Assembly: GCA_002778575.1 (NCBI GenBank)
Contig: PFBJ01000003.1
Span: 11,057-75,056 of the forward strand
From: Candidatus Kaiserbacteria bacterium CG10_big_fil_rev_8_21_14_0_10_49_17
GTDB lineage: Bacteria > Patescibacteriota > Minisyncoccia > Phycocordibacterales > JABMNX01
Length of the DNA stretch: 64,000 bases
Reading direction: 5' to 3'
Below are positions 1 to 64,000 of this stretch, in pieces. Under the pieces are notes generated by a model. The model did no database searches. It worked only from the letters and a program-made list of their open reading frames with translations, and was not told the origin of the DNA. Within the stretch, counting starts at the first letter, position 1. Each line of letters opens with the position of its first letter. Made by a program: the position numbers and the translations under genes.

Positions 1-104
1 TCATCCGCCTTTTTAGGACGCTCAATAAGGCGGGTGGAGCCACTCTCATCAAGGCGAATGAGCAACGCTTTTCCGGAAGCTGATTTCGGATACGAAATGT
101 TCAT
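1..104 (-). CDS. Possible 5' fragment of a gene running off the window edge (MNISYPKSASGKALLIRLDESG...)
   Basis: ATG at 104-102, 1 nt after the aspS stop; frame stays open to the window edge; no recognisable motif. Confidence 0.4.
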   Translation of the reverse strand, partial: MNISYPKSASGKALLIRLDESGSTRLIERPKKAD

Positions 105-105
105 A

Positions 106-1437
106 TTATTCAGAGAGCTGTGTATCAATACGATTCATGTCACGCGGGAACAGTGTTGCCTCCTTAACATTTCGTATTCCCAGCATTTTGGCCGTCAGCC
201 GTTCAAGACCTGTTGCGCATCCTCCATGCGGTGGCATGCCGAACGCAAACGCTTGAAGGTAGAAACGAAAGGCATTCGGGTCGAGATTCCACTTTTGCAT
301 ATTCTTAAGTAATTGCTCGTATGAATGGATGCGCTGGCCGCCGGTTGTTATCTCTACGCCTCGGAAAAGGAGATCGAAACTTTTTGTAAAACCGGGGGTT
401 GATTCATCTTCATACGTGTAAAACGGCCGTTTTGACACCGGGTAGTGCGTCACGTAGATGAAGTCGGAGTTATGCTTTTCTCGTGCATACTCACATAGAG
501 CCTCTTCGTGTGCGGGTGAGAGATCAGGCTCACCGACACAGTCCTCATCAGTACGCTCCGTAACAATTTCCTGACCTTCAGCAAGCGTAACCACCGGAAT
601 GTCATCAGGAATGGCAGGAGCAGAGACATTGAAACGCTCTAAAACATCGCTGTGTCGCTCAACAAGTGCATTTCGGTACGCGCGGATAAGCTCCGTCAAA
701 ATCGCCATAACATCGCGATGGTCTTCTATAAAGCCAAGCTCAAAATCAAGAGATGAGTACTCATTTAGGTGTCGACTCGTTGCGTGCGGCTCAGCGCGGA
801 ATACTTTTGGGGTGGCAAAAACCCGCTCATAAATACCTACCAGTATTTGCTTGTAAAGCTGTGGGGATGTTGCAAGATATGCACTTCGATCATTGAAGTA
901 ATCAAGTCGAAAAACGTTGGCACCACCCTCAGCGTCCCCGCCAACAATTGCCGGAGCCTGGAATTCTGTAAAGTCGCGCGCGCGGAGTTGTGTGCGGAAT
1001 GTCTCGATGAGGGTTTCCTGCACTTTAAAAATGTCGCGCCCTCGCTGTGTTCGAAGTGTTAAGGGGAGGTAGTTGAGATATGTATCGATGTTTAGCTCTG
1101 CGTCAATGTCAAAGGGAAGCTCGGCTGCCTCGGAAAGTACGGTAATGTTCATAACCTCAAGTTCCAAGTGCCCTAATGCCGCATCCGGATGTATCATTTT
1201 TTCAGGTCGCTCATTCACCTTTGCGGTAACTGTAATGACCCACTCGGGACGAATGGTATCTGCAAGTGTGTGCGCCTCTGTATGATTTGGAAGTGCTACT
1301 GCTTGCACCTCCCCGCTTCTATCCCGCAAATCAAAAAAAATAAGTTTGCCATGATCACGACGGGTGGAAACCCATCCGGCAACAGTGACCTCCTTACCGA
1401 TATGTTCGCCAATGTCTTTGATACGTATTCGTTCCAT
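106..1437 (-). CDS. aspS: Aspartyl-tRNA synthetase, short archaeal-type (likely non-discriminating Asp/Asn)
   Basis: OB-fold GWV..RRDHGKLIFFDLRD, SPQLYKQ, motif 2 FRAE..TSRHLNE, GGQR, motif 3 PPHGG..GLERL; no GAD insertion; start moved to the ATG at 1437. Confidence 0.93.
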   Translation of the reverse strand: MERIRIKDIGEHIGKEVTVAGWVSTRRDHGKLIFFDLRDRSGEVQAVALPNHTEAHTLADTIRPEWVITVTAKVNERPEKMIHPDAALGHLELEVMNITVLSEAAELPFDIDAELNIDTYLNYLPLTLRTQRGRDIFKVQETLIETFRTQLRARDFTEFQAPAIVGGDAEGGANVFRLDYFNDRSAYLATSPQLYKQILVGIYERVFATPKVFRAEPHATSRHLNEYSSLDFELGFIEDHRDVMAILTELIRAYRNALVERHSDVLERFNVSAPAIPDDIPVVTLAEGQEIVTERTDEDCVGEPDLSPAHEEALCEYAREKHNSDFIYVTHYPVSKRPFYTYEDESTPGFTKSFDLLFRGVEITTGGQRIHSYEQLLKNMQKWNLDPNAFRFYLQAFAFGMPPHGGCATGLERLTAKMLGIRNVKEATLFPRDMNRIDTQLSE

Positions 1438-1441
1438 ACAG

Positions 1442-2416
1442 TTATGCAAGCCCCACACCAACCTTTTTTCGAACATCATTTAGTTTTGCTGCGGCTAGCG
1501 GGCGCGCTTGCTCAGCTCCTCGTTGGAGCACCTCTCTGATTTGCGCTCTGTTTTCCATCAATTCAGTATACGCCTCACGCATTGGTGTGATGAATGCTTT
1601 CATATTTTCAAGTAGTATCTCCTTGGACTCCTTATATCCAATACCTCCCTCTCGATATCGTTTTTCCAATTCCGGCAACTGTTCCCTGCTAAATAAACGA
1701 TGGTATGCAAACACAGTGTCCGTATCAGGGTCTTTGGGTTCATGGACGTCCTTCGAGTCAGTGACAATGCCTTTCACTAACTTCTCAAGCTCAGAGTCAA
1801 AAGCAAACAGCGGAATAGTATTTCCATAACTTTTACTCATTTTTTGACCATCCGTTCCGATAAGCGTGGCCACCTCTTCAGGGATGATACCCTTTGGGGT
1901 TGCGAATGTTTCGCCGTACATCCGGTTAAACTTTTCTGCAATATCCCGAGCGTATTCAATATGCTGCTGCTGATCTTTTCCAACCGGAACAACAGTGGCA
2001 TCGTACATAAGTATGTCAGCCGCCATAAGTATTGGGTAGTCAAATGTGCCAACGCTAATTTCCTTATTCTTTGCTTCAGCATCCTTAAACGCGTGGGCGC
2101 GCATCAGATACGGCATTGTGGTAATGCAATTGAATATCCACGCAAGCTCCATATGTTCAGGTATATCCGATTGTTTAAATAGTATTGTCTTTTCAGGATT
2201 AATACCTGCCGCAAGGTATCCTGCCGCAACGTGGTAGATGCTCTCCCGGAGCCGTTCAGCATCATACGTCGTTGTTAGTGAATGGTAGTCTGCAATAAAA
2301 ATGAAGCTCTCATACTCCTCCTGGAGAGCTAATTGCTGTTGCATAGCTCCAAAGTAGTTGCCTATATGCAACGTGCCGGTTGATTTAATACCCGAAACAA
2401 GGCGTTTCTTCCCCAT
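1442..2416 (-). CDS. trpS: Tryptophanyl-tRNA synthetase
   Basis: HIGN, YPILMAADIL, VPVGKDQ, KMSKS. Confidence 0.97.
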   Translation of the reverse strand: MGKKRLVSGIKSTGTLHIGNYFGAMQQQLALQEEYESFIFIADYHSLTTTYDAERLRESIYHVAAGYLAAGINPEKTILFKQSDIPEHMELAWIFNCITTMPYLMRAHAFKDAEAKNKEISVGTFDYPILMAADILMYDATVVPVGKDQQQHIEYARDIAEKFNRMYGETFATPKGIIPEEVATLIGTDGQKMSKSYGNTIPLFAFDSELEKLVKGIVTDSKDVHEPKDPDTDTVFAYHRLFSREQLPELEKRYREGGIGYKESKEILLENMKAFITPMREAYTELMENRAQIREVLQRGAEQARPLAAAKLNDVRKKVGVGLA

Positions 2417-2560
2417 AGTCGCTTTATCGTACCAGAGAAAAAGGCCGAATTAAAGGCCACGGTTGGTACGACCTCGCCTGCCACACTCTCTGCACAGTAT
2501 TAGGATATATCAAAACACTGTGCACTTCGAAAAGAAGTGCGAAACAGTAAGAGCGTACTA

Positions 2561-4180
2561 TTAGGACACCAGAGGTAATTCGAAACAGAAGCGCGAGCCC
2601 TTCCCTTCTCCATCGGATTCAGCCCAGATCTTTCCTTTGTGCGCCTCTATCATTTCTTTCGCAACGTAGAGCCCGAGGCCGGTACCAGAGACATTTACCT
2701 CATGCGCATTCCGCGCGCGAACAAATTTATCAAAAAGCTTCAGGCCGGTCTCGTGTGAAAAGCCGATACCGGTATCAGATATAATGACACGCGCGGTTCG
2801 GCCGGTACTAAGCCTGCATACTGATACACTAATAGATCCCTTTGACGTATATTTTATCGCATTGTCAATCAAGTTCGTGAGCACGTGCTTTATTTTCCCA
2901 AGGTCGGCACGTACTGTATATGGCCCGGTATCGTCAGTTTGGAATGTGAGTGTCAGATTCTTATTCTTCGCGACAGGTATTTGCTCCTCAACAGATTTCT
3001 TCGACAAATCCGCCAAATCAAAATCTTGCATCTCATACTTCATACGGCCTTGTTCGATTCGAGACACATTAAGGAAATCCTCGACCGATTCGGCCATAAG
3101 CCATCCAGACTCGTATATTCGTTCAACCGCCTCTCGCACCCCTTCGCTTACTTTTCCGTATGTTCCTTCAAGAATCATAGAGGCATAGCCCGTCATAGAC
3201 GTGAGAGGACTGCGAAGTTGGTGGCTTGCGATTGAGACAAATTCACTCTTTAGCCTATCGAGTTCACGGAGTCGCACATTTGCTTTCTCAAGCTGTTTTG
3301 TAAGCCGTTCCAATTCCTCCCGCTGTTCAACTTCACGGTACACACTCCTCATCAACAGGTATCCGAGAATAGCAACAAGAGCAATCAGAACAACCCGAAG
3401 AATTAGCTGCGTAGTCGTCTCCGCTAGGAATAGCTCAACGACCAGGAATGAGAGAATAGCAAATGCGAAAACTTCCGTCGCAATGAGTTTTAAGTTAAAT
3501 AATTTAAAGCGGACAATGGCATAAAAGATAAATCCAACGTAGAAAAAGGTGGAAAAATTCGCGAGCCAGTTGATTTTAAAATATCCAAACCACGGAAGGA
3601 TAAGGTTGCTTACCATTCCAATTGAAGATGCGATAAGAACACCGAGAAACAGCGTGAGTGTCCGTTTTCGAAACGCTGGATTTCTTGATTTCAGATACGC
3701 AAAGAAAAGAAGTGAAAGTGCAATGGAGAAAAAAATTAAAAAGTGTGACGCGTATAGTAAGTACCCGTACCCAAACACCACAACCTTCTCGCCAACTGGC
3801 GGTACCGAAACCGCAACAACTACAGATGCGGTAAAATACGTCAGAAGCCCCAATGCGCACGCCGAACCGTACGCAAGGAGCGGAATGATGCGCGTAACTG
3901 AGACAATCTCTCGTACGTACTGCGTGACAAAGTGGAGAAAAAAGACTGGAATAAAAAGCGCTGCTATGTGGTGAAGACGCGTCAGTGCGAGCAAGTGCTC
4001 AACGTCCTGAAGATAGCGGTAGTAGATAATACCCGCGGACCACGTCACTATAGCAACTACAATCAATGTGAACGTGCGATTGGCTGGCGCAGAGTGTGAG
4101 GTTCGCTGAAAAAATACAGCGAGCGCCAAAAATATATTTAAGACGATAATACTCGTCAGTAAAATGTTTATTATGTCCAT
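2561..4180 (-). CDS. Membrane sensor histidine kinase with N-terminal multi-TM (HisKA_7TM-like) domain
   Basis: About 9 TM segments; H-box ASHQLRSPL, N-box NLIDNAIKY, G-boxes DTGIG and GTGLGL. Confidence 0.92.
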   Translation of the reverse strand: MDIINILLTSIIVLNIFLALAVFFQRTSHSAPANRTFTLIVVAIVTWSAGIIYYRYLQDVEHLLALTRLHHIAALFIPVFFLHFVTQYVREIVSVTRIIPLLAYGSACALGLLTYFTASVVVAVSVPPVGEKVVVFGYGYLLYASHFLIFFSIALSLLFFAYLKSRNPAFRKRTLTLFLGVLIASSIGMVSNLILPWFGYFKINWLANFSTFFYVGFIFYAIVRFKLFNLKLIATEVFAFAILSFLVVELFLAETTTQLILRVVLIALVAILGYLLMRSVYREVEQREELERLTKQLEKANVRLRELDRLKSEFVSIASHQLRSPLTSMTGYASMILEGTYGKVSEGVREAVERIYESGWLMAESVEDFLNVSRIEQGRMKYEMQDFDLADLSKKSVEEQIPVAKNKNLTLTFQTDDTGPYTVRADLGKIKHVLTNLIDNAIKYTSKGSISVSVCRLSTGRTARVIISDTGIGFSHETGLKLFDKFVRARNAHEVNVSGTGLGLYVAKEMIEAHKGKIWAESDGEGKGSRFCFELPLVS

Positions 4181-4183
4181 ACG

Positions 4184-5341
4184 TTACAGAGCACGTAGCG
4201 TTCGGGCAGTTGCAATGTGCTCCTTGGTGTACTGAAGTCGGTAGTTTTGGAACTCTCCGGTTGAGAAGCCTAACTGCGTTGCGAGCGACGCGAGTCGCTC
4301 TACTTCATTAAAATCGATTTTCATCAATTCTCCTACATTGTAATGGTCTTTTGCATTACTTGCAGTAAGAATTATCACCTCCGCAAGACAACTGTAAATA
4401 TCTGTTCGGTGCTGTAAACCGATGTTTATGTTTACCTGTACTGATTCTGTGTGTACCGCTCCACCCTCAAGCACCAGAATATCCGGGCGCGATTCAATTA
4501 CTTTTGGATCAACATTAACCGGTTTTGCATCATCAACTACCAGTGCCCCGTGTTTAATGTGTTCAGATTTTAGAAAAGCGTCTGTCCTGTTTGTTGCTAT
4601 AACGATTATTTCAGATTGTGAAGCGGATTCTACCTCAGTGGAAATCTCAACTGACACACCATTTTGTATCTCATTGAGGTACGTCTTTAGCGCCGTTAAG
4701 CGACTCTCTTTTCGTGCAAGGTCAACCAAGTTGAATTTCGTGCACCCCCGATGCGCAAGAATTTGTGCAGTAGCAGAGCCGATTGATCCAGCTGCACCAA
4801 TTATAGAAATATGGGCGTTTTTTGCATCAATTTCGAGTGCCTCAGCACCGCGCATAACCAAATCAGAGACATTATGAGCGGTAAAAAGCCGTCCGGTGAC
4901 AATGTGGGCTTTTGTGTGTCCAATCAAGTCCTTTCCACCGCGTGTTAAAGAAGCTGAAAGAGCACCGAGGCCGACGTACTGTGCTCCTCGTTTCTCAGCT
5001 AACCGAACAGCTCGAATGAAGCTTTTCCGAGCAGCCTCACGATTATTCACCAGCATATCCGGCGTTATTGGTGAAGAAATCATCCACCCATTAAGCGGCA
5101 CGCCATCACTAAGTGTGCGAGCCCCGGTGATATTGGTAATAGTTACCGGCCAGAAAATGTAAAGCAAAAAAAACTTAACAACTGCGGCAGGTAATAGACG
5201 CATAAACGGGTACATGGTGTACACATCATTGATGTCCCGCGGATGGATGATGAATGCAAATCCCGTTCTCTTTTTCCCAGGAAGAAAACGCTCAAGCAGA
5301 AGGTCATAAAAAGCGCGCGGAATGTGTAGCATTTTTTTCAT
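4184..5341 (-). CDS. COG5322 / acyl-ACP reductase-like NAD(P)-dependent oxidoreductase
   Basis: FAFIIHP N-terminal motif, GLGA, Rossmann GAAGSIG, DDAKP, EGG, YSCLAE (matches the FACFAE catalytic-Cys motif of cyanobacterial AAR). Confidence 0.7.
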   Translation of the reverse strand: MKKMLHIPRAFYDLLLERFLPGKKRTGFAFIIHPRDINDVYTMYPFMRLLPAAVVKFFLLYIFWPVTITNITGARTLSDGVPLNGWMISSPITPDMLVNNREAARKSFIRAVRLAEKRGAQYVGLGALSASLTRGGKDLIGHTKAHIVTGRLFTAHNVSDLVMRGAEALEIDAKNAHISIIGAAGSIGSATAQILAHRGCTKFNLVDLARKESRLTALKTYLNEIQNGVSVEISTEVESASQSEIIVIATNRTDAFLKSEHIKHGALVVDDAKPVNVDPKVIESRPDILVLEGGAVHTESVQVNINIGLQHRTDIYSCLAEVIILTASNAKDHYNVGELMKIDFNEVERLASLATQLGFSTGEFQNYRLQYTKEHIATARTLRAL

Positions 5342-5353
5342 ACACGAGTGTTA

Positions 5354-6094
5354 TTACTGAATCTCATTTGGGGATTCAAGGGCATAGATTGCTTTTACTA
5401 ATCTCTCCGACACTTCACGATACTCCTTGACTCCAAGAGTGTTTGGCATGCCGGTTAGGAAGTAACGTGCCGGCCTTGGTTTTCCAAAATGAACAGACAC
5501 CCTGTGCTTCCGTGAGAAAAATCTGCCTGGGCTCATTCCTGCAGAATTTTTAACATAGACAGGGACTACGGTTGGGCGTACTGCGGCAATCAGGTACCCG
5601 ATACCGCCACGCGCTTTTGCACTCTTTCCATCAAATTTATCATCTCCGGCCTGCGGGAAAACACAAAACGTATACCCCCTCTTTAGCAATAAAACGTGGT
5701 CAGATAATGTTTTTGAATAATTCTGGAGTCCGCCGGGCGCGACTGGCGCTCCCCAAAAACGAAAGAACGGCTCAGAGAGCACATACTTTCTCCACCCTTT
5801 CCACTGATAAACGCTTTGACTGCGCGAAATCCAAAGTAGCGGATTGTGACGCGATACCATCGGAAATGCGCCCCGTATAAATACCGGATCAAACTGATTT
5901 GGATGATTCGAAACAAATATCGTTGGTTTTTCTACGCCCCGAATATTCTCGCGGCCGTAAACCGTAAAGTGAGTAAAGAAATAAATGAGAATTCGCCCCG
6001 GTATCCATGCAAGAGCTTGGACAACCCCAGGCACTATCCCGTAGAGACTCATTAAATGAAAAACAGACTTACCAATGGGAGTAAAAAGAGCCAC
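5354..6094 (-). CDS. PlsC-like lysophospholipid acyltransferase
   Basis: NHPNQFD (HX4D) catalytic motif, VFPQ block, VVPV, VHFGKP. Confidence 0.82.
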   Translation of the reverse strand: MALFTPIGKSVFHLMSLYGIVPGVVQALAWIPGRILIYFFTHFTVYGRENIRGVEKPTIFVSNHPNQFDPVFIRGAFPMVSRHNPLLWISRSQSVYQWKGWRKYVLSEPFFRFWGAPVAPGGLQNYSKTLSDHVLLLKRGYTFCVFPQAGDDKFDGKSAKARGGIGYLIAAVRPTVVPVYVKNSAGMSPGRFFSRKHRVSVHFGKPRPARYFLTGMPNTLGVKEYREVSERLVKAIYALESPNEIQ

Positions 6095-6522
6095 CGACCG
6101 TACGCTTCCGCTGAAAACACCCCATCAATAGTGGTACCAAAATCGTAAATATCACCTAATGGCACAGCAACATAGCTTACTGTAATGAGAGCAATGCTAA
6201 TTGTTGCCCCTAAAATTGCTGCGGTCATTACTCGCCGATTCCCACTTTCAAGAGCCAAACCAAATGCCCGCTTTAACAACCAGTAAAAAGCTCCGAGTGT
6301 CACTGCGAAAAGCGCCGGGTATGCGTATGCTCCGAGTGAATCGGTAATAATCGTCAGCGGGCCAAGAACATACGCAAATATAGCGGCCGCGTAAACGCTC
6401 ACGAGGAGCAAAATGCCGCGATTCCGGCCAAACTTCCACACAAACGCCGCGGCAAGCAAAAAAACACCGGCAATAACGATACTGTCCGATGATACTCCCA
6501 ACATTTCCGCGAGCGCATTCAT
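6052..6522 (-). CDS. Hypothetical multi-pass membrane protein
   Basis: About 5 hydrophobic segments; starts 1 nt after the dnaJ stop. Confidence 0.75.
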   Translation of the reverse strand: MNALAEMLGVSSDSIVIAGVFLLAAAFVWKFGRNRGILLLVSVYAAAIFAYVLGPLTIITDSLGAYAYPALFAVTLGAFYWLLKRAFGLALESGNRRVMTAAILGATISIALITVSYVAVPLGDIYDFGTTIDGVFSAEAYGRWLFLLPLVSLFFI

Positions 6523-6523
6523 A

Positions 6524-7588
6524 CTAGATTCCTTCCTCCTTCAAATCTTCGATGAGTTTTTTTGCCCGTTTCGACAATTTTTTCGGCATTGAAACTCGTA
6601 TACGGACTAGTATATCACCTCGACCAACTCTATTAGGAACTCCTTTTCCACGCACGCGCAACACATCACCAACTGAAACCCCCGCTGGAATCTTTAGGTT
6701 AACGACACCATCAAGAGTCTGGAGTGAATATTCGCCTCCGAGGAGCGCATCTGATAATTTTACGGAGAGGTCCGTGTATAGGTTGTTTCCCTCCTTGCGG
6801 AATGTCGGATGCGGCTCGACGTGCACCTTGACGTACAAATCTCCTGTCGCTCCTCCGGCGATTGCTTCACCCATGCCTGAGAGCCTGATCATTTCTCCAT
6901 CATTAATACCTGCTGGAATTGAGACGGTTATTTTTTCCTCCTTTCGATGCGCGCCCTCACCATGACATGTTTCGCATTTTTCCTTTGGCACCTCACCTTT
7001 CCCGTGGCACTTCGGACACAGTCTCGTGCTTGTAAATGTCCCGAGAATAGATGAGCGAGTTTCGTGCAATTGCCCCTTTCCATTACATGTTGCACACTCC
7101 ACCATTGCACTTCCCTCTTTTGCTCCGCTTCCCGCGCACGTCTGACAAAGTGATGTCTTTGTAATCAGCACAGTCCTCTCCGCGCCAAATACCGCATCCT
7201 TAAATGGGATAGATATATCTATTGAGATGTCATGTCCGCGTGACTCGCGACGCCGACCTCCGCCGAAAAATTCTCCAAAAATGTCTCCGAGATCGAATTC
7301 AACACCGCCGTGCCCGCCAAAACCGGAAAAATCAAAACCGCCGAAGCCGCCGTGAGACTGAGCTCCTGTTCCGCCAGCGAAAACGTGTCCGTATGCATCG
7401 TACTCTGAACGCCGCTTTTCATCTGAAAGCACCGCGTACGCCTCGCTTACTTCTTTAAATTTTCCTTCATCACCCTCTTTCTTATCAGGGTGATACTGGT
7501 GTGCGAGTTTTCGAAATGCTTTTTTTATCTCCTCTTTGCTTGCGGTACGATTAACGCCAAGAATTTTGTAGTAGTCCTTTTGGTTCAT
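6524..7588 (-). CDS. dnaJ: Chaperone DnaJ
   Basis: J domain HPD, G/F region, four CxxCxGxG repeats. Confidence 0.97.
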
Positions 7589-7625
7589 GCTCTCCTATTG
7601 TACGGAGAAGTTGTTGCTTGGCAAC

Positions 7626-9524
7626 CTAGTCACTTCCTTTCTCGTCATCCTTCTTCTCTTCCGTACTGTCTGCGTCGCTCACTGATCCCTCTCCTGCTGA
7701 ATTTTCTGACGCAGTATTTGTCTGTGTGTGCCCCATGCTCTCGCCGATTTTCTGCATTGCTGCTGAGAGAGCCTCGGTTTTACTCTTTATTGCCGTTATA
7801 TCTTCTCCCTCTTTTACTCCTGTCAGTTCAGTGATGCATGATTCGACATCACTTTTTACATCTGAGGAAAGTTTTTCTCCCGCGTCTGATAGAGCACGCT
7901 TTGCAGTGTAGATGAGCTGTTCTGCAAGATTACGCGCCTCCGCAAGCTCTTTCTTTTTGGAATCCTCGCCCGCGTGCTCCTCGGCGTCCTTCTGCATTCG
8001 TTCAATATCTTCTTCACTGAGTCCTGAGGATGCCTCGATTCGAATAGATTGCTCTTTACCGCTGGTCTTATCCTTTGCAGTAACATTGAGAATTCCATTT
8101 GCGTCAATGTCAAATGAGACATCAACTTGCGGGGTACCGCGCGGTGCCGGTGGAATACCATCGAGAATAAACCGACCGAGGCTTTTATTGTCAGCCGCCA
8201 TCGCGCGTTCACCCTGAACAATGTGCACTTCGACACTCGTTTGGTTGTCTGCAGCTGTTGAAAATGTCTGAGATTTGCTCGTTGGGATGGTCGTATTGCG
8301 CTCAATGAGTTTCGTTGCAACTCCTCCCATAGTTTCAATGCCGAGAGAAAGCGGAATAACATCAAGCAAGAGAATGTCCTTTACGTCTCCCTGTAAAATT
8401 CCCGCCTGAATTGCGGCTCCAAGCGCCACCACCTCATCTGGGTTAATTGACTTGTTCGGCTCTTTCCCAAACAACTCCTTTACGCGCGAAACAATTACAG
8501 GCATTCGCGTTTGGCCGCCAACAAGAATAATCTCATCAATATCGCCAATGGAGAACGGTGACGCCTCAATTGCGCGTTTTGTTATCTCAATTGAACGGTC
8601 AATGTACTCCTTTGCAAGTTCCTCAAGTTTTGCGCGCGTAAGCTTCAGAAGGAGGTGTTTTGGTCCGTCTGCATCTGAGGTGATAAATGGAATATTAATC
8701 TCGCTTTCAGTTGCCGTTGAAAGTTCGATTTTCGCCTTTTCCGCGGCTTCATCGAGTCGTTGCAGTGCAAGCGGATCTTTTGAAATGTCGATCCCACTCT
8801 CCTTTTTAAATTCTTCGATAATCCACTTTACGACATGCTGGTCAATGTCGCGTCCTCCCATGTGGCTATCGCCGTCAGTGGACTTCACCTCAATAACATC
8901 ATCGCCAACTTCAAGCACCGAGACGTCAAACGTCCCGCCGCCGAAGTCGTAGACAACAATCTGCTCGTCTTTTTTCTTATTGAATCCATACGCAAGCGCG
9001 GCGGCAGTTGGCTCATTAATAATGCGCTTGACGTCAAGACCGGCAATTTTACCTGCGTCTTTTGTGGCATTTCGCTGGGCATCATTGAAGTATGCGGGCA
9101 CGGTAATAACTGCTTCTGTGATCTTCTCGCCAAGTTTTGCTTCCGCATCGCTTTTAAGCTTCTGTAAAATCATTGCGGACACTTCTTCAGGACGATAGGT
9201 CTTGCCACCGAGTGTAATTTCAACACCGCCGCCTGATGCCTCAGCAATCTCATACGGGACAGTCTCGCGGTCTCGAACCACAGCCGCATCATCGAAGCGA
9301 TGCCCCATAAATCGTTTGATGCCGTAAATAGTGTTCTTAGGATTTGTCACTGCTTGGCGACGCGCCAGGACACCAACGAGTCGTTCCCCTGTCTTTGAGA
9401 CAGCAACAACCGACGGAGTTGTCCGATTACCTTCCGCATTTTCAATAATTGTTGGTTCGCCTGCACTGACAGCTGCCATTGCAGAATTGGTTGTTCCAAG
9501 GTCAATTCCAAGTATTTTTCCCAT
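7626..9524 (-). CDS. dnaK: Chaperone DnaK (Hsp70)
   Basis: [39 protein letters not shown]. Confidence 0.99.
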
Positions 9525-9525
9525 A

Positions 9526-10095
9526 TTATTTACTTACACCAATAATGACTTGTGCTGGACGCAGTACACTCTCTCCCATCACATATCCCTTCTTTAAAAC
9601 TGAAACAACTGTGTTCTCCTGCTCACTCGGGACACTTTGGCTTGAGAGCGCTTCGTGCAGCGAGGTGTCAAATTTATCGCCCACCTCCCCGTATGGCGCG
9701 ACATTGTACAGAGCGAGCGTTGTCGTAAGCAGAGAGTGGATATGTTCCACACCAGCTCGCCACGCACCGTCAACTGAATGCCACGCTTCACTGTTAATCG
9801 CCATATCAAAGGCATCAAGCGCAGGAAGAAATGAAAGCAGTACGTCTTGTACTATTCGCTCTCTTTCCTTTTCCTTGGCTAACACTTCAGCCTTTCTGGC
9901 ATTGACGACCTCCGCTTGAATCCTCTGCCATCCATCGAGGTACTCTGCTCGTTCTTTTTGGCACTCCTTTAGTTTTTTTCGCAGTTTCCGGAGCGTATCT
10001 GCAGCAGATTCCCCTTCTTCTTCGAAATGTATGTCATCATTATGCACTACCTCCTCTTCTGTGTCAATTTTTTTGTTTATCTTCTTTTTGTCCAT
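9526..10095 (-). CDS. grpE: Nucleotide exchange factor GrpE
   Basis: [22 protein letters not shown]; directly upstream of dnaK; start set at MDKKK. Confidence 0.94.
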
Positions 10096-10160
10096 ACGAT
10101 ATAAACAGACCACATGCCACGTATAGTGACTTGATTAGAAATGAAGCACCGATGCACTCT

Positions 10161-10550
10161 TTACCGCTTGCTCCACTGAGGCGCTCTGCGCGCTTTTCGC
10201 AAGCCAAATTTCTTTCGCTCCTTCATGCGCGGATCCCGCTTGAGGTACCCCGCAAGTTTAAGCTCCTTTCGAAGCTCGGCATCATACTTTAGAAGCGCCC
10301 GAGCAATACCGTGCCGGATAGCTTCAGCTTGCGCTGAGATACCGCCGCCAAAAACTTTCGCAGAAACGCTAAAATGCGCATCGGTTTTCTGAAATGGCTG
10401 AAGGACTGTCGTCATAAGCTCTGCGGTTGGCAAATACTCCGCAAGCGGCTTCCCATTTATCAGCACTTCAGATTTTTTTGCAGGCGTAATACGCACGCGC
10501 GCTATTGCGGTTTTTCGTCGTCCTACTGCTTCTAGATATTTCTCTGCCAT
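10161..10550 (-). CDS. rpsI: 30S ribosomal protein S9
   Basis: GRRKTAIARV, GGGISAQAEAIRHG, ERKKFGLRKAR..QWSKR. Confidence 0.98.
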   Translation of the reverse strand: MAEKYLEAVGRRKTAIARVRITPAKKSEVLINGKPLAEYLPTAELMTTVLQPFQKTDAHFSVSAKVFGGGISAQAEAIRHGIARALLKYDAELRKELKLAGYLKRDPRMKERKKFGLRKARRAPQWSKR

Positions 10551-10551
10551 A

Positions 10552-10968
10552 TTATTCAGTGATTGTAAGTCGCTTCATGCGCGGCTTTCGTAGTCGGTTC
10601 CCTGGGAGCATACCGTAGACGGCACGCTTGAGCAATTCACTGTGCCCGCGCCGTGCAGCAAGTTTTGCCGCGCTCTCTTTGCGCAAGCCTCCCGGGAAGC
10701 CTGTGTAGCGGGTATAGATTTTTCCATCGGCCTTTCGCTGAGGGAGATCAATTTTTGAGACATTCGTAACTGTCACCTCAACGTCTGCAACAACATGCTT
10801 TTCAAAATCTGGCATATTTTTGCCCATGAGAATATGCGCTATCTCTGTAGCGAGGCGCCCAACCTTTCTACCTGTCGCATCAATTTCATACTTCACACCA
10901 GTAGAAGACGCTCCGGTTGCGTCTCGGGTCTTACTATCATTTTTGCTGTTTGTGTTTGTTTCTGTCAT
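10552..10968 (-). CDS. rplM: 50S ribosomal protein L13
   Basis: IDATGRKVGRLA, YTGFPGGLR, AVYGMLP. Confidence 0.96.
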   Translation of the reverse strand: MTETNTNSKNDSKTRDATGASSTGVKYEIDATGRKVGRLATEIAHILMGKNMPDFEKHVVADVEVTVTNVSKIDLPQRKADGKIYTRYTGFPGGLRKESAAKLAARRGHSELLKRAVYGMLPGNRLRKPRMKRLTITE

Positions 10969-11010
10969 ATACGTATCGTGCGCACAAGTTTCTAATGGCT
11001 AGTGTGTTTC

Positions 11011-11364
11011 TTATACAAACTCAATAATTGCCTCAGAGCGAGCATCTGAACCGCTGGCACCGAGCTTTGTAATGCGCGTGTACCCGCCTGAGCGATCAGC
11101 ATACTTCGGTGCCACTGTTTCAACAAGCCTTACAACCGCATCGGACTCGCCTCCGAGTCGTTTCGCTACAAGTCGGCGAGAAAAGAGTGAGTTTTTATTG
11201 GCAAGCGTAATAAGACGTTCAATGAATGGTCGGAGCTCCTTTGCTTTTGCTTCGGTTGTCTTTATCCTCTCTTGGAGAATCAGAGCACGAGAAAGAGAAC
11301 GTAAAAGTGCCGTGCGTTGTTTACGCACTCGCCCAAATACACGTCCTTTCTTATGGTGCTTCAT
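11011..11364 (-). CDS. rplQ: 50S ribosomal protein L17
   Basis: IKTTEAKAKELR, RSGGYTRI. Confidence 0.97.
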   Translation of the reverse strand: MKHHKKGRVFGRVRKQRTALLRSLSRALILQERIKTTEAKAKELRPFIERLITLANKNSLFSRRLVAKRLGGESDAVVRLVETVAPKYADRSGGYTRITKLGASGSDARSEAIIEFV

Positions 11365-11369
11365 ATGGC

Positions 11370-12344
11370 TTATCGTAGCGTTACTCCGAAGTTTGAAAGT
11401 GAACGCTTAATTTCCTGGAGCCCTTTTTGCCCAAGACCTTCAAGCGCAAGGATGTCCTCCTCTCGTTTGCGAACAAGACCGCCGACTGTACGGATATTCG
11501 CATCAGTAAGCGCGTTGACGGTACGCGTTGAGAGCTCTAGTGAGTCTATACGCGTCTTGAGGAACTCCTTATCTATTTCCTGCGGGCGTTCCTCCTGCGA
11601 GCTTGCAATTGCCTCTTTCTCGTCTTCATCCTGCGGCAATTCGATTTCCTCCTCTTTAAAGCCGACAATTGCGCGCAGCTGATGAATCATAATATCGATT
11701 GAACGCTCGAGTGCTTCCTTTGAAGTGAGGGTTCCATCCGTCTCGATAAAAATACGGAGGCGATTAAAGTCAGTTCGGTCGCCAACACGCATGTTTTCAA
11801 CTTCGTAATTCACGCGACGAATAGGTGTAAAGACCGCATCAAGTGCAATTGCCCCGATATCGACTCGGTCCTTCTGGAGAATCTCTTTTGCGACATACCC
11901 GAGCCCTTGTTCAACCGTTAATTCCATTTCAAATGGAGTACCCTTTCCGGTCACCTCAACAATGTGCTGATCAGGATTAAGTATTTCAACTTGGCCCGGC
12001 GCATCTATATCTCCTGCTGTAACAGTTTTCGGTCCTTTAACTGAAAGCTTAAGCACTGCCGGCTCATCAGTGTTCATCTTAATGCGCACCTTTTTAAGGT
12101 TAAGAAGGATTGTTATCACGTCCTCCTTCACGCCTTCTATGGTTGAAAACTCGTGAGCGACACCCTCGATCTTAACTGAAGTAATCGCTGCGCCTGGAAG
12201 AGATGAGAGGATAATTCGGCGAAGCGAATTACCGAGTGTGTGGCCATATCCAGAGTGAAGGCCGTCAATCTCATACGTGCCAGAAAAGTCCTCTTCTGAC
12301 ACGATGCGTGGCTTGGATGGGAGCGCTACATTATAGTCCGACAT
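11370..12344 (-). CDS. rpoA: RNA polymerase alpha subunit
   Basis: GYGHTLGNSLRR, HEFSTIEGVKED, alpha-CTD LELSTRTVNAL. Confidence 0.98.
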   Translation of the reverse strand: MSDYNVALPSKPRIVSEEDFSGTYEIDGLHSGYGHTLGNSLRRIILSSLPGAAITSVKIEGVAHEFSTIEGVKEDVITILLNLKKVRIKMNTDEPAVLKLSVKGPKTVTAGDIDAPGQVEILNPDQHIVEVTGKGTPFEMELTVEQGLGYVAKEILQKDRVDIGAIALDAVFTPIRRVNYEVENMRVGDRTDFNRLRIFIETDGTLTSKEALERSIDIMIHQLRAIVGFKEEEIELPQDEDEKEAIASSQEERPQEIDKEFLKTRIDSLELSTRTVNALTDANIRTVGGLVRKREEDILALEGLGQKGLQEIKRSLSNFGVTLR

Positions 12345-12371
12345 AATAATTATATTAAAAGTGAATAAATA

Positions 12372-12986
12372 TTAACGACTGTAATACTCAAGTACTTGCG
12401 TAAGGTCAAAATGCGTATCTGGAGCGCTGTATTGTGGAAGCTCCTTGACGGACCCCGTTAACTTCTTTGCGTCAAATGAAACCCATGACGGCGCACTGTA
12501 ATCAGCAAGGCGCTCATGAAGTCCTGCAAAAACGGTTTTCTGAGCGCTGCCTGAACGAACGGTAATTGTCTCACCGGTACGGGTTGAATATGATGGAATA
12601 GTTACCTTTCGGCCGTTTACGCAAATGTGTCCGTGCGAGACAAGCTGGCGAGCCATACGCCGCGTCGGTGCAAGTCCAAGACGATACACAACCGAATCAA
12701 GACGCATCTCAAGCTTCCGGTAAAGTGTGGTGAGCGGGTCAGTACCGCGCGTTTTCAGCGCCTCAGTGACATACCGAGTAAGCTGCTTTTCAGAAATACC
12801 ATAGGTGTACCGCACCTTCTGCTTTTCAAGCAACTGCCTGCCGAAGTCTGAAAGAGCCCGCGGGCGTCGGCCGGTGCGTGCATTTTTTCGGCGTGCCTCT
12901 GAGAGCGCAAACTTTTGACTCTGTGTTTTTTCAAACACTTCCGCTCCCAGACGTTTCGCAATTTTATATTTTGATTTAACTATCAT
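12372..12986 (-). CDS. rpsD: 30S ribosomal protein S4
   Basis: [32 protein letters not shown]; start set at MIVKSK (12986). Confidence 0.97.
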
Positions 12987-12990
12987 ATTT

Positions 12991-13425
12991 CTATACTCGT
13001 CGCGGCTTCGGCGGTCGCGGACCGTTAAACGGTACAGGTGTTGTGTCCTGAATCTTAGTAACTCCGATACCCTTCCCCGCGAAACCTCGCAATGCTGACT
13101 CGCGGCCAGACCCCACACCCTTAATAACAACCTCTACATTCTTTACTCCTATTGAAGCGGCTTTTTCACCAACGAGCTCGCCAACCTTTGCCGCTGCAAA
13201 CGGGGTACCCTTTCGGGCGCCCTTAAATCCAAGAGCGCCGCTTGATGACCACGCAACGGCGCCTCCAGCCGTGTCAGTGAGAACTACTTTCGTATTATTG
13301 TATGTTGCCTCAATATGAAGACGGCCGGTATCCATCTTTCGTTTTATTGTACGCGCCAACGATCGAGATTTTAGTCCCTCATTTACCTGGCCGCCGCTTT
13401 TTTTGATGATTCTCTTCTTTCCCAT
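12991..13425 (-). CDS. rpsK: 30S ribosomal protein S11
   Basis: [34 protein letters not shown]. Confidence 0.97.
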
Positions 13426-13426
13426 A

Positions 13427-13807
13427 CTACTTCTTCTCTACCTTACGGCGTCCGGATGTCATAGTCTTTCGAACATTTCCTCGAACGGTGCGAGAATTTG
13501 TCTTCGTTCGCTGGCCGCGGCTTGGGAGCTGTCGTGCATGCCGTGAGCCACGGTACGCGGCTATGTCTTTCAACCGTTTTATATTTCCACTTTTCTCGCG
13601 CTTCAGTTCTCCTTCAATCGTAAAACTCTCTACCCGCTCTCGAATTGCATTCTCCTCGTCTGTGGAAAGGTCTTTTGGACGCTTTCCAGCATCAATATGT
13701 AAACTATTAAGAATTTCAAGCGCACGCGGGCGGCCAACACCGTATAGTGCGGTGAGACCTATTTCCAGACGCTTGTCCTCCGGGATTGTAATTCCAGCAA
13801 TGCGCAT
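13427..13807 (-). CDS. rpsM: 30S ribosomal protein S13
   Basis: RIAG..IP..KR, YRGSRH, RGQRTKTNSRT. Confidence 0.97.
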   Translation of the reverse strand: MRIAGITIPEDKRLEIGLTALYGVGRPRALEILNSLHIDAGKRPKDLSTDEENAIRERVESFTIEGELKREKSGNIKRLKDIAAYRGSRHARQLPSRGQRTKTNSRTVRGNVRKTMTSGRRKVEKK

Positions 13808-13809
13808 AC

Positions 13810-13923
13810 TTATCCTTGCCGCTGTTTATGCCGAGGGTTACTGCACAATACATAGAGCCGCCCTTTGCGGCGTACTGTCTTGCAATTGCTGCAGATTGGC
13901 TTAACAGATGCTTTAACTTTCAT
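13810..13923 (-). CDS. rpmJ: 50S ribosomal protein L36 (Zn-binding form); below the ORF-track cutoff
   Basis: Translated by hand: [37 protein letters not shown]; canonical position between infA and rpsM. Confidence 0.97.
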
Positions 13924-13980
13924 ATGACAAACAGAAAAAAGCGCTGTATGCGTAGAGGGCCTAGAACTCAATCGTAATCT

Positions 13981-14199
13981 CTACAAGCGCCTCACGATAC
14001 GACCTTTTCCGCCGTACGGCTCGAGCTCCACTGCTACTGTGTCGCCAACGAGCACTTTAATTCGATGCATCCGCATCTTTCCTGAAAGGTAGGTGAGGAT
14101 TTGCTCCCCATTTTCAAGTGTCACCCGAAAAAGCGTATTCGGCAGGGCCTCGTCGACCGTACCGTTGACTGCTTCGGGTTTGCTTTTATCCTCTACCAT
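13981..14199 (-). CDS. infA: Translation initiation factor IF-1
   Basis: [24 protein letters not shown]. Confidence 0.96.
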
Positions 14200-14243
14200 C
14201 AGGCTCTCGTATCCTACCAGCGCTCTTTCCAATCGTCAAGTCG

Positions 14244-15497
14244 CTACTTGGTTAATTCAAGCGTTATGTCCGATGGATCATCAGGAAATGTTCCTCGCCA
14301 AAACGGGCGGAGGATAACCTCAGCTTTCTCAATACTTGGGTAACCTGAAAGAATAGTCGGCAGAGCCCCTTTCGCTTTCCCAGCAAGATCACGCAGAAGT
14401 TGGTCAGTATCAAATAGCCACGTTAGTGTTGTGTTGCCGGAAAGTGAAAAAGCAAACTCGTCAGCCTCCCACGGCTTTGCACCATCAGCAACTGTAAGAC
14501 TGAGCGCTGAAACGTCCGCACTGACCGAGTCGTCGCTTTTAAATTCAGCTATTGTATTCCGAGCAAGAAATGACGCGAATTCTCCCTCTGGGAAAAGTAC
14601 GGCATAGAGGGTGCCGCTTTGAATAAGACGCGCTCCATCGCCGTCAGCTACTGCCCGTGTTTCGGAATATTCAATCATCGTTGCGCCAGAAACCAATACA
14701 AATCCGTCTGGAATTTGATTCACGATTGATGAGAGGAGCGCCGACTCAAGTGCCTCCTTTAATTCCGCGGTCTTTGCTTCCTTCACGGATTCATCAACTA
14801 CCGCTTGCACACCGACAAATCCTCCAGTGATAGGCGTTTTGCTTCGGGCGTAGAAATGGTCGTATCGGTCATCACCTTTCAGTCCTGGAATTGTAAAATC
14901 AGTCAGTCCGGTGTTGTATTCCTCGCCGGGTTCGTCTGCAAATACTTCTACTTCAATACTTCCCGGCACAACAGCTCCGTTTTCGGTCTTCTGTCCCGGA
15001 ACTGTAACCGACTCTTCAATACGGTAAATACGCCCGTCTGGAGATTCAAATCGAGTGTTTTTTATCAATCGCTGTGGTGTTTTGCTGTAGTCATTGTAAA
15101 TAACGATAAAACCGCTGGCTTTATTCTCAACCTCTTCTTCGCCCGTTGCCTCCACAGTCACTGATTCCTCTTGTGTAATTGTGGCAATTTCATAACCTAA
15201 TTCCTCAAAGCCTGGGTTTTTATACGCACGAAACGTTCCTTCAACAAAACTGCTTCGCTCTTTTGGAGTTACGACAATTTTGGCTCCTGAAAATACATAT
15301 GAAAGGCCGAGCGCGAGCGCTGCCACAGAAATAAGCGCCACAAGCCAGAGACCCCATCGGCTTTTCCGCGCAGAATGCCCATTCGCACTGTCCGCGGCAA
15401 CTCTTTGTGCCCGCATCGGGCGGCGAGAGTCTGAAACTGTCACCTTTCGAATTGACCGCTTCTCTGGTGGTACGATATCTTCTGCATCATTCGCCAT
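14244..15497 (-). CDS. Single-TM protein with a large extracytoplasmic domain (baseplate-J-like region), CPR-conserved hypothetical
   Basis: Basic N-terminus, one TM helix, KASG.I.IYN / TRF.S.DG / V.ADEPGEEYN / ITGG pattern. Confidence 0.7.
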   Translation of the reverse strand: MANDAEDIVPPEKRSIRKVTVSDSRRPMRAQRVAADSANGHSARKSRWGLWLVALISVAALALGLSYVFSGAKIVVTPKERSSFVEGTFRAYKNPGFEELGYEIATITQEESVTVEATGEEEVENKASGFIVIYNDYSKTPQRLIKNTRFESPDGRIYRIEESVTVPGQKTENGAVVPGSIEVEVFADEPGEEYNTGLTDFTIPGLKGDDRYDHFYARSKTPITGGFVGVQAVVDESVKEAKTAELKEALESALLSSIVNQIPDGFVLVSGATMIEYSETRAVADGDGARLIQSGTLYAVLFPEGEFASFLARNTIAEFKSDDSVSADVSALSLTVADGAKPWEADEFAFSLSGNTTLTWLFDTDQLLRDLAGKAKGALPTILSGYPSIEKAEVILRPFWRGTFPDDPSDITLELTK

Positions 15498-15507
15498 AGT
15501 CACTCTA

Positions 15508-16707
15508 CTATACCACAGGTTTATTTTTTTCAACCGCTCTTATTCGTTTGGCAAACAGGGCCCCAACCGCAAGAAATGGGTCTTCTTTTACGCTCTTACC
15601 CTTAAACGTGCAGAATTCACAGATCCGATTCGCTGTTAAAAGTTCCGGTGAAAATGCCTCACCAGTCAGTGTAAATGCTCCAAAATCAATTCGTGAGGTA
15701 AGTTCCGCCAACCACAACCCGATTGAGCCGTCACACGCCAGAAGCAGGAAATTTGGCAGTCGTTTTGTCTCTGAAAGCTTGCCGACTGATGACCCGAATT
15801 GCTTTATCCACTTCTGCGCGACTGTCTCGATGCTCTTTTGCACCGTAGAGTCTTCTTTCTGTGTTCCAGACACGCCAAGCGAGAGTCTCGATAGCGACTC
15901 TTCCGGAGTTGTTCCAAGAAGTTCTGCCAAATCGCGGGCAATTGAATGCTTGCCGTACGGAAATGTTACATAATTTGAAAGTATATCTCCGCGGACAACA
16001 CCGATATCCGACACCTCCCCCGTCACATCCATTAGTAGGAAGTCTGATTGCTCGAATACGTCTCGTGCGGTGAGGAAAAACGGGAGAATGAATGAATTGT
16101 AGGAAACAGCCGTCTCCCCAAACTGTTCATCAAATACCCGCTCAAGCGAAGAGTGAAATGCGGTGTCCATATACCCCACCGCAAGGGATAGCGCGATGTG
16201 TTTCGCTTTCTTCTTCTCGGGATTCGCCGTCGGGTATCCGTTTAGCAATACCTGCATCGAAAACTCTTCCGTCTGATCCACGCCGGCCGCAGTCTCTGCA
16301 GCTTTTTCAACGATTTCAGCGCGGGCGCTCTCCAGCAGGGTTTTAATATACGCATCAGTAATGTCTTTCGGCTCATCGTGCTTTGCTTCAATTGACGCTG
16401 TTTCAATGTGCACCCACGGCGACGCGGACATGCATACAATTCTTGAAAATTGATTCACCTGCTCATCGGCAAGCGCTTTGATAAGACGCTCTGATACCAC
16501 CCGGACTGTCTCTGCTGTCTTCTTTTCAAGCGTCTTTGCGTCAAGCACTTCAGTTAGCGTAAGCGGTACTCGTGTTGTGTATGTAATGTGCGGTTGTGTA
16601 TCACCGTCTAACACTACCAGTGCACCCGCGACCGAAGCGCTCCCAATATCAAATAATGCGACGTACTCTCGCATTTCTTTTTTATTTCGGTGGAGAAACA
16701 CAAACAT
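15508..16707 (-). CDS. FtsA/PilM-like actin-fold protein
   Basis: FDIGSASV phosphate-1 motif, LNGY, MDVTGEVSDI degenerate phosphate-2 motif, FPYGKH; TATACT 7 nt upstream supports the 16707 start. Confidence 0.72.
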   Translation of the reverse strand: MFVFLHRNKKEMREYVALFDIGSASVAGALVVLDGDTQPHITYTTRVPLTLTEVLDAKTLEKKTAETVRVVSERLIKALADEQVNQFSRIVCMSASPWVHIETASIEAKHDEPKDITDAYIKTLLESARAEIVEKAAETAAGVDQTEEFSMQVLLNGYPTANPEKKKAKHIALSLAVGYMDTAFHSSLERVFDEQFGETAVSYNSFILPFFLTARDVFEQSDFLLMDVTGEVSDIGVVRGDILSNYVTFPYGKHSIARDLAELLGTTPEESLSRLSLGVSGTQKEDSTVQKSIETVAQKWIKQFGSSVGKLSETKRLPNFLLLACDGSIGLWLAELTSRIDFGAFTLTGEAFSPELLTANRICEFCTFKGKSVKEDPFLAVGALFAKRIRAVEKNKPVV

Positions 16708-16748
16708 TCTCTACAGTATACGGTCTACGTATCGAATTGCACAGATAA

Positions 16749-18623
16749 TTATTCCAGTACTGCCTTTACGCGGCGCACGCCAGCTGACGATGATTCCTCC
16801 TTCACGATTTTAAATACGCCGGTAATTTCATTCGTATTTGATACATGCGGTCCACCGCAGAGCTCGCGAGACCACACCACCCCATTGGCGTCTCGTAGCG
16901 TATACACTTTAACTACCTCCGGATATTTCTCCCAGAAGCTCCCCTCGACGCCCTCAGCTTTTGCTTGTTCCTTTGGCATTTCCTCAATTGTCATTTCTGC
17001 CTGCGCCTTGATTGCGTCATTGACATACTGTTCAACCTTATCGAGCGTCTCTCGGTCTACTTTTTCAGGATACGTAAAGTCAAAACGCGTACGTTCGGTA
17101 GTAATATTTGATCCCGCCTGGTGCACATCCTCACCGAGGTATTTTCGCAGTCCTGCAAGCAGTAGGTGTGTTGCGCTGTGGTACATGGTTGTCTTCTCTC
17201 CGCCGTCGGCGAGTCCGCCCTTAAATTTCTGCTCCGCTCCCGCACGCGAGAGCGCTTGGTGCTTCTCCATTTCGCTGCGAAACCCCTCCATATCGACAGT
17301 GATGCCCCTCTCAGCAGCAAGCTCGAGCGTCAGTTCAATTGGAAAACCGTGTGTTGTAAAGAGAACAAACGCATCACGTCCAGAAATATTCTCACCGGAG
17401 CGCTTTTCAAATTCTTTAAGTCCGCGCTCGACTGTTTTTCTGAATCGCGCCTCTTCTTCTTCAATATTTTTCTGTATTACGTCTTTCTGCGCGCGCAGAT
17501 TTGGATACTGCGCTTCGTACTGCTGTATCACAATTGGCACGAGAGTGTGGAGCGTATGCGGCTCCATTTCGAGCGTATCCATCTTCAGTACAGCTCTCCG
17601 CAGTAGCCGTCGAACAAAATACCCTTGCTCTGTATTTGACGGAACGACACCGTCTCCAATCATAAATACCGCCCCGCGAAAGTGGTCCGCAACAATTCGA
17701 AATGCCGCGCTTTCTTCCTCATTTTCACCGTACACTTTACCGGAAAGCGATTCGATTTCAGTAATAATGCCGTAGAGAGAGTCAATGCAAAACACATCTG
17801 AGACATCATTCGCAGCTGCAACAATTCGCTCGAGCCCTCCGCCGAAATCGACATTTTGCTGTGGCAGCTTTTCAAATGAACCGTCGCTTTTTTTAATGTA
17901 CTCCATAAAAACAGAGTTGCCGATTTCCATAAAACGCCCGCAATCGCAATTCGGGTGGCAGTGCTCGCCGAATGCCGTGTCGTGTGCTGTTCCAAAGTCA
18001 TAAAAAACCTCGGAATCCGGACCACCGGGCTCCCCCGCCGGCATTTTCTCCGGAGTCCCAGAGCGACTCCACCAATTTTTCTTTGCCTCATAGGCAAATA
18101 TGCGCTCCCCTTCCCGCATGCCGCGCGCATACCCGTCTGCCTCAGTTCCTATATCGACGGCAATCGCGTCAATTCCCTCTTCCTTAAAGATGCGCTTCCA
18201 TATCTCAATTGATTCTTCATCTTTTGTTATGCCGAGTTTCTCATCGCCGCTAAATACCGTGACGTAAAGTTTTTGCGGGTCAAGACCGATTTCCTTTGTA
18301 AGAAATTCAAAAAACCACGGTAACTGTTCTGACTTGAAATAGTCACCGAGCGACCAGTTGCCAAGCATTTCAAAAAAGGTTGTGTGGCGATTGTCACCAA
18401 CCTCTTCTATATCTTCTGCTCGAAATGATTTTTGTGAATCAACAAGACGCACACCGGATGGATGTTTTTCTCCCAGTAGGTACGGCAGAAGCGGCTGCAT
18501 GCCGGAACTGGTGAAAAGTGTTGTCGGATCATTCTCCGGCACGAGCGGCGCTGACGGTATTTCACTATGCTCTCGCGCTTTAAAAAATTCGAGATATGTG
18601 TGGCGAACTTCCGCTGTTGTCAT
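16749..18623 (-). CDS. alaS: Alanyl-tRNA synthetase, short form lacking the C-Ala domain
   Basis: DPTTLFTSSGMQ, HTTFFEMLGNWS, editing motifs HSATH and ELCGGPHV; ends at GVRRVKA. Confidence 0.96.
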   Translation of the reverse strand: MTTAEVRHTYLEFFKAREHSEIPSAPLVPENDPTTLFTSSGMQPLLPYLLGEKHPSGVRLVDSQKSFRAEDIEEVGDNRHTTFFEMLGNWSLGDYFKSEQLPWFFEFLTKEIGLDPQKLYVTVFSGDEKLGITKDEESIEIWKRIFKEEGIDAIAVDIGTEADGYARGMREGERIFAYEAKKNWWSRSGTPEKMPAGEPGGPDSEVFYDFGTAHDTAFGEHCHPNCDCGRFMEIGNSVFMEYIKKSDGSFEKLPQQNVDFGGGLERIVAAANDVSDVFCIDSLYGIITEIESLSGKVYGENEEESAAFRIVADHFRGAVFMIGDGVVPSNTEQGYFVRRLLRRAVLKMDTLEMEPHTLHTLVPIVIQQYEAQYPNLRAQKDVIQKNIEEEEARFRKTVERGLKEFEKRSGENISGRDAFVLFTTHGFPIELTLELAAERGITVDMEGFRSEMEKHQALSRAGAEQKFKGGLADGGEKTTMYHSATHLLLAGLRKYLGEDVHQAGSNITTERTRFDFTYPEKVDRETLDKVEQYVNDAIKAQAEMTIEEMPKEQAKAEGVEGSFWEKYPEVVKVYTLRDANGVVWSRELCGGPHVSNTNEITGVFKIVKEESSSAGVRRVKAVLE

Positions 18624-18877
18624 TGAATAATTTCTATTAGCTGAAATGCGCCAGAGCTCCACGGCGTAAAGCCGTAAAAGAGAACCTCAAGCGTATACCC
18701 AAGTACCATAAACAAAATACCAAGAAGCGCCAAATTTCTCTCTCGCCGCATTTCATTGAGCACCTTCCGGTCTATTCTGTGCTCTTTTACAATGCGCCAG
18801 TGCACCATTACGACCGTAAGGCCGAGTATAATCTTTCCGACAGTGCCTATGGTAAGTCCCCAAAATAGCAGTGACAT
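18620..18877 (-). CDS. Small two-TM hypothetical protein
   Basis: Two hydrophobic helices; ATGA overlap with alaS; TGGTATACT 6 nt upstream. Confidence 0.75.
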   Translation of the reverse strand: MSLLFWGLTIGTVGKIILGLTVVMVHWRIVKEHRIDRKVLNEMRRERNLALLGILFMVLGYTLEVLFYGFTPWSSGAFQLIEIIQ

Positions 18878-18883
18878 GTCTGC

Positions 18884-18918
18884 AGTATACCATTTTTAAC
18901 TGCACAAAATGGTATACT
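18884..18918. promoter_or_regulatory. Back-to-back divergent extended -10 promoters (TGGTATACT on each strand)
   Basis: agtatacca at 18884-18892 and tggtatact at 18910-18918, 6 and 9 nt from the divergent ATGs. Confidence 0.65.
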
Positions 18919-18927
18919 CGCCACTAT

Positions 18928-20193
18928 ATGATGCAATTACATTCAAAAACACTGCCAAACAAACTACGAATCCGAGTGGTCGAGATGCCAGGGAGCAACG
19001 CCGTCACATCGCTTGTTCTTGTCGGGGCGGGCTCGCGGTATGAAGAAAAGGAAATTTCCGGAATATCGCATTTTCTCGAGCACATGTTTTTTAAGGGCGG
19101 AGAAATATACACAACTCCAAAAATGGTAAGCGAGACTATAGACGCACTCGGCGCTGAATGTAACGCATTTACCAGTAAGGAATTCGTTGGGTATTACGTA
19201 AAGAGCGGAAAGCGCCATCTGGATACGAGCCTCGACGTGCTCAGTGACATGCTTATTTCCGCAAAGTTTCCTCCGGAAGAAATAGAAAAGGAGAGGGGCG
19301 TTATTCTTGAAGAAATGGCGATGTACCTTGATTTGCCTATGTATCAGGTCGGGTGGGATTTTGAAAATCTTCTTTTTGGAGACCAGCCTATCGGCCGAGA
19401 TGAAATCGGAACAAAAGAGCTTATCACAACTGTTACGCAACAGGACTTTTTTGACTATAAGAACGCGCTCTACACGCCTGAGAATACAGTCATTATTCTG
19501 GCGGGCGCTGTCACCGAATCCGATATCGCACGAATAGAAAAGCACTTTGCATTCGAAAATGGCGTACGGAGCAAAAATGCGCTTGCATACGATCCGGCTC
19601 TTGCGAGCGAGCGCTTCTCAATTCGGATACGCCCGACTGAGCAGTACCACCTCCACTTCGGCGTCGTTGGACTCTCTCTGCGCGACGAGCGGTATCCAGT
19701 GCAGCTTCTGCTTTCAACGATACTCGGCGGAAACATGTCCTCACGAATGTTCCAACACGTCCGTGAAGCGCTTGGTCTGTGCTACTCCATCCGCACCAGC
19801 TCAACTGGCTACACCGATGTCGGTGTTCTTACCACTCGTGCGGGCGTAAAACTTGGAAAAGTTCATGATGCTCTTGCGGCAATTCGGTACGAGTACGACC
19901 GCGCGGCGCAGGAAGGAGTTACAGAAGAAGAACTGCGAAAAGCGCAGAGCTACCTGTGCGGAAAAGAAGATCTTCAGACCGAGGACACGGAGCAGGTAGC
20001 ACTCCACTACGGGCTCAATCAGCTTCTTCATGAACGCGATGAAAGCTTCGAGGATTTAAAGAAAAAAATAAATGCGGTCACAACAGACCAGCTCAATAGT
20101 CTTGCCACGGAGTTATTTGCGCCAGAGCGTTACAATCTTGCACTTATTGGACCGGACATAGACGACGCCAAGGCCCGTGAAGCTATTTCCTAG
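18928..20193 (+). CDS. M16 family (pitrilysin-like) zinc peptidase
   Basis: GSRYE, HFLEH (HXXEH), NAFT, SSRMFQ.VRE..GLCY. Confidence 0.93.
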   Translation: MMQLHSKTLPNKLRIRVVEMPGSNAVTSLVLVGAGSRYEEKEISGISHFLEHMFFKGGEIYTTPKMVSETIDALGAECNAFTSKEFVGYYVKSGKRHLDTSLDVLSDMLISAKFPPEEIEKERGVILEEMAMYLDLPMYQVGWDFENLLFGDQPIGRDEIGTKELITTVTQQDFFDYKNALYTPENTVIILAGAVTESDIARIEKHFAFENGVRSKNALAYDPALASERFSIRIRPTEQYHLHFGVVGLSLRDERYPVQLLLSTILGGNMSSRMFQHVREALGLCYSIRTSSTGYTDVGVLTTRAGVKLGKVHDALAAIRYEYDRAAQEGVTEEELRKAQSYLCGKEDLQTEDTEQVALHYGLNQLLHERDESFEDLKKKINAVTTDQLNSLATELFAPERYNLALIGPDIDDAKAREAIS

Positions 20194-20612
20194 TGAAGCG
20201 TAATGAGGAGCGCTCCGGCTACCATAAGAAGTGCCCCAAGAAGCGCTTTCCACCCAAGCGCTTCACCCAGAAACAGTGCCGCAAGGAGTACGACAAAAAC
20301 AATTGAGAGCCGGTCAATAGCGACGACGCCTGTCGCTTGGCCTGTTTTTAATGCAAAGAAATAGAAAAGCCACGAAAGCGCACCCGCAATACCTGCCGCG
20401 AGTATAAGGAGCCACTCCCGCGAGCCAAGACCGATAATGGAAAAGCCGTCAAATTTTTTCAGAAACACACTGACAATGACAAGAAAGCCGGCCATGATAA
20501 TAGCCCGAATTGTCGTTGCAAGCGTCGAGTCAAGGTTTTGCAGCCCAAGTTTTGCAAAAATTGCAACCAGCGCCGCCATGAGTGCCGAGAGAAATGCATA
20601 GAGAAGCCACAT
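20190..20612 (-). CDS. EamA/DMT family transporter (single repeat)
   Basis: AIFAKLG, LATTIR, SWLFYF.ALK.G, IDRLS, LFLGE. Confidence 0.9.
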   Translation of the reverse strand: MWLLYAFLSALMAALVAIFAKLGLQNLDSTLATTIRAIIMAGFLVIVSVFLKKFDGFSIIGLGSREWLLILAAGIAGALSWLFYFFALKTGQATGVVAIDRLSIVFVVLLAALFLGEALGWKALLGALLMVAGALLITLH

Positions 20613-20621
20613 ATGTATATC

Positions 20622-21197
20622 TTATCGCAACGATTCAAGGAAACTCTTATACTCGTCGAATGTTTCGTTTAGACGGACTCGAAGCGGATGTTCGCCCAGT
20701 TTCTCAGAGATAATAGCAACGAGTGCGCCATATACGTATATTCTGTCATCAATGTTTCCTGAGAACTGATTCTTAAAATCATCGGGATGCCCGCTGAATT
20801 CCCTGATAGCATTTGAAAAATTATGTATCTTATCCGCTGCAGCGACAATAGCAGACTCCAGTGGGGCTTTTTGTAAATTTTCCCCATACGCTCGGCGGCT
20901 CTTTTCCCACTCAGTTGCGCCTATCGCTTGCGGAATCGTAACACCAAGTACGATGTTCTTCACTCGCGCGCCGAATTCTTCTTCTATCTCTTCAGGCAAA
21001 ATATTCGTGTCTTCCACTATGTCGTGGAGGAGCGCGGCAATAATGACATCTTCTTCAGTGCAGTATTCGCTCACTATCCACGCAACTGACACGAGGTGGG
21101 TGATGTAGGGGGTCTTCTTTTCTCCTTTCCTATACTGCCCCTCGTGCACTCTGGCAACTTTTTCAAGCGCTTTCTCAATTTCAGGAGTGAAATGCAT
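20622..21197 (-). CDS. HD-domain protein, small alarmone hydrolase (Mesh1/SpoT-HD-like)
   Basis: H.GQ.RK, PYITH, AALLHDIVED, ADKIHN. Confidence 0.85.
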   Translation of the reverse strand: MHFTPEIEKALEKVARVHEGQYRKGEKKTPYITHLVSVAWIVSEYCTEEDVIIAALLHDIVEDTNILPEEIEEEFGARVKNIVLGVTIPQAIGATEWEKSRRAYGENLQKAPLESAIVAAADKIHNFSNAIREFSGHPDDFKNQFSGNIDDRIYVYGALVAIISEKLGEHPLRVRLNETFDEYKSFLESLR

Positions 21198-21256
21198 ATA
21201 TAGAGAGCATCATACCATACGCAATGAATGACTTGAGAATGGTGTACACTGCCCGT

Positions 21257-21931
21257 ATGGCACATGCCGACATAAAACTGGCTCCCGAGTGGAAGGTGCT
21301 TTTAGCCGCAGAATTTACTGCACCGTATTTTACAGAGTTGGCTGAGTTGGTTCGCGCAGAATACCTTACACATACGGTCTTTCCTCCTCCGAAATACATT
21401 TTCCGCGCACTTGATTTAGTGGCGCCGTCTGACGTAGCGGTAGTCATCCTTGGGCAAGACCCGTACCACACCCCTGGTGTCGCTGACGGACTCGCATTTT
21501 CAACAGGAAGCAAGAATCGCATTCCGCCATCACTTGCAAATATCTTTAAAGAAATAGAAAGCGAGTTTGCTGTGCCGTGCATACAGAATCCGGATCTAAC
21601 TCGGTGGGCGAACCAAGGAGTACTGCTTCTTAATGCGTCGCTCTCGGTACGCTCTGGCGAGGCAAATTCACACGCTCTGTACGGGTGGCACACATTTACC
21701 GATGCAATTATCAAATCCCTATCGGAAAATTACTCACATATTGTTTTTATGCTCTGGGGCACGTTTGCAGGGAAAAAAGAGGTGCTCATTGACTCACATA
21801 CGCACTTGGTATTGAAATCGGCTCACCCATCACCGCTCTCCGCGCATCGAGGTTTTTTTGGAAATGCGCACTTTACGCGGGCGAATGCCTATCTAATTAA
21901 AAACGGAAAGAAACCTATTGACTGGAGGTAA
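21257..21931 (+). CDS. ung: Uracil-DNA glycosylase, family 1
   Basis: GQDPYH, PPSL.NI, GVLLLN, HPSPLS. Confidence 0.96.
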   Translation: MAHADIKLAPEWKVLLAAEFTAPYFTELAELVRAEYLTHTVFPPPKYIFRALDLVAPSDVAVVILGQDPYHTPGVADGLAFSTGSKNRIPPSLANIFKEIESEFAVPCIQNPDLTRWANQGVLLLNASLSVRSGEANSHALYGWHTFTDAIIKSLSENYSHIVFMLWGTFAGKKEVLIDSHTHLVLKSAHPSPLSAHRGFFGNAHFTRANAYLIKNGKKPIDWR

Positions 21932-22175
21932 GTGCTCCTTCATTTCTTAGAAGCGTTGCTTTCTCGCCCCGCAGGCCATTGTAGCCGCCAAGTGTTCCAT
22001 TCGCGCGGATGACCCTATGACACGGCACACGTTTATCAGTATTGTTTTTCATTACCACCCCCACTGCTCGCGCCGCGCGCGGGCTTCCCGCACGTGCTGC
22101 CACCTCGCCATATGAGAGCGTCTTCCCTTCTGGAATCCCGCGCACTATTGCCACCACTCGCTCAGTAAAATCCAT
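21915..22175 (-). CDS. Minimal O6-alkylguanine-DNA alkyltransferase (MGMT C-terminal domain only)
   Basis: IPEG..SYG, AARAVG, active-site PCHRV. Confidence 0.88.
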   Translation of the reverse strand: MDFTERVVAIVRGIPEGKTLSYGEVAARAGSPRAARAVGVVMKNNTDKRVPCHRVIRANGTLGGYNGLRGEKATLLRNEGALTSSQ

Positions 22176-22176
22176 A

Positions 22177-23001
22177 TTAGAACAATGATCCAGTATCTGT
22201 GGCGCTGGACTGTGGCGGCACATCTAATTTTGGTTGCGCCGCGGAGTATCGCTCCTGGAGTTTTTTGCCAGCGTACTTTCGGTAGGTGCAGTAGTCACAC
22301 TCCGGGTGCGCGTCCGGTATATTCTCGCTATCAAGACACTCTTTAATGCGAAGCAGTGTTGGTTCTATCCATGATCCGTCTCCCGTATACGGAATGAGTG
22401 TTACCTCAAAAATGAGTTTTCCGTCGAATGCTTTCTCATCCTTGCTTGCATTCGCATAGACAAAGTAACCCGTATCAGAGACGCGAAAACCATTCTGCCT
22501 CAAAAGCCACTGGTATACTTCCATCTGGCGTTTGTAGCCGTCCTGCCAATCTTTATTTAACTCCTCAATTTTCTCATCCTTGCTCGTTGACTTGTAGTCA
22601 ACGACCAGCAATTCTTCTTCGGGGGTCACCCACACGTCATCCACCGCACCTGAAATAGTAAATCCGGTCTTTTTATGCGTGCACTCTATCCCCTTAAAAT
22701 TTTCCCGCCAAATGTCCAGCTTGCTATGAGCAAATGGAATTGCATGTATGCCGTACTGCTCCATGAGCGGGTGCGCCGTTTTATCCGCCCGGTGAATATC
22801 GAACTCTTTTTTAAGCAGTGCATCAACCGCGCTATTGAGTGCGAATGGGTACCCAGGCGGACGGGCGGTTCCGAGCTTATTGTCGAGGTAGAAGCACCGC
22901 GGACACTCAACAAAAAGATCAATCTTTGAACGGGAGAGGCGCCACCGAGGGCCGCCATAATTCCAATCCGCTTTCCTGTCGGGCTTGTAGTATGAACTCA
23001 T
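22177..23001 (-). CDS. PD-(D/E)XK nuclease (Cas4/AddB-like, solo)
   Basis: LSRSKI..F.ECPRC, GAVDD, VVDYKS, QMEVY, CDYC. Confidence 0.85.
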   Translation of the reverse strand: MSSYYKPDRKADWNYGGPRWRLSRSKIDLFVECPRCFYLDNKLGTARPPGYPFALNSAVDALLKKEFDIHRADKTAHPLMEQYGIHAIPFAHSKLDIWRENFKGIECTHKKTGFTISGAVDDVWVTPEEELLVVDYKSTSKDEKIEELNKDWQDGYKRQMEVYQWLLRQNGFRVSDTGYFVYANASKDEKAFDGKLIFEVTLIPYTGDGSWIEPTLLRIKECLDSENIPDAHPECDYCTYRKYAGKKLQERYSAAQPKLDVPPQSSATDTGSLF

Positions 23002-23046
23002 GCATCGCAGTATACCACTGCTCACACTCTCACAAAATCCCAACCG

Positions 23047-23547
23047 CTACTCGCCCTCTTCCTCTTCAATCCGCACAGGCGTTTTCTTTGCAGAGTCTGT
23101 CCACGCTTTCAGTCTGTCTTCAATAAACCAAAGCGCTGTGAAGGCCAAGAGCGCGAGGAGTGCTGAGAAAATGGCGATCGCATAGAGTCCAAAACCAATA
23201 GCAATACCGATTCCTGACGCAACCCATAACCCCGCCGCGGTCGTGAGCCCCCTGAGCTCATCTCCTCGGAAGATAATGATTCCCGCTCCGATAAATCCGA
23301 TACCGGTAATAATCCCAGCAACAACACGCATCGGGTCGAAATTTACCAGACCCAAGTACGAATGCGTTACTTGAATTCCAATAACCGTAAAGAGGCATGA
23401 GCCGAGAGAGACCAGTGCAAATGTTCGCGAGCCGGCCCGTTTCCCTGCGACAACAGAGCGTTCTGTTCCCAGCAAGAGGCCGAGCAGGAGCGCGAGGCTA
23501 AGCTGGCCAAAGACGATGAGTAACGAAGCCGGTACGAATGGTTCCAT
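23047..23547 (-). CDS. MgtC/SapB family membrane protein
   Basis: GTER, AGSRTF.LV, TGIGFIGAG.I, GLTTAAGLW. Confidence 0.92.
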   Translation of the reverse strand: MEPFVPASLLIVFGQLSLALLLGLLLGTERSVVAGKRAGSRTFALVSLGSCLFTVIGIQVTHSYLGLVNFDPMRVVAGIITGIGFIGAGIIIFRGDELRGLTTAAGLWVASGIGIAIGFGLYAIAIFSALLALLAFTALWFIEDRLKAWTDSAKKTPVRIEEEEGE

Positions 23548-23619
23548 TACGGAAAGTATAGCATATTGACTCCCGTCAACCTGATTTGTATGTTTAAAAC
23601 GGCATAGAAGAAGGAGTGC

Positions 23620-23982
23620 GTGATGAAAATCCGCTTAACTGAAGAAAATCAAGGCGACTTTTGCGGTTGGAAAATCGTACTGATGGAATCCGGAGGCGCC
23701 ACGCGTGGTGAATTTGGCGGACTGAAGGAGGGAATGCTTGGGGCGAAAATCCTTTCTTACAAACCCGGAACCAAGGAGCTGTACAACGAGGTGACGGGAA
23801 AGTGGGAGCCGGCAGAGTGTATCCTCAATGACTTCGAGGGTCCCGCAACAAGCTCTATGCTTGAGTTTCATCAGGGCGATGGTGGAATTCTCTGTATGGG
23901 CATTCCGTATATCGGTCCCTGCTACCTCGTGCCTCCCGACGTAGAACTTTCTCTCCCCTCGCGAAAGATGTTCTGCGATTAG
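23620..23982 (+). CDS. Hypothetical protein (ORFan-like)
   Basis: TTGACT-17-TATGTT promoter (23566-23594), AAGGAG SD, followed by a terminator. Confidence 0.7.
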   Translation: MMKIRLTEENQGDFCGWKIVLMESGGATRGEFGGLKEGMLGAKILSYKPGTKELYNEVTGKWEPAECILNDFEGPATSSMLEFHQGDGGILCMGIPYIGPCYLVPPDVELSLPSRKMFCD

Positions 23983-23986
23983 AGCT

Positions 23987-24011
23987 AAAGGCGCCCTCTG
24001 GGCGTCTTTTT
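23987..24011 (+). terminator. Rho-independent terminator
   Basis: aaaggcgccc-tct-gggcgtcttttt. Confidence 0.75.
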
Positions 24012-24015
24012 GTAT

Positions 24016-24054
24016 AAAAAAATCGACTCAGTCAGGTGACTGAGTCGATTTTTT
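24016..24054 (-). terminator. Bidirectional terminator hairpin
   Basis: aatcgactcagtca-gg-tgactgagtcgatt flanked by A and T tracts. Confidence 0.8.
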
Positions 24055-24074
24055 GGGCTCATATAAGCCGTTTT

Positions 24075-24638
24075 CTAATTTGTTCGAAATGCACTCATAA
24101 GAGGAGCTCCGCCGGCCCCAAGAGCTGGGAAATCTGTATCGAGTGAGAATTCTCTATCGCCATTGTCTTGGTAAATGACGGCAAAATAGAGAGCATTTGC
24201 TGTTGTGCCGCGAAGCAACTCAACAACGACGTTTTCATGCACTCCCGCCTCAAGACGTGCCGCTCCGAGAGCATTACCGATTTGATTATCACTGCCTTCA
24301 TGAATGACAACCCATCCGGTTTCTTGTAATTCAACCTTTCGGACAGTAACGCTCATACCCGCAGGTTGATTTGAAACTGCGATCGCGGAATTACTTGTCA
24401 GCACTGGCGCTGACCCGCTTCCTGAATCTGTATCTCCTGATACATCGGGATTCACACCTGAGCCAATGAGCCCTGAATCACCTGATTTTATGTCACTATC
24501 ATCATCAATTACCGCGGTATCATCTGTGCGGCTCTCTGCGCTTTCGCTCTTTGGGCCAAGGTAAAGCCACGTAAGCGCTGATCCGATGAGAAGACCAGTG
24601 ACGAATAGCGCACCAAATTTGACATACTGATTATTCAT
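24075..24638 (-). CDS. Membrane-anchored protein with D/S/G-rich linker and C-terminal beta domain (DUF7282-like)
   Basis: N-terminal TM; GWVVIHE...LGA..L.AG.H..V.V.L motif. Confidence 0.7.
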   Translation of the reverse strand: MNNQYVKFGALFVTGLLIGSALTWLYLGPKSESAESRTDDTAVIDDDSDIKSGDSGLIGSGVNPDVSGDTDSGSGSAPVLTSNSAIAVSNQPAGMSVTVRKVELQETGWVVIHEGSDNQIGNALGAARLEAGVHENVVVELLRGTTANALYFAVIYQDNGDREFSLDTDFPALGAGGAPLMSAFRTN

Positions 24639-24681
24639 GTTCTTTTCTGATTTTTATTACTTACAAAAAAGTTGGCCTATT

Positions 24682-25533
24682 TTACATTGCTACACCGCTT
24701 GTGCACAAGTCCTGAGCTTCTCGCATTGCTTCCGCGGCTTTCTCGGGTGTTATGCCGTGCTCCGTAAGAACACTTGCGCCCGCCTTAATTGAGCGACACA
24801 GAACAAGTTTGTCTTCAAGTAGTCGCTGTTTTTCCGACTCTGAGAGCGTTGTGAGGCACGTAATAGGGTGCAGACCTGTTTCTGAAACAAGATCCTGTAA
24901 ATTGCCGCTTTCCGGGTAATTCCAGCCGATAAGCGTCAGCCCGACACACTTTCCGTATTCAATTGCATTACCGGTAAATTTTGTATTCGTAATGAGCATC
25001 CCGCGCTCAATGTGCGCTTCTCCCTCTACTTTCGGAGCTTCGGCTAAATCAATAAAGCGCGCCCGCACGTACAGCGCTACCTTTAGGTCGGTTTTCATCC
25101 CGGGACTGTTATGAAATTTTACCTCGGCACCAAATGCATCATCAGCTGACGTCGCGATAAGATCCACCTCGTGTTCAGCGCACTTTCCGTTTGTGATAAC
25201 TCCCGTCATGACGTCGTAGCCTTTCGCGCGGAAAATTTCACTTACGAAATCCTCAAACGGAAAACCGGACGGGCCGAGCGCTAGGATTGCCCGCTTCAGT
25301 GAATAGCGTGCCGCAACGGGACGCACCTCTTTCTCCCGTAAATAATTAAATGCTCGTGAGTAAATTTCTTGAGTCGACATGCCGTCTTTCATTTCAGAAA
25401 CCACCTGCGTTGTTATTTCCGCAATAGTTTTCTCTCCCGCGCCTGCCCGGGTAAGAGAGCGCTTGAGCTTTTCCGGATCAAACGGCTCCCGCTCTCCATC
25501 AGCTTTAACAATTGTGACGCTTTTTTTCTCCAT
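24682..25533 (-). CDS. ATP-cone plus Mrr-like PD-(D/E)XK endonuclease domain protein
   Basis: IVKADGEREPFD.EK (ATP-cone); GFPFE.FV, HEVDL, EVK, LITN.KFT..A. Confidence 0.85.
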   Translation of the reverse strand: MEKKSVTIVKADGEREPFDPEKLKRSLTRAGAGEKTIAEITTQVVSEMKDGMSTQEIYSRAFNYLREKEVRPVAARYSLKRAILALGPSGFPFEDFVSEIFRAKGYDVMTGVITNGKCAEHEVDLIATSADDAFGAEVKFHNSPGMKTDLKVALYVRARFIDLAEAPKVEGEAHIERGMLITNTKFTGNAIEYGKCVGLTLIGWNYPESGNLQDLVSETGLHPITCLTTLSESEKQRLLEDKLVLCRSIKAGASVLTEHGITPEKAAEAMREAQDLCTSGVAM

Positions 25534-25546
25534 ATGTGTATCTTAT

Positions 25547-26623
25547 CTAATGTCTCGTTGTATCACTAGTCGCAATTATGCCTCCACCGAGACACTCACC
25601 GTCTTTGTAGAGTACTAACGACTGTCCCGGGGAGGGTTTCTCTGCGGATTCAGCAAGCGAAACAGACGAGTCCTCTATAACTGCCCTCCGGAGCGCTCCT
25701 CGATGCCGGGTACGCGCGTCTGCCTCTCCGTGCGGTACCTCGCGAATCCAATGCGTATTTTCAAGTGTAATGCTTTCTGCTGCTGTCTCTTCAGGAGACC
25801 CACTTCGGACCGTAATGGTATTTTTTTCAATATCTTTCGCGATAACGAAATGAGCGCGCTCATCTGTCTTTTGCGACGTGACCGTAAAGCCGTGCCGCTG
25901 CCCGTACGTATAGAGTATTGCCCCTTCGTGCTCCCCAATAACAGCTCCGGCTTCATTTAAAACAGCTCCGCTATTCGTGGGAATATACTGTCGTATGAAG
26001 TCTCGTATTTCCACATCTCCAATAAAACAGAGACCTTGGCTTTCAGAACGCGTGGCACTGGGAAGTCTGTGTTCTACTGCGTACGCACGCACTTCATCCT
26101 TTGTCATTGCGTAGAGTGGAAAGAGCGAACGAGAGAGCTGCTGCTGCGTAAGTGTCCACAGAAAGTACGTCTGGTCCTTTGTTTTATCCTTTGGTTGTAA
26201 AAGCGCATACGCGCCTTCTTTTTCCTCAACTGCCCCATAGTGGCCAGTTGCTATGGCATCCGCGCCTTCTGCAAGCGCATAGTCAAGAAAAGCTCCGAAT
26301 TTAACCGACCGGTTGCACATCACATCAGGATTTGGAGTGCGTCCCGCGGTGTATTCAGCTATCAGGTAATCTATAACTTCTTTTTTGTACACATCGGAGA
26401 GATCGAGTGTTTGAAATGGGATTTCAAGGTGTGCGGCACTGCGAAGAGCAGCCGCTCTATCTTCTTCCCATGTGCAGTGTATAAACTCCGGTTGCCAAAT
26501 TTTGATAAAAACGCCCACAACCGCGTATCCCTGATTTTTGAGAATGTGCGCGGCAACAGAAGAATCGACCCCGCCCGAGAGTCCGACAAAAATTGTTTTC
26601 TGTGTATCACTCATCACTGCCAC
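25547..26623 (-). CDS. mnmA: tRNA 2-thiouridylase MnmA
   Basis: SGGVDS, TPNPDVMCN, ATGHY, KDQTYFL, ESQGLCF; start could be 26614. Confidence 0.96.
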   Translation of the reverse strand: MAVMSDTQKTIFVGLSGGVDSSVAAHILKNQGYAVVGVFIKIWQPEFIHCTWEEDRAAALRSAAHLEIPFQTLDLSDVYKKEVIDYLIAEYTAGRTPNPDVMCNRSVKFGAFLDYALAEGADAIATGHYGAVEEKEGAYALLQPKDKTKDQTYFLWTLTQQQLSRSLFPLYAMTKDEVRAYAVEHRLPSATRSESQGLCFIGDVEIRDFIRQYIPTNSGAVLNEAGAVIGEHEGAILYTYGQRHGFTVTSQKTDERAHFVIAKDIEKNTITVRSGSPEETAAESITLENTHWIREVPHGEADARTRHRGALRRAVIEDSSVSLAESAEKPSPGQSLVLYKDGECLGGGIIATSDTTRH

Positions 26624-26646
26624 AATACACGAGAGCGTGGCAAATG

Positions 26647-27660
26647 CTAATTAACATAGAGTGCCTTCTTTCTTTTATGCTCCTCAAACGTTCGAGAAAA
26701 GTACGTCACACCGTTTCTATCAGCCAAGTAGTAGAGGTAGTTACTCTCAATCGGCTCAGCTGCGGCAATAATCGATTCGATAGACGGACTGCCGATCGGC
26801 GTCGGTGGGAGCCCTTTGTGCTGGTATGTGTTATACGGCGACGAGGCGTCAGCGAGCTCGGCTTTGGTAATATCGTATGTACCCTTCCCGTTTATGTAAC
26901 GGAATGTCGCGTCAACCTGAAGCGCCATATCAATATCCAACCGATTCCATAACACGCTGGCTATACGTCGCTTTACCTCAAAATCATGCGCCTCTCGTTC
27001 AAGTATTGACGCCATTATGACAATATCCTCCACGGAGCGCCCTGAAGCTCCAAGCCGCAATGCAATATCTTCAATGCGCGCGAAGAACGTACCGCGCAAA
27101 ACCGAGACGACTTCATCTGCCGTAGTGCTTGGCAGAAAGTGGTACGTATCAGGGTAGAGGTACCCCTCAAATTGCGTGGCAATCTGCGTAAAGCGTTCCG
27201 CGTCGAAGCGAGGCAGTACACTCTGTAACTGTTGCGCCATCTCTGCCACTGTTGACCCCTCTTCAATCCTCACTGTAATGGTATCAAGCCCGTACTCTCC
27301 GCGATTCATTCTCCACGCAAGCGCAAGTACGTTTTCCCTTGTGTCGAGATAGTAATCTCCTGCTATGACTTTTCCTCCGAAAAGAAGTGCGGCTGCTTTA
27401 AACACCGTAGCTGACTGGATAATGCCGTTTTCTTTCAGTAGTGATGCAGTACTGCCAATTGTCCCGCCGCTTTTAACGGTAATGACGTGTTGCGTAGGAA
27501 ATGTATGCGGCGGCGCAATGAGCGTTGAATATGTCAGTGAGATAAGAAAAAGAACCGCAACTGCAAAAAGTGCGGCAGTTTCTCTATTGCGATTGTGTCG
27601 CATCCATGTATGAAGTCGCTCATGCCTTGAGCGCATTTTTTCTATTAGCACGCGCATCAT
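26647..27660 (-). CDS. mltG: Endolytic transglycosylase MltG (YceG)
   Basis: EGYLYPDTY, ASILERE, LQVDAT, SPYNTY..KGLPPTPI. Confidence 0.93.
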   Translation of the reverse strand: MMRVLIEKMRSRHERLHTWMRHNRNRETAALFAVAVLFLISLTYSTLIAPPHTFPTQHVITVKSGGTIGSTASLLKENGIIQSATVFKAAALLFGGKVIAGDYYLDTRENVLALAWRMNRGEYGLDTITVRIEEGSTVAEMAQQLQSVLPRFDAERFTQIATQFEGYLYPDTYHFLPSTTADEVVSVLRGTFFARIEDIALRLGASGRSVEDIVIMASILEREAHDFEVKRRIASVLWNRLDIDMALQVDATFRYINGKGTYDITKAELADASSPYNTYQHKGLPPTPIGSPSIESIIAAAEPIESNYLYYLADRNGVTYFSRTFEEHKRKKALYVN

Positions 27661-28988
27661 GTCGGGAGATTTGTGGGCGCGCCGCCGGTCGTGCTTGGGA
27701 TACGGCGAAGTGCGGGGGCCGATACAGCCTCGCCAGGGAAGTGATAGAGAGTCGCAAGCTCTTCCGTATTAAGCACGAAGTGCGGAGTCTCGTACGGCGG
27801 GTAAAACCACGAACGCCGTTTATACGCGTCAATGATTGCCGCTTTCATTTTGTTTTTCTTTCTATCCTTATAGTCCTGCCACGGATAGCTGAATGCCGTA
27901 AACCACCCCGTCGGAGCAAACCCATTGAGTAAATCATCATTTAATTGCTTTAGTGAGATGGTAAGCGCAGGAATATTCGAAGCATTGAAATTCTCCTTCT
28001 TTGCAATATAAATACCACGAATACCCGCATCAAAACCGGGCTTGCTGATACTCCGTTCGATTGCCTCGAGTTGCAGTTTCTGGCCGAATGTAGGATTTGG
28101 AAAACCTGGAAATTCTTGCCCTGGATATTGCGGAGAAGATTCTTCACGAATTTTCTGAATCATCGCTTTCGCCTCGTCCTTCCATGACACATACCCGCCA
28201 AACGGCCCCCACCCAGCATCTTTTTTAAAGCGTTTGTCTTCCGATAGCTTGTCTTTATTTTGACGAATCAGTATCTGAAACCACAGCTGCTCCCCGGGCC
28301 CCATTCGGCCGAGAAATTCGAAGAAACCGGCCATTGGGTCAATTTTATATTCTTCTTTCGGATCTTTATCGAGACCGTAGTCAACGTACGTACGAATCGG
28401 GAGGGCGTCTTCTTTGGTGAGTTTAAAATCGCACCCCCACACATTCATCGTTTCAACATTAAATTCTACGAATTTTGTATAGTCCTCAACTTCAGTTATC
28501 TGCACGTTCGGGTACTGCCCGTATATTTGCGCCTCAACAATGTCTTGTAAGAAACGCCGAGTCCAAATAAAGAAATGAATTTCTCCTTCAATGGAAGCTA
28601 TTTCAAGCGAGAACCACGGACGCACTCTTCCCTCCAGCCATCTGTTGATAAATGTTGCCTCTCCCATGCCAAGATGAAAATTGGTGAGGACCGTTTCCAT
28701 TGCTTTTGGTGATTTTGAAATTTCCTGGGGAAGCCGGATCTCCAGCAATACGTATTCCTGAGAGTTGATAAATTTCGTTCGAATGTATGTTTTCCACATT
28801 CCCCAAAACACAAACAGCAGCACTACCGGAAGCCATAACGGAGAGAGCGCGAGTATGCCGCGAAAGACGGAACCGAGGAGCGACGGGGAGAGGTACGTAA
28901 TAACCGAGAGTATGATGACAAGCACCGGTACCAAGACGGTAGTCGGTGAAAACCCGAATTTATCTGCAAGGTTAACGAGCCATTGCAT
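27657..28988 (-). CDS. CPR-conserved membrane protein resembling the N-terminal region of DUF87/VirD4-like ATPases
   Basis: Two TMs; FSLEI.S..G.I.F, QIY.QYP...I.EVEDY, LPIRTY, LN.EELATLYHFP; no P-loop. Confidence 0.65.
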   Translation of the reverse strand: MQWLVNLADKFGFSPTTVLVPVLVIILSVITYLSPSLLGSVFRGILALSPLWLPVVLLFVFWGMWKTYIRTKFINSQEYVLLEIRLPQEISKSPKAMETVLTNFHLGMGEATFINRWLEGRVRPWFSLEIASIEGEIHFFIWTRRFLQDIVEAQIYGQYPNVQITEVEDYTKFVEFNVETMNVWGCDFKLTKEDALPIRTYVDYGLDKDPKEEYKIDPMAGFFEFLGRMGPGEQLWFQILIRQNKDKLSEDKRFKKDAGWGPFGGYVSWKDEAKAMIQKIREESSPQYPGQEFPGFPNPTFGQKLQLEAIERSISKPGFDAGIRGIYIAKKENFNASNIPALTISLKQLNDDLLNGFAPTGWFTAFSYPWQDYKDRKKNKMKAAIIDAYKRRSWFYPPYETPHFVLNTEELATLYHFPGEAVSAPALRRIPSTTGGAPTNLPT

Positions 28989-29057
28989 ATTGCATCAATA
29001 ATACAGCATTGCCTGCTCTTTGGCTTCTCTTTACTGACCCCTCAGTGGGAATAGCTA

Positions 29058-30092
29058 TTAGGCGAGAGTGTAACGGCCGTCTTTGCCGCGCGCAAAAACA
29101 CTCGAATCCTGAAGATTCACAAGAATTGTATTGTCCTTCACGTATCGCTCCTTTCGAACGCGGTCAATAATTTCATCGCGAGTCAGTGGCCCTTCATTCT
29201 TCAAAATCTCACGGATAACTTCCTTTACAACGCCAGTCGAATAGCCCCACTCAGAAAGTGCGTAAAGTCCGCGGCCGACAAGTACAAAACGGTCGTCTTT
29301 AATAAGTTCATTGTGGCACGTAGCCGTATGTGCTCGACGATTGAAGAGTTCATTGATAGCCTTTGCAACCTCTGTAAAGTGCATCGGTGAGCCGTGTCGC
29401 TTAATTGCCAAGTATGCGTAGTCCCGCATGCCTTTTGCACGGACGTTCGGACTTGCCGCAAGCCCCCACTCCCCGAGCGGGTTTTGCCCAATACCCTTTG
29501 ACAGCGAGAGCCATCGGCGAAGTATTTCTTCATCGCGGTAACGTTGGTTAAGATCGCGAAGTTCTGAAAGAAATGTATCGAACAGTTCGGACTCCGGAAT
29601 TAAATCGTCATCACCAAGATTTTTGTATACCGAGCGGAGTGCGTTTTGGACTTGCTCTGCCAATTTTTCATCCGTGTACCAACGGTGTGCAAATTCTGAA
29701 TCTTCCTTTTTTCGAGTAAATTGATTCCCAAGCACTAGAAGAAAGTGTATGTGATTCCGTGTGCTCTCATCCTTTGCGACGGATGCGAGGAGGCTTTCCT
29801 CTGAAATGACGCCTCCGAGGGAGTCAACATACTCCGCCAGTGCCGCAAATGCTGCCGCTTCATTTTCAAATGCCTCGGATTTCTGGATTGTCGCAATAGC
29901 GTAATTTTCAATCTGTCGTACTCGCTCACGCGTAATGCCGTACCGCTTGCCAATCGCTTCAAGCGTGAGGGGATCGGTCTTATCTCCAAGACCGTAGCGC
30001 GCAATGAGTACTTCTCGGGCACGGTCCGGTAGAGCGGCGAGGAGTCGCTTCGTTACCGCTTTTGGTTTAAGTGATGAAATTACGGTTGCCAT
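29058..30092 (-). CDS. Sigma-70 region 4 plus C-terminal winged-HTH (HARE-HTH/delta-like) protein
   Basis: RYGL..TLEAIG..YGITRERVRQIE; PMHFTE..HNELI.D.RFVLVGRGLYALSEWG. Confidence 0.8.
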   Translation of the reverse strand: MATVISSLKPKAVTKRLLAALPDRAREVLIARYGLGDKTDPLTLEAIGKRYGITRERVRQIENYAIATIQKSEAFENEAAAFAALAEYVDSLGGVISEESLLASVAKDESTRNHIHFLLVLGNQFTRKKEDSEFAHRWYTDEKLAEQVQNALRSVYKNLGDDDLIPESELFDTFLSELRDLNQRYRDEEILRRWLSLSKGIGQNPLGEWGLAASPNVRAKGMRDYAYLAIKRHGSPMHFTEVAKAINELFNRRAHTATCHNELIKDDRFVLVGRGLYALSEWGYSTGVVKEVIREILKNEGPLTRDEIIDRVRKERYVKDNTILVNLQDSSVFARGKDGRYTLA

Positions 30093-30151
30093 TGCGCATC
30101 TAATTAATATGTACTCCCATTTGTATCACTTACTTTCACCCCCGTCAAGCC

Positions 30152-32533
30152 TTAGACGACAAAATTTATCAATCGTCCGGCGACAAAAACTGTCCGTTTT
30201 ATTTCTTTGCCATTTAGGTACGCGGCAACATTACTTACTGCCTTCGCTTGCTCTATCGCCTCTTGCTCGCTTACCCCGCTTTTAAGCGTTATGGTCCCTC
30301 GAACCTTCCCATTCACCTGGACTGCGTACGGCGCGCTTTCTTGCGCGAAGGCATCGGCGTCATACTGAGGCCACGGCGCAGAGTGGATTGAGCCTTCCTC
30401 TCCGATTTTCTCCCACAATTCTTCAGTCATGTGTGGGGCAAACGGAGCAAGAATACGGATGAAGGTACTCCATTGCGCGCGCGATAGAGGCGCGCTCTGT
30501 AGCGCGTTGAGGCAAATCATTAACTGGCTGATTGCTGTATTAAATTTTTGCGACTCAATATCGTCGCCGACCTTTTTTACTGTATAGTGCAGCACACTAT
30601 CAGCAGTGGCATTTGCTTCATCTCCAACTGATGCCTGCAAACGCCACACTTTTTCAAGAAAACGCCGTACACCCGAAATATTTTGCGTGCTCCACGGCTT
30701 CATGTCCGCAAGCGGTCCCATAAACATCTCATACATGCGTACCGCGTCTGCCCCGTACTGGTCAACGACGTCATTCGGATTTACAACATTGTTAAGTGAC
30801 TTGCTCATCTTGCGTCCGTCTTCCGCAAGAATGGTTCCTGGATGGCGAAGTTTCAAAAAAGGCTCTGAAAATGAAATATACCCGAGGGTATGTAGCACCT
30901 TTGTAAAAAAACGGGCATAGAGGAGATGCAGTACTGTGTGTTCCGCCCCACCTACGTAGAGATCAACTGGCAGCCATTTTTTTATTTGTTCTGCTGATGC
31001 AAATGCCTGCTCATTATGCGGGTCGGCAAAGCGGAAAAAGTACCATGAAGAACACACAAACGTATCCATTGTATCTACTTCCGGGGTCCACCCCGTACCA
31101 AATATCTTTTCCGTACGTGCATGCAATTCTTTTGAGCGCGAAAGCGGCGAATACCCTTTCGGCTCAAAATCGACATCAGTGGGAAGCAGCCACGGCAAAT
31201 GCTCTTCCGGTATTGGATGCGGATTGCCCTCAGGATCGTAGACAATAGGAATGGGCGCACCCCAGTATCGCTGACGACCAATGAGCCAGTCGCGCAGGCG
31301 ATACGTTGTCTTCATGTGTCCACCCACCATCTCGGTAATGGCAGATTTCGCTTGAAGCGACTCCATTCCACTACATGTTCCCGAATTCTTTAGTATTCCA
31401 TTTCCGGTAAATGGAGCAGGCGCGTCTGTGCGCTCAATAACTTCCCGAATTGCGCAATTATACTTTTTTGCAAATTCCCAATCGCGTTCGTCGTGAGCCG
31501 GCACCGCCATAATTGCACCTGTACCGTAGTGTCCAAGCACATAGTCGGCAATAAAAATGGGTATTTCTTCCTTCGTGGCGGGATTTATTGCCATTACTCC
31601 CTCAAGCCGTACGCCGCTTTTCTCTTTGCCCTCAGCAGAGCGTTCTATGTCAGACTTGCTTGCCGACTCCTTTACATATGCCGCTACTTCATTCCAATTT
31701 GTTATGTCACCCTTCAGTAGATCAAGAAGCGGGTGCTCGGGCGCCATGACCATATAGGTTGCACCATAGAGCGTATCAGGCCGTGTTGTAAAAACCGTAA
31801 TGACCTCCGTTTCTTTGCCGACAATTGGGAACTGCAGCTCAGCTCCCTCGCTTTTCCCAATCCAATTGCGCTGGTTCGTAATTGTTGATTCCGGCCAGTC
31901 AACCAAATCAAGGTCCGCATCAAGCGCTTCAGCGTAGTCGGTAATCTTAAAGAACCACTGCATCATGTTGCGCTTCTCAACAACTGCACCGGAGCGTTCC
32001 GCCGTACCGTCGGCGAGCACCTGTTCATTGGCAAGCACTGTCTGGTCAATTGGATCCCAGTTAACCGGTGCGTCCTTTTTGTATGCAAGATTATTTTTAT
32101 ACAGCAACAAGAAAAACCACTGTGTCCACTTATAGTACTCCGGCGTATGTGTGCCTATTTCCCTGCTCCAGTCGTATGAAAGACCGAGTCGTTTAATCTG
32201 CTCAATAAAATTTTTTATCGATGAATCTGTCGTCTCCTTCGGATGAATTCCTGTTTTGACTGCATAATTTTCCGCGGGCAACCCGAATGCGTCCCACCCT
32301 ATTGGGTGGAGGACATTGTAGCCGCGCATTCGCAGGTAACGGGTATAGATATCTGTCGCTGTGTAGCCTTCGACATGACCGACATGGAGACCCGCGCCCG
32401 ATGGGTACGGGTACATATCAAGCACGTACCGCTTCTCTTTTTCCGAATCCTCGTCAGCCGCGTAGAGCTGTTCTTCTTCCCACCGCTGCTGCCACTTCGA
32501 CTCTACACCGCTATGGTCGTATGAATTCTTCAT
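30152..32533 (-). CDS. leuS: Leucyl-tRNA synthetase
   Basis: PYPSG.GLHVGH, GWDAFGLPAEN, editing TTRPDT, KMSKS. Confidence 0.98.
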   Translation of the reverse strand: MKNSYDHSGVESKWQQRWEEEQLYAADEDSEKEKRYVLDMYPYPSGAGLHVGHVEGYTATDIYTRYLRMRGYNVLHPIGWDAFGLPAENYAVKTGIHPKETTDSSIKNFIEQIKRLGLSYDWSREIGTHTPEYYKWTQWFFLLLYKNNLAYKKDAPVNWDPIDQTVLANEQVLADGTAERSGAVVEKRNMMQWFFKITDYAEALDADLDLVDWPESTITNQRNWIGKSEGAELQFPIVGKETEVITVFTTRPDTLYGATYMVMAPEHPLLDLLKGDITNWNEVAAYVKESASKSDIERSAEGKEKSGVRLEGVMAINPATKEEIPIFIADYVLGHYGTGAIMAVPAHDERDWEFAKKYNCAIREVIERTDAPAPFTGNGILKNSGTCSGMESLQAKSAITEMVGGHMKTTYRLRDWLIGRQRYWGAPIPIVYDPEGNPHPIPEEHLPWLLPTDVDFEPKGYSPLSRSKELHARTEKIFGTGWTPEVDTMDTFVCSSWYFFRFADPHNEQAFASAEQIKKWLPVDLYVGGAEHTVLHLLYARFFTKVLHTLGYISFSEPFLKLRHPGTILAEDGRKMSKSLNNVVNPNDVVDQYGADAVRMYEMFMGPLADMKPWSTQNISGVRRFLEKVWRLQASVGDEANATADSVLHYTVKKVGDDIESQKFNTAISQLMICLNALQSAPLSRAQWSTFIRILAPFAPHMTEELWEKIGEEGSIHSAPWPQYDADAFAQESAPYAVQVNGKVRGTITLKSGVSEQEAIEQAKAVSNVAAYLNGKEIKRTVFVAGRLINFVV

Positions 32534-32575
32534 ATAGTAATTGACAGATACTCGCAGTTACTTCTGCATACGGAG

Positions 32576-32635
32576 CAAAAACCATCTCTTGTCCCGTAGC
32601 CACTCGTCCGCAGACGAGTGTGGTACTGGGATGGT
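32576..32635 (-). terminator. Long imperfect hairpin with U-tract between the DUF5671 gene and leuS
   Basis: ACCATC...CACTCGTC-TGCG-GACGAGTG...GATGGT-TTTT on the minus strand. Confidence 0.55.
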
Positions 32636-32656
32636 CATACCGCTCTTCCATAGCAT

Positions 32657-33601
32657 CTAGTCCTTAAATACCGGAAATTTTTCTGGGTCAATAGTTCGAG
32701 TAAAGCACTGGAGTCCTGCGTCATGCATCCAGAACTCACTCTCAAATGAGTACCGTGCCACGGAGAGTAACACCGGCTTAACGGCGCCCTCTTGAAATCC
32801 CGTGCTTTGCTGATTGAATGTTGCGCACAGTTTAAATTCAAGCGCTCCGACTTTTTCATATGTGTACGCAAATCCATCTTTTGCTTGTGGGTCCGTTGGC
32901 ACAATGGAGCCGACGAGCGGATCTTCAAGCGCTTCGAGCGTCTCCGGAAGCACTTTCTTTTGCTGATAGTAATTGAGTACTTGGTACTGAATATTTTGCA
33001 GATCATTTACCTTCTGCGAATCATAACGGAGTTCGCGCTGTGTTGCTGGGGTTCCCATGATAAAGAACCCTCCAATAACCGAAGCGAGAATGACAGCCGA
33101 GACAATCCACATAATGAGCTTTGAGTACCCTTCATTCCTCTCCCAGACGCCTCGCATATCAAGGAAGTAGTAAACAAAAATGTCACCGATAACCACAAAT
33201 ACTGCGAGCACCTTAAGGAGAAAGCCTGCCGTGAGTTCTTCACCCCCAAGAAACGCATTAATGAGGACTATGAGATCAATGATAATAGTGGCTCCAGCAA
33301 CAAAGAGCGTAATGAATATGAGCCACCGACGAATACCGAGATCGCGTTTCGCGGGATTTTTTCGAATGTCCTGATTAAGTACCCGCGTGAGAAGAATGTA
33401 AACTGGAAAGAGCACCACAAGTGCCGCTATCGCGAGGCGAATGCCGGTTGAATAGGGGTCAGAGTAAGCAAGCGGATCCTTAAAGGCAACGTCAATATAC
33501 TCAAAATAAAGAGCAAGGAGGCTGATGGTACTCACATAGAGTGTCACCATTGCAGCGAGCCAGAGAAAGAAATCTTTCGGAGACATTTTTATTTTTTCCA
33601 T
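32657..33601 (-). CDS. DUF5671-like membrane protein with C-terminal pilin-like globular domain
   Basis: 5 TMs (KDFFL.L, RRWLIFITLF, F.LK); D.QKVNDL..I...V..YY..K..LP, PTDP, Y.Y, F.LCATF. Confidence 0.7.
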   Translation of the reverse strand: MEKIKMSPKDFFLWLAAMVTLYVSTISLLALYFEYIDVAFKDPLAYSDPYSTGIRLAIAALVVLFPVYILLTRVLNQDIRKNPAKRDLGIRRWLIFITLFVAGATIIIDLIVLINAFLGGEELTAGFLLKVLAVFVVIGDIFVYYFLDMRGVWERNEGYSKLIMWIVSAVILASVIGGFFIMGTPATQRELRYDSQKVNDLQNIQYQVLNYYQQKKVLPETLEALEDPLVGSIVPTDPQAKDGFAYTYEKVGALEFKLCATFNQQSTGFQEGAVKPVLLSVARYSFESEFWMHDAGLQCFTRTIDPEKFPVFKD

Positions 33602-33636
33602 ACGCCGATTCTACAATGATTTCGTACGATTGTACA

Positions 33637-34734
33637 TCAAATGCGAAATTCAATTACATCCCCGTCTTTGACACAGTAGGTCTTGCCCTCGGTACGGACC
33701 CACCCCTTCTCTCTCGCCGCGGCGTATGAGCCTGCCTCAAGAAGTTTCTCGCAATGAATCACTTCTGCGCGAATGAATGTATCGCGAAAATCAGAATGAA
33801 TGGCGGCGCCCGCAGTCGGCGCGCTGCTGCCTCTCTTTACAGTCCACGCGCGCGTCTCTGTCTTGCCAGTTGTAAAGAATGTAATGAGATCAAGCAATTC
33901 GTACCCGCTGCGAATAAGCGTATCAATACCGTCATCCATCACGCCGAACTCCCGCCTGAATGTTTGCTTTTCTTCACTCCCGACGTCTGAAAGCTCGTGC
34001 TCTACCCCCGCGTCAACGGCAACCCATTTCGCATTCATGCGCTTCAAAAAATCGGTTAGCCGCTTCATGCGTTCCCCCGCCTCATCGTCGATATTTAAGG
34101 AACCGCTTTTTTTATTTAGTACATAGAGAATCGGCTTCATCGAAAGGAGGTGCAGTGACCGCACAATCGGAAGCTCTTCTTTGGAAAATTCAATACTCGA
34201 CGCCAGCTTGCCTGACTCAAGGGTCTGGCTGAGCCGCGTAAGGACGTCTTCTTCGGCACGTGCGTTTTTATCCCCTTTCTTAAGGTCGCCTTTAATATTC
34301 TCGTACCGCTTCGATACGGTGGCAAAATCGGCCATAATAAGCTCGAGATTGATGACTTCAATATCATTTGTCGGCTCAACCTCGCCGTGCACATGCGTAA
34401 TGTCGGTGTCATCAAAAATCCGCACAACCTCTGCTATTGCATCGACTTCACGAATATTTGCAAGAAATTGATTACCAAGCCCCTCACCTTCTGACGCGCC
34501 CTTGACAAGGCCGGCAATGTCAACAAATTCGATTGCTGTCGGAATGGTTTTTTCTGACTTGGAAAATTCGCTTAACTGGTTAAGACGCGCATCAGGCACG
34601 GCAACAACGCCAACCGAAGGGTCAATGGTACAAAAGGGAAAGTTTTCCGCCGGAACTGCTTTTTTTGTAAGCGCGTTAAACAGCGTGGATTTCCCCACAT
34701 TCGGCAAACCAACAATTCCTATGGATAACGACAT
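33637..34734 (-). CDS. ychF: Redox-regulated ATPase YchF
   Basis: GLPNVGKST, NFPFCTIDP, DIAGLVKGAS.GEGLGN.FL, TGS domain. Confidence 0.97.
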   Translation of the reverse strand: MSLSIGIVGLPNVGKSTLFNALTKKAVPAENFPFCTIDPSVGVVAVPDARLNQLSEFSKSEKTIPTAIEFVDIAGLVKGASEGEGLGNQFLANIREVDAIAEVVRIFDDTDITHVHGEVEPTNDIEVINLELIMADFATVSKRYENIKGDLKKGDKNARAEEDVLTRLSQTLESGKLASSIEFSKEELPIVRSLHLLSMKPILYVLNKKSGSLNIDDEAGERMKRLTDFLKRMNAKWVAVDAGVEHELSDVGSEEKQTFRREFGVMDDGIDTLIRSGYELLDLITFFTTGKTETRAWTVKRGSSAPTAGAAIHSDFRDTFIRAEVIHCEKLLEAGSYAAAREKGWVRTEGKTYCVKDGDVIEFRI

Positions 34735-34791
34735 ATTGACGCACTGATACTACTGTGTTTCTCTTCAATCAGCAATGCTCTTACTACGGGG

Positions 34792-35121
34792 GTGGTGATG
34801 CTTTCACCGAATGCCGAGTGGGTCACTCGACGAAGCCAATTTTGGTTTCGAGGATTTATCGCGCTGACACTCTTCTATTTTCTTCTCAGCGGAGGCGTGG
34901 TTATGTGTGCGCCCGTTCGTGAGATGTTTTCGATTCTCTCAATGGCAACAACCGCTCTTGCTGTCGCATACGGAGCGCTCTCATCGGTACTCCGTGACGC
35001 GTACAGGAAAAACGCTCTCCCTGTCTATCTGGAAGATGAGCTTGAAATGCCGGAAGCCATGTCCATTAGCTTCGCTGTCGTGACAGTCATTCTCATTGCA
35101 TTTGCATTTCTTGCTTCATAG
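34792..35121 (+). CDS. Hypothetical 3-TM membrane protein (ORFan-like)
   Basis: Three hydrophobic segments; fills the gap between genes; ends at a hairpin. Confidence 0.6.
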   Translation: MVMLSPNAEWVTRRSQFWFRGFIALTLFYFLLSGGVVMCAPVREMFSILSMATTALAVAYGALSSVLRDAYRKNALPVYLEDELEMPEAMSISFAVVTVILIAFAFLAS

Positions 35122-35140
35122 GCCCCGCACTGCGGGGCCT
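35120..35140. terminator. Hairpin between convergent genes
   Basis: aggccccgca-c-tgcggggcct. Confidence 0.65.
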
Positions 35141-35143
35141 TGC

Positions 35144-35734
35144 CTATTCTCCCGCACGCCCCAGCTGGTGTACTTCGCGTTGCCACAAATCGCGCTTTGC
35201 ATCACTCACTCGCTCTGACGGCCCTAAGCAGGTAATCTTCACTGGCGAGAAGCCGGCAAATTCAAGAATTCCCTTGCGGATTTCATTGCTGTAATCACCG
35301 TACTTAAGCCGTGTCTCCATACCACTGTGCGATCCGGCAACGATAATGACTCGCGCGCTTTTTCCTTTAAGGTGCTGGATACGTTTTTTAGTCTCTTTGT
35401 CGAAATTAAATGCAAATCCAGGAATCCATGCTCTATCAAAAAAACCTTTCAGAAGGGCAGGCATCGTATTCCACCAATTCGGATAGACAATAACAAAGTG
35501 GTCAGCCCACTGTATGTTCTTCTGTATCGTAATCAGATCCGGCTCCAGTTCCTGTATTACCTTATAGCCCTTATGGAGAATTGGATCGAATGTTATATCA
35601 CCGAGATTAACCCGACGCACTTCATGCCCTGCCTCTTTCGCCCCCTCTTCATAAGCCTTTGCAAGAGATTCTGAATATGTTTCAGAATCAGGGTTGCCGA
35701 GGAGTATAAAAATTTTCTTTTTCTTTTTTGCCAT
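35144..35734 (-). CDS. Flavodoxin-like NAD(P)H:quinone oxidoreductase (Flavodoxin_2)
   Basis: GNP..E, FDPIL..GY, LEPDL, YP.WW..MPALLKGFFDR...PGFAF. Confidence 0.9.
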   Translation of the reverse strand: MAKKKKKIFILLGNPDSETYSESLAKAYEEGAKEAGHEVRRVNLGDITFDPILHKGYKVIQELEPDLITIQKNIQWADHFVIVYPNWWNTMPALLKGFFDRAWIPGFAFNFDKETKKRIQHLKGKSARVIIVAGSHSGMETRLKYGDYSNEIRKGILEFAGFSPVKITCLGPSERVSDAKRDLWQREVHQLGRAGE

Positions 35735-35774
35735 GGTCACACTGTTATGAGTAAGTCTCTGTAGTGTACCATGC

Positions 35775-35806
35775 ATGAAAAACGGGACCGTAGCCCCGTT
35801 TTTCAT
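35775..35806 (-). terminator. Terminator hairpin
   Basis: atgaaaaacggg-N8-cccgtttttcat. Confidence 0.7.
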
Positions 35807-35833
35807 TACACACCTACCCGAGTATAGAGACGC

Positions 35834-36343
35834 TTACCGCGGGTATTTCTTACGAAAGCGAAGCCGGAGCAATTCAAGCACGCCGGCAACTATAAAAATC
35901 GCGACGATGTACCCAAGAAGTGCCTCAGTAAATGAAATTGGTGCATGCCTCCATGCTCCGAGGATTGTCGCTCCCCACCAGGAAGTAAATGAGATGGCGG
36001 AACCAAGCCAAAATGGAATGAGGCGACGCGTCAGCAGGACTGCATTGATAACGATTGCAAGGACCATAATATCCTTCACCCATACTTTTCCGGAGGTAAG
36101 CGGCCATATATTTCCCTCGACGAATACCCACCACGCAACAAGAGCAAAACCGGAGAGAAGAACGAGTAACGTTCCAATGCGAATCATAAAGTAATTCGCA
36201 TGCATCATCCGCTTTTCATCTGCTGAAACGACGCCGTCCTTAAGCGCGGTGAAAGAAAATATCTCCGCGAGCGTGGCACCACCTGTACCGAGGACTGCTC
36301 CGATAATATGTACCCACACGAGTAGTATATGGAGGTCTGGCAT
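35834..36343 (-). CDS. Hypothetical 5-TM membrane protein
   Basis: HIIG..LG.GGAT start, hydrophobic profile; TATAAT 7 nt upstream. Confidence 0.75.
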   Translation of the reverse strand: MPDLHILLVWVHIIGAVLGTGGATLAEIFSFTALKDGVVSADEKRMMHANYFMIRIGTLLVLLSGFALVAWWVFVEGNIWPLTSGKVWVKDIMVLAIVINAVLLTRRLIPFWLGSAISFTSWWGATILGAWRHAPISFTEALLGYIVAIFIVAGVLELLRLRFRKKYPR

Positions 36344-36358
36344 GTTTCGTATTATACC

Positions 36359-36586
36359 CTACTGAGACAGTGCTTTTGAGAGCTCTTCCTTGTGCGACTG
36401 CATAACCTCCATCATTGCGCTCATTTGATCTTTCCCTGTCGCGGTTTTTGCTTGAATCTCTTTCGCAATTGTTTCAAATAATTCCGGATTTGCTTCAATT
36501 GCTTTAATGAATTGCTCCTGCTGTTCCTTTGGCACCCCTTTCATTTTTGAGGCAACCATTTTACGAATGAAAAATTCTTTAAACAT
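36359..36586 (-). CDS. Small helical hypothetical protein
   Basis: MFKEFFIRKM..KMKGVP..QQ...NPELF..IA.EI; start set at 36586. Confidence 0.7.
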   Translation of the reverse strand: MFKEFFIRKMVASKMKGVPKEQQEQFIKAIEANPELFETIAKEIQAKTATGKDQMSAMMEVMQSHKEELSKALSQ

Positions 36587-36606
36587 ATAAAAGTAGTGTA
36601 GTACGC

Positions 36607-36690
36607 AAAAGTAGAAATGGAAAATGCCACCCGGAGGTGACACTTTCCAGTGTAGTCACCGGAGCAAGCTCCAATGACTACACTCCAAAC
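36607..36690 (-). ncRNA. Candidate small RNA: two adjacent hairpins (CUUG and UCCG tetraloops) plus U-rich tail
   Basis: 16-bp stem at 36649-36684 and 13-bp stem at 36619-36648; G-U pairs form only on the minus strand; no minus-strand gene upstream. Confidence 0.5.
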
Positions 36691-36820
36691 GTATCATGCA
36701 CAGTATCGTTTTGCAAGAGTTTGCAAAGGTGCTGTGGATAAATGCGATCCTAATCCGAATAATTCCCTCTACAAAGCCAATTTTGACAAATTGTGTATTT
36801 TAATGTACTTTTATCCAGCT

Positions 36821-38476
36821 ATGTTGAAGAAAATCCTTACCTACCCGCGGGCAGGGCTCCGTTTTATACGGAACAATAAAAAAGTATCACTACCCGCTAT
36901 CGGACTTATTGTAATTCTCATAATTGCCGGACTTGTATCTGGCGGGACTCACGCAGACGTACCGAATGGAAAGGTTATTAAACGATCTGTCGAAGTTCGA
37001 TCAGTAGCTGAACTCTCAAATGACAAGACGCCTCTCTCCCTCACCGGTCGCGTACGCTCCCAAACTGAGGCAAATCTCTACACCGAGCGCTCGGGTGAAG
37101 TCACCGGCGTTTACCGTACTGTTGGTGATTTTGTATACGCCGGAACAGTTATAGCTGAGATTTCCAATACGTCTGAACGGGCAGCTGTTTTTCAAGCCGA
37201 AGGTGCGGTCGAGCAAGCACAAGCCGCGCTCCAAAAGGTTCAAAGCGGCGCTCGGTCTGAAGAAATTTCTATTCTTGAAATTAATCTGCGCAATGCGAAT
37301 GAGTCATACCAAACTGCCTTGACTAGCGCTCTTAATACTCTCCTTTCCGCGTACGCCACAATTGACGACGCTATTTTGCGCCGTTCTGACCAGGCATTCT
37401 CAAATCCGCGCCTGAGCAATCCAACATTTAATCCTCCTCTCCCCGATTCACAACTCGCAATTACGCTTGCCAATGACCGACTTGCCATTCAATCCATTCT
37501 TGCGCGCCACGCAGTAGCCAGCGCGACTATTTCTGGTGATGAGAGCATAGAAGGTGAATTGGCTAAAACAGCTGAAGATGCCCGTTTTGTTAAGGGATTT
37601 CTTGACGATTTGGTGTATGCTCTTAACCGAGCTATCACATCCTCATCCGTAAGCAGCACTGACATCGACGCATTTCTTGCAGATGCAACGACTGCGCGTA
37701 GTAACGTACAGTCAGTACTAAGTGCGCTTTCAACGGCGCAGTCGACAATCGAGACAAAACGCGCCCTGCTTGAGGTTGCGGAAAAAAACCGCGACCAGGC
37801 AATTAGCGGTGCCCGCAGTGAAGACATTGCAAGTGCTGAGGCTACGTTAAAGCAGGCGCTTGGGACGCTGCGTGTTGCTCAGGCAAACCTTGCAAAAACA
37901 CTGATACGCACGCCAATTAGCGGAACGCTTAATACGCTTTCGATTCAGCAGGGCGACTTCGTGTCCGCGCAGGTTCCTGCCGCAACTGTTTCAAATAACT
38001 CTGCTTTAGAGATACAGACATATATCACCCACGCTGACCGAGAAGACATTGCCGTAGGGTCGGACGTAACCATTGAGGGACGCTACAAGGGGGTTGTAAC
38101 CAGCATCGCGCCGGGCCTTGACCCGATTACCCGTAAAATTGAAGTGCGTATTGGCCTCTCTGATACTGAAACCGAACTAGTGCACGGAGATTCGGTTCGT
38201 ATGTCAGTAAGCCGCGCCGCGAAAGTTGCCGATGCAAGAGAGAGCACTACAGCTGATCAATTTAGTATCCCAATTTCAGCGCTGAAAGTTGAAACTGATC
38301 GAGTTCTCGTATTTACCGTGGATGAAGACCGAACACTCGTTGAGCATACCGTTAAGGAGGGAGCTCTTCTGGGGGAGAAAGTGATTATTCTTGAAGGTCT
38401 TTCCCCTGAAATGGAAATTGTACTGGATGCCCGCGGTCTTGTTGCCGGAGATAGCGTCGTCCTAGTAGAGCGGTAA
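36821..38476 (+). CDS. RND efflux membrane-fusion (HlyD-family adaptor) protein with an unusually long alpha-helical hairpin
   Basis: N-terminal TM; lipoyl halves SGEV..V...VGD.V.AG and IRTPISG; GARSE repeats flank the coiled coil. Confidence 0.88.
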   Translation: MLKKILTYPRAGLRFIRNNKKVSLPAIGLIVILIIAGLVSGGTHADVPNGKVIKRSVEVRSVAELSNDKTPLSLTGRVRSQTEANLYTERSGEVTGVYRTVGDFVYAGTVIAEISNTSERAAVFQAEGAVEQAQAALQKVQSGARSEEISILEINLRNANESYQTALTSALNTLLSAYATIDDAILRRSDQAFSNPRLSNPTFNPPLPDSQLAITLANDRLAIQSILARHAVASATISGDESIEGELAKTAEDARFVKGFLDDLVYALNRAITSSSVSSTDIDAFLADATTARSNVQSVLSALSTAQSTIETKRALLEVAEKNRDQAISGARSEDIASAEATLKQALGTLRVAQANLAKTLIRTPISGTLNTLSIQQGDFVSAQVPAATVSNNSALEIQTYITHADREDIAVGSDVTIEGRYKGVVTSIAPGLDPITRKIEVRIGLSDTETELVHGDSVRMSVSRAAKVADARESTTADQFSIPISALKVETDRVLVFTVDEDRTLVEHTVKEGALLGEKVIILEGLSPEMEIVLDARGLVAGDSVVLVER

Positions 38477-38477
38477 T

Positions 38478-41400
38478 ATGTATTATTTTTGGAGTTTTTT
38501 CCTGAAGAAACGCAGCTTCTCATATCTTTTTATAGCGGCGCTCGTTGTCTTCGGCAGTGCGGCTGTTTTTACGATTCCAAAGGAAAATGCTCCGGAGGTA
38601 AAGGTGCCCATTGCAATTGTCTCAACAATACTCCCTGGAGCAACCGCAGAGACTGTAGAGAAACTGGTTACAAACAAAATTGAGGACGCAATTGCAAACC
38701 TCGAGGATATTAAGTCAATCACATCAACTTCCCGAGAGGGCATTTCTGGCATCGTAGTTGAATTTGACGCAAAGGCTGACATCGAGACATCGGTGCAGGA
38801 CCTTAAGAATGAAGTTGATACCGTGGCACCGCAACTGCCAAATGAAGCTGAAGACTCAACAGTTACGAAGCTCTCCTTTGTGGACCAGCCGGTCCTCACC
38901 GTTGCTATTTCTGGCGACTTGCCTGCACCTGAATTTTTTGCATTAGCCGATTCGCTTGAACGTGAGTTAAAAGCGCTCGCCGGCGTCTCTGACGTACACA
39001 TAGCAGGTAAGCGTGAGCGTGAAGTGCAGGTAATCGTAAGCAAAGAAGCGCTTGCCACCTACGGCCTCACGCTTTCGCAGGTGACCGCTGCAATTGCAGG
39101 TGCTAATACGACACTCCCTATCGGCAGTATTACCGTTAATGATATTGAATACAACGTAGAATTTGCGAGCGACGTTACGGATCCTTCAGAAATCGCTGAC
39201 CTTGCAATCCTTTCCACTCCAAATGGTAGTCCTATTTATGTCCGCGATGTCGCATTTGTTTCAGACAGTTTCGAGAAGACCCGCACATTCTCACGTATCT
39301 CAATTGACGGCTCTCCGAGTGAAAACGCTCTTTCATTTAATATTTTCGCGAAGTCAGGTGGAGATATTACAGACGTTTCCGCACACGTTCGCGCGCACCT
39401 TACCGCACTACAGGAGCCTGGGAGCCTTCTTGAGGGAGTCACTGTCCTTGTCGTTTTTGATGCAGGAGAATTTCTAAAGCGAGACCTCCTCACGCTCGTT
39501 TTCTCCGGCCTTCAAACAGTAGCACTTGTTATGATTATTCTCTTCCTCACAATCGGGTGGCGTGAAGCGCTCGTCGCCGGTGCCGCAATTCCTCTTTCAT
39601 TTCTCATTGCATTTATTGCTCTGGAGGCAACCGGAAACACAATAAACTTTGTTTCTCTTTTCTCGCTCATTTTAGCAGTGGGTATCTTGGTTGACTCCGC
39701 AATTGTAATTGTCGAGGGCATACATACCAGAATGAAGCTTCAAATGGACAAAAAGGAAGCGGCGTATGAGACGATCAAGGAATTTTACCTTCCGCTGACA
39801 TCTGGGACTCTCACGACCGTTGCCGTATTTGCCCCGCTCTTTTTGATTTCAGGCATTACAGGCGAATTTATCGCAAGCATTCCGTTTACGATTATTTTCG
39901 TGCTTATGGCTTCGCTCCTTGTCGCGCTCGGTTTTATTCCGCTTATTGCCTCTATCGTCCTGCGGCGGCGCAACATGAGTCGTCTTGAGGAGAGTCAGGA
40001 ACAGTTCACTTCACGACTCCAAAAATGGTACCGGAACGTGCTCGATTCATTTCTTGAGAATAGAAAGAAGCAACGAACGCTCTTTATTTCACTGTCTGTT
40101 GCATTTGTTGTCGCCCTTTCCTTCCCTATTGTTGGAGTCGTACCGGTTATCTTCTTTCCACAGGAAGATATAGATTTCATTGTCGCTGATGTAGAAATGC
40201 CGCAGGGCTCGATTCTCGAGCGAACTGATTTTGAAGCGCGGAAGGTTGAGGAGATTCTGTACGAGGAGCCTGCAATCGATTCATTTGTAACCACAGTCGG
40301 ACAAGCGAGTTCCTTTGGACTTGAGGGGGGCACGACAGAGAAACGTTTTGCCAATGTATTTATTAACCTGCGGACTGACAGAAGCGACACAAGTACCGAA
40401 ATCGTTAATAGGCTTAGGGAATCAACTACTGACATCCACACAGCAAAGGTGAGCGTCTCTCAGCCGTCAAACGGCCCGCCGGGAGGCGCGCCAGTGTCGA
40501 TTTCATTCCTTGGGGATAATCTCGACGATCTTGATCGCGTCGCAAAGCGGGCCGCACAGCTTCTTGAAAGCATCCCCGGAACTGCTGATGTCGCAACCGG
40601 AGCCCGTAACAGCACGACAGAATTTGTACTGACTATCGACAAAGCAAAGGCGACCGAGCTTGGTCTTGATCCACGAACAGTTGCAGAGACACTTCGGACA
40701 GCGGTGTATGGAACAACTGCCACAACGATAAAAAATCAGGAGGGTGACATTGACGTAGTCGTTCGTCTTGATCTTAATGCTGATTTTATTAATCCGCACG
40801 ATACAAACCGCGCGACTATTGATGATATTCGCCAACTCGCAATTGAAACTGCGCGTGGCCCGATACTGCTCGGATCAGTTCTCACCGGCAGTATTAAGAA
40901 AGGCAACCCGACAATTGCTCACGACGACCGCAAGCGCGTTACCACCGTGACCGCACAGCTTGCTGAAGGTGGAAATGCGCTTGCGATTGTTTCAGAGTTC
41001 CAGGACCGCATCGCTGAGCTTTCGCTTGGCGAAGGTATAGTTGCTGATTTTGGCGGAGAGAATGAAGACGTTCAACAGTCATTCCAGGATATGTTCTACG
41101 CCCTCATCATCGGCATGCTGTCAATGTTTGCTATTCTTGTCTTGCAATTTAACTCATTCCGGCATGCGGGATACGTGCTCTCTATTGTTCCGCTTGCACT
41201 TATCGGCATTTTTGCCGGACTCGCTATTACCGGAAAGGCCCTTTCGTTCCCGTCAATTATGGGATTTATAGCGCTTGCAGGAATTGTTGTTAATAACTCA
41301 ATTATCCTCATTGATGTTATTAACACGCTGCGCGCTAAAAATGACGGCGTCGTAACAAAGGAGATTATCATTACCGGTGCAACGGCACGCTTGCGCCCAA

Positions 41401-41576
41401 TTCTCCTTACTGCGCTTACGACTGTCATCGGAATTACACCGCTCATCTTTGCGGCGGAACTCTGGGCGCCACTTGCCTTCTCTATAATGTTTGGCCTTAC
41501 ATTCTCAGTTATTATTACACTCCTCCTTATTCCGGTTATTTACTACCGATGGCCAGGAAACGTCTCTCGTGAATAA
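38478..41576 (+). CDS. RND efflux transporter permease (AcrB/SwrC-like)
   Basis: PGATAE.VE..VT..IE, GILVDSAIV.VE, GIVVNNSIILID, RLRPILLT. Confidence 0.95.
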   Translation: MYYFWSFFLKKRSFSYLFIAALVVFGSAAVFTIPKENAPEVKVPIAIVSTILPGATAETVEKLVTNKIEDAIANLEDIKSITSTSREGISGIVVEFDAKADIETSVQDLKNEVDTVAPQLPNEAEDSTVTKLSFVDQPVLTVAISGDLPAPEFFALADSLERELKALAGVSDVHIAGKREREVQVIVSKEALATYGLTLSQVTAAIAGANTTLPIGSITVNDIEYNVEFASDVTDPSEIADLAILSTPNGSPIYVRDVAFVSDSFEKTRTFSRISIDGSPSENALSFNIFAKSGGDITDVSAHVRAHLTALQEPGSLLEGVTVLVVFDAGEFLKRDLLTLVFSGLQTVALVMIILFLTIGWREALVAGAAIPLSFLIAFIALEATGNTINFVSLFSLILAVGILVDSAIVIVEGIHTRMKLQMDKKEAAYETIKEFYLPLTSGTLTTVAVFAPLFLISGITGEFIASIPFTIIFVLMASLLVALGFIPLIASIVLRRRNMSRLEESQEQFTSRLQKWYRNVLDSFLENRKKQRTLFISLSVAFVVALSFPIVGVVPVIFFPQEDIDFIVADVEMPQGSILERTDFEARKVEEILYEEPAIDSFVTTVGQASSFGLEGGTTEKRFANVFINLRTDRSDTSTEIVNRLRESTTDIHTAKVSVSQPSNGPPGGAPVSISFLGDNLDDLDRVAKRAAQLLESIPGTADVATGARNSTTEFVLTIDKAKATELGLDPRTVAETLRTAVYGTTATTIKNQEGDIDVVVRLDLNADFINPHDTNRATIDDIRQLAIETARGPILLGSVLTGSIKKGNPTIAHDDRKRVTTVTAQLAEGGNALAIVSEFQDRIAELSLGEGIVADFGGENEDVQQSFQDMFYALIIGMLSMFAILVLQFNSFRHAGYVLSIVPLALIGIFAGLAITGKALSFPSIMGFIALAGIVVNNSIILIDVINTLRAKNDGVVTKEIIITGATARLRPILLTALTTVIGITPLIFAAELWAPLAFSIMFGLTFSVIITLLLIPVIYYRWPGNVSRE

Positions 41577-41608
41577 AAAACAACGGACCAGTTTCTGACC
41601 GGCCCGTT
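41575..41608. terminator. Bidirectional terminator between the RND gene and the NYN gene
   Basis: aacggacc-N11-ggcccgtt with an A-tract. Confidence 0.6.
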
Positions 41609-41669
41609 AGATAATTCCAACCATATTTCTTCCGTTTGGAATTGAGTGTGTTGGAATGTTGAGACTGTT

Positions 41670-42173
41670 TCAAATCGAATTGACTCGTAAACCAAATACA
41701 CGAAACGCAACACCTTCAAAAGTCGCCAGGACCCGCTCAGCCGTTCGAGCAAAATCTCCATCGCCTGAGACAATAATTACTTCGAGTTTGATATCGCCGC
41801 TGTACACAGTGCGATGGTTCGTGACAGTATACCAGATGTCATCAACTATGAGCCGGTCAACGTCCTTGGCCTGCTCAACAATGAGCGTGAATTCCGCTTC
41901 CTCCGCTTCAAGCACATTGCGTTTTGTAAGGACATCCGCAATGACGTAATTTGGACAGTAGACTCCTGCATGCACAACTTCCGGTTCACATTTTCTTTCC
42001 TTTCGGAGTGTCCGAATAATGTGGTCAAAAAGATTTAGCCAATTGACATCGACAATATCCGTCTTGTCGTGATCTGCTATTGAGAGGCCATCGCGAATGG
42101 AAAGTAGAATGTTCGGTGCATCAACAAAGATCGCCACAGGAAGAACCTGCGGCGGTTTAGCATTTCCGTCCAT
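41670..42173 (-). CDS. NYN/LabA-like (PIN-fold) domain protein, possibly truncated at the C-terminus
   Basis: IFVDAPN, KDVD, IVSGDGDF acidic motifs; GGAGG SD before ATG 42173. Confidence 0.75.
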   Translation of the reverse strand: MDGNAKPPQVLPVAIFVDAPNILLSIRDGLSIADHDKTDIVDVNWLNLFDHIIRTLRKERKCEPEVVHAGVYCPNYVIADVLTKRNVLEAEEAEFTLIVEQAKDVDRLIVDDIWYTVTNHRTVYSGDIKLEVIIVSGDGDFARTAERVLATFEGVAFRVFGLRVNSI

Positions 42174-42235
42174 GTGTTCCTCCGTGTATATGCTATGTGG
42201 AGTAAAACCCAAAACTCATATCAAGTCAACCAATA

Positions 42236-42529
42236 CTACTCCTCTGAGAGGGCGAGTGCGGCATCGTAGTCATCGTTTGGCGCTAGCTTATTCGGCAATG
42301 CATGCCCGCACCGGACACAGCGGTGAATAAGTCTGTGCACACCTGCTTTCTGCTCTAGCGCAATAGGCTCCATCAGCCCGCCGCAATCAGATGCCCTGTC
42401 TCCTGGATGCACGTCAACATGTTTACTCCACAGACACGATGGGCAGTGATTCGTAAAACCGCTGCCAATAACACTTTCACCACAATGCTCACAGATGAAA
42501 TTTTCAACTGTTTTTGTAAAGCGCTTCAT
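42236..42529 (-). CDS. RNHCP-domain zinc-binding protein
   Basis: FICEHCG, NHCPSCLWSKHVD..PGDR...CGGLMEP, HRCVRCG. Confidence 0.9.
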   Translation of the reverse strand: MKRFTKTVENFICEHCGESVIGSGFTNHCPSCLWSKHVDVHPGDRASDCGGLMEPIALEQKAGVHRLIHRCVRCGHALPNKLAPNDDYDAALALSEE

Positions 42530-42560
42530 ACTGCAATACTAGCCTTTCAATATGCTGAAC

Positions 42561-42586
42561 AAAAAGGTCGCACACTGTGCGACCTT
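42561..42586 (-). terminator. Terminator after the arginine kinase gene
   Basis: aaggtcgcaca-c-tgtgcgacctt with a U-tract on the minus strand. Confidence 0.75.
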
Positions 42587-42592
42587 CTGAAA

Positions 42593-43615
42593 TTATTTTC
42601 GTAACTCCTCCTCTGTAGCTAACCGACGAGCTCCGACATGGAGACCCACGATTGCATCTCTTTCGGAAAGTCCGAGACGCCGTTTGTTGGAAATGTCGTA
42701 GACCCCCCCAACACTCTCGGAATGCTCCCCGTGAATGCCTCGAACCGAAAGTCCGAGGAGTTTTGCGAAATCATCAAGTTCGCCACTTTTCTCGAGCGCA
42801 GGGAGTTTCATATGGAAGCTCGCACGCATTGCCGTTCCAAGGTTTGTTGGACAACTTGAGAGGTATCCAAGCTGTTGTGTGTAGGCAAATGGGACGTTCT
42901 TTTCGATTTCAGAAATCGCACGTACCAGCCTGCTATAGACAGAGAGCAGGTCACCTCCCTGCTCAAGAGAGATAATACGAAGGTGATCTTCCTCATTCAC
43001 CCACACAATGAACTTCTTATCGTTTGAAAGAAAAATGCCGCGTCCTGCCGGCCAGTCCCGATTGACTCCTGCGCTCTCAAGGAAACGATCCCCTTGCTTG
43101 AAGAGCACGTGGTCTTCAATCAGTTTATTTCGTGTTTCCTCATCGAGATCTGCAAGCGAGTGATACGTGCCTGCCAAATCATCAGGAAGCTTTGAGAGAG
43201 CATCAACAACTCGCCGCTCAACTTCCAGACGCTCGTCTAGAGACATTCCTGGCGTTAGCGCAAAACCGTCAAGATTTCGCCCAACACGCGCGCGCGTTGA
43301 GATAACACGATCACGGTAAAGCTCAGCTCCGGTAAACTGCCCCGGCTTGATCGTCATATCCTGCGGGTGTGCAAGAGAATCAACATTTTCAATGTTGTGG
43401 TACTCCGCAATAATGGGACCAAAAAGACCCCAAAACACCTCGTACGATTCAGCATCCGGCGCATAGACGCCGATACTGCTGTCCGGATTTTCAACTCCAG
43501 AGCGTGTAATATCATCAAGGCTAAAGCCTCGATTCGTCTTCGCTCTTCGCAATTCGGATGCAACATCCTCGGTAAAATGCTTGGCTAGAAGTGATTGCTT
43601 GACTGGCATGTGCAT
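42593..43615 (-). CDS. Phosphagen (arginine) kinase, eukaryote-type with N-terminal domain
   Basis: SLLAKH, SGVENPDSSIGVYAPDAESY, STRARVGRN, GDRFL, WVNEEDHLRIIS, CPTNLGT, RGIHGEHS, DISNKRRLG. Confidence 0.92.
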   Translation of the reverse strand: MHMPVKQSLLAKHFTEDVASELRRAKTNRGFSLDDITRSGVENPDSSIGVYAPDAESYEVFWGLFGPIIAEYHNIENVDSLAHPQDMTIKPGQFTGAELYRDRVISTRARVGRNLDGFALTPGMSLDERLEVERRVVDALSKLPDDLAGTYHSLADLDEETRNKLIEDHVLFKQGDRFLESAGVNRDWPAGRGIFLSNDKKFIVWVNEEDHLRIISLEQGGDLLSVYSRLVRAISEIEKNVPFAYTQQLGYLSSCPTNLGTAMRASFHMKLPALEKSGELDDFAKLLGLSVRGIHGEHSESVGGVYDISNKRRLGLSERDAIVGLHVGARRLATEEELRK

Positions 43616-43736
43616 AGGTTTTTTCCTTCTGATAAGTGACCACCGAAGAGTGTACAGTGTATGTGTCTATTTTTCAACTAAGCATCACTAAAATTAAAAA
43701 CCGCTCATGGTGGTGAGATGGGGATTTCTATTCCTC

Positions 43737-44414
43737 TTATTTAACCGCGCTTTCCTTTACCGAGGTGTAGAGAAAATACATGTATGCGACACTAAATGGC
43801 ACCACAAGTATTTGGATAACCACAGAGATTACCTGACCAAGTGCCGCATCCTTCGATGAGAAGAATGCACCAATTCCTCCAAGAATTCCCGATATAAGAA
43901 TAATTACAAGCATTCGGCCAAACACTGCCCACCACCGTCCTTTTACGTATGAATGGCTCTTTTTAAGGGCATCGACGCCTCGCTCACTTTCAAAGAGCAC
44001 AATAAAGACCGCGAGACTAAGATACACTGAGATAATAATTCCTGGAATAATAAGGAGAATAAATCCAACAACCTCAAGAAACCCTACAAGTATAGAAACC
44101 CATAGGAACGAAAGGAAAAGCGGAAATGCCTCTCTAAAATACGTAGTAATTTCTCTCTTCTCGCTATCTCCCACTGCTCGTATAATGGCGATACCTGCGA
44201 GAATCTGCAGAAACGCAAGTGCGAATACCCCGAGTACTGCAAAGAGAGTTATTGTACCTTTACCGCTCGGAAGAGTGACGCTCCCGAAACCAATAACAAG
44301 GGAGAGAAATGCCGGAATGGCAATAATGCCAATAAGAGTCCACAGACGCTCCCGAAACAGAAAAAGTGCTTGGCGCACGAGGTCGCGTACTGAAATTACA
44401 TTACTTTTTCCCAT
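43737..44414 (-). CDS. Hypothetical multi-TM membrane protein (DUF975/GDPD-membrane-like)
   Basis: LLIIPGI, ALK.S...VKGRWWAVFGR; TGTTATACT 7 nt upstream of ATG 44414. Confidence 0.75.
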   Translation of the reverse strand: MGKSNVISVRDLVRQALFLFRERLWTLIGIIAIPAFLSLVIGFGSVTLPSGKGTITLFAVLGVFALAFLQILAGIAIIRAVGDSEKREITTYFREAFPLFLSFLWVSILVGFLEVVGFILLIIPGIIISVYLSLAVFIVLFESERGVDALKKSHSYVKGRWWAVFGRMLVIILISGILGGIGAFFSSKDAALGQVISVVIQILVVPFSVAYMYFLYTSVKESAVK

Positions 44415-44463
44415 ACACTTTAGTATAACAAAAAAAGCACCCCGCGCTACGCGCGGGGCTATG

Positions 44464-45279
44464 CTATTTGGGAACAAAAAGTTTTTGGAATTCGCAAAAC
44501 GGCATACCGTAATTGAAGCCGGGGTCAAAGTCTTGCAGACGTTTTTCTCTATCGTTGTATCTGACATTCTGATTGAAGTCGATGAATGCAACGAGCGCAA
44601 AACGGCCATTTTGAGCACTGTGCGGTGTCGGTCGCACGCAGTGGCACAGTGCCTTTAGTGCGCCGCCGGAGCGGTACTGCAATCCCATGCTTGGAAAAAT
44701 GACTGTTTTTTCTCCAGAGAGCGTCCACGGGTGCCAGTGCCGATCAAATCCGTAATATTCCCCTCCTTCCTGATTTTCATAAAGATGCAAGGTAAAATCG
44801 CCTCGATCCACATGCGGGTACGCAAGCATTGCCTCGCCGAAATAGTGAAGGTAGCGAAACGTCCAGCGCTTGTGGGAGGCACGCACTTCACTTTCAAAGC
44901 CAGAAAGATTGAATTCCTTCTCGACTGCATGCGCAAATTCCCCAACAAGCGGTACCGACTCTCTAATGAGGTTAGAGACGGCATCAATGAAGCGGAACCC
45001 CCTTTTCTCATGAACTCCGTCGGCACAGCTCCACAAAACCGGCAACTGCTCCTCAACAACGTGGAACATCTCTTTCGAGTCAGAGCGCGTTCCTGCATCA
45101 TTGCGGAGCATATACCCAAAGTCGTTGGCTCGATCACCCTTAGAAAACTGGCGCTTTTTCTCTTCGGGCAATGTGCAGAAAGCCTGCCACGAAGCGACCG
45201 CCTCTTCAACCGAAGCGCGGAGTGCTGTGGGGTACGGTACCTCCACCATCCCCTTCGTTGCCAAAGCAGACACATCCAT
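44464..45279 (-). CDS. 2-oxoglutarate/Fe(II)-dependent dioxygenase (IPNS-like)
   Basis: F..LPEE.K, D.KE.F, R.LHY, HVD (HxD), distal H in ALCHCV, RFA; GGAGG SD. Confidence 0.85.
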   Translation of the reverse strand: MDVSALATKGMVEVPYPTALRASVEEAVASWQAFCTLPEEKKRQFSKGDRANDFGYMLRNDAGTRSDSKEMFHVVEEQLPVLWSCADGVHEKRGFRFIDAVSNLIRESVPLVGEFAHAVEKEFNLSGFESEVRASHKRWTFRYLHYFGEAMLAYPHVDRGDFTLHLYENQEGGEYYGFDRHWHPWTLSGEKTVIFPSMGLQYRSGGALKALCHCVRPTPHSAQNGRFALVAFIDFNQNVRYNDREKRLQDFDPGFNYGMPFCEFQKLFVPK

Positions 45280-45398
45280 TTTTTCCTCCACTGCTGATTT
45301 TCTTTTTGTAGAGTACCAAAATACGCGATGGAAAGAAGATTGACACAAATGAAAGATGGCGTACTCTTCTCATGGATACCAACTACTGGAGAGTAAAG

Positions 45399-46118
45399 AT
45401 GGGTTTTCGTTTGCAGTTGCCGATTTACCTTCCGACTCAGGGAGATGTATTGCCGTCAACACATCTGGCGAAACACGAGTTCTATGTCTGGCAACTTATT
45501 CGCTCACTAAGCGGAGCTGTGCGGTGGCCTGGAGCACACGGCGACTCACCAACACCGTCACAGACAGCAGACAATTGTATGTTTTCCTGGATACTGGGAA
45601 AATATCAAGAGATGTTGCAAAGCATTACTCGAGATGACATTGCGCCTCCGTTTCGCATTGATATCAAACCAAAGCCTCACGAATATAATGACCGGAGCTT
45701 AAAGGAGTTGTATGCTCAGTCGGTACGAGTGCTTATGCACGCCGGTTACTCTGGATGCATTGACCCTGTTCGCATCGGGACAGAAGATACATATCCAATG
45801 CCTGATGTAATGCTTGATCACAACCAAGCACTCGAGCAACTTGATTGGAAGCGGCTGCGCTTCGCCTACCGCTTCAGCAATGCTCCAGCATTTACTGATG
45901 ATCTGCCATTACTGTGGGTGCCAACTCGGCGCGTTGCCCGATGGTGGGAAGAAATGATTGATGGGAAACCATCAAAAACGCAAGAAATTCTAAAGTCAGA
46001 TGCACTGTCCTTACGAATTGCTCGCGCCAGACTCGCCTACATGAAAGAGTGGGGTAAAGTTAGAGCCCGTGTTCTTCTCGATTTTCATCCGATTTTCACC
46101 CTCTGTATGGTGCCCTAA
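45399..46118 (+). CDS. Hypothetical protein (ORFan-like)
   Basis: TTGACA-16-TACTCT (45340-45367), GGAG SD before ATG 45399 (alternative start 45372), terminator after. Confidence 0.65.
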   Translation: MGFRLQLPIYLPTQGDVLPSTHLAKHEFYVWQLIRSLSGAVRWPGAHGDSPTPSQTADNCMFSWILGKYQEMLQSITRDDIAPPFRIDIKPKPHEYNDRSLKELYAQSVRVLMHAGYSGCIDPVRIGTEDTYPMPDVMLDHNQALEQLDWKRLRFAYRFSNAPAFTDDLPLLWVPTRRVARWWEEMIDGKPSKTQEILKSDALSLRIARARLAYMKEWGKVRARVLLDFHPIFTLCMVP

Positions 46119-46129
46119 AAATATTCTAG

Positions 46130-46159
46130 ATCAGCCCGCATTCAGCGGGCTGATTTTTT
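46130..46159 (+). terminator. Rho-independent terminator
   Basis: atcagcccgc-attca-gcgggctgat-ttttt. Confidence 0.8.
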
Positions 46160-46248
46160 CTGCACTCACGCATCACCTTAACGTTGCGTCGAGATGTGCC
46201 CGACAGCCTGCGCAGGCATCTTGCAAAATACCCCTGCCTCACATCACT

Positions 46249-46285
46249 ACAAAAACATCACACTATTTCTGTGTGATGTTTTTGT
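46249..46285 (-). terminator. Perfect 15-bp hairpin downstream of the tRNA locus
   Basis: acaaaaacatcacac-tatttct-gtgtgatgtttttgt. Confidence 0.65.
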
Positions 46286-46330
46286 GACGATGTGGACCAA
46301 ACCGGAATTGAGCCAGCGACCTCCTGAGTA

Positions 46331-46495
46331 ATTGCACCCTAACAAAATGAGATGATCGAGTTTGATTACACTGTGGACCCGACTGGAATCGAACCAGCGA
46401 CCTCCTGAGTGCAAAACAGGTGCTCTAGCCAACTGAGCTACGGGCCCACACTGCAATCAAACAATTTTGTTCATCTCATTTTGTTAATGTGCAAC
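46331..46495 (-). repeat. Long inverted repeat flanking tRNA-Ala
   Basis: 46340-46355 pairs perfectly with 46471-46486 (16 bp); 46360-46370 pairs with 46452-46462; 46331-46337 pairs with 46489-46495. Confidence 0.9.
46374..46447 (-). tRNA. tRNA-Ala (UGC); CCA not encoded
   Basis: GGGCCCG/CGGGTCC acceptor stem with G3:U70, D-arm GCTC/GAGC, anticodon TGC, T-loop GGTTCGATTCC, discriminator A. Confidence 0.96.
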
Positions 46496-46605
46496 GCAAA
46501 ACGTTCGACAGTCTCCCGGACTGTCTCACCCCTAGCCAATGAAGCCACGGGCCATCTACATAAATGAACTTACAACACGTAAGTTCACACGAGTGAAATT
46601 ATACC

Positions 46606-47574
46606 CTACTTCCCCCTTCTGGCAAGTACAATGACATGCTCGAGCAATTCAGGGAGCGAGCTTCCTGCTGCAGTGAGCGCTTGTACAAGCGGCGCCTCTT
46701 GGGAAAGTGACGGAAGCGTGTTGGTCTCCAAAAAATACACTCCTCGCGGGGAGACGATAAAATCTGATCGGGAGTAATGCCGGGCGCCGAGCGCGCGATG
46801 TATGCAAAGTGCCGCATCCTGCAGTTCTTGTTTTATGCCGTGTGAAAATGTGCTTGGACAGTGTCCAATTGCCAAGCCGCAGCCTTTAAGCTCTGGTGTG
46901 ATTATCATCTCTCCCTGCGGGCGCACAATTTCAACCGGAAGCGTTTGGTAGTACTCCTCACCTCGAAAACCATCAATGACGCCCACGGTTGCCTCCGGAC
47001 CTCGGATATACTCCTCAATCAGCACCTGATTTGAGTGCGTGAAGGCCCGCGCAATACTCTCTGCCAGATCGGTATACCCGTAGGCAACTGAAGTACCTAT
47101 AGATGATCCGCGAGCAACCGGTTTTACCACCACCGGCATTGGGAAACTTCGAAATAAATCAAGTAGTCGCTTTTCATAGTCTTCTGAGACTCGAAATACG
47201 ATACACTGTGGTGTCCGCAACCCCGCTTCTACCGCACACTCTTTTGCCCGCACCTTGTGCATTGCTAGTGCTGATGCAAATGCATCCGAGCCGGTATATG
47301 GTACAGAAAGCTTTTCAAGAATTCGCTGTACAGTCCCATCCTCCCCGTATTCACCACAAAGAGCATTGAGCGCAACATCAACACCATGAAGTGCCCGCTC
47401 TGGAGTAGTTGGCACGCCGCGCATATGCCACACACCATCTCGGTCAATAAAGATATCGCGTACCTGATACCAATCGGTAGTAAGTGAACGGAGTACGTGC
47501 GCACCGCTTCGAAGCGACGTATCGTATTCACTTGAAGGTCCTCCTCGAAGAACGCCTACAGAGAGCTTTGCCAT
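46606..47574 (-). CDS. D-Ala-D-Ala ligase family ATP-grasp enzyme (divergent)
   Basis: VLRGGPSSE, GEDGTVQ, PYTGS, VKP..GSSIG, RSDFI, E.NTLP. Confidence 0.85.
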   Translation of the reverse strand: MAKLSVGVLRGGPSSEYDTSLRSGAHVLRSLTTDWYQVRDIFIDRDGVWHMRGVPTTPERALHGVDVALNALCGEYGEDGTVQRILEKLSVPYTGSDAFASALAMHKVRAKECAVEAGLRTPQCIVFRVSEDYEKRLLDLFRSFPMPVVVKPVARGSSIGTSVAYGYTDLAESIARAFTHSNQVLIEEYIRGPEATVGVIDGFRGEEYYQTLPVEIVRPQGEMIITPELKGCGLAIGHCPSTFSHGIKQELQDAALCIHRALGARHYSRSDFIVSPRGVYFLETNTLPSLSQEAPLVQALTAAGSSLPELLEHVIVLARRGK

Positions 47575-47598
47575 TACATACAGTATACCAAAGCAAAG

Positions 47599-47622
47599 CC
47601 CGCCGTGCGTGTGCACGGCGGG
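47599..47622 (-). terminator. GC-rich hairpin after the ORFan
   Basis: cccgccgtgc-gtgt-gcacggcggg. Confidence 0.6.
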
Positions 47623-47628
47623 TGGGAA

Positions 47629-48066
47629 TCACCAATCCTTGAGTACTTTTCCAATACTCTGGGTTATCTCTAGAAATTGTGAGACCACTGTTGTGTAGGC
47701 ATCTTCGATTTCGGCCTCAATATACTCAGAAATAGTCTCTTCCCGTAACTGATCTTCGGAAAGAACAAGATAACGTTCTCTCTGTGGGACTCCCGCAATT
47801 ATTCCCTTGGCCGGGGAGTATAAATCCTCATCAAGCCCATAATTCGGTGGATGCGGAATAAGACTTTGCAAGCTCACGACAACCTTAAACTCCCAATGTG
47901 ACGCCCAATCAGACCAATGCTGCCGATCCGGGCGACGAATGTGGATCACCTCTACGCTTTTGCTTTTCGTTTCTGGAATACACGCAAGCGCATCCCCCGC
48001 GGCTGCAAAACAAATGCCGGGAAATTCGCTTTTTCGCTCCCACTCCACAACGATTTTCGCACTCAT
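47629..48066 (-). CDS. Hypothetical protein (ORFan-like)
   Basis: TTGCAG-17-TATTCT promoter, AAGGGAG SD, hairpin downstream. Confidence 0.6.
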   Translation of the reverse strand: MSAKIVVEWERKSEFPGICFAAAGDALACIPETKSKSVEVIHIRRPDRQHWSDWASHWEFKVVVSLQSLIPHPPNYGLDEDLYSPAKGIIAGVPQRERYLVLSEDQLREETISEYIEAEIEDAYTTVVSQFLEITQSIGKVLKDW

Positions 48067-48168
48067 CAGGAACTCCCTTCACTTGAGGTCCCAGACCTCT
48101 GTCATTGCTGCCGCCACCCACGACAACAGCTGCCTGGAGAATATCAACTCGTAAACAATTCTGCAACT

Positions 48169-48208
48169 ACTTCCACTACACTGGAAGCATTTTCAGTGTA
48201 GTGGAAGT
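48169..48208. terminator. 15-bp hairpin downstream of uvrC
   Basis: acttccactacactg-N10-cagtgtagtggaagt. Confidence 0.6.
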
Positions 48209-48234
48209 GAATAATTGATTCTGCCGAGGTAGTG

Positions 48235-49464
48235 CTACGAGCGCCTTCGCAAGCGCGTGCGATGCCAATTAATCGCAAAACGGTGCGCCTCGCTGTTTGC
48301 TAAAAGCACCGCCCTTTCATGCTCGCGCGCGAGCGCGCGATTTCCCTGAAACTCGCGCGGGCGGTGCCGCTCGTCTTTTACAACGCCAACTACCGGAATG
48401 CCAATTCCGTACTGTTTTAATACCGCTTGAGCCGCATGTACTTGCGCCTTCCCGCCATCTACCACAATCAGTTTCGGAAATGGCCACTCACTGTGCCCCA
48501 ATCGCCGAAGAAGCACTTCAGTGAGTCCCGCGACATCGTTGTTCACATCACGGCTGATTTTAAATTTTCGATACTCGCTCTTTTTCGCTTCACCACCCTC
48601 AACTACCGCCATGACGCCCACAACCTCTGCACCAGACGTGTGCGCAATATCATACGCTTCAATGCGATAGTCGCTTCCCGCTTTCCCGTATTCCTTAAAT
48701 TCATTTTTTATGAGCGATACGTCTTGAATATGTGAAAGGACGAATATCTGCCGCTTTAGCGCCTCCGCGTTCTCAAACTGCTCATTCTTTGCGTATGCGT
48801 TCATCTCCTTTTCAAGCTCAGCGAGAAGCTTCTTCTTTTTCCCGGAAAGAAATAGCGCAAGGTGCTTGATCGTTTTGCGGTACGCACGTTTATTCAACTC
48901 ACGCGGGTACACACCAATTTGCTGATTAAATACGAGTTTTTTTCTTTGCCGATCGCTCATATCGCTATCAATCGGAAACGGAGTGTCGAAATACGGGAAC
49001 AATTTCCGGATTATTTTCATCGCTTCCTTAAATTGCAATCCGTGCGGGTATGGACCAAAAAGATGTGTTGCCCCTACTTCTGCCACTTTCTTTTCAAGTT
49101 CCTTCCCGCGAACCGCAAGCACGCGGGGAAACTCTTCACCAGTAATGACAATGTAGTTGAAGCTCTTATCGTCTTTGTCCCGCGTATTGTACGGTGGCAG
49201 ATATCGCTTAATAAGATTTGCTTCGAGAATGAGTGCCTCGAGAACAGAATCAGTCTCCACGTATTCAACACTTTTTGCCTCTGCTACCATCTTCACGATA
49301 GCCGGCCCCCGTGTCTCAATAAGGTCTTTTGAAAAGTAAGAGCGAACGCGACTCTTAAGCGATGTGGCTTTCCCGACATAGAGGAGTTTTCTGCGCGCAC
49401 CGCGAAAGAGGTACACGCCCGGTGCATCAGGTAATGAAAACTGCTCCAGTTCCTCTTTCAGCAT
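48235..49464 (-). CDS. uvrC: Excinuclease ABC subunit C (short; no HhH tail)
   Basis: GIY-YIG PGVY..YVGKA, UVR domain FENA..L, RNase H-like IEAYDIAH, VDGGKAQ, EAHRFAI. Confidence 0.92.
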   Translation of the reverse strand: MLKEELEQFSLPDAPGVYLFRGARRKLLYVGKATSLKSRVRSYFSKDLIETRGPAIVKMVAEAKSVEYVETDSVLEALILEANLIKRYLPPYNTRDKDDKSFNYIVITGEEFPRVLAVRGKELEKKVAEVGATHLFGPYPHGLQFKEAMKIIRKLFPYFDTPFPIDSDMSDRQRKKLVFNQQIGVYPRELNKRAYRKTIKHLALFLSGKKKKLLAELEKEMNAYAKNEQFENAEALKRQIFVLSHIQDVSLIKNEFKEYGKAGSDYRIEAYDIAHTSGAEVVGVMAVVEGGEAKKSEYRKFKISRDVNNDVAGLTEVLLRRLGHSEWPFPKLIVVDGGKAQVHAAQAVLKQYGIGIPVVGVVKDERHRPREFQGNRALAREHERAVLLANSEAHRFAINWHRTRLRRRS

Positions 49465-49498
49465 AGAATGAGCGTACTGTCTTCAAGAGAGAATGCAA

Positions 49499-50980
49499 CT
49501 ATCGTTTCTTTTGAATTAGATTTTGAAAGTTTATTCCCTTCCGTCGCAGTACGATTCCGGCGCCAATCACAAGGAGTACCAGACAGCTAAGGGTGATTAA
49601 GACGCTTTGCGCAAATGGACTGAAAATACTGACACTCGTAGAACACGGCGCCCCCACAAGCGACTCGCACCGGTATGTATTAAACAGCTCTACTGGTTCA
49701 TGTCCCTCATTTTTGAGTTTTGCGTATACACCGAATGACTGCAGTCCTGAGACACCGTTAAGCAGTTCGATAAATTCCTTCATAGGCGACGGAATCACCT
49801 CCCGAATGCGCACGGTATCACGCACTCGCCCATCCGGCTCTGAAATCGCAATGTCCACGGTTGTAAACCCGGTCGGCTCGCCGCGCTGCTCCAGACACAC
49901 CACGACATTGCTTTTTGCGGTTAGTGGGTAAGAGTCGACGCCGAGGTAGCGTATCGCGGGATATGCGCCGCGGTATTGGTAAAACCGAACAATGTAAAGC
50001 GAGTGCGCCCCTCCCCACGAAACATCAAAAACAATTGAGTGCAATCCCGGTGCTCGAGTGCTTACTGAAATAGTCTGATTCGCATGCGCGTCAGGTCCTA
50101 AAAGTAAATTGCTAGGCCCGTCAGACGCATCAAGCAGGTACGTTGTTCCAAATGTGCCGCCACTGTAGTGCTTCCACGACACGCTAACCTCCTGCGATTC
50201 GTTACTAGTAAGCGTATTGTCGATCGGAATAGTAACGGTTACCTCTTCTTGCTCCGGCGCTTCAACTACAGCACCCACGCCCGCATACGGCTCACCTGCA
50301 AGGGTTACAGTACTTCTATCTACATACACACCGCGCGAAGGACCAGAAATCTTAAACGGCACATACCCAACTGAAGAATTGTCCGAATACGGAGTGCCGA
50401 TAATGTGAAATGCTCCTGAGGCAATGAGCTCAACTGCCGTGTAGTAGTCTCCCGCCACAGTTCCCCGCGGGACTACCCAAAGAAATGAAAGTGATTCAGA
50501 CTCTCCGTGTTGTAGTGAAAAATTTTTGGGCAAGTACCACTCCTCAACTATATGATCTCCGAAACGTCGTCGCATATTCTCATCCGGCTCTTTCCTGAAT
50601 ATCCGAATGCGAATGTGTGAGTCCGGAATCGGGTACGGACTGTGATTCTGTATACTTCCGGAAAATGAAATGCTCTCGTACGGCTCATACACGTCCTTCT
50701 CCGTTTGCAGGTCAACCGAGACAGCGCGCCAGTCTTCTGTGCATGCCCGTACCGGACTATTCTTTTCAGCTGTTGCTGTGTGCGGGACAATATCAATACG
50801 CTCTTCCGCGCTCTTAGGAATAATGAAACCCCGTCCTTCAAAAAGCTCAACTGGATACTGGAGTGCCCCGCGTGGCGGGACAGGTGCCCCGTCTTTTATT
50901 TCAAGCGGGGGCAGTGTCTCTTGCGCGTGCACAGCTGTTGCAAAGACAAGGAAAGGAATGATAAGGAGAAATTTTTTCAT
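49499..50980 (-). CDS. Secreted beta-rich surface protein with C-terminal TM anchor
   Basis: Signal peptide ending AVHA; C-terminal hydrophobic helix followed by RRK. Confidence 0.75.
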   Translation of the reverse strand: MKKFLLIIPFLVFATAVHAQETLPPLEIKDGAPVPPRGALQYPVELFEGRGFIIPKSAEERIDIVPHTATAEKNSPVRACTEDWRAVSVDLQTEKDVYEPYESISFSGSIQNHSPYPIPDSHIRIRIFRKEPDENMRRRFGDHIVEEWYLPKNFSLQHGESESLSFLWVVPRGTVAGDYYTAVELIASGAFHIIGTPYSDNSSVGYVPFKISGPSRGVYVDRSTVTLAGEPYAGVGAVVEAPEQEEVTVTIPIDNTLTSNESQEVSVSWKHYSGGTFGTTYLLDASDGPSNLLLGPDAHANQTISVSTRAPGLHSIVFDVSWGGAHSLYIVRFYQYRGAYPAIRYLGVDSYPLTAKSNVVVCLEQRGEPTGFTTVDIAISEPDGRVRDTVRIREVIPSPMKEFIELLNGVSGLQSFGVYAKLKNEGHEPVELFNTYRCESLVGAPCSTSVSIFSPFAQSVLITLSCLVLLVIGAGIVLRRKGINFQNLIQKKR

Positions 50981-50981
50981 A

Positions 50982-52751
50982 CTAAAATTCTTCAAAATCT
51001 GGAATCAACCCTACCGTTATCGAATCTGACACGTCCCCTTGGGCGCTTTCGCACACAATAGTAAACGTACTTTTTTGGTCAACGCGAACGCTTGTCGTCC
51101 CGTCCCACTGCGTAAGATTGTTTGACTGCCGACGCACGATACCAGGTCCGCTTAATTCGCAAGAATTTTTTGTAATATCGACTGCCGACCACGACAAGAC
51201 AATACTGTCACCAGCTCGTATGAGCGAATCCGCCGGAATGACCGCTATATCAACGGTCGGCGAGGCCACATACACCTCAACCGAATCTTCTGCCGGCGAC
51301 CCAATACCGGAGCACAGAATTCGATACACCGTACTCGGAGCACTTGGTACTACAACAAGCCCTGTACTGTTATGCGTCTGTCCGCCGGTTGAGAATCCTG
51401 CTCCGCTGCAGCTGCTTGCATTGTTGCTGCTCCACGTAAGCAGCGCGGATTCTCCGTCAGATACAGTCGCAGAGTTTTCACCGTTCACACGAAGGTCAAC
51501 CGAAACAGGCAGAGCCGGATTGATAGTAATGTTGTGCGTACTCCACGCTGAACGGTTCCCTATTTCATCCTCTGCAAGCGCCTGAAACGTGTAAGAGCCG
51601 GCGGATCCCCACCCGTATGAACTGTCTCCACTTGACCCAGATGAGACATACCCACTTGAGGGGACCCACTCATCAACTGAAGCGTTCTCGTCCCAGTCGA
51701 TACCGTATCGCAGCGTGTCTCCATCCGGGTCGGTTGAAAGAAACGTAAACTGTGTCAGTACCGACGGGTAACTGCTTGCCGCGCCGCTAATGACTGGTGG
51801 TGTCGGTGCGCTATTTGGCGTTTTCGCGTCACCGACGAACACAATACTCTGCGCGGGCACTGCGACTGAAAAAGCGCCGGATTCTCCAACGCGCCGCATC
51901 GGAGTATTGCTTCCCGCACAAAATGGATTGTTGACTGTCTCTGAGTATGTGCCAACCGGTATGGTAACGTCCCAAAAACGAATGGTCAGACGCTTTGTGA
52001 TTATGTCTCTGCTGTCATAGCGATAGTAAAAGTGTCCATCGACTGGCTCAAAGGTGAATCGAGACTCAATTGACCCTGGGCTGGTAACAGTACAAACAAA
52101 ACCAGTCGAATCGCACGAAAGCCCCGCACTGCCATTATGCTCAACACTCATGACCGGCTCATCGAGTGAAAGAGACGCATACACATCGCGACCTCTGGTA
52201 GTACCGAGGTATTCACTGGCAGGACATGTACTGTCTGCTTTCTCCTGTGCTGTTGATTGGCGAGGAGACGGCGGATTTAGCCACACAGTGTAGTAGAGAT
52301 TGTACTCAACACCCACAAAGTTGTCCGGTCCGGCATATGGAGTATTAAATGTTGAATCAATGACCGCTCTGGGTTCCCAATGCCCATTGAAGGTGCCTGG
52401 AACACTACTACTGGACCAGGTAATGTTTGAATCTGACAGCGGGCGAGGACGAAATTCTATAACCTGTCCAACAGAAACATCAGCATTTTGCGGAAGCGGC
52501 TGCTGTGTCGCGGTATCGATAACATCAACGTAGTACTGAACTGAGACAGTCGGACTGGTCAGGAAATCTGCAGTCTGCCATCCGCCGGGGTATGTTGTTG
52601 CATTCCAAATCTGATACCAATAATAAATTGGGTTTTCAAATTGAATTGAGCCGGGAATTGTACTGCTCCAAGAAGCAGAGAGAGCGTGCGCAGAAAATGG
52701 CGCAGAAAAAAGCAGTACGCATAAAACTAAACCGCGCCACACTGTTTGCAT
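50982..52751 (-). CDS. Secreted PKD/Ig-like repeat surface protein
   Basis: Signal peptide ending AHA; TDPDGD.LRYGIDWD and GSYT PKD-like motifs; LTWSS.NA..C modules; ends IPDFEEF. Confidence 0.78.
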   Translation of the reverse strand: MQTVWRGLVLCVLLFSAPFSAHALSASWSSTIPGSIQFENPIYYWYQIWNATTYPGGWQTADFLTSPTVSVQYYVDVIDTATQQPLPQNADVSVGQVIEFRPRPLSDSNITWSSSSVPGTFNGHWEPRAVIDSTFNTPYAGPDNFVGVEYNLYYTVWLNPPSPRQSTAQEKADSTCPASEYLGTTRGRDVYASLSLDEPVMSVEHNGSAGLSCDSTGFVCTVTSPGSIESRFTFEPVDGHFYYRYDSRDIITKRLTIRFWDVTIPVGTYSETVNNPFCAGSNTPMRRVGESGAFSVAVPAQSIVFVGDAKTPNSAPTPPVISGAASSYPSVLTQFTFLSTDPDGDTLRYGIDWDENASVDEWVPSSGYVSSGSSGDSSYGWGSAGSYTFQALAEDEIGNRSAWSTHNITINPALPVSVDLRVNGENSATVSDGESALLTWSSNNASSCSGAGFSTGGQTHNSTGLVVVPSAPSTVYRILCSGIGSPAEDSVEVYVASPTVDIAVIPADSLIRAGDSIVLSWSAVDITKNSCELSGPGIVRRQSNNLTQWDGTTSVRVDQKSTFTIVCESAQGDVSDSITVGLIPDFEEF

Positions 52752-52816
52752 GTGTTTTAGTATACCGCAGAGGTACGCTGTCATAGCTATTTCTGTGGGA
52801 AAAGAAACACCCGCCG

Positions 52817-53131
52817 CTATGCGGCAGGTGTTTTGATTTCCCCGTTTTGGACTGCAACCCACAGTCGCTTTACACGATACGAGAGAATGCCCGTCTGACA
52901 AAAAAATTGATACTCGTTTCTTATTTTTGAACGTGTTGAGGAATTGCGCAGTGCACTCATACCGATAACATGCCCTTCAGCCGCTATAAATATACCGAGT
53001 GTGCTCTTTACCTGAGGACAGAGGTGTTTTCGAACAATACGAAGCACACTATAAGCTCGTGAGGTATACTCCCCAAACTCTCCAAAAGTTTGCTTCGCAA
53101 TGAGCGCGCGCAACGGTGGTTTCTTTCTCAT
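52817..53131 (-). CDS. Possible small basic hypothetical protein
   Basis: AAGGGG SD-like sequence; fills the gap after uvrA; stop lies inside the hairpin at 52805-52834. Confidence 0.4.
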   Translation of the reverse strand: MRKKPPLRALIAKQTFGEFGEYTSRAYSVLRIVRKHLCPQVKSTLGIFIAAEGHVIGMSALRNSSTRSKIRNEYQFFCQTGILSYRVKRLWVAVQNGEIKTPAA

Positions 53132-53176
53132 GGTACCCCTTTACACTGGAGAACTTCTCTAAAGCGTAATGATACC

Positions 53177-55774
53177 CTACTTCGCTCTTTTAGTTTTCCC
53201 CAACATTTTTTTCAAATACGTTCCGGTGTATGAGTGCGTAACGTTTGCAATTTCTTCTGGTGTCCCTTTCGCGACCACTGTCCCGCCACCGACTCCCCCT
53301 TCCGGACCAATATCAATGCAGTAATCAGCGCTTTTTATAACATCGAGATTGTGCTCTATCACCACGACAGTATTTCCGCGCCGGACAAGCTCTTGGAGAA
53401 TTTCAATAAGTTTCGCCACATCCTCATAGTGAAGACCGATTGTTGGCTCATCAAGCAAGTATATGCTTTTTTGCACGTGCGGGCGGTACAGCTCAGATGC
53501 GATTTTTACGCGCTGTGCTTCCCCGCCAGAGAGCGTCGTCGCGCTCTGCCCAAGCTCAAGATAGCCAAGCCCTACATCGCATAGCGTCCGCAATCGGTCC
53601 GATATGGCGGGAATGTCATTGAAGAACTCGAGCGCTTCCTCAATTGTCATGTGGAGCACTTCATGTATATTCTTCTTGCGGTATGTCACTTCAAGGGTTT
53701 CTTTAGTAAACCGCTTTCCATTGCAGACGTCACACTCCACATAGACGGTTGGGAGAAAGTGCATTTCAACTGCAATCATTCCATTTCCTTGGCACGCCTC
53801 ACATCGCCCGCCTTTTACATTGAAGGAAAATCTCCCCGGCTTCCATCCGCGGGCACGCGCTTCAGAGCTTGCCGCGAAAAGGTCCCGAATATGGGTAAAA
53901 GCCCCTGTGTAGGTAGCAGGGTTTGAGCGCGGTGTGCGTCCGATTGGCGACTGGTCAATCAGTATCGCGCGCCCGAGGTACTCTGTCCCTTCAAAACGGG
54001 CACAGTTGAATGTCTTATTGTTTTTGTATTTCCTGTCAAACCGCGCACGAAGGTTTTTATGGAGAATCTCGTACATAAACGATGATTTCCCGGAACCGGA
54101 AACCCCAGTAATCGCAACGAGGCGGTTTAGTGGGACATCAACATTCATGTTTTTAATATTGTAAATTCCCCCTCCGCGAATTTTTATGGCACCTTTCGGA
54201 CTCGTTCGTCGCTCGTCCGGAATTTCAATTTCTCTATCCCCCCGTAAATAATCAAGTGTCACGGAGCCGGATGTATTTTTCTTTGCGGTTAGTAGCTTCT
54301 CGAGCCAATCTGCGACAACTATTTCTCCCCCGTGCACCCCTGCTCCTGGGCCAATGTCAACGAGATAATCTGACGCGTAAATCGTGTCCTCGTCATGCTC
54401 AACAATGACAATGGTATTCCCCAAATCACGCAAGTTGGTAAGTGTTTTGATAAGCAAATCATTGTCTCGCTGGTGGAGGCCAATAGTCGGCTCATCGAGC
54501 ACATAGAGCGCTCCTACCAAGCCGCTGCCAAGCTGGCTTGCAAGACGAATACGTTGTGCCTCTCCGCCAGAGAGCGTATTTGCCCGCCGATTTAATGTCA
54601 GATACTCAATACCGACATCAAGCATAAACTGCAAACGGCTTTCAATTTCACGCACTATTGCGGCAGAAATTTCTTTCTGTTTTTTTGTGAGCTTCAGTCC
54701 CTTAAGGAATGCGTGGGCTTCAGCTATTGAGAGGTCAGTGAACTGAACAATATTTTTCCCGTGTTGCGGATCGCCGCCAAGGTATACCCGCAGCGCTTCC
54801 GGTCGCAGACGCGCACCGCCGCACACATCGCACACTTCACTGCCGAAGTAGTGCTTGGTGCCAAGCCCGTTGCATTCCGGACACGCACCGTACGGCGAGT
54901 TGAAGGAAAAGAGTCGCGGTTCTACTTCCGGAAAAGAAGAACCGTCTTCCGGGCAAATAAACTTTGCCGAGAATACTTTCTCGATTCCATCCGCGCCCTC
55001 TATCTTTACGAGACCGTCACTCTCTTTAAGAGCCAATTCTATTGCCTCAGAGAGCCGCTCCCGCGCACTTTGCTTATCCTTTTCAAATTCACTGAGAAAA
55101 ATTTCATCAACGATTATATCAATATCGTGCTTTTTTGTTTTTGCAATCGTGATCCGTTCGCGGAGTCTCTGTTCAGCTCCATCAATCTTCACTTTCTCGT
55201 ACCCTCGACCAAGGAAGTCATAGAGCAGTTGGTAGTACTCTCCTTTCCGACCCACCACAACCGGAGCGAGCACCTTTAGCTTCTGCACTGAGTATTTTGC
55301 TCCAAGTATCTCTTTTTCGCTCTTATTTAAATTGTCTTTCTCGATCGTGGAGAGGATGCTGTTCATTATTTCTTCATGGGAAAGCTTCTCGATTGGCGTG
55401 TCATGATAAAGACAGTACGGTTGGCCGACTCGCGCGTAAAGTATGCGGAGGTAGTCATATATTTCAGTAATAGTTGCAACGGTTGAGCGGGGATTATTTG
55501 ACCGGCTTTTCTGGTCAATAGAAATTGCTGGAGAGAGACCGGAAATTTCATCAACATCCGGCTTTTGCATCTGACGAAGAAATTGCCGCGCATAGGACGA
55601 CAGTGATTCTACGTATTTCCGCTGCCCTTCAGCAAAAATGGTATCAAATGCCAATGAGGATTTACCGGAACCAGAAAGACCAGTAAAAACCACCATCTTA
55701 TTGCGTGGTATTTCCAGATCAACATTTTTTAGATTGTGGGTCTTTGCCCCTTTAATGCGTATTGATTCCTCCAT
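53177..55774 (-). CDS. uvrA: Excinuclease ABC subunit A (insertion domain deleted)
   Basis: [48 protein letters not shown] twice. Confidence 0.97.
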
Positions 55775-55860
55775 CTCACTAGAGATAGGTTGCCCTTAAG
55801 CAACCGTTTACATAAGCACTTATTGAATATATTCCTTATTCTTTTAGCAATGGTCTGTGT

Positions 55861-55946
55861 GACCCCCGCGCAACCATCGCATGTAATGGGCCACGCAAGC
55901 CTTCGACCCCTGCGTGGTGGTAGGGGGTTGTGTATGGAGTATAGCA
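55861..55946 (-). promoter_or_regulatory. Extended -10 promoter followed by a three-way-junction structured leader upstream of uvrA
   Basis: TGCTATACT at 55946-55938; stems ACCCCC/GGGGGT, CCACGCAGG/CTTGCGTGG and CCAT/ATGG. Confidence 0.5.
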
Positions 55947-55952
55947 GAGAGG

Positions 55953-56384
55953 CTACGCACTGTCTCTAAGCGCTTTGCTATCTGTCTCTGCCGGCATTTC
56001 TTCGGATTGTGCCGAAAGTTCACTCTCGATGGTACGGACAACATCATCGAGAGTAAGTGTTGCTTTAATCAAAAACTTTTTTGCTCCCAATTCTTTTCCT
56101 TTTTCCAGATCGCTTTCCTGCCCAAGGTTCGAAAGGACAATGACTGGAATTTGCTTGAGTATCGGACTGCTTTTTACCTGCCGTAAGACTTCAAAACCGT
56201 CAACTCCCGGGAGCAGAATATCAAGCAGTATGACATCGGGCTTATTATCCTTGAGTATTTCAAGCGCCTCCTCACCAGTGCGTGCATGCATGACGTAATA
56301 CGAGCTGCCGCCAAGCTTGCGCAGCAAGAGGTCAGAGAGAAGCTTATCGTCTTCTACAACGAGTATGTTATTCCGGCTTGCCAT
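55953..56384 (-). CDS. Single-domain response regulator (receiver only)
   Basis: ILVVEDD, ILLDILLP..DG, IVLSN, FLIK. Confidence 0.93.
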   Translation of the reverse strand: MASRNNILVVEDDKLLSDLLLRKLGGSSYYVMHARTGEEALEILKDNKPDVILLDILLPGVDGFEVLRQVKSSPILKQIPVIVLSNLGQESDLEKGKELGAKKFLIKATLTLDDVVRTIESELSAQSEEMPAETDSKALRDSA

Positions 56385-58443
56385 TTGGGTTAAGTGGAAG
56401 GGTTACTGAGAATGTGGTCCCGACGCCTTCCTCAGAGTGTACCACAATTGTGCCGTTATGATTATCTACAACGCTTTTCGTAATGAAAAGTCCGAGCCCT
56501 GAACCGTCTGTAAACATTTGTGTCGCTTTTCTAGAGCGGAAAAATTTTTCAAAAAGGCGCTTCTGTTCTTCCTTGGGAATACCAATACCGCTGTCAGTTA
56601 CCGAAATTCCAATGCCACCTTTTTCCTTTGAAACTGAAAGCGAGACCATGCCACCCTTTTGGGTGTATTTAATAGCATTATCAACAAGGTTGTTGAGCAG
56701 GATTGAGATTTTTTCCGGATCGAACATAAATTCCGGCACATCCGCATCAACAGTTGCGCTGAATTTAACACCTTTTTGCTCAGCAACTCCCGCAAAGCCG
56801 TTTCGCACCGACTCAACCAGCGGGTGTATATCTCCTTTACTAAACTGGTAATCAAAGCGTTCATCTGAAATGCGCGCGACATTGAGGAAGTCATTTACCA
56901 GCTGCACCATTTCCGCCGCGCGCGCATCACCGCTTTCAACAACCTCTTTCTGGTCTTTATTGAGTTTTCCCAGCTCTCCGCTGCGCAGAATGTTAAATAC
57001 CCAGCGCAAACCTGAAACTGGCGTGCGGAGCTGGTGAGCGGCGATTGTAATAAATTCGTTTTTTGAACGCTCTATTGCTTTTTCCCGTGTCACATCACGA
57101 ATAAGCACCAGTTCACCTTTTCGCGTTCCTAATTTAAACGGTAACCTCTGAACTTGAATTTCCCTTTCATGGGGATAGGTAATAGTAAGCTCAGCGCTGC
57201 CGCTTGCGGGGAGGGGTTCCGCCGCGCTTTCTCTCTCCTCTTTTGGTTTTGCGGAGAGCGCCGCCGCCAAAGACTGGTACGCTTTTTCTTTTCCCCACTC
57301 GGCAACCTTTTTCCCCGTGACCTCCTCTCTCGTAATACCGAGCAAAATCTCTGCCGTGCTGTTTATTCGCTCTATCACCTCGCCGGCAGAAAGCTCAATA
57401 ATACCGACGGGGAGATTCTCAATTATTGTTTCAACGTGAATCTTTTCATCCGCAAGCTCCCCCGTTCGTTCCGCCACTTTCTCTTCCAATGTCTCATTCA
57501 AATCACGTAAATTCGCTGACACCCGCTCAAGTTCTTCTCGCTGCGTTACTTCATGCAAGACAGAACGAATAAGAAAAATCCCGAGAACAATCGTCGCGAC
57601 CAAAAGTGCGATATCGGGAAGGGCATCGGTAAGCGTCGGGGCAAGTAGTACTCGGAAAAACAGCAAACCCCAAAGAGCAAAAATGAAGACCTGCGTCGCA
57701 ATAAGGCGAATATTGAAAAGCTGGTGGCGCAGGATTGCGTAGGTCACGCCAAAAGCAAATATCGGCCCGGTGAGAAAAGTGACGAAGAGCGACACGTAGT
57801 CATTCGCACCGTACCCATACCACGGTCCGTACCCGGCAAGCCGTGTCATGACAGGTATCTCAAGCGCAAGGATCATCAGGAGTCCCATTATTCTCGCTTC
57901 TTTGCTCTTGCCGGTTCGCCACAAGAGGAACATCACAAAAAACGAAAAGAGCACGGCAACAACAAAGAAACCGATAAAGTAAATGAGGTACGGCCCTGCT
58001 TCAGGTGTGAGCTGTATCGCCGGGGACTCGGTAAGCTTTCCGATAAGGTAATTCGTACCGGTAATATCGCTTAGAAACGGCAAAAGAAAGAGCGCATCAA
58101 TCGCAACAAGCGCGTACGCAATATCGCGCATGACCTTATTAGCCGGCTTAAACTTCTCGTATACAACAATTGAAAAGAGAATCAGCGCAGCAATAAATGG
58201 AATACTGAATGCTTGTGAGACAGTACGGTAGAGGAGCGCGAGCCACAGATCGTCCGTCGTACTGTAAAGAAATGCGAAAAGGTTTATGAGGCCTCCAAAT
58301 AGCGCGAGAGTTGCATAACGTCTTGCAATCGGGTCCCGATACGCCGTGGTTACGAGGAAGAAGAATGCAATTGCAAGGACAAAGAAAAGAAAGCCAAATG
58401 AAATGGCTTGTATATCAGCAGGAGTAAGGTTTAAGAAACTCAT
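56368..58443 (-). CDS. Multi-TM PAS-domain sensor histidine kinase
   Basis: TM region; PAS (IIENLPVG...IN..AE.LLG, RDVT); AAHQLRTP, NLVDNAIKY, GSGLGL. Confidence 0.93.
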   Translation of the reverse strand: MSFLNLTPADIQAISFGFLFFVLAIAFFFLVTTAYRDPIARRYATLALFGGLINLFAFLYSTTDDLWLALLYRTVSQAFSIPFIAALILFSIVVYEKFKPANKVMRDIAYALVAIDALFLLPFLSDITGTNYLIGKLTESPAIQLTPEAGPYLIYFIGFFVVAVLFSFFVMFLLWRTGKSKEARIMGLLMILALEIPVMTRLAGYGPWYGYGANDYVSLFVTFLTGPIFAFGVTYAILRHQLFNIRLIATQVFIFALWGLLFFRVLLAPTLTDALPDIALLVATIVLGIFLIRSVLHEVTQREELERVSANLRDLNETLEEKVAERTGELADEKIHVETIIENLPVGIIELSAGEVIERINSTAEILLGITREEVTGKKVAEWGKEKAYQSLAAALSAKPKEERESAAEPLPASGSAELTITYPHEREIQVQRLPFKLGTRKGELVLIRDVTREKAIERSKNEFITIAAHQLRTPVSGLRWVFNILRSGELGKLNKDQKEVVESGDARAAEMVQLVNDFLNVARISDERFDYQFSKGDIHPLVESVRNGFAGVAEQKGVKFSATVDADVPEFMFDPEKISILLNNLVDNAIKYTQKGGMVSLSVSKEKGGIGISVTDSGIGIPKEEQKRLFEKFFRSRKATQMFTDGSGLGLFITKSVVDNHNGTIVVHSEEGVGTTFSVTLPLNPNGKPE

Positions 58444-58562
58444 CTATGCCTCTAGTATAGGCGTAAATACGCTGAGGTGTGGCATGGACTGTGGACATGC
58501 GACTCGTTTCAATTCAGCAATGTATGTACACTTAAGGCACTAGTAAATTAATTATTTTCAAC

Positions 58563-58763
58563 ATGTTACGAATGAACCATCGCTTTTTCGTACTAATTGC
58601 AGGACTGATCTTCCTTGGTGTGGGCATCTTGCATGGAGCACGAATTTTCTACGGATGGAGCGCTATGATTGGTCCGTGGGTTGTGCCAATATGGGTCTCA
58701 ATGCTCGCGGTCTTTATCGGCTTTATTATGGCAATTGCAGCCATCCGAGACTTTTTGCGATAA
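58563..58763 (+). CDS. Small two-TM protein
   Basis: IF..VG.LH..RI..GW...IG.W.VP.W.S pattern; hairpin downstream. Confidence 0.7.
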   Translation: MLRMNHRFFVLIAGLIFLGVGILHGARIFYGWSAMIGPWVVPIWVSMLAVFIGFIMAIAAIRDFLR

Positions 58764-58782
58764 GACGTTACCGCAAAGCAAG

Positions 58783-58812
58783 GAGTAACCGCGCCAATAG
58801 GCGCGGTTACTC
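58783..58812. terminator. Bidirectional hairpin between convergent small genes
   Basis: gagtaaccgcgcc-aata-ggcgcggttactc. Confidence 0.75.
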
Positions 58813-58813
58813 A

Positions 58814-59050
58814 TTACCTCTTACCGGCAATGTTTTCTCTGCCGAGAACATCTTCACTGAATTCTGTAAAACACGTATCGCAGGACACGGAGGTGGTAAA
58901 AATATACTCAGGCGGTCCGCCAATCTTTGTGCTAAAATCAAACGCTTTTAGCTGCGGGGTAGACCGAGTGACTATGTAGCCGTCACAGTGTACATGCGGA
59001 CACGGAATATCCGTGGTTTTCACAATTGGAGAGAGGTTTGAAGATTTCAT
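58814..59050 (-). CDS. Small putative zinc-ribbon protein
   Basis: CPHVHC...CDTC; AGGAG SD. Confidence 0.6.
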   Translation of the reverse strand: MKSSNLSPIVKTTDIPCPHVHCDGYIVTRSTPQLKAFDFSTKIGGPPEYIFTTSVSCDTCFTEFSEDVLGRENIAGKR

Positions 59051-59097
59051 GCATATCTCCTCTCAAAGATTCTGCCTGCAGGAAGTGTAGCAATTGC

Positions 59098-61104
59098 TTA
59101 TTTTTCTTCAAGCGCGCGGATTTCATCACGAATAATGGCCGCGGTTTCAAAATCAAGCACCTTCACCGCTTCTTCCATTTGTCGGCGTTTTTCCTTTATA
59201 AACTTCTTTGGGGCTTTTTTGTACAGCTCCCTCTCGACTGACAGAAGCGTGGTGACAGCTTTTTGGTGCTCGCTCTTAAGTTGCTCTGTTATATCTTTGA
59301 TCGCCTTCTTAATCGTCGTTGGTGTGATGCCGTGCTCTTTATTGTATGCAATCTGTTTCTCCCGCCGCCTATTTGTCTCTTCTATTGCCCGTTCCATCGA
59401 ACCGGTCATTTCATCCGCGTATAAAATGACCCTGCCCTTCACATTGCGCGCCGCCCGCCCAATGGTTTGCAAGAGGCTTGTCTGTGAGCGCAGGAACCCC
59501 TCCTTATCAGCATCGAGTATTCCAACCAGTTCCACTTCAGGAAGATCGAGGCCTTCGCGCAAGAGGTTCACGCCGACGAGCACGTCAAAATGCCCCTTGC
59601 GAAAATCAGTCAAAATAGTGATGCGGTCTATGGTTGTAATATCACTGTGAAGGTACTCTGCCTTTATATCTCTCTCTTTCAGAAAATCTGCTAAATCTTC
59701 GGCCATTTTCTTTGTGAGCGTTGTAGTGAGCACTCGTCCGCCGCCACGCACTGTTTTTACCGCCTCCTCAATAAAGTCCTCAACTTGACCAGGGTATGAA
59801 CTCGAACCAATTACTGGTCGTATATCAATTTCCGGATCAATGAGACCGGTCGGTCGAATGATTTGCTCTACCGGTGTGCCTGAGTGCTCTAATTCATACG
59901 GTCCGGGGGTTGCGGAGGTGTAAATGCACTCCCCGATTCGCGCTTCAAATTCATCAAACTGCAGCGGCCGGTTATCAACTGCAGACGGCAAACGAAAGCC
60001 GTGCAGAACAAGCGTCTCTTTACGCGAGCGGTCACCTGCATACATGCCGCCCAGCTGCGGAATGGTCACATGCGATTCATCAATAACAGTGAGAAAGTCA
60101 GGCTTTCCGTCTTTTGTATGTGGAAAATAGTCAATCAGTGTATACGGCGGCTCGCCCGGTTTGCGCCTATCGAAGTGCCGGGAGTAATTCTCAATACCAT
60201 TACAGTAGCCGATCTCCCGAATGAGCGCTAAATCGTGATTCGTGCGGCGCTTCAGTCGCTCCGCCTCAAGCACGTTCCCCATTTTCTCCAAATCCGCCAA
60301 ACGTTCCTTTAATTCAGCCTGTATGTCTTTCATTGCAACATCGCGTTCTTCCTCGGGCGTGACATAGTGTTTTGCGGGAAAAAGAAAGAAAGTATCGTGC
60401 TCACCGACAACTGCACGCGATATGCCATCAATTTCGGTGATGTGTGCGATTTTTCCGTCAATAAGTTCAATGCTGTAAATAACCTTTTCATTTGTCGGCA
60501 TTATTTCAATTCGATTTCCAACCGCCCGAAAGGTGCCGGGAGTAAGGTCGGCATTTGTTCTCTCAAAGTAAATGTTGACGAGTCGCCGTAAAAAGTCAGA
60601 CCGAGGGAGGTCTGCGCCTTTTTCGATTCTCATGTGTACACGTTCATACTCCTCAGGAGAGCCGAGGCCGTAAATGCACGACACTGACGCAACGACAATG
60701 ACATCCTCTCGCGTGAGAAGTGCTTGTGTGGTGGCGTGGCGAAGGCGCTCTATCTCCTCATTTATCTGCGCTTCTTTTTCAATATAGGTGTCCGAAACCG
60801 GTAAATATGCTTCCGGTTGATAGTAGTCGTAGTAAGAAACAAAGTAGTGCACTGCTGCGTCGGGGAAAAATTCTCGATACTCTTGCGCAAGCTGTGCGGC
60901 GAGCGTTTTATTGTGTGCAATAACGAGCGTTGGCTTCCCAATTTGTTCAATAACATTTGCAATAGAAAAAGTCTTTCCGGTGCCCGTTGCACCCAAAAGT
61001 GTTTGGTGGCGCCTGCCAGCCTCTACCCCTTTAACGAGCGCCTCTATTGCCTTTGGCTGATCCCCTTGGGGCGTAAATTCTGATTTGATTTTAAGCTTTG
61101 CCAT
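59098..61104 (-). CDS. uvrB: Excinuclease ABC subunit B
   Basis: GATGTGKT, HNKTLAAQL, YYDYYQPEAY, DESH, LLREGLD, QTIGRAARN. Confidence 0.98.
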   Translation of the reverse strand: MAKLKIKSEFTPQGDQPKAIEALVKGVEAGRRHQTLLGATGTGKTFSIANVIEQIGKPTLVIAHNKTLAAQLAQEYREFFPDAAVHYFVSYYDYYQPEAYLPVSDTYIEKEAQINEEIERLRHATTQALLTREDVIVVASVSCIYGLGSPEEYERVHMRIEKGADLPRSDFLRRLVNIYFERTNADLTPGTFRAVGNRIEIMPTNEKVIYSIELIDGKIAHITEIDGISRAVVGEHDTFFLFPAKHYVTPEEERDVAMKDIQAELKERLADLEKMGNVLEAERLKRRTNHDLALIREIGYCNGIENYSRHFDRRKPGEPPYTLIDYFPHTKDGKPDFLTVIDESHVTIPQLGGMYAGDRSRKETLVLHGFRLPSAVDNRPLQFDEFEARIGECIYTSATPGPYELEHSGTPVEQIIRPTGLIDPEIDIRPVIGSSSYPGQVEDFIEEAVKTVRGGGRVLTTTLTKKMAEDLADFLKERDIKAEYLHSDITTIDRITILTDFRKGHFDVLVGVNLLREGLDLPEVELVGILDADKEGFLRSQTSLLQTIGRAARNVKGRVILYADEMTGSMERAIEETNRRREKQIAYNKEHGITPTTIKKAIKDITEQLKSEHQKAVTTLLSVERELYKKAPKKFIKEKRRQMEEAVKVLDFETAAIIRDEIRALEEK

Positions 61105-62314
61105 AATACTTTGTAAGGAATTCTTGCCGGTACTCTCGGAATGTACCATCTAGCAGTGAGGCGCGAATGCGAGCCAGTAACTGCATCATGAAAAACAGAT
61201 TATGTTCTGACGCCAGCACCGCACCGAGCATTTCACGACTGCGAAAAAGGTGCGCGAGGTATGCCTTTGAGTACGTTTTCCCTACTTCGCTTCCGGTCTC
61301 TTCATCAAGCAGCGTATGGTCAGTACGATACCGCGCATTCAGTATATGTATTTCGCCTCGCGCAGTATAGAGAGTGCCGGTACGCGCAAGTCGAGTCGGC
61401 GCGACGCAGTCAAATGTATCTATACCGTGTTCGACTCCGTCAAAGAGGTCTCTCGGTTCGCTGCCGATACCGAGAAGGTGTCGCGGCTTTTCCATCGGGA
61501 GGATGGTATTAACACGCGCTAGTGACGCGTCGAGGTCTTTCTTTGAAAATGAACCGCCGATACCGAATCCATCAAAATCCATGCCGGCAATTACTTTTGC
61601 GCTCTCTTCGCGCAAGTGAGCAAACCTGCCGCCTTGGACAATACCAAAAAGCGCCTGTCTTCGCGCGGAATCAATATTCCTTTTATGCGAGAGGAGCGAG
61701 CGTTTTGCCCAGCGGTGCGTGCGCTCCATTGCTTCTTTTTGGTACGCCTCATCAGCTGTCGGTGACGTGCACTCATCAAATGCAAAAATAATATCGGCTC
61801 CAAGCGCGTGTTGGATTTCCATGGAGCGCTCTGGGGTAAAGCGGTGTAGTGAGCCGTCGAGGTGTGAGGTAAACGACACCCCGTCTTCATCAATAATGGC
61901 AAGTTTGCCGTGACTCTGCGCCAGTTCCTTGTTGTATGGCACGAGTGCCTCATCCGCGTCGACGTCTCTTTCAAATTTATTTATTCCTTTTCCAAATCCT
62001 GCGCCAAGCGAGAATACTTGGAATCCTCCCGAGTCGGTAAATGTCGGGCCGCTCCAATTCATAAATGAACCTATGCCGCCCGCCTCTGCTACAACTTTCT
62101 CACCCGGCTCTAGGTAGAGGTGGTAGGTATTACCGAGCACTGCCTGCACGCCAATGCGCGAAAGCGTTTCCGTCGAGAGGCCTTTGACTGTCGCTTTTGT
62201 CCCGACGGCAATAAACGCCGGCGTTTTAATGGTGCCACGGGCAGTCGAAAGCTCCCCGGCACGCGCACGCGTGCCGTGGAGCGTTTCCACTATCTCGAAG
62301 GAAAACGAGCTCAT
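61091..62314 (-). CDS. tgt: tRNA-guanine transglycosylase
   Basis: VGT.ATVK, NTYHL, TDSGGFQVFSL, FDEC, GIVQGG, DTFDCV.PTR.AR. Confidence 0.95.
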   Translation of the reverse strand: MSSFSFEIVETLHGTRARAGELSTARGTIKTPAFIAVGTKATVKGLSTETLSRIGVQAVLGNTYHLYLEPGEKVVAEAGGIGSFMNWSGPTFTDSGGFQVFSLGAGFGKGINKFERDVDADEALVPYNKELAQSHGKLAIIDEDGVSFTSHLDGSLHRFTPERSMEIQHALGADIIFAFDECTSPTADEAYQKEAMERTHRWAKRSLLSHKRNIDSARRQALFGIVQGGRFAHLREESAKVIAGMDFDGFGIGGSFSKKDLDASLARVNTILPMEKPRHLLGIGSEPRDLFDGVEHGIDTFDCVAPTRLARTGTLYTARGEIHILNARYRTDHTLLDEETGSEVGKTYSKAYLAHLFRSREMLGAVLASEHNLFFMMQLLARIRASLLDGTFREYRQEFLTKYYGKA

Positions 62315-62349
62315 TCCCTCAAGCGTAACTATTTTACAACTCTTGGCAA

Positions 62350-62823
62350 CTACTCTATGCCAAGCAATTCCACTTCAAAGACAAGGGTTTCTTTTTGTAG
62401 CGGATGTCCGGCTACCGCGCTGTAGGCAAGCGATGAAGGAATAACAAGCTTGCGTACGCCACCAACCTTCATACCAACAACGCCTTGCTCCCACCCTGCG
62501 ATCACGCTTCCTGTGCCCAGAGTAAATGAGAAGGGTTCCCCGCGGTCCTTCGAGCTGTCGAACTTCTGTCCGTTTGTAAGTGTACCGACATAGTGAACTG
62601 AGACGGTGTCTCCGGCTTTCGCCTCGCTACCGGTTCCCTCCTGTATGTCAGTTATGTGCAGCTGATTTACAGTTGCACTGTTTTCTTCTGTATCTACCAT
62701 AGGTGCTTCAGTTACGGTTGTACCAGCTGACCGCATCTGTGCTCGCAAAAGCGCGAAGCCAAAAACAATAACAACCAATACAAGCGCTCCAATCAATAGT
62801 AATCGTCGTGCCGAATCGGACAT
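62350..62823 (-). CDS. FKBP-type peptidyl-prolyl isomerase, N-terminally anchored
   Basis: VHYVGTL.NG.KFDSS, VIAGWEQG, GMKVGG.RKL.IP. Confidence 0.95.
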   Translation of the reverse strand: MSDSARRLLLIGALVLVVIVFGFALLRAQMRSAGTTVTEAPMVDTEENSATVNQLHITDIQEGTGSEAKAGDTVSVHYVGTLTNGQKFDSSKDRGEPFSFTLGTGSVIAGWEQGVVGMKVGGVRKLVIPSSLAYSAVAGHPLQKETLVFEVELLGIE

Positions 62824-62824
62824 A

Positions 62825-63280
62825 TTACTCCGCTACCACGCGCGTGTAGGTTAGTACCCCGCCGCGATCAAGGTAAATAAGTGCGAGCGAGCCTGCGGTC
62901 ACTTCCGCAATTGAGAAGTAATACGCCTCTTCACCGTCAACGATCTTCAGGTATATCGCTCCGGGAATAGCCGGCACGGGTTCATTGCCAACTTCGGTAA
63001 AGACGTTCCAGCTGCCGCCGGAAATTTCCTCGCCGTCATACACTTCAGAAAGCGTTCCATCAGCATTGAAAATGCGTACCGACTTTTCGTCATCGGTTGA
63101 CTGCCACGCTCCGACAAGCCCGGCTTCGATCGCTTCAGTCGACTGTTCAGTATCTGCGCTCGTATCACTCGCTGCTGGAGCGGCTACGTTCTGACTTCCC
63201 CCAGGAATGCCAAAGTATAGAAACCCGACTGCCGCAATAGCGATAAGCACAATAACAATAAGAATTGGATGTGTTTTCAT
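62825..63280 (-). CDS. Membrane-anchored lipocalin-like hypothetical protein
   Basis: N-terminal TM; LVGAW..TDD, F.ADGT, L.YTRV. Confidence 0.7.
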   Translation of the reverse strand: MKTHPILIVIVLIAIAAVGFLYFGIPGGSQNVAAPAASDTSADTEQSTEAIEAGLVGAWQSTDDEKSVRIFNADGTLSEVYDGEEISGGSWNVFTEVGNEPVPAIPGAIYLKIVDGEEAYYFSIAEVTAGSLALIYLDRGGVLTYTRVVAE

Positions 63281-63330
63281 ATCTATTACTAAGACTGCTA
63301 ATTAATCGGAGTATACCGTTAAACGGAGTC

Positions 63331-63417
63331 TTAGAAAAGGTGTAGCGCGACACCGAAAAAGAGGTAGAACACAAGAAAGACAACGACAAGGAGGACGATA
63401 ATAGGTGGATGTTTCAT
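63331..63417 (-). CDS. 28-aa single-TM peptide (not in the ORF track)
   Basis: MKHPPIIVLLVVVFLVFYLFFGVALHLF; its ATG directly follows the TspO stop (TAAATG). Confidence 0.5.
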   Translation of the reverse strand: MKHPPIIVLLVVVFLVFYLFFGVALHLF

Positions 63418-63822
63418 TTAATTGAGAAAGAAAATTGTAATTTGAAGCACTGTTGCAAATGTACCCCACAGGAGGTACGGGAGAAGAAGAATGAAGAGCA
63501 GCTTAGACACTCGCCACGCGTACCACTGAAGAAGCGCCACTGTGGCAAGCACAAAGAGAATATCAAGTGACGCCCACAACTCGCCTGGAAGCAACAATTG
63601 CAACGGCGTGAAGACAATGTTGCCTATCATATTAAGAACAAGAATAAGAAAGAGCTTCCAGTCTGCGCGTTTTTTATATACGAGGTAGAGGATGTATACG
63701 GCGGCAAGCGCGATAAGCGGGTAGATAATCCCCCACGCAAGTCCAAATACCCATTCCGGCGGTGCAAAAAATGGCTTGGTAATGGCTGTGTAGTATTCTT
63801 GGTACCCCATTGCGTATTCCAT
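63418..63822 (-). CDS. tspO: TspO/MBR tryptophan-rich sensory protein
   Basis: KP.FAPP.WVFG.AW.IIY, PYLLW..FAT.L; start at 63822 or 63810. Confidence 0.9.
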   Translation of the reverse strand: MEYAMGYQEYYTAITKPFFAPPEWVFGLAWGIIYPLIALAAVYILYLVYKKRADWKLFLILVLNMIGNIVFTPLQLLLPGELWASLDILFVLATVALLQWYAWRVSKLLFILLLPYLLWGTFATVLQITIFFLN

Positions 63823-63823
63823 G

Positions 63824-64000
63824 TTAGCTCGTTTTATTTTTGAACTCCTCGGTAAAAATATCCGCAAGCGTTACGAGCGGGAAAGTAACACTCTGCACTC
63901 CCGCCGCATACGGCGCAACGTGGTACGGAGAGAAAAAGAACTGTATTGTATCTCCTGAAATAACGAAGCCTTCAAAGTTCTCTTGCACCGGTTCCGTACC
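63824..64000 (-). CDS. C-terminal fragment of a DUF3298/RsiV-like protein
   Basis: Translated by hand: NFEGFVI...FFFSPYHVAPYAAG.Q.V.FP. Confidence 0.75.
   Translation of the reverse strand, partial: GTEPVQENFEGFVISGDTIQFFFSPYHVAPYAAGVQSVTFPLVTLADIFTEEFKNKTS

Follow-up and report, generated by a model that had tools for sequence, protein, structure and literature searches.

Layout of the tRNA-Ala locus

The window (the whole stretch of DNA that was analysed, 64,000 nt long) comes from a tiny-genome groundwater bacterium. At 46291..46554 it carries an intact tRNA-Ala gene nested in a dead copy of itself, as a preliminary description had proposed: the inner gene is recognized by ARAGORN and Rfam, the 3′ part of the outer copy matches it at 34/39 positions, and the junctions are backed by contigs. 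Read along the minus strand, ddl and a promoter-like site are followed by a decayed 5′ piece of the outer copy, a 29-nt hairpin block and 7 nt with the anticodon, and then by a 48-nt arm, the intact tRNA-Ala(TGC), a second arm, the decayed 3′ piece and a terminator-like hairpin, as follows.

46606..47616, minus strand: ddl, D-Ala-D-Ala ligase (PF07478/PF01820), which marks the tRNA-Ala locus on its upstream side in the family
46598..46625, minus strand: sigma-70-type promoter-like site, 11/12 matches in a consensus scan (0.6 expected by chance in the region)
46566..46586, minus strand: 21-nt leader hairpin (from sequence, fold and spacing)
46532..46554, minus strand: outer (old) tRNA-Ala, positions about 1-23, decayed, 18/23 identical to the inner gene
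46503..46531, minus strand: 29-nt block with a 7-bp hairpin (46525-46507), 27/29 identical in the homologue L277
46496..46502, minus strand: outer tRNA positions 30-36, ending with the TGC anticodon, 7/7 against the inner gene (one change in L277)
46448..46495, minus strand: cassette 5′ arm, 48 nt, pairing with the 3′ arm at -47.3 kcal/mol
46373..46447, minus strand: intact tRNA-Ala(TGC) with G3-U70, CCA not encoded (ARAGORN; Rfam RF00005, 66.9 bits)
46330..46372, minus strand: cassette 3′ arm (from the fold)
46291..46329, minus strand: decayed part of the outer (old) tRNA-Ala from position 37 onwards to the 3′ end, 34/39 identical to the inner gene
46249..46285, minus strand: 15-bp hairpin with T-runs after the outer 3′ copy (from the fold; unscored by the consensus scan), probably a terminator

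The 166-nt insert contains no ORF. Its extent (46330-46495) and the break directly after the TGC anticodon were confirmed from the sequence: the 5′ remnant ends with C36 and the 3′ remnant begins with A37, with no duplicated core at the junctions, although a short one could be masked by decay. From 46495 to 46330 the insert folds as a single rod, consisting of 7 bp, a 1x1 mismatch, 17 bp and an 8x4 internal loop, beyond which come 11 bp, a G.G mismatch and 3 bp stacked on the acceptor stem. The 7-, 16- and 11-bp stems described earlier are thus recovered, but the middle one is 17 bp long (16 Watson-Crick pairs and a U-G) and a further 3 bp do the stacking. The fold has a z-score of -7.55, with 0/200 shuffles as stable, and the sense strand folds at -81.5 kcal/mol versus -66.8 kcal/mol for the antisense strand. 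In a strand-neutral alignment the arms form 34 Watson-Crick, 2 G-U, 1 A-C and 2 other pairs, numbers that are too few to show RNA-level selection at this locus.

The broken acceptor stem first claimed for the outer copy is confirmed, and T54 and the anticodon stem are broken too; the 3′ part of this copy carries T54C, G57A, A63G and two further changes in the acceptor strand. The degenerate 5′ part is present as well, but it is not collinear with the gene, since the 29-nt hairpin block is interposed after 23 nt, replacing the 3′ strand of the D-stem and the 5′ strand of the anticodon stem, where the gene has 7 nt. Among the 34 tRNAs called in the assembly the inner gene is the sole one for Ala, and the outer 3′ copy is the only other place in the genome with at least 30/39 identity to it. 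Matches of at least 18/23 to the gene start occur at five places in 1.29 million positions, namely the outer 5′ copy, the inner gene and three other tRNA starts (two called by ARAGORN and one at a contig end). Ile(TAT) and Ser(GCT) are each called twice among the 34, Val, Glu, Asn and Phe have no call at all, and a tRNA-like start lies at the end of contig C20; the tRNA set of the assembly is incomplete. Elsewhere in the window, a 340-aa ORF (42593-43615, minus strand) reads by eye like an arginine kinase/ATP:guanido phosphotransferase.

An assembly artefact is ruled out as far as contigs show, both junctions being supported without differences. In run X1, which is possibly the source of the assembly, contigs with 0 differences cover 45000-46398, 46434-46607 and 46585-48000, and in run X2, from a separate study, one such contig covers 46081-46430; the whole nest is spanned by no single listed contig piece, and X1 is the one run that supports the 5′ junction. 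Two minor X1 contigs, each single, differ from the window. The first (depth 8.1) joins 46489 to 46561, omitting the outer 5′ copy, and may be another allele or organism. The second (depth 3.6) has, within 46337-46372, a G-C pair for an arm G-U and lacks one loop base, and continues elsewhere.

Empty alleles, a homologue and recurrent nests

The comparison of empty and filled alleles that had been proposed gave a uniform result. Among nine other genomes of the family, all 8 with a match carry a plain tRNA-Ala beside ddl, the ddl tblastn matches adjoining the tRNA in every case, and no arms or tRNA halves are seen by eye at these 8 loci. In 6/8 of them, a similar -10 box precedes the plain gene by 24-28 nt. 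Here, 158 nt separate the -10 box from the inner gene and about 51 nt separate it from the outer copy; were the 21-nt leader hairpin absent, the outer copy would begin ~30 nt after the box, like the plain gene of the relatives. Therefore, the outer copy occupies the ancestral place of the gene; the promoter-like site at 46598..46625 lies where the tRNA promoter stood ancestrally. In L257 and L263, cassettes of other families occupy this ddl locus, indicating that it has been hit repeatedly. A BLAST search with the locus, run against 41 relatives and 10 genomes of the family, gave little more than matches to the tRNA body.

A metagenome scan returned two stretches, one of them a chance match and the other, L277, a homologue of the same architecture. 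L277 is 80.7% identical over 274 nt and lies in DNA of 38% GC without a ddl match. In the outer stem it differs from the present locus by 4 substitutions and 1 indel, all of them mirrored in the partner arm as counted from pairwise alignments. Correspondingly, duplexes crossed between the arms of the two loci reach -19.5 and -20.3 kcal/mol versus -47.3 and -35.9 kcal/mol for the native ones. Such mirrored changes would fit selection on the hairpin, and equally the copying of one arm from the other. The internal loop lies at the same place in both loci; the outermost arm bases differ, which leaves a conserved terminal binding site without support from this comparison. The inner genes of L277 and of the window differ at three sites, at two of which the outer copy matches its local inner gene. 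This local match points to gene conversion or local templating as the probable process, and is unlike what simple import of a foreign tRNA would leave. L277 could be a rearranged descendant rather than the product of a transfer.

In L251, which has the same Ala allele, no cassette is present, and a dead copy contains, at the corresponding position, a hairpin that shares the loop motif; the small hairpin can therefore be a separate insert. Around 1000-1500 of L251, the Ala allele has short arms and is followed by dead copies with three different hairpin inserts. The left-end pattern of the family to which the present locus belongs was found in 0/400 genomes of the order, a set nearly identical to the one used for the recurrence survey below, and in 0 viral contigs. 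Two large scans yielded L277 and debris in L251 as the only further members, and none that bears a nuclease gene.

Nests of the same layout, for which a search at other tRNAs had been suggested, are present at tRNA-Gln(CTG) and tRNA-Thr(CGT) in this genome and in many genomes of the order. The tRNA-Gln(CTG) nest (G000:C3:37123-37384, plus strand) has a 5′ copy with a hairpin, arms and a 3′ copy from about position 32, and its family recurs at Gln and Leu(TAG) genes in several genomes of the order. The tRNA-Thr(CGT) nest (G000:C3:30619-30917, minus strand) is broken in the D-loop and has an N gap in its 5′ part; its outer halves represent another allele, in which the acceptor and anticodon stems carry paired changes.

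Recurrence was sampled with a T-loop doublet pattern, which matched in 112/401 genomes of the order, many of them through tandem genes; this tally includes an unpublished genome, G257, on which no result depends. From 139 listed matches 90 loci were taken (30 given by the tool and 60 non-tandem ones chosen by eye), and with the three loci of this genome and those from the GTDB and metagenome scans, minus two duplicates, 123 loci were screened. A partial 3′ copy was found at 84 tRNAs, arms of at least 10 Watson-Crick pairs at 64, and also a 5′ copy at 40. The 40 tRNAs passing this filter represent 15 anticodons, and 35 of the passing loci come from 33/400 other genomes of the order. Two loci, L159 and the tandem cluster L170, are doubtful, and real nests such as L277 escape the filter; with one exact pattern used, about 30/400 genomes with nests is a lower bound. 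Of 47 cases scored for the start of the outer 3′ piece, 26 have it at positions 34-37, six, all of them Gln(CTG), at 28-32, and two in the D-arm or close to it. The proposal that the cassette targets the anticodon thus holds for the main cluster of breaks, but not for those at 28-32 and in the D-loop. The two remnants meet within a few bases in 14 clean cases found by script and also in the three nests of this genome.

In the phylum of this bacterium (151 genomes), 6 tRNAs pass the filter among 30 loci listed. In the phylum to which a record named Bacteroidota belongs (101 genomes), 2/30 listed loci pass and a third nest was recognized by eye (L369, L381, L370); judging by their translations, the neighbours of these nests look like trigger factor, pyrR/pyrB and atpD. 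As judged from these sequences, the nest layout seems to extend beyond Patescibacteria. L369, L370, L381 and L371 contain nests and tandem tRNA 3′-end repeats, and two of these four share a GC-rich end motif with Patescibacteria. Among 130 loci listed from viral contigs (5 + 125) no nest was found, only tandem tRNA genes. An integron attC relationship was considered and rejected: the core-like hexamers of some nests belong to a broader terminal motif, and at the present locus no unpaired spacer follows the core-like bases, as seen by eye.

Other tRNA-related features were noticed in this genome and elsewhere. About ten tRNA genes (G000 C1, C3, C10, C11, C16, C19, C20) are followed by a 145-190 nt element made up, in order, of a hairpin, a stretch antisense to the T-arm of the gene, a shared core and a 14-20 nt copy running from the T-loop to the 3′ end; each target gene has an antisense part of its own. 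Duplicates of tRNA 5′ parts lie upstream of genes at G000:C1:106356, C17:61638, C19:4354, C3:14083 and C10:15373, some of them doubled, and several contain a 20-nt GC-rich palindrome. Upstream of C1 106073, directly before tRNA-Leu(TAA), lies the apparent end of a frame that we take, by eye, to encode an HNH-type nuclease. In another genome (G452:C14:42446-43916), an array of about 68-nt tandem repeats is seemingly derived from a tRNA 3′ half.

A gene-bearing sister family and the origin of the nests

Among 30 stretches listed from the GTDB scan, 12 were tandem genes or chance matches, two were L251 and L263, and 16 belonged to one further Ala(TGC) family. The 16 copies share short terminal inverted ends that are unlike those of the present locus, and the copies that keep both junctions are broken at 35/36 without target duplication. 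In 7/16 copies, an ORF of 81-89 aa lies between the left end and the inner tRNA, and the encoded proteins match GIY-YIG (PF01541) in 6/6 cases scanned. The one protein of this family searched gave weak best PDB matches, to UPF0213 proteins, and the small GIY-YIG proteins gave nothing above the cut-off against NCBIfam. In L253 there are two hairpin modules, the ORF lying in one and the tRNA in the other; L260, L271 and L275 have ends of the sister type without an ORF. Moreover, in 5/16 copies the 3′ arm contains bases complementary to the start of the inner gene itself, as would be expected from fold-back copying.

Small GIY-YIG genes were also surveyed for their distance from tRNAs. From 165 matches in 61 genomes, 72 genes were examined (69 high-scoring ones and three of this genome), of which 18 lie at most 300 nt from a tRNA versus about 4% expected, with non-independent loci and a background taken from this genome only; the other 54/72 are not near one. 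None of the three small GIY-YIG genes of this genome is at the nest locus. One of them (G000:C1:89482-89691, plus strand) lies between the intact tRNA-Leu(CAA) gene and a 5′ duplicate of it that contains a palindrome, a layout also seen in L324, L327, L333 and L348. Another (G000:C20:49805-50017, plus strand) lies in an inverted repeat of ~19 bp, the surroundings of which read by eye as 23S rRNA.

We consider it moderately probable that a nuclease-less hairpin cassette split the old tRNA-Ala gene and now rescues it, having spread by recombination after a GIY-YIG cut. The parts of this reading differ in firmness: the layout, the empty allele, the dead outer copy and the recurrence are observed, and the enzyme, its substrate and the transfer are inferred. 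That DNA was inserted and left a dead outer copy behind is very probable, and with scarcely less confidence the locus can be assigned to a recurrent class of hairpin cassettes; spread driven by a nuclease is an evenly balanced proposition. The earlier suggestion of a non-autonomous hairpin cassette carrying a full replacement gene is upheld by the empty alleles (8/8), the homologue elsewhere and the wide recurrence.

In the cassette scheme, the 166-nt unit of arm, whole tRNA-Ala and arm would have entered the resident gene between C36 and A37. The resident gene, which would also have been broken by a second small hairpin near position 23, would then have decayed, leaving the inner gene as the sole Ala tRNA. 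The locus would be a nuclease-less member of its class, and the small hairpin either an empty first module or an independent insert. A small GIY-YIG nuclease acting in trans may cut hairpin or cloverleaf single-stranded DNA, whether transforming or lagging-strand, after which fold-back synthesis would make or repair the arms and the tRNA halves would supply the homology needed to recombine into the corresponding gene of the recipient. Only cassettes with the cognate tRNA would survive, because these genomes hold one gene per anticodon. As the only Ala tRNA called, the inner tRNA must be released from its stem; RNase III could cut the long stem and so let RNase P and the CCA enzyme free it. Genes for RNase III, RNase P RNA and a PolyA_pol/CCA-family protein are present in the genome.

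A bolder form of the cassette reading is held tentatively, with the balance leaning slightly against it: the nests would be a minimal mobile class without integrase or transposase, in which a GIY-YIG nuclease cuts a tRNA-shaped loop of single-stranded DNA and cassettes with a cognate tRNA recombine, overwriting the host gene and allowing lineages to swap tRNA alleles, both in Patescibacteria and in one other phylum or more. The 166-nt locus would then be a nuclease-free passenger.

The alternative that survives best, which we nevertheless regard as unlikely, is a recurrent accident of replication or repair with no mobile element. A nascent strand would fold back on the acceptor stem and copy the leader into a second arm, re-annealing at palindromic anticodon bases would leave the 3′-half duplicate, and a separate event would leave the 5′ duplicate. 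Such an origin would account well for arms that begin directly on the acceptor stem and vary freely yet stay complementary, for the 5/16 sister-family arms that copy the first bases of their gene, for the local match of inner and outer alleles, and for the separate 5′-only and 3′-only duplicates that are common in this genome. It fares worse with the remnants that meet within a few bases in so many nests (the 14 found by script and the three here) and with terminal motifs common to different tRNAs, families and a second phylum. Moreover, inner and outer copies are different alleles in L214, L253, L266 and the Thr(CGT) nest of this genome, and nuclease genes lie inside the same ends. A one-off template-switch duplication, which the preliminary description had set against its own reading, is contradicted by the existence of other loci and by the mirrored changes of the arms.

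Collapse of a tyrosine-integrase element of the tRNA-dependent-lysogeny type is quite improbable. Such an element would have integrated in the anticodon loop without rebuilding the gene, brought a tRNA of matching isotype and lost the rest, and the anticodon-loop break with a same-anticodon replacement is indeed what the accessible part of PMC10865867 describes. However, no integrase lies in or near the inspected nests, the sole PF00589 gene being on another contig (C11), the junctions show no duplicated core, the longer members carry a GIY-YIG gene instead, and the 130 viral loci listed include no nest. In addition, deletion would not be expected to yield arms that stack on the acceptor stem.

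Still a shade less probable is that the stem, whatever its origin, is now selected as a device for RNA processing or regulation, for example as an RNase III gate on tRNA-Ala maturation. The five mirrored changes and the equally placed internal loop in L277 would suit this role, as would the more stable sense-strand fold and the presence of RNase III, but mirrored changes would also follow from arm-to-arm copying, and 8/8 relatives manage without arms. The G-U pairs had been read early on as a sign of selection on RNA structure. Indeed, the arms of the 64 tRNAs hold 50 G-U versus 28 A-C mismatches on the sense strand (p = 0.017), an excess that would favour the gate. The dead outer copies, used as a drift control, lean in the same direction (19:13; Fisher p = 0.67 versus the arms), and the bias was rejected as proof of RNA selection, the excess not exceeding background drift.

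The weakest alternative, the intron-like processing route raised in the preliminary description, in which the hairpin would join the outer halves, the insert would be excised and two tRNAs would be made, can be set aside as highly improbable: the outer halves of the fresh nests L179 and L214 would, by eye, still pair into a tRNA, and the frequent insertions of CPR rRNA genes are mostly predicted introns (as stated in the available part of PMC9297842), but here the outer copy, with its acceptor stem, anticodon stem and T54 broken, cannot be rebuilt, its joined halves give no tRNA-Ala at a relaxed ARAGORN threshold, and intron mode finds the inner gene only. Rfam returned no intron family at the gathering score, and the tRNA splicing endonuclease EndA (PF01974) and RtcB (PF01139) were not found in the 20-contig assembly, their absence being unproven. 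A genome-wide run in relaxed ARAGORN intron mode gave mostly spurious calls and was not used.

If the cassette reading is right, essential single-copy tRNA genes in many of the smallest genomes have been overwritten by cassettes of 110-400 nt, which would let tRNA alleles be exchanged horizontally and would possibly reveal a new chemistry of DNA insertion. It would also give the abundant, uncharacterised small GIY-YIG proteins a testable natural role, and the sole tRNA-Ala of this bacterium, released from a helix of ~38 bp, would be an unusual substrate of RNase P. Such loci should not be annotated as tRNA introns or prophage att sites.

Comparison with known systems

No published description of the nested layout was found in the literature searched, which comprised few subscription papers and no supplements. 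The present analysis contributes a homologue whose arm changes are mirrored, a control for drift, signs of fold-back copying and nests from a second phylum. Integrase elements are reportedly flanked by attL/attR fragments at tRNA genes, with a displaced 3′ half that begins in the anticodon loop, as Williams is said to have described in 2002. With ordinary att pairs, what remains is a whole gene plus a single fragment, whereas at the present locus a whole gene is flanked by both halves, each displaced. REP/REPIN and PATE elements of the IS200/IS605 group, which depend on a Y1 transposase, are short non-autonomous hairpins that make no target duplication and can carry cargo in the loop. In contrast to these, the cargo here is a complete gene that replaces its own target, and neither a Y1 transposase (PF01797) nor IS110 (PF02371) was found in the assembly.

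In mycobacteriophage tRNA-dependent lysogeny, as set out in the part of the paper available, the prophage breaks an essential host tRNA gene and supplies a tRNA of matching isotype (PMC10865867, Guerrero-Bustamante and Hatfull 2024). The present locus resembles that account in its anticodon-loop break, in a target gene that is not rebuilt and in the whole same-isotype tRNA supplied. In contrast to the whole prophage with a tyrosine integrase and a core of ~10 bp portrayed there, it has 166 nt, no integrase and no duplicated core, and its tRNA sits at the tip of its own inverted repeat.

The small single-domain GIY-YIG genes of the Ssn/NTS/SRM systems are flanked by hairpin-forming repeats and have been likened to an insertion sequence, and SsnA cleaves single strands of DNA near its hairpin, at a distance of a few bases, according to the accessible text of Chenal et al. 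2025 (PMC11893778). Similarly, GIY-YIG genes flanked by hairpins occur in the sister family and elsewhere in this genome; they are absent at this locus. In that text tRNA goes unmentioned and no mobility is shown.

The free-standing GIY-YIG homing endonuclease SegB of phage T4 is described, in the part of the source at hand, as recognizing a tRNA gene motif and spreading with neighbouring tRNA genes by gene conversion (PMC2330249). In our sample of the order, 18/72 GIY-YIG genes lie at most 300 nt from a tRNA; there is none at this locus. SegB acts on double-stranded phage DNA at a 27-bp site during co-infection, and the same part of that paper describes neither nested genes nor a hairpin cassette. 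Finally, an intact target persists in the inner gene, and simple homing has difficulty with this unless flanks or strand structure play a part.
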